DNA of 6,437 bases, from the IMG/VR virus record IMGVR_UViG_2740892124_000001. One strand, given 5' to 3'. The DNA is from a virus (taxonomy: Duplodnaviria; Heunggongvirae; Uroviricota; Caudoviricetes). The notes beneath the pieces were generated by a model that was not told the DNA's origin, ran no database searches, and saw only the letters and a program-made list of their open reading frames with translations. Shown piece by piece: positions 1-6,437 of the stretch. Positions within the stretch are counted from its first letter, which is position 1; the number at the start of each line of letters is the position of its first letter. A program made the position numbers and the translations under genes.

Positions 1-2461
<2,461 letters not shown>

Positions 2462-2481
<20 letters not shown>

Positions 2482-3781
2482 TCTCCCGCATATTGCCAGT
2501 ATGGCCTTTAATGAGCCGCTGATGCTTGAACCCGCCTATGCGCGGGTTTTCTTTTGTGCGCTTGCAGGCCAGCTTGGGATCAGCCGCCTGACGGATGCGG
2601 TATCCGGCGACAGCCTGACTGCCGGAGAGGCACCCGCGGCGCTGGCGTTATCCGTTGATGATGACGGACCACGACAGGCCCGCAGTTATCAGGTCATGAA
2701 CGGCATCGCCGTGCTGCCGGTGTCCGGCACGCTGGTCAGTCGGACGCGAGCGCTGCAGCCGTATTCGGGGATGACCGGTTACAACGGCATTATCGCCCGT
2801 CTGCAACAGGCTGCCAGCGACCCGATGGTGGACGGCATTCTGCTCGATATGGATACGCCAGGCGGGATGGTGGCAGGGGCATTTGACTGCGCTGACATCA
2901 TCGCCCGTGTGCGTGACATAAAGCCGGTATGGGCGCTGGCCAACGACATGAACTGCAGTGCAGGTCAGTTGCTTGCCAGCGCCGCCTCCCGACGTCTGGT
3001 CACGCAGACCGCCCGGACAGGCTCCATCGGCGTCATGATGGCTCACAGTAATTACGGTGCTGCGCTGGAGAAACAGGGCGTGGAAATCACGCTGATTTAC
3101 AGCGGCAGCCATAAGGTGGATGGCAACCCCTACAGCCATCTACCGGATGATGTCCGGGAAACACTGCAGTCCCGGATGGATGCAACCCGCCGGATGTTTG
3201 CACAGAAGGTGTCGGCATATACCGGCCTGTCCGTGCAGGCTGTGCTGGATACCGAGGCTGCAGTGTACAGCGGTCAGGAGGCCATTGATGCCGGACTGGC
3301 TGATGAACTTGTTAACAGTACCGATGCGATCACCGTCATGCGTGATGCACTGGATGCACGTAAATCCCGTCTCTCAGGAGGGCGAATGACCAAAGAGACT
3401 CAATCAACAACTGTTTCAGCCACTGCTTCGCAGGCTGACGTTACTGGCGTGGTGCCAGCGACGGAGGGCGAGAACGCCAGCGCTGCGCAGCCGGACGTGA
3501 ACGCGCAGATCACCGCAGCGGTTGCGGCAGAAAACAGTCGCATTATGGGGATCCTCAACTGTGAGGAAGCTCACGGACGCGAAGAACAGGCACGCGTGCT
3601 GGCCGAAACCCCTGGTATGACCGTGGAAACGGCCCGCCGCATTCTGGCAGTTGCACCACAGAGTGCACAGGCGCGCAGTGACACTGCGCTGGATCGTCTG
3701 ATGCAGGGGGCACCGGCACCGCTGGCTGCAGGTAACCTGGCATCTGATGCCGTTAACGATTTGCTGAACACACCAGTGTAA
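2462..3781 (+). CDS. C: Prohead (capsid assembly) protease gpC, S49/SppA-like serine peptidase (439 aa, GTG start)
   Basis: GTG 2462 with a strong SD; TAA 3779-3781. Product begins (M/V)TAELRNLPHIASMAFNEPLMLEP and carries S49-type motifs: GILLDMDTPGG, NCSAGQ (Ser166, codon 2957-2959) and SGSHK (Lys218, codon 3113-3115). It overlaps the B 3' end by 20 nt. The ORF-track start at ATG 2327 is rejected: no SD and a 155-nt overlap with B. Confidence 0.9.
3376..3382 (+). promoter_or_regulatory. Internal Shine-Dalgarno (AGGAGGG) for nu3, within C coding sequence
   Basis: AGGAGGG lies 3 nt upstream of the in-frame ATG 3386, the strongest internal RBS-like signal inside C. Confidence 0.6.
3386..3781 (+). 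CDS. nu3: Scaffolding protein gpNu3 (131 aa), nested in-frame in the 3' third of C
   Basis: In-frame ATG 3386 preceded by AGGAGGG; shares the C reading frame and stop (3781). Product begins MTKETQSTTVSATASQADV and is Ala/Gln-rich. Lambda Nu3 is established to be co-linear with the C-terminal part of gpC. An earlier in-frame ATG at 3176 has no SD and is less likely. Confidence 0.78.
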   Translation: MTKETQSTTVSATASQADVTGVVPATEGENASAAQPDVNAQITAAVAAENSRIMGILNCEEAHGREEQARVLAETPGMTVETARRILAVAPQSAQARSDTALDRLMQGAPAPLAAGNLASDAVNDLLNTPV

Positions 3782-3790
3782 GGGATGTTT

Positions 3791-4123
3791 ATGACGAGCA
3801 AAGAAACCTTTACCCATTACCAGCCGCTGGGCAACAGTGACCCGGCTCATACCGCAACCGCGCCCGGCGGATTGAGTGCGAAAGCGCCTGCAATGACCCC
3901 GCTGATGCTGGACACCTCCAGCCGTAAGCTGGTTGCGTGGGATGGCACCACCGACGGTGCTGCCGTTGGCATTCTTGCGGTTGCTGCTGACCAGACCAGC
4001 ACCACGCTGACGTTCTACAAGTCCGGCACGTTCCGTTATGAGGATGTGCTCTGGCCGGAGGCTGCCAGCGACGAGACGAAAAAACGGACCGCGTTTGCCG
4101 GAACGGCAATCAGCATCGTTTAA
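3791..4123 (+). CDS. D: Head decoration protein gpD (110 aa)
   Basis: ATG 3791 with SD TAAGGGA (3778-3784); TAA 4121-4123. Protein [27 protein letters not shown]...AGTAISIV matches lambda gpD in length and sequence, with possible minor substitutions. Confidence 0.92.
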
Positions 4124-4140
4124 CTTTACCCTTCATCACT

Positions 4141-4165
4141 AAAGGCCGCCTGTGCGGCTTTTTTT
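4141..4165 (+). terminator. Intrinsic-terminator-like hairpin in the D-E intergenic region
   Basis: AAAGGCCGC-CTGT-GCGGCTTTTTTT: a 5-bp GC stem (4145-4149 pairing 4154-4158) with a 4-nt loop, flanked by an A-tract upstream and a 7-T run downstream (4159-4165). It lies between the D stop and the E start. Confidence 0.4.
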
Positions 4166-4178
4166 ACGGGATTTTTTT

Positions 4179-5204
4179 ATGTCGATGTACACAACCGCCC
4201 AGCTGCTGGCGGCAAATGAGCAGAAATTTAAGTTTGATCCGCTGTTTCTGCGTCTCTTTTTCCGTGAGAGCTATCCCTTCACCACGGAGAAAGTCTATCT
4301 CTCACAAATTCCGGGACTGGTAAACATGGCGCTGTACGTTTCGCCGATTGTTTCCGGTGAGGTTATCCGTTCCCGTGGCGGCTCCACCTCTGAATTTACG
4401 CCGGGATATGTCAAGCCGAAGCATGAAGTGAATCCGCAGATGACCCTGCGTCGCCTGCCGGATGAAGATCCGCAGAATCTGGTGGACCCGGCTTACCGCC
4501 GCCGTCGCATCATCATGCAGAACATGCGTGACGAAGAGCTGGCCATTGCTCAGGTCGAAGAGATGCAGGCAGTTTCTGCCGTGCTTAAGGGCAAATACAC
4601 CATGACCGGTGAAGCCTTCGATCCGGTTGAGGTGGATATGGGCCGCAGTGAGGAGAATAACATCACGCAGTCCGGCGGCACGGAGTGGAGCAAGCGTGAC
4701 AAGTCCACGTATGACCCGACCGACGATATCGAAGCCTACGCGCTGAACGCCAGCGGTGTGGTGAATATCATCGTGTTCGATCCGAAAGGCTGGGCGCTGT
4801 TCCGTTCCTTCAAAGCCGTCAAGGAGAAGCTGGATACCCGTCGTGGTTCTAATTCCGAGCTGGAGACAGCGGTGAAAGACCTGGGTAAAGCGGTGTCCTA
4901 TAAGGGGATGTATGGCGATGTGGCCATCGTCGTGTATTCCGGACAGTACGTGGAAAACGGCGTCAAAAAGAACTTCCTGCCGGACAACACGATGGTGCTG
5001 GGGAACACTCAGGCACGCGGTCTGCGCACCTATGGCTGCATTCAGGATGCGGACGCACAGCTCGAAGGCATTAACGCCTCTGCCCGTTACCCGAAAAACT
5101 GGGTGACCACCGGCGATCCGGCGCGTGAGTTCACCATGATTCAGTCAGCACCGCTGATGCTGCTGGCTGACCCTGATGAGTTCGTGTCCGTACAACTGGC
5201 GTAA
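4179..5204 (+). CDS. E: Major capsid protein gpE (341 aa)
   Basis: ATG 4179 to TAA 5202-5204. Protein MSMYTTAQLLAANEQKFKFDPLFLRLFFRESYPF...DPDEFVSVQLA matches lambda gpE in length and sequence. The ORF-track extension to 4152 is a GTG inside the upstream hairpin and is rejected. Confidence 0.95.
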   Translation: MSMYTTAQLLAANEQKFKFDPLFLRLFFRESYPFTTEKVYLSQIPGLVNMALYVSPIVSGEVIRSRGGSTSEFTPGYVKPKHEVNPQMTLRRLPDEDPQNLVDPAYRRRRIIMQNMRDEELAIAQVEEMQAVSAVLKGKYTMTGEAFDPVEVDMGRSEENNITQSGGTEWSKRDKSTYDPTDDIEAYALNASGVVNIIVFDPKGWALFRSFKAVKEKLDTRRGSNSELETAVKDLGKAVSYKGMYGDVAIVVYSGQYVENGVKKNFLPDNTMVLGNTQARGLRTYGCIQDADAQLEGINASARYPKNWVTTGDPAREFTMIQSAPLMLLADPDEFVSVQLA

Positions 5205-5206
5205 TC

Positions 5207-5224
5207 ATGGCCCTTCGGGGCCAT
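5207..5224 (+). other. Perfect 7-bp stem-loop with UUCG tetraloop immediately after E stop
   Basis: ATGGCCC-TTCG-GGGCCAT is a perfect inverted repeat with a UUCG loop, starting 3 nt after the E stop. No long U-tract follows (TGTTTCTCTG), so it looks more like an RNA stabilising or processing element than a strong terminator. Confidence 0.45.
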
Positions 5225-5235
5225 TGTTTCTCTGT

Positions 5236-5242
5236 GGAGGAG
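5236..5242 (+). promoter_or_regulatory. Shine-Dalgarno for FI (GGAGGAG)
   Basis: GGAGGAG lies 3 nt upstream of ATG 5246. Confidence 0.6.
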
Positions 5243-5245
5243 TCC

Positions 5246-5644
5246 ATGACGAAAGATGAACTGATTGCCCGTCTCCGCTCGCTGGGTGAACAACTGAACC
5301 GTGATGTCAGCCTGACGGGGACGAAAGAAGAACTGGCGCTCCGTGTGGCAGAGCTGGAAGAGGAGCTTGATGACACGGATGAAACTGCCGGTCAGGACAC
5401 CCCTCTCAGCCGGGAAAATGTGCTGACCGGACATGAAAATGAGGTGGGATCAGCGCAGCCGGATACCGTGATTCTGGATACGTCTGAACTGGTCACGGTC
5501 GTGGCACTGGTGACGCTGCATACTGATGCACTTCACGCCACGCGGGATGAACCTGTGGCATTTGTGCTTCCGGGAACGGCGTTCCGTGTCTCTGCCGGTG
5601 TGGCAGCCGAAATGACAGAACGTGGCCTGGCCAGAATGCAATAA
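5246..5644 (+). CDS. FI: DNA packaging / head assembly protein gpFI (132 aa)
   Basis: ATG 5246 with a strong SD; TAA 5642-5644. Protein MTKDELIARLRSLGEQLNRDVSLTGTKEELALRVAELEEELDDTDE... has an acidic linker, and length and sequence match lambda gpFI. The upstream in-frame ATG 5207 sits inside the hairpin and lacks an SD. Confidence 0.9.
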   Translation: MTKDELIARLRSLGEQLNRDVSLTGTKEELALRVAELEEELDDTDETAGQDTPLSRENVLTGHENEVGSAQPDTVILDTSELVTVVALVTLHTDALHATRDEPVAFVLPGTAFRVSAGVAAEMTERGLARMQ

Positions 5645-5645
5645 C

Positions 5646-5651
5646 GGGAGG
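5646..5651 (+). promoter_or_regulatory. Shine-Dalgarno for FII (GGGAGG)
   Basis: GGGAGG lies 4 nt upstream of GTG 5656. Confidence 0.55.
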
Positions 5652-5655
5652 CGCT

Positions 5656-6009
5656 GTGGCTGATTTCGATAACCTGTTCGATGCTGCCATTGTCCGCGCC
5701 GATGAAACGATACGCGGGTACATGGGAACGTCAGCCACCATGACATCCGGTGAGCAGTCCGGCGCAGTAATACGTGGTGTTTTTGATGACCCTGAAAATA
5801 TCAGCTATGCCGGACAGGGCGTGCGCGTTGAAGGCTCCAGCCCGTCCCTGTTTGTCCGGACTGATGATGTGCGGCAGCTGCGGCGCGGCGACACGCTGAC
5901 CATCGGTGAGGAAAACTTCTGGATAGACCGGATTTCGACGGATGATGGCGGAAGCTGTCATCTCTGGCTTGGGCGTGGCGTGCCGCCTGCCGTTAACCGT
6001 CGTCGCTGA
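5656..6009 (+). CDS. FII: Head-tail joining protein gpFII (117 aa, GTG start)
   Basis: GTG 5656 to TGA 6007-6009. Protein MADFDNLFDAAIVRADETIRGYMGTSATMTSGEQSG...GVPPAVNRRR matches lambda gpFII in length and sequence. Confidence 0.9.
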   Translation: MADFDNLFDAAIVRADETIRGYMGTSATMTSGEQSGAVIRGVFDDPENISYAGQGVRVEGSSPSLFVRTDDVRQLRRGDTLTIGEENFWIDRISTDDGGSCHLWLGRGVPPAVNRRR

Positions 6010-6020
6010 AGGGGGGATGT

Positions 6021-6437
6021 ATGGCCATAAAAGGTCTTGAGCAGGCCGTTGAAAACCTCAGCCGTATCAGCAGAACGGCGGTGCCCGGTGCCGCCGCAAT
6101 GGCCATTAACCGCGTTGCTTCATCCGCGATATCGCAGTCGGCGTCACAGGTTGCCCGTGAGACAAAGGTACGCCGGAAACTGGTAAAGGAAAGGGCCAGG
6201 CTGAAAAGGGCCACGGTCAAAAATCCGCAGGCCAGAATCAAGGTTAACCGGGGGGATTTGCCCGTAATCAGGCTGGGTAACGCGCGGGTTGTCCTGTCCC
6301 GACGCAGGCGTCGTAAAAAGGGGCAGCGTTCATCCCTGAAAGGTGGCGACAGCGTGCTTGTGGTGGGAAACCGTCGTAAGCGTAAACTGACCGCCGTATG
6401 TAGCCATCAGACGAGAATTGGTAACTTAGACGCCCAT
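6021..6437 (+). CDS. Z: Tail completion/assembly protein gpZ, 5' part (runs off window); last ~20 codons do not match lambda Z
   Basis: ATG 6021 with SD AGGGGGG (6010-6016); frame open to the window end. Codons 1-119 (MAIKGLEQAVENLSRIS...SVLVVGNRR) match lambda gpZ apart from a few substitutions. From nt 6379 the translation (KRKLTAVCSHQTRIGNLDAH) differs from the lambda continuation I recall (IPGAFIQQLKNGRWHVMQRV...). Confidence 0.8.
   Translation, partial: MAIKGLEQAVENLSRISRTAVPGAAAMAINRVASSAISQSASQVARETKVRRKLVKERARLKRATVKNPQARIKVNRGDLPVIRLGNARVVLSRRRRRKKGQRSSLKGGDSVLVVGNRRKRKLTAVCSHQTRIGNLDAH

What the first reader, a model, noticed from the sequence alone, without database searches (positions are those of the whole stretch)
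5205..5245. Very stable UUCG-tetraloop hairpin between E and FI that also sequesters an upstream in-frame ATG
Three nt after the E stop lies a perfect 7-bp stem (ATGGCCC/GGGCCAT) closed by a UUCG tetraloop, one of the most thermodynamically stable loop types. No U-tract follows, so it is unlikely to be an efficient intrinsic terminator. It may act as a 3' exonuclease barrier that stabilises the upstream D-E message, helping set the high E to low FI stoichiometry, or as a processing site. The ATG at 5207, which opens the longest FI ORF, is base-paired within the stem, so initiation should favour the SD-led ATG 5246.
Basis: seen in the sequence. Interest (0 to 1): 0.4.

Follow-up and report, generated by a model that had tools for sequence, protein, structure and literature searches.

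The report
Terminator-like hairpin after lambda capsid gene
The hairpin is real and evolutionarily conserved, but it is the ordinary terminator-type stem-loop that lambda-like phages (and T7 and SPP1) carry just after their major capsid gene, already annotated as a terminator in relatives N15 and HK225, and the "hidden ATG" inside it is incidental.

Summary
The window is the lambda-type head region (D, E, FI). The hairpin is confirmed exactly: ATGGCCC (5207-5213), TTCG (5214-5217), GGGCCAT (5218-5224), 2 nt after the E stop, about -12.5 kcal/mol. The five G-C pairs form with probability >=0.98 in every context tried.

A 7-bp stem alone is not unusual in 6.4 kb. Position and conservation make it significant. 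All 31 representative relatives, down to 35% E identity, have a hairpin of -10 kcal/mol or better within 36 nt of the capsid-gene stop. These fall into about 16 unrelated stem sequences. Within the lambda/N15 clade the two outer pairs covary.

The tail UGUUUCUC has 5 U in 8, many relatives have canonical U-tracts, and N15 and HK225 records annotate the orthologous hairpin as a rho-independent terminator.

The in-frame ATG is not conserved in sequence or frame and has no Shine-Dalgarno, so sequestration is incidental.

Most likely this is a weak intrinsic-terminator-type RNA element. Q-modified polymerase probably reads through it, leaving it as a 3'-end-forming and protecting stem-loop for the D-E message. 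That mechanism is inferred, not shown. It is a known kind of element and of low interest.

The parts
5202..5204 (+). Stop codon (TAA) of major capsid gene E (E = 4179-5204)
   Evidence: Lambda annotation E 6135-7160 with offset 1956. Pfam PF03864.
5207..5213 (+). 5' arm of the hairpin (AUGGCCC)
   Evidence: GGCCC is invariant in 22 distinct related sequences, and the two outer positions covary with their partners.
5214..5217 (+). UUCG tetraloop closed by C5213-G5218
   Evidence: Among relatives, the lambda-like clade has UUCG, UCCG or UGCG. The N15/phi80-like group has AUUC, UGUC, UGUU or UUUC.
5218..5224 (+). 3' arm of the hairpin (GGGCCAU)
5225..5233 (+). Pyrimidine/U-rich tail UGUUUCUCU, a degenerate terminator U-tract
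   Evidence: 5 T of 8, flagged by the terminator scan. Tail score -3.66. Variants UUUUCUCUCU and UGUUUUUCU occur in close relatives. U is enriched after the hairpin in 9 of 16 independent hairpin classes.
5234..5247 (+). Small second hairpin GUGGA(GGAG)UCCAU. It pairs the FI AUG and leaves GGAG of the Shine-Dalgarno in the loop.
   Evidence: Present in MFE and centroid. Paired probability is >0.87 for A5246 and U5247, and the loop GGAG is >0.92 unpaired. Seen in the lambda-like clade only.
5246..5644 (+). Gene FI (DNA packaging chaperone), true start at ATG 5246
   Evidence: Lambda annotation FI 7202-7600. The Pfam PF14000 profile starts at residue 2.
4141..4165 (+). Companion element in the D-E spacer: AAAGGCCGC CUGU GCGGCUUUU + UUU, a canonical intrinsic-terminator-like hairpin, so gene E is bracketed by two such hairpins
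   Evidence: Conserved upstream of E in most of 26 relatives, with different stems.

Best explanation
This is the lambda copy of a conserved, terminator-type RNA stem-loop that sits immediately downstream of the major capsid gene in the whole E-family of head modules.

It acts on the + strand transcript. The G+C-rich hairpin plus a degenerate U-rich tail makes it a weak intrinsic terminator for ordinary RNA polymerase. The late operon is transcribed by Q-modified, terminator-resistant polymerase, so most lytic transcripts probably read through. The hairpin then folds behind the polymerase. There it can define and protect a 3' end for the upstream D-E message, after rare termination or after downstream cleavage and 3'-to-5' exonuclease trimming.

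Shown here: the structure, its strand, its position and its conservation. Inferred: readthrough by Q-modified polymerase, 3'-end formation and 3'-end protection. The ATG inside the stem has no function of its own.
For: Structure: the 7-bp stem with a C(UUCG)G loop is in the MFE and centroid structures, with core pair probabilities >=0.98.

Positional conservation despite sequence turnover: 31 of 31 representative relatives (E identity 100% down to 35%) have a hairpin of <=-10 kcal/mol within 36 nt of the capsid stop. Only 25% of 75-nt control pieces of E coding sequence do (Mann-Whitney p = 2e-16; about 16 independent stem classes).

Covariation in the two outer pairs: A-U/G-U/G-C and U-A/C-G/U-G. 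There are 8 double-change cells against 1.8 in shuffles, 96.8% of cells are paired against 33-58% when the partner is slid, and RNAalifold predicts only this helix.

Strand: the G-U wobbles (GTG...CAT in 17 of 80 close relatives), the UNCG loops and the downstream U-tract all make sense only for + strand RNA.

Terminator character: 24 of 31 relatives have a tail score below -2.5. Several have 6-8 U (L159, L110, L113, L116, L118, L126, L129, L130). U is enriched in 9 of 16 independent classes (p about 2e-5).

Context: the D-E spacer carries a second, canonical and equally conserved terminator-like hairpin. Among lambda's late-region gaps, the long true spacers D-E, E-FI, I-J, J-lom and lom-stf each carry a hairpin followed by a U-rich tract, and short spacers have none.

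Precedent: T7 Tphi lies immediately after capsid gene 10, with a drop in downstream RNA (PMC6938266). An SPP1 predicted terminator at 8775-8815 directly follows capsid gene 13, which ends at 8777 (PMC6316719).
Against: No transcript data were available, so neither termination nor 3'-end protection is demonstrated for this site.

Lambda's own tail is poor (UGUUUCUC, a G at +2, and weak A-U/U-A pairs at the stem base). Efficiency as a terminator is therefore probably low even for unmodified polymerase.

Five of 16 hairpin classes lack any U-tract (L128, L131, L146, L154, L158). The universally conserved part is the hairpin, not the terminator as a whole.

The hairpin begins only 2 nt after the stop codon, so ribosomes terminating on the heavily translated E message must melt it repeatedly (inference).

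By its title, Sampson et al. 1988 attributes relative late-gene expression to translation initiation. Any contribution of this element to the E:FI ratio may therefore be small.

The I-J spacer hairpin follows a low-abundance protein, so 'hairpins follow abundant genes' is not a strict rule.
Confidence: 0.55

Rival explanations
1. It is purely a back-up intrinsic terminator for polymerases that are not Q-modified. These would include leaky or spurious transcription through the late region of a prophage. On this reading it has no role in lytic-phase message stability or stoichiometry.
For: Hairpin plus U-rich tail, with canonical U-tracts in many relatives. Lambda's long true late-region spacers D-E, E-FI, I-J, J-lom and lom-stf each carry such an element. 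The orthologues are annotated as terminators. It is established knowledge that Q-modified polymerase ignores terminators.
Against: The element lies about 6 kb downstream of the lysis genes, which are the dangerous ones to leak. The lambda tail is weak. Classes without a U-tract still keep the hairpin. This reading does not explain why the element always sits exactly after the capsid gene.
Confidence: 0.2
2. It is a translational insulator. The stable hairpin and 41-nt spacer stop ribosomes that finish the very heavily translated E cistron from sliding on and re-initiating at FI. Together with the small SD/AUG hairpin, this keeps FI translation low and independent of E.
For: Most lambda late genes are separated by <=15 nt or overlap. 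The two highly expressed genes D and E are each followed by a long spacer with a hairpin. The hairpin lies between the stop codon and the next Shine-Dalgarno in all 31 relatives. The FI AUG is paired in a mini-hairpin. The title of Sampson et al. 1988 says late-gene ratios are set by translation initiation.
Against: It does not explain the conserved U-rich tail. The mini-hairpin is weak and limited to the lambda-like clade. There is no direct evidence of coupling or its absence at this junction.
Confidence: 0.15
3. One reading: the hairpin exists to mask the in-frame ATG at 5207, so that FI is made only from ATG 5246.
For: ATG 5207 is in frame with FI and its U and G are paired. The phi80 record even annotates FI from the equivalent GTG.
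Against: The triplet is ATG, GTG, CTG, CCG, GCG or ACG in relatives, and it is out of frame in 9 of the 16 scored (one distance, L110, is unreliable). I saw no Shine-Dalgarno-like sequence upstream of it. The A of the ATG is paired only about 50-70% of the time. The Pfam FI profile starts at the 5246 protein. Distant relatives keep a hairpin with unrelated sequence.
Confidence: 0.03
4. It is a chance palindrome, or a DNA-level binding site for a dimeric protein, with no RNA function.
For: A 7-bp perfect stem is not statistically unusual in a 6.4-kb window. The GGCCC/GGGCC core is invariant in the lambda/N15 clade.
Against: There is positional conservation with about 16 unrelated stem sequences. 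There are compensatory and G-U changes that would be C-A mismatches on the other strand. The loops vary freely while the stem is kept. The U-tract is strand-asymmetric.
Confidence: 0.03

Closest known systems
Annotated stem-loops or terminators between the major capsid gene and FI in phage N15 (NC_001901.1, 7053-7073) and HK225 (JQ086371.1, 7009-7028)
   Same: Same genomic position (after the E homologue, before the FI homologue), same GGCCC/GGGCC stem core, 7-bp stem and 4-nt loop, followed by a short pyrimidine/U-rich run and then the FI Shine-Dalgarno.
   Different: The outer pair is G-C instead of A-U. The loop is AUUC or UGUC instead of UUCG. The gap after the stop is 9 nt instead of 2. 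The tail is CUUUCU instead of UGUUUCUCU. The annotations are predictions, not experiments.
Terminators placed directly after the major capsid gene in other phages: T7 Tphi after gene 10, and the SPP1 predicted terminator after gene 13
   Same: A stem-loop terminator immediately downstream of the most abundantly needed structural gene, inside a long polycistronic late region. In T7, downstream RNA drops after it (PMC6938266; PMC6316719).
   Different: There is no sequence or capsid-gene homology tested. T7 uses its own polymerase and Tphi is a documented partial terminator. Lambda late transcription is Q-antiterminated, so termination here is expected to be much weaker.
Intercistronic 3' stabiliser hairpins in operons: selective RNA processing and stabilisation, for example the malE-malF REP hairpin, the puf operon and the cip-cel operon
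   Same: A stable hairpin just 3' of the cistron whose product is needed in excess, with a proposed exonuclease barrier setting stoichiometry (principle from established literature; cip-cel example PMC10311766 listed).
   Different: Those cases have mapped 3' ends and measured segment half-lives. Nothing of the kind is available here. The lambda element also carries a terminator-like U-rich tail.
C(UUCG)G tetraloop hairpins (Tuerk et al. 1988, own knowledge; paper not held)
   Same: Exact C(UUCG)G loop on a G+C-rich stem in a phage intercistronic region.
   Different: The loop identity is not required. Relatives use UCCG, UGCG, AUUC, UGUC, UGUU and UUUC, and distant relatives have 3-9-nt loops of other kinds.

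Membership tests
Rho-independent (intrinsic) terminator | G+C-rich stem of about 5-14 bp with a 3-8-nt loop on the transcribed strand | tested here: met
   7 bp including 5 G-C pairs, 4-nt loop, + strand.
Rho-independent (intrinsic) terminator | U-tract of about 7-9 nt immediately 3' of the stem | tested here: inconclusive
   UGUUUCUC has 5 U in 8 and a tail score of -3.66, which passes a -2.5 cutoff. The tract is interrupted by a G at +2 and by C residues. Relatives range from 0 to 7 U in 8.
Rho-independent (intrinsic) terminator | Located downstream of a stop codon, at the end of a transcription unit or intercistronic | tested here: met
   2 nt after the E stop, in a 41-nt spacer.
Rho-independent (intrinsic) terminator | Transcripts actually end there (in vitro termination or in vivo 3' ends) | not testable with these tools
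   No transcript data are accessible. The Term-seq data of PMC7547250 are only in GEO.
UNCG / C(UUCG)G tetraloop hairpin | Loop UUCG closed by a C-G pair | tested here: met
   C5213 UUCG G5218.
UNCG / C(UUCG)G tetraloop hairpin | Loop type maintained by selection among relatives | tested here: inconclusive
   The lambda-like clade has UUCG, UCCG or UGCG, all UNCG. The N15/phi80-like group has AUUC, UGUC, UGUU or UUUC. Distant relatives have other loops.
mRNA 3' stabiliser hairpin (exonuclease barrier) | Stable stem-loop 3' of the cistron needed in excess | tested here: met
   -12.3 to -12.9 kcal/mol directly after E. A second hairpin follows D. Present in 31 of 31 relatives.
mRNA 3' stabiliser hairpin (exonuclease barrier) | Processed 3' ends at the hairpin base and a longer half-life of the upstream segment | not testable with these tools
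   Needs RNA 3'-end mapping and decay measurements.
Start-codon sequestering hairpin (translational control) | The masked codon is a usable, conserved start (SD, frame, conservation) | tested here: not met
   I saw no SD-like sequence upstream. The triplet and its frame are not conserved. The FI family profile starts at the 5246 protein.
RNase III processing site (for example T7 R sites, lambda sib) | Roughly 20 bp or more of double-stranded RNA | tested here: not met
   Only a 7-bp stem, with no longer helix in 66-nt to 650-nt contexts.
Any curated Rfam family | Covariance-model match at or above the gathering score | tested here: not met
   The best overlap is PhotoRC-I at 14.2 bits against a 45-bit cutoff, E = 5.9.

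The most novel reading that the evidence does not exclude
The capsid gene E is deliberately bracketed by two deeply conserved terminator-type hairpins, one in D-E and one in E-FI, inside an operon whose polymerase ignores terminators. On this reading the pair forms a post-transcriptional 'capsid message cassette'. After readthrough, the hairpins would fix protected 3' ends for D- and E-containing RNA segments and uncouple their translation from neighbouring genes. Terminator-like sequences in Q-antiterminated operons would then be selected mainly for RNA-level functions rather than for termination.
Probability: 0.25. Interest if true: 0.4.

Novelty: already known. Interest (0 to 1): 0.17.

Why it matters
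The practical value is small. Annotators should mark a terminator-like stem-loop in the lambda E-FI spacer, as is done for N15 and HK225. They should not extend FI to the upstream ATG or GTG, as the phi80 record does.

Biologically it touches a modest open point: why terminator-type hairpins are so faithfully kept on both sides of the capsid gene in operons read by terminator-resistant polymerase. If they act after transcription, on message stability or translational insulation, that would refine the textbook view that lambda late-gene ratios are set only by translation initiation.

Tried and rejected
- Rfam scan of the whole window at E<=10 found no family for the hairpin.
- Literature searches for an explicit description of this lambda hairpin, or for 3'-end mapping of lambda late RNA, found nothing usable.
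- Several papers are not held: Liu et al. 2013, Casjens & Hendrix 2015, Tuerk et al. 1988 and Sampson et al. 1988. Only the reference and title of Sampson et al. could be confirmed.
- The EHEC Term-seq paper holds no site table in its text, and the data are only in GEO.
- The lambda CRISPRi paper says nothing about terminators.
- The related-loci search with the single E protein returned only relatives >=98% identical. An alignment query on species-representative genomes was needed to obtain diversity.
- RNase III site: rejected because the stem is too short.
- DNA-level palindrome: rejected because of G-U wobbles and strand asymmetry.
- Pairing of the pyrimidine tail with the FI Shine-Dalgarno (seen when the 41-nt spacer is folded alone) was considered as an anti-SD. 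It is weak and is replaced by the mini-hairpin in longer contexts. It cannot form in the N15-like relatives.

Full report
**What the window is.**
The window is a lambda-type head-gene region. It matches phage 434 and PhiR11_1 at 99.7% and lambda at 99.4% over 5050-5400. Window coordinates equal lambda coordinates minus 1956. Pfam confirms three genes: D (3791-4123, PF02924), the major capsid protein E (4179-5204, PF03864) and the packaging chaperone FI (5246-5644, PF14000). The finding's range 5205-5245 is exactly the 41-nt E-FI spacer.

**Check of the observation.**
The sequence reads TAA(5202-5204) TC ATGGCCC(5207-5213) TTCG(5214-5217) GGGCCAT(5218-5224) TGTTTCTCT GTGGAGGAGTCC ATG(5246). The stem is therefore a perfect 7 bp, and the loop is a UUCG tetraloop closed by C-G.

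- The hairpin is in the minimum-energy and centroid structures of 66-nt and 201-nt contexts.
- Alone it is -12.3 kcal/mol. In a 24-nt window it is -12.9, the fourth most stable of all 24-nt windows on this strand.
- In partition-function folds with 30, 100 or 300 nt of flank, the five G-C pairs have probability >=0.98 and U5208-A5223 has 0.86-0.92.
- The outermost A5207-U5224 pair has only 0.47-0.71.

The motif by itself is not beyond chance for 6.4 kb. There are three perfect 7-bp stems on the strand against 3.0 expected in dinucleotide shuffles. About 0.35 are expected with a 4-nt loop and >=5 G-C pairs, and there is one CTTCGG against 1.3 expected. Two other things make it non-random. First, it lies in one of only two spacers longer than 40 nt in the window. 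Second, it is conserved, as described below. In whole lambda, only this one of 17 CTTCGG sites on either strand has a stem of >=5 bp.

One element of the description is wrong. The hairpin is followed by a U-rich tail (TGTTTCTC, 5 T of 8), and the consensus scan lists it as terminator-like.

**Close relatives.**
Eighty IMG/VR loci with E >=98% identical keep the 18-nt hairpin almost unchanged. The exception is ATG to GTG in 17 loci, which turns the outer A-U pair into a G-U wobble. Variation concentrates instead in the tail (TTGTTTCTCT, TTTTCTCTCT, TTGTTTTTCT, TTGTCTCTCT) and in the Shine-Dalgarno region.

**More distant relatives.**
N15, phi80, HK225, mEp237 and an Enterobacter ravinvirus match this stretch at 70-73% nucleotide identity. 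After the E homologue's stop they have CTTCC(A/C)CC(T/A) GTGGCCC (ATTC or TGTC) GGGCCAC CTTTCTGGAG...ATG. This is the same GGCCC/GGGCC core, with the outer A-U replaced by G-C and with different loops. The HK225 record annotates it as a 'rho-independent terminator'.

**Covariation.**
I aligned 22 distinct sequences of this clade.

- The five inner pairs never vary.
- Outer pair 1 is A-U in 9, G-U in 7, G-C in 4 and unpaired in 2.
- Outer pair 2 is U-A in 14, C-G in 4, U-G in 1 and unpaired in 3.
- Overall 96.8% of cells are paired, against 33-58% when the 3' partner is slid by 1-3 columns.
- There are 8 double-change cells against 1.8 in shuffles, with 0 of 500 shuffles reaching the observed value.
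- RNAalifold predicts this helix and nothing else.

**Species-representative genomes.**
An alignment of 14 E proteins retrieved 75 loci from species-representative genomes. Many of these are lambda DNA contaminating unrelated assemblies. After removing those, 31 representative junctions remain, with E identity from 100% down to 35%.

- Every one has a hairpin of -10 to -26 kcal/mol starting 1-36 nt after the capsid-gene stop. These fall into about 16 unrelated stem sequences.
- In 75-nt control pieces of E coding sequence from the same loci, only 25% reach -10 kcal/mol. The means are -14.5 versus -7.8, with Mann-Whitney p = 2e-16. This p-value is not corrected for relatedness of the sequences.
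- The tail after the hairpin is U-rich in most. Twenty-four of 31 have a TransTermHP-style tail score below -2.5, and lambda's is -3.66.
- Several relatives have 6-7 U in the first eight positions after the stem, for example L159, L110, L113, L116, L118, L126, L129 and L130.
- With one representative per independent class, 9 of 16 have >=4 U in 8, giving p about 2e-5 against a 25% background.
- Five classes (L128, L131, L146, L154, L158) have strong hairpins but no U-tract. The hairpin is therefore the universal part, and the U-tract is frequent but dispensable.

**Strand and level of action.**
Four observations fit an RNA structure on the + strand and argue against a DNA palindrome bound by a protein or an antisense element. 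The G-U wobbles would be C-A mismatches on the complementary strand. The lambda-like clade has UNCG-type loops (UUCG, UCCG, UGCG). The U-rich tail is on one side only. The loops vary freely over a kept stem.

**The in-frame ATG.**
ATG 5207 does open the longest FI-frame ORF, but it is incidental.

- The equivalent triplet is ATG, GTG, CTG, CCG, GCG or ACG in relatives.
- It is out of frame with FI in 9 of the 16 sequences scored. The L110 distance was measured to a mis-called ATG inside the SD region and is unreliable.
- I saw no Shine-Dalgarno-like sequence in the bases preceding it.
- Its A is paired only about half the time.
- The Pfam FI profile begins at residue 2 of the 5246 protein and at residue 15 of the extended one.
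- Lambda, N15, HK225 and mEp237 records all start FI at the SD-led ATG. The phi80 record starts it at the GTG inside the stem, which looks like an annotation artefact.

**Context.**
The D-E spacer (4124-4178) contains AAAGGCCGC CUGU GCGGCUUUU UUU (4141-4165). This is a canonical terminator-like hairpin that the simple scan missed. A hairpin with a U-tract is found upstream of E in most of 26 relatives, again with different stems. Gene E is therefore bracketed by two such elements. In whole lambda, the long true late-region spacers D-E, E-FI, I-J, J-lom and lom-stf each contain a hairpin followed by a U-rich tract, and the short spacers (7-26 nt) have none. The other long gaps listed are not informative: nu1-A and L-K come from that record's gene calls, and the stretch after tfa lies past the end of the late genes.

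Downstream of the main hairpin lies a small helix, GUGGA(GGAG)UCCAU (5234-5247). It pairs the FI AUG and leaves GGAG exposed. It is confined to the lambda-like clade.

**Mechanism.**
What is shown is a conserved RNA hairpin of intrinsic-terminator type immediately after the capsid gene. What follows is inference.

It is established knowledge that lambda late transcription is carried out by Q-modified RNA polymerase, which resists terminators over more than 20 kb. During lytic growth most polymerases should therefore pass this weak site. Its weak points are A-U/U-A pairs at the stem base, an interrupted U-tract and no upstream A-tract. The hairpin would then fold behind the polymerase.

There it is well placed to arrest 3'-to-5' exonucleases after rare termination or after downstream endonucleolytic cleavage. 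That would protect the D-E part of the message. I give 0.55 to this combined reading, a weak terminator that acts mainly as a 3'-end-forming and protecting hairpin.

The rivals are as follows.

- A back-up terminator that matters only for unmodified polymerase, for example in lysogens (0.2).
- A translational insulator between the very heavily translated E and the weakly translated FI (0.15). This would fit the title claim of Sampson et al. 1988 that translation initiation sets late-gene ratios (reference confirmed).
- Masking of ATG 5207 (0.03).
- Chance or a DNA-level site (0.03).

RNase III processing is unlikely because the stem is only 7 bp.

**Comparison with what is known.**
The closest known things are the orthologous, already annotated N15 and HK225 stem-loops. 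The same arrangement is documented or predicted in unrelated phages. T7 Tphi lies immediately after capsid gene 10, with lower RNA downstream (PMC6938266). An SPP1 predicted terminator at 8775-8815 directly follows capsid gene 13, which ends at 8777 (PMC6316719). Intercistronic stabiliser hairpins in operons are the functional analogue. No Rfam family matches.

**Verdict.**
The element is an ordinary, previously recognised kind of feature. Interest is low. The only mildly open question is what terminator-type hairpins flanking the capsid gene do in an antiterminated operon.

Noticed in passing
window 4141-4165 (D-E spacer 4124-4178): A canonical intrinsic-terminator-like hairpin, AAAGGCCGC CUGU GCGGCUUUU followed by UUU, at -12.2 kcal/mol. 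scan_promoters_terminators missed it, probably because the A-U pairs absorb the U-tract. A hairpin with a U-tract occurs upstream of the E homologue in most of 26 relatives, with different stem sequences, so E is bracketed by two such hairpins.
   Followed up: partly
window 5234-5247: A small hairpin GUGGA(GGAG)UCCAU pairs the FI start codon (paired probability >0.87) and leaves GGAG of the Shine-Dalgarno in the loop. Natural variants include two wobble-preserving changes (C5244U, A5238G) and one breaking change. It is seen only in the lambda-like clade.
   Followed up: partly
L003 463-915 (phi80 JX871397.1 7196-7648): The phi80 record starts its FI homologue at the GTG inside the hairpin stem. 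That is 12 codons upstream of the SD-led ATG used in the N15, HK225 and mEp237 records, so it is probably an over-extended gene call.
   Followed up: partly
window 2528-2549 (inside gene C): A terminator-like hairpin GAACCCGC CTATGC GCGGGTTT followed by TCTTTTGT lies within coding sequence. It has 8 pairs and is -10.7 to -12.5 kcal/mol. Its conservation was not examined.
   Followed up: no
L162 15445-15504, 18904-18964, 19586-19649 (lambda I-J, J-lom, lom-stf spacers): Each of these long late-region spacers also holds a G+C-rich hairpin followed by a U-rich tract, for example GAAACCGCC UGCG GGCGGUUUU and CCCGCCGGAACCGGUGGGCUUUUUU.
   Followed up: no
L087-L102, L121, L123, L127, L132, L134, L136-L139, L141-L144, L147, L149, L150, L152, L155-L157, L160: Lambda E sequence at 96-100% identity turns up on short, low-coverage contigs of many unrelated genome assemblies (Pseudoxanthomonas, Chromatium, Kitasatospora, Paenibacillus, Bradyrhizobium, Corynebacterium and others). 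This is most likely lambda control or ladder DNA contaminating the assemblies.
   Followed up: no
P0005, P0006, P0008: Database proteins of 441-467 aa carry both the capsid-E and the FI Pfam domains. E and FI are in different reading frames in the window (4179 versus 5246), so these are probably frameshifted or mis-called fusions across the hairpin spacer.
   Followed up: no
window 6075-6098, 1854-1877 and 2213-2236: These are the three most stable local 24-nt hairpins on the + strand (-15.2, -15.0 and -13.5 kcal/mol). They lie inside coding sequence (Z and B) and are more stable than the E-FI hairpin.
   Followed up: no

What the first reader, a model, noticed from the sequence alone, without database searches (positions are those of the whole stretch)
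6379..6437. Abrupt loss of lambda colinearity inside gene Z at the 3' edge of the window
Through nt 6378 the window is colinear with lambda (A through Z codon 119) with no indels. From 6379 the sequence AGCGTAAACTGACCGCCGTATGTAGCCATCAGACGAGAATTGGTAACTTAGACGCCCAT replaces what I recall as lambda ...CGTCGT-ATTCCCGGCGCGTTTATTCAGCAA... (gpZ ...GNRR-IPGAFIQQLKNGRWHV...). The encoded residues show no similarity to gpZ, so this is not a diverged Z allele. It looks like a non-homologous junction: an insertion (IS, transposon or cargo), a deletion end of a defective prophage, or an engineered or mosaic breakpoint. Z would be truncated or fused, and anything novel would lie beyond the window edge. I could not match the 59 nt to any IS terminus I know (IS1, IS2, IS3, IS4, IS5, IS10, IS30, IS50, IS186, IS911, Tn3, Tn7, Mu).
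Basis: partly seen in the sequence, partly recalled or inferred. Interest (0 to 1): 0.55.

Follow-up and report, generated by a model that had tools for sequence, protein, structure and literature searches.

The report
IS66-family insertion sequence end in prophage gene Z
The break in lambda similarity at the end of the window is the first 62 bases of a common E. coli insertion sequence (IS66 family, ISEc23/ISEc47 group) that landed in tail gene Z, and the sequence stops there only because a draft assembly broke inside this repeat, so the finding is ordinary.

Summary
Window 1-6378 aligns to lambda 1957-8334 at 98.0% identity with no gaps. It is 100% identical to a lambdoid prophage found in many complete E. 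coli genomes. After 6378 all similarity to Z is lost.

The replacing sequence is not novel. Window 6376-6437 (62 nt) is an exact prefix of a 2532-bp IS66-family element that RefSeq annotates as ISEc23 or ISEc47. The element begins with the family signature GTAAGCG. The tail sequence occurs in 2,559 of 5,426 complete E. coli genomes, up to 13 copies each, and on 1,248 plasmids.

The transposition joint lies between 6375 and 6376. GTA at 6376-6378 is shared with Z by chance, which is why the similarity appears to run 3 nt further. Z is cut at codon 119 of 192.

The window is an entire 6,437-bp contig (LSGU01000027.1, GCA_001640245.1), so the "edge" is an assembly break inside a repeat.

I could not retrieve the far side of the insertion. 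Simple insertion with the predicted 8-bp duplication AAACCGTC is strongly favoured, because all 10 full-length copies sampled have one. An IS-adjacent deletion or rearrangement is not excluded. Interest is low.

The parts
6021..6375 (+). 5' part of lambdoid tail gene Z: codons 1-118 plus the first base of codon 119. The intact gene has 192 codons.
   Evidence: Pfam Minor_tail_Z PF06763, profile positions 1-118 of 190, E = 8.8e-41. It is 100% identical to the intact Z of L003 and has 10 nt and 3 aa differences from lambda Z.
6368..6375 (.). Predicted target site AAACCGTC, expected to be duplicated at the other end of the IS.
   Evidence: This is an inference. All 10 full-length copies of the element sampled, and one ISCro1, are flanked by perfect 8-bp direct repeats immediately outside GTAAGCG...GCTTAC. 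The second copy is not in the window.
6376..6378 (.). GTA shared by chance between the IS terminus (GTAAGCG) and Z (CGT CGT ATT). It makes the lambda similarity appear to run to 6378.
   Evidence: Three-way comparison of the window, the empty site (L003) and the IS (L001).
6376..6399 (+). Left terminal inverted repeat (IRL) of the IS66-family element, GTAAGCGTAAACTGACCGCCGTAT.
   Evidence: It matches the right end at 20 of 24 positions in the reference copy L001:2998-5529. The IS66 family signature 'IR starting with GTAAGCG' is stated in PMC11946415.
6376..6437 (+). First 62 nt of a 2532-bp element of the ISEc23/ISEc47 group: IRL plus the untranslated leader. In reference copies tnpA starts 24 nt beyond the window end.
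   Evidence: It is an exact prefix of L001:2998-5529. Window 6379-6437 occurs at 7,258 places in 2,559 of 5,426 complete E. coli genomes, and window 6376-6437 in 1,248 plasmid records. It is followed by tnpA-tnpB-DDE transposase in L001, L003, L005, L009, L010, L016, L017 and L018.
6021..6437 (+). Z::IS fusion reading frame, 139 codons in the window. Read into the IS it would end 2 codons later, giving 141 aa with the tail KRKLTAVCSHQTRIGNLDAHLI.
   Evidence: Translation. The exact 139-aa contig-end product is in UniParc as UPI000AAD64D2, and the 141-aa read-through product is not in the collection.

Best explanation
An IS66-family insertion sequence of the ISEc23/ISEc47 group (2532 bp, tnpA-tnpB-DDE transposase) transposed into tail gene Z of a lambda-like prophage in one E. 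coli isolate. Its left end joins Z after window base 6375, and its genes point the same way as the phage late operon. IS66-family transposition creates an 8-bp target duplication, so the other end of the IS should read ...CGCTTAC|AAACCGTC|GTATTCCCGG..., followed by the rest of Z and then U, V and G. Z is cut at codon 119 of 192 and fused to 22 unrelated codons. The prophage therefore probably cannot make fully functional tails. The window stops 62 nt into the IS because it is a complete short-read contig and the assembler could not pass a multi-copy repeat. What is shown: the identity of the 62 nt, the exact terminus, the truncation of Z, and the contig-end status. What is inferred: the rest of the IS, the target duplication, the continuation of Z, and the phenotypic effect.
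For: The window from 6376 is a 62/62 exact prefix of the 2532-bp element L001:2998-5529. The tail sequence is multi-copy on chromosomes and plasmids. In reference copies it is followed by proteins matching HTH_Tnp_1, TnpB_IS66 (E = 1e-36) and DDE_Tnp_IS66 (E = 9e-98). The terminus GTAAGCG and the 8-bp duplication fit the published IS66 description (PMC11946415; PMC12888890). All 10 full-length copies sampled, at 9 independent sites, have perfect 8-bp duplications immediately outside the same first base. The empty site exists: Z is intact in prophages that are 100% identical to the window over 1-6378. The same prophage carries independent IS66-family insertions in A, in FI and at the FI/FII boundary in other strains. 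The window equals contig LSGU01000027.1, 6437 bp, and the partial Z product ending on the window's last base is a database entry.
Against: The right-hand junction was not found. Exact-pattern scans of genome contigs, viral contigs and metagenome contigs gave nothing. No complete E. coli genome has the left junction. So the target duplication and the continuation of Z are predictions, not observations. In 4 of 14 sampled copies the element is itself cut short by other mobile elements, so the copy here need not be complete. The 62 nt cannot separate ISEc23 from ISEc47.
Confidence: 0.85

Rival explanations
1. The IS end is genuine, but the structure is not a simple insertion. After insertion, or through intramolecular transposition or recombination between IS copies, the DNA to the right of the IS was deleted or inverted. 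In that case the rest of Z and some or all tail genes are missing or moved, and this is the deletion end of a defective prophage.
For: The right junction could not be found in any collection. E. coli genomes carry up to 13 places matching this sequence, which offers recombination substrates. In 4 of 14 sampled copies the element sits in IS-rich, rearranged contexts.
Against: All 10 full-length copies sampled keep a matched 8-bp duplication, so they are unrearranged simple insertions. The absence of the right junction is expected anyway, because the source draft assembly is not in the DNA collections I could scan.
Confidence: 0.12
2. The junction is an assembly chimera. A prophage contig was wrongly joined to an IS end that lies elsewhere in the genome.
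For: The contig is short, both of its ends are assembly breaks, and the genome very probably holds several copies of the IS.
Against: The join falls exactly on the first nucleotide of the IS, one position out of 2532. This is the signature of transposase action, not of a random misjoin. The shared sequence at the joint is only 3 nt (GTA), far below any assembler's word size. A contig that ends a fixed short distance inside a repeat is the normal outcome of correct de Bruijn assembly.
Confidence: 0.02
3. The junction is a mosaic recombination boundary with a different Z allele, a diverged Z, or an engineered construct.
Against: None of 91 matching phage records continues past 6378. The tail sequence is non-coding IS leader found upstream of tnpA in thousands of records. 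Pfam Minor_tail_Z matches only profile positions 1-118 of 190.
Confidence: 0.01

Closest known systems
ISEc23 / ISEc47 (IS66 family, names as used by NCBI PGAP in RefSeq)
   Same: The match to the left terminus is 62/62. Reference copies are 2532 bp with GTAAGCG...CGCTTAC ends, an imperfect IR of about 24 bp, an 8-bp target duplication, and tnpA, tnpB and an IS66 DDE transposase.
   Different: Only the first 62 nt are in the window, so the isoform (ISEc23 or ISEc47), the completeness and the right end of this copy are unknown. This insertion site in Z was not seen in any other genome or assembly searched.
Other IS66-family insertions in the same prophage: ISEc23 in A (strain 22272), ISEc23 in FI (strains DFK.1 and DFS.1), ISCro1 at the FI/FII boundary (strain 2020C08-115)
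   Same: The prophage backbone is the same, 100% identical over window 1-6378. The IS family is the same, each has an 8-bp duplication, and each disrupts a late structural gene.
   Different: The target sites differ (CAACACCC, GTCAGGCT, CGATAACC, against the predicted AAACCGTC). The FI copy is in the opposite orientation. These are independent events.
Lambda gene Z (NP_040590.1, minor tail protein, Pfam PF06763)
   Same: The first 119 codons are colinear, with 3 aa differences from lambda.
   Different: The C-terminal 73 residues are replaced by 22 IS-encoded residues.

Membership tests
IS66 family (ISEc23/ISEc47 group) | Terminal inverted repeat beginning 5'-GTAAGCG (PMC11946415) | tested here: met
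   Window 6376-6382 = GTAAGCG. The junction with Z falls exactly on this G.
IS66 family (ISEc23/ISEc47 group) | Sequence identity of the terminus to annotated copies of the element | tested here: met
   62/62 to L001:2998-3059. The same 62-nt left end is present in L003, L005, L009, L010, L012, L013, L016, L017 and L018.
IS66 family (ISEc23/ISEc47 group) | Multi-copy and mobile: many different flanks, on chromosomes and plasmids | tested here: met
   7,258 places in 2,559 of 5,426 E. coli genomes. 1,248 plasmid records in Escherichia, Klebsiella, Salmonella and Shigella. The flanks are distinct at every sampled site.
IS66 family (ISEc23/ISEc47 group) | Matching right inverted repeat (20-30 bp IRs) | not testable with these tools
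   The right end of this copy lies beyond the contig. In reference copies IRL and IRR match at 20 of 24 positions.
IS66 family (ISEc23/ISEc47 group) | 8-bp target-site duplication | not testable with these tools
   The predicted right junction CCGTTAACGCTTAC-AAACCGTC-GTATTCCCGGCGCG is absent from genome contigs, viral contigs and metagenome contigs. All 10 full-length reference copies have the duplication.
IS66 family (ISEc23/ISEc47 group) | Three ORFs: TnpA (HTH), TnpB (IS66 Orf2) and a DDE transposase (PMC12888890) | not testable with these tools
   They lie beyond the window for this copy. In reference copy L001 the matches are PF01527, PF05717 and PF03050 + PF13817 + PF13005 + PF13007.
Lambda gpZ / Minor_tail_Z (PF06763) | Full-length match to the family profile | tested here: not met
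   Only profile positions 1-118 of 190 are matched, at residues 3-120. The gene is truncated, not a diverged full-length allele.
Lambdoid mosaic boundary or alternative Z allele | The replacing sequence occurs at the same place in other phage genomes | tested here: not met
   Of 91 phage records, none extends past window 6378. No complete E. coli genome has the junction.

The most novel reading that the evidence does not exclude
The element in Z is not a plain 2.5-kb IS. It could be a passenger-carrying IS66 derivative (a 'tIS66') or the edge of an IS-bounded composite or deletion that removed the tail module and left a head-only prophage remnant. In that case the unseen DNA beyond the contig would hold cargo or an unusual prophage architecture.
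Probability: 0.05. Interest if true: 0.3.

Novelty: already known. Interest (0 to 1): 0.07.

Why it matters
It matters little beyond annotation. It identifies the unexplained 59 nt, places the joint 3 nt upstream of where sequence similarity suggests, and shows that this prophage copy has a broken tail gene and is probably defective. It is also a worked example of how a contig that ends a few dozen bases into an IS can look like a mysterious breakpoint. A minor population-level point is that the same widespread E. coli prophage has been hit independently by IS66-family elements in at least four late genes. This is consistent with routine IS-driven prophage decay.

Tried and rejected
1. I looked for the same junction elsewhere. 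It is absent from 5,426 complete E. coli genomes, genome contigs, viral contigs and metagenome contigs.

2. I looked for the predicted right junction and found nothing.

3. Strain 22272 appeared to cover the whole window (H91). This was an artefact of piece-joining: its ISEc23 sits upstream in gene A and its Z is intact.

4. I looked up the read-through 141-aa fusion protein and 11 other truncation lengths to find other assemblies with the insertion. Only the 139-aa contig-end form exists.

P0002 turned out to be a different Z truncation.

6. I hoped that a 74-aa 'partial tail protein' (P0035) was the C-terminal half of Z starting at the insertion site. It is an N-terminal fragment.

7. A junction-specific protein from the downstream contig cannot exist, because the IS right end has an in-frame stop 17 codons before the joint.

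8. I tried to explain the 5' contig end by a repeat or a mosaic boundary. The region is single-copy in the complete genomes shown that carry the 100%-identical prophage, and no homology boundary appears at window position 1.

9. No paper mentions the assembly accession. The IS679/IS66 paper of Han et al. 2001 is not held.

10. Rfam gave no hits in the window.

Full report
**Observation**

The last 538 bases of the window were compared with 50,697 phage records. All 91 matching lambda-like records align from window 5900 to 6378 and stop there.

A direct alignment gives window 1-6378 = lambda NC_001416 1957-8334, with 126 mismatches, 0 gaps and 98.0% identity. So the "colinear with lambda, no indels" part of the finding holds.

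The window is even closer to a prophage found in many complete E. coli genomes, at 100% identity over 1-6378. In one of these (strain 22272, locus L003) gene Z is intact, so it serves as an empty-site reference. Window and reference have no mismatch up to 6378 and then 49 mismatches in the last 59 bases.

**What the replacing sequence is**

The 59 nt at window 6379-6437 occurs at 7,258 places in 2,559 of 5,426 complete E. coli genomes. Genomes that have it carry a median of 2 places and up to 13, on chromosomes and plasmids. The 62 nt at window 6376-6437 occurs in 1,248 plasmid records from Escherichia, Klebsiella, Salmonella and Shigella.

In annotated records the sequence lies 24 nt upstream of an operon annotated as IS66-like accessory protein TnpA, IS66 accessory protein TnpB, and an IS66-like transposase of the ISEc23 family. 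In some genomes the transposase is labelled ISEc47 family instead.

In locus L001 the element is 2532 bp. It is bounded by GTAAGCG...CGCTTAC, with an imperfect inverted repeat of about 24 bp (20 of 24 matched), and is flanked by the 8-bp direct repeat GCCTGTTC. Its three proteins match these Pfam families:
- HTH_Tnp_1.
- TnpB_IS66, E = 1e-36.
- DDE_Tnp_IS66, E = 9e-98, plus the IS66 zinc-finger, leucine-zipper and C-terminal domains.

The published family description agrees. IS66 has 20-30-bp terminal repeats starting GTAAGCG and makes 8-bp direct repeats (PMC11946415). Classic members carry TnpA, TnpB and a DDE transposase (PMC12888890).

**Exact position of the joint**

The window from G6376 to the end is an exact 62-nt prefix of the element. 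The element's first three bases, GTA, happen to equal the next three bases of Z (CGT CGT ATT). This is why similarity to lambda seems to run to 6378.

The joint made by the transposase is therefore 6375|6376. The predicted target site is AAACCGTC (6368-6375). Z is interrupted after the first base of codon 119 of 192. Read into the IS, the frame gives a 141-aa product with 22 foreign residues. Pfam sees only positions 1-118 of the 190-position Minor_tail_Z profile.

The IS genes point in the same direction as Z.

**Why the sequence stops there**

The 139-aa product that ends on the window's last base is a database entry (UniParc UPI000AAD64D2). The 141-aa read-through product is not in a collection of about 15 billion proteins.

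The 225-aa partial terminase that starts at the window's first complete codon is WP_162780554.1, recorded on one contig of 6437 bp. The look-up returns NCBI contig LSGU01000027.1 of assembly GCA_001640245.1, which is identical to the window.

So the window is a whole contig of a draft genome, and its 3' end is an assembly break inside a multi-copy repeat. A 62-nt overhang is what a de Bruijn assembler with k = 63 would leave. That is my inference, because the record's method could not be read.

**Simple insertion or something more?**

The other side of the insertion could not be retrieved.
- The left junction is absent from all complete E. coli genomes and from the three scannable contig collections.
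- The predicted right junction is absent from the three contig collections too.
- Eleven other truncation lengths of the fusion protein, chosen to match other assemblers' overlaps (including Logan's k = 31), are also absent.
- The event therefore looks private to one isolate.

To set a prior, I sampled 14 copies that carry the exact 62-nt left end in complete genomes. Ten are full length (2511-2532 bp), and all ten, at nine independent sites, have perfect 8-bp duplications. Four are cut short by later insertions of other elements. An ISCro1 copy also has an 8-bp duplication.

I therefore put about 0.85 on a simple insertion, with the rest of Z and the tail genes following the IS. I put about 0.12 on an IS-associated deletion or rearrangement.

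A misassembly is very unlikely. The join is on the first nucleotide of the element, and the shared sequence at the joint is only 3 nt.

**Consequences (inferred)**

From established lambda biology, gpZ is needed for fully active tails. Loss of its C-terminal 73 residues should therefore leave this prophage unable to make normally infectious particles.

All other genes on the contig are open, with few differences from lambda: the end of A, then W, B, C, D, E, FI and FII.

**Comparison with what is known, and novelty**

This is a known IS family, a known element group and a known consequence (IS disruption of a prophage gene). Only the particular site is new, and trivially so.

The same prophage has independent IS66-family insertions in other strains:
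- ISEc23 in A, duplication CAACACCC.
- ISEc23 in FI, duplication GTCAGGCT, opposite orientation.
- ISCro1 at the FI/FII boundary, duplication CGATAACC.

**Verdict**

The novelty class is "already known" and interest is low.

Noticed in passing
window 1-3 (5' contig end, inside terminase gene A, = lambda 1957): The 5' end of the window is also a contig end. An independent Logan assembly (SRR11463834_451, L008) starts only 2 nt further in. Yet window 1-400 is single-copy in the complete genomes shown that carry the identical prophage, and no homology boundary was seen at this position. Records at 99% identity or more fall from 975 (window 1-400) to 424 when 300 nt upstream are included, which hints that the upstream part of A is more variable. 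The cause of the recurrent break is unexplained.
   Followed up: partly
L003 6002-8533; L005 (minus-strand copy, window ~5302-5309); L006 6175-8865 (window 5667-5674): The same prophage, 100% identical to window 1-6378, carries independent IS66-family insertions in other strains. They are ISEc23 in gene A (strain 22272), ISEc23 in FI (dolphin strains DFK.1 and DFS.1), and ISCro1 at the FI/FII boundary (strain 2020C08-115). Each has a perfect 8-bp duplication. The late structural region of this prophage seems to be hit repeatedly by this IS family.
   Followed up: partly
L009 and L018 (3886-5499) versus L001, L003, L005, L010, L016, L017: The identical 62-nt left end is followed by transposases that PGAP names 'ISEc47 family' in some genomes and 'ISEc23 family' in others. 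The ISEc47-labelled copies differ from the L001 copy at 48-49 of 2532 positions. So the terminus alone cannot assign the isoform.
   Followed up: partly
L001 1636-2997 and 5529-5789: In strain 214-4 the ISEc23 copy is nested inside another IS66-family transposase gene (ISEc43-like), with duplication GCCTGTTC. That record has 11 places matching the left-end sequence.
   Followed up: no
L003 3125-3418: The reference prophage that matches the window carries the serum-survival gene iss between the lysis genes and the packaging genes. This is a known lambdoid cargo position and is not part of the window.
   Followed up: no
window 5501-6000 and 2501-3000: Differences from lambda are unevenly spread. 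There are 23 and 20 mismatches in these 500-nt bins, against 2 per bin across 4001-5500. FII has 19 differences in 354 nt and E has 5 in 1026 nt. This is ordinary lambdoid patchiness.
   Followed up: no
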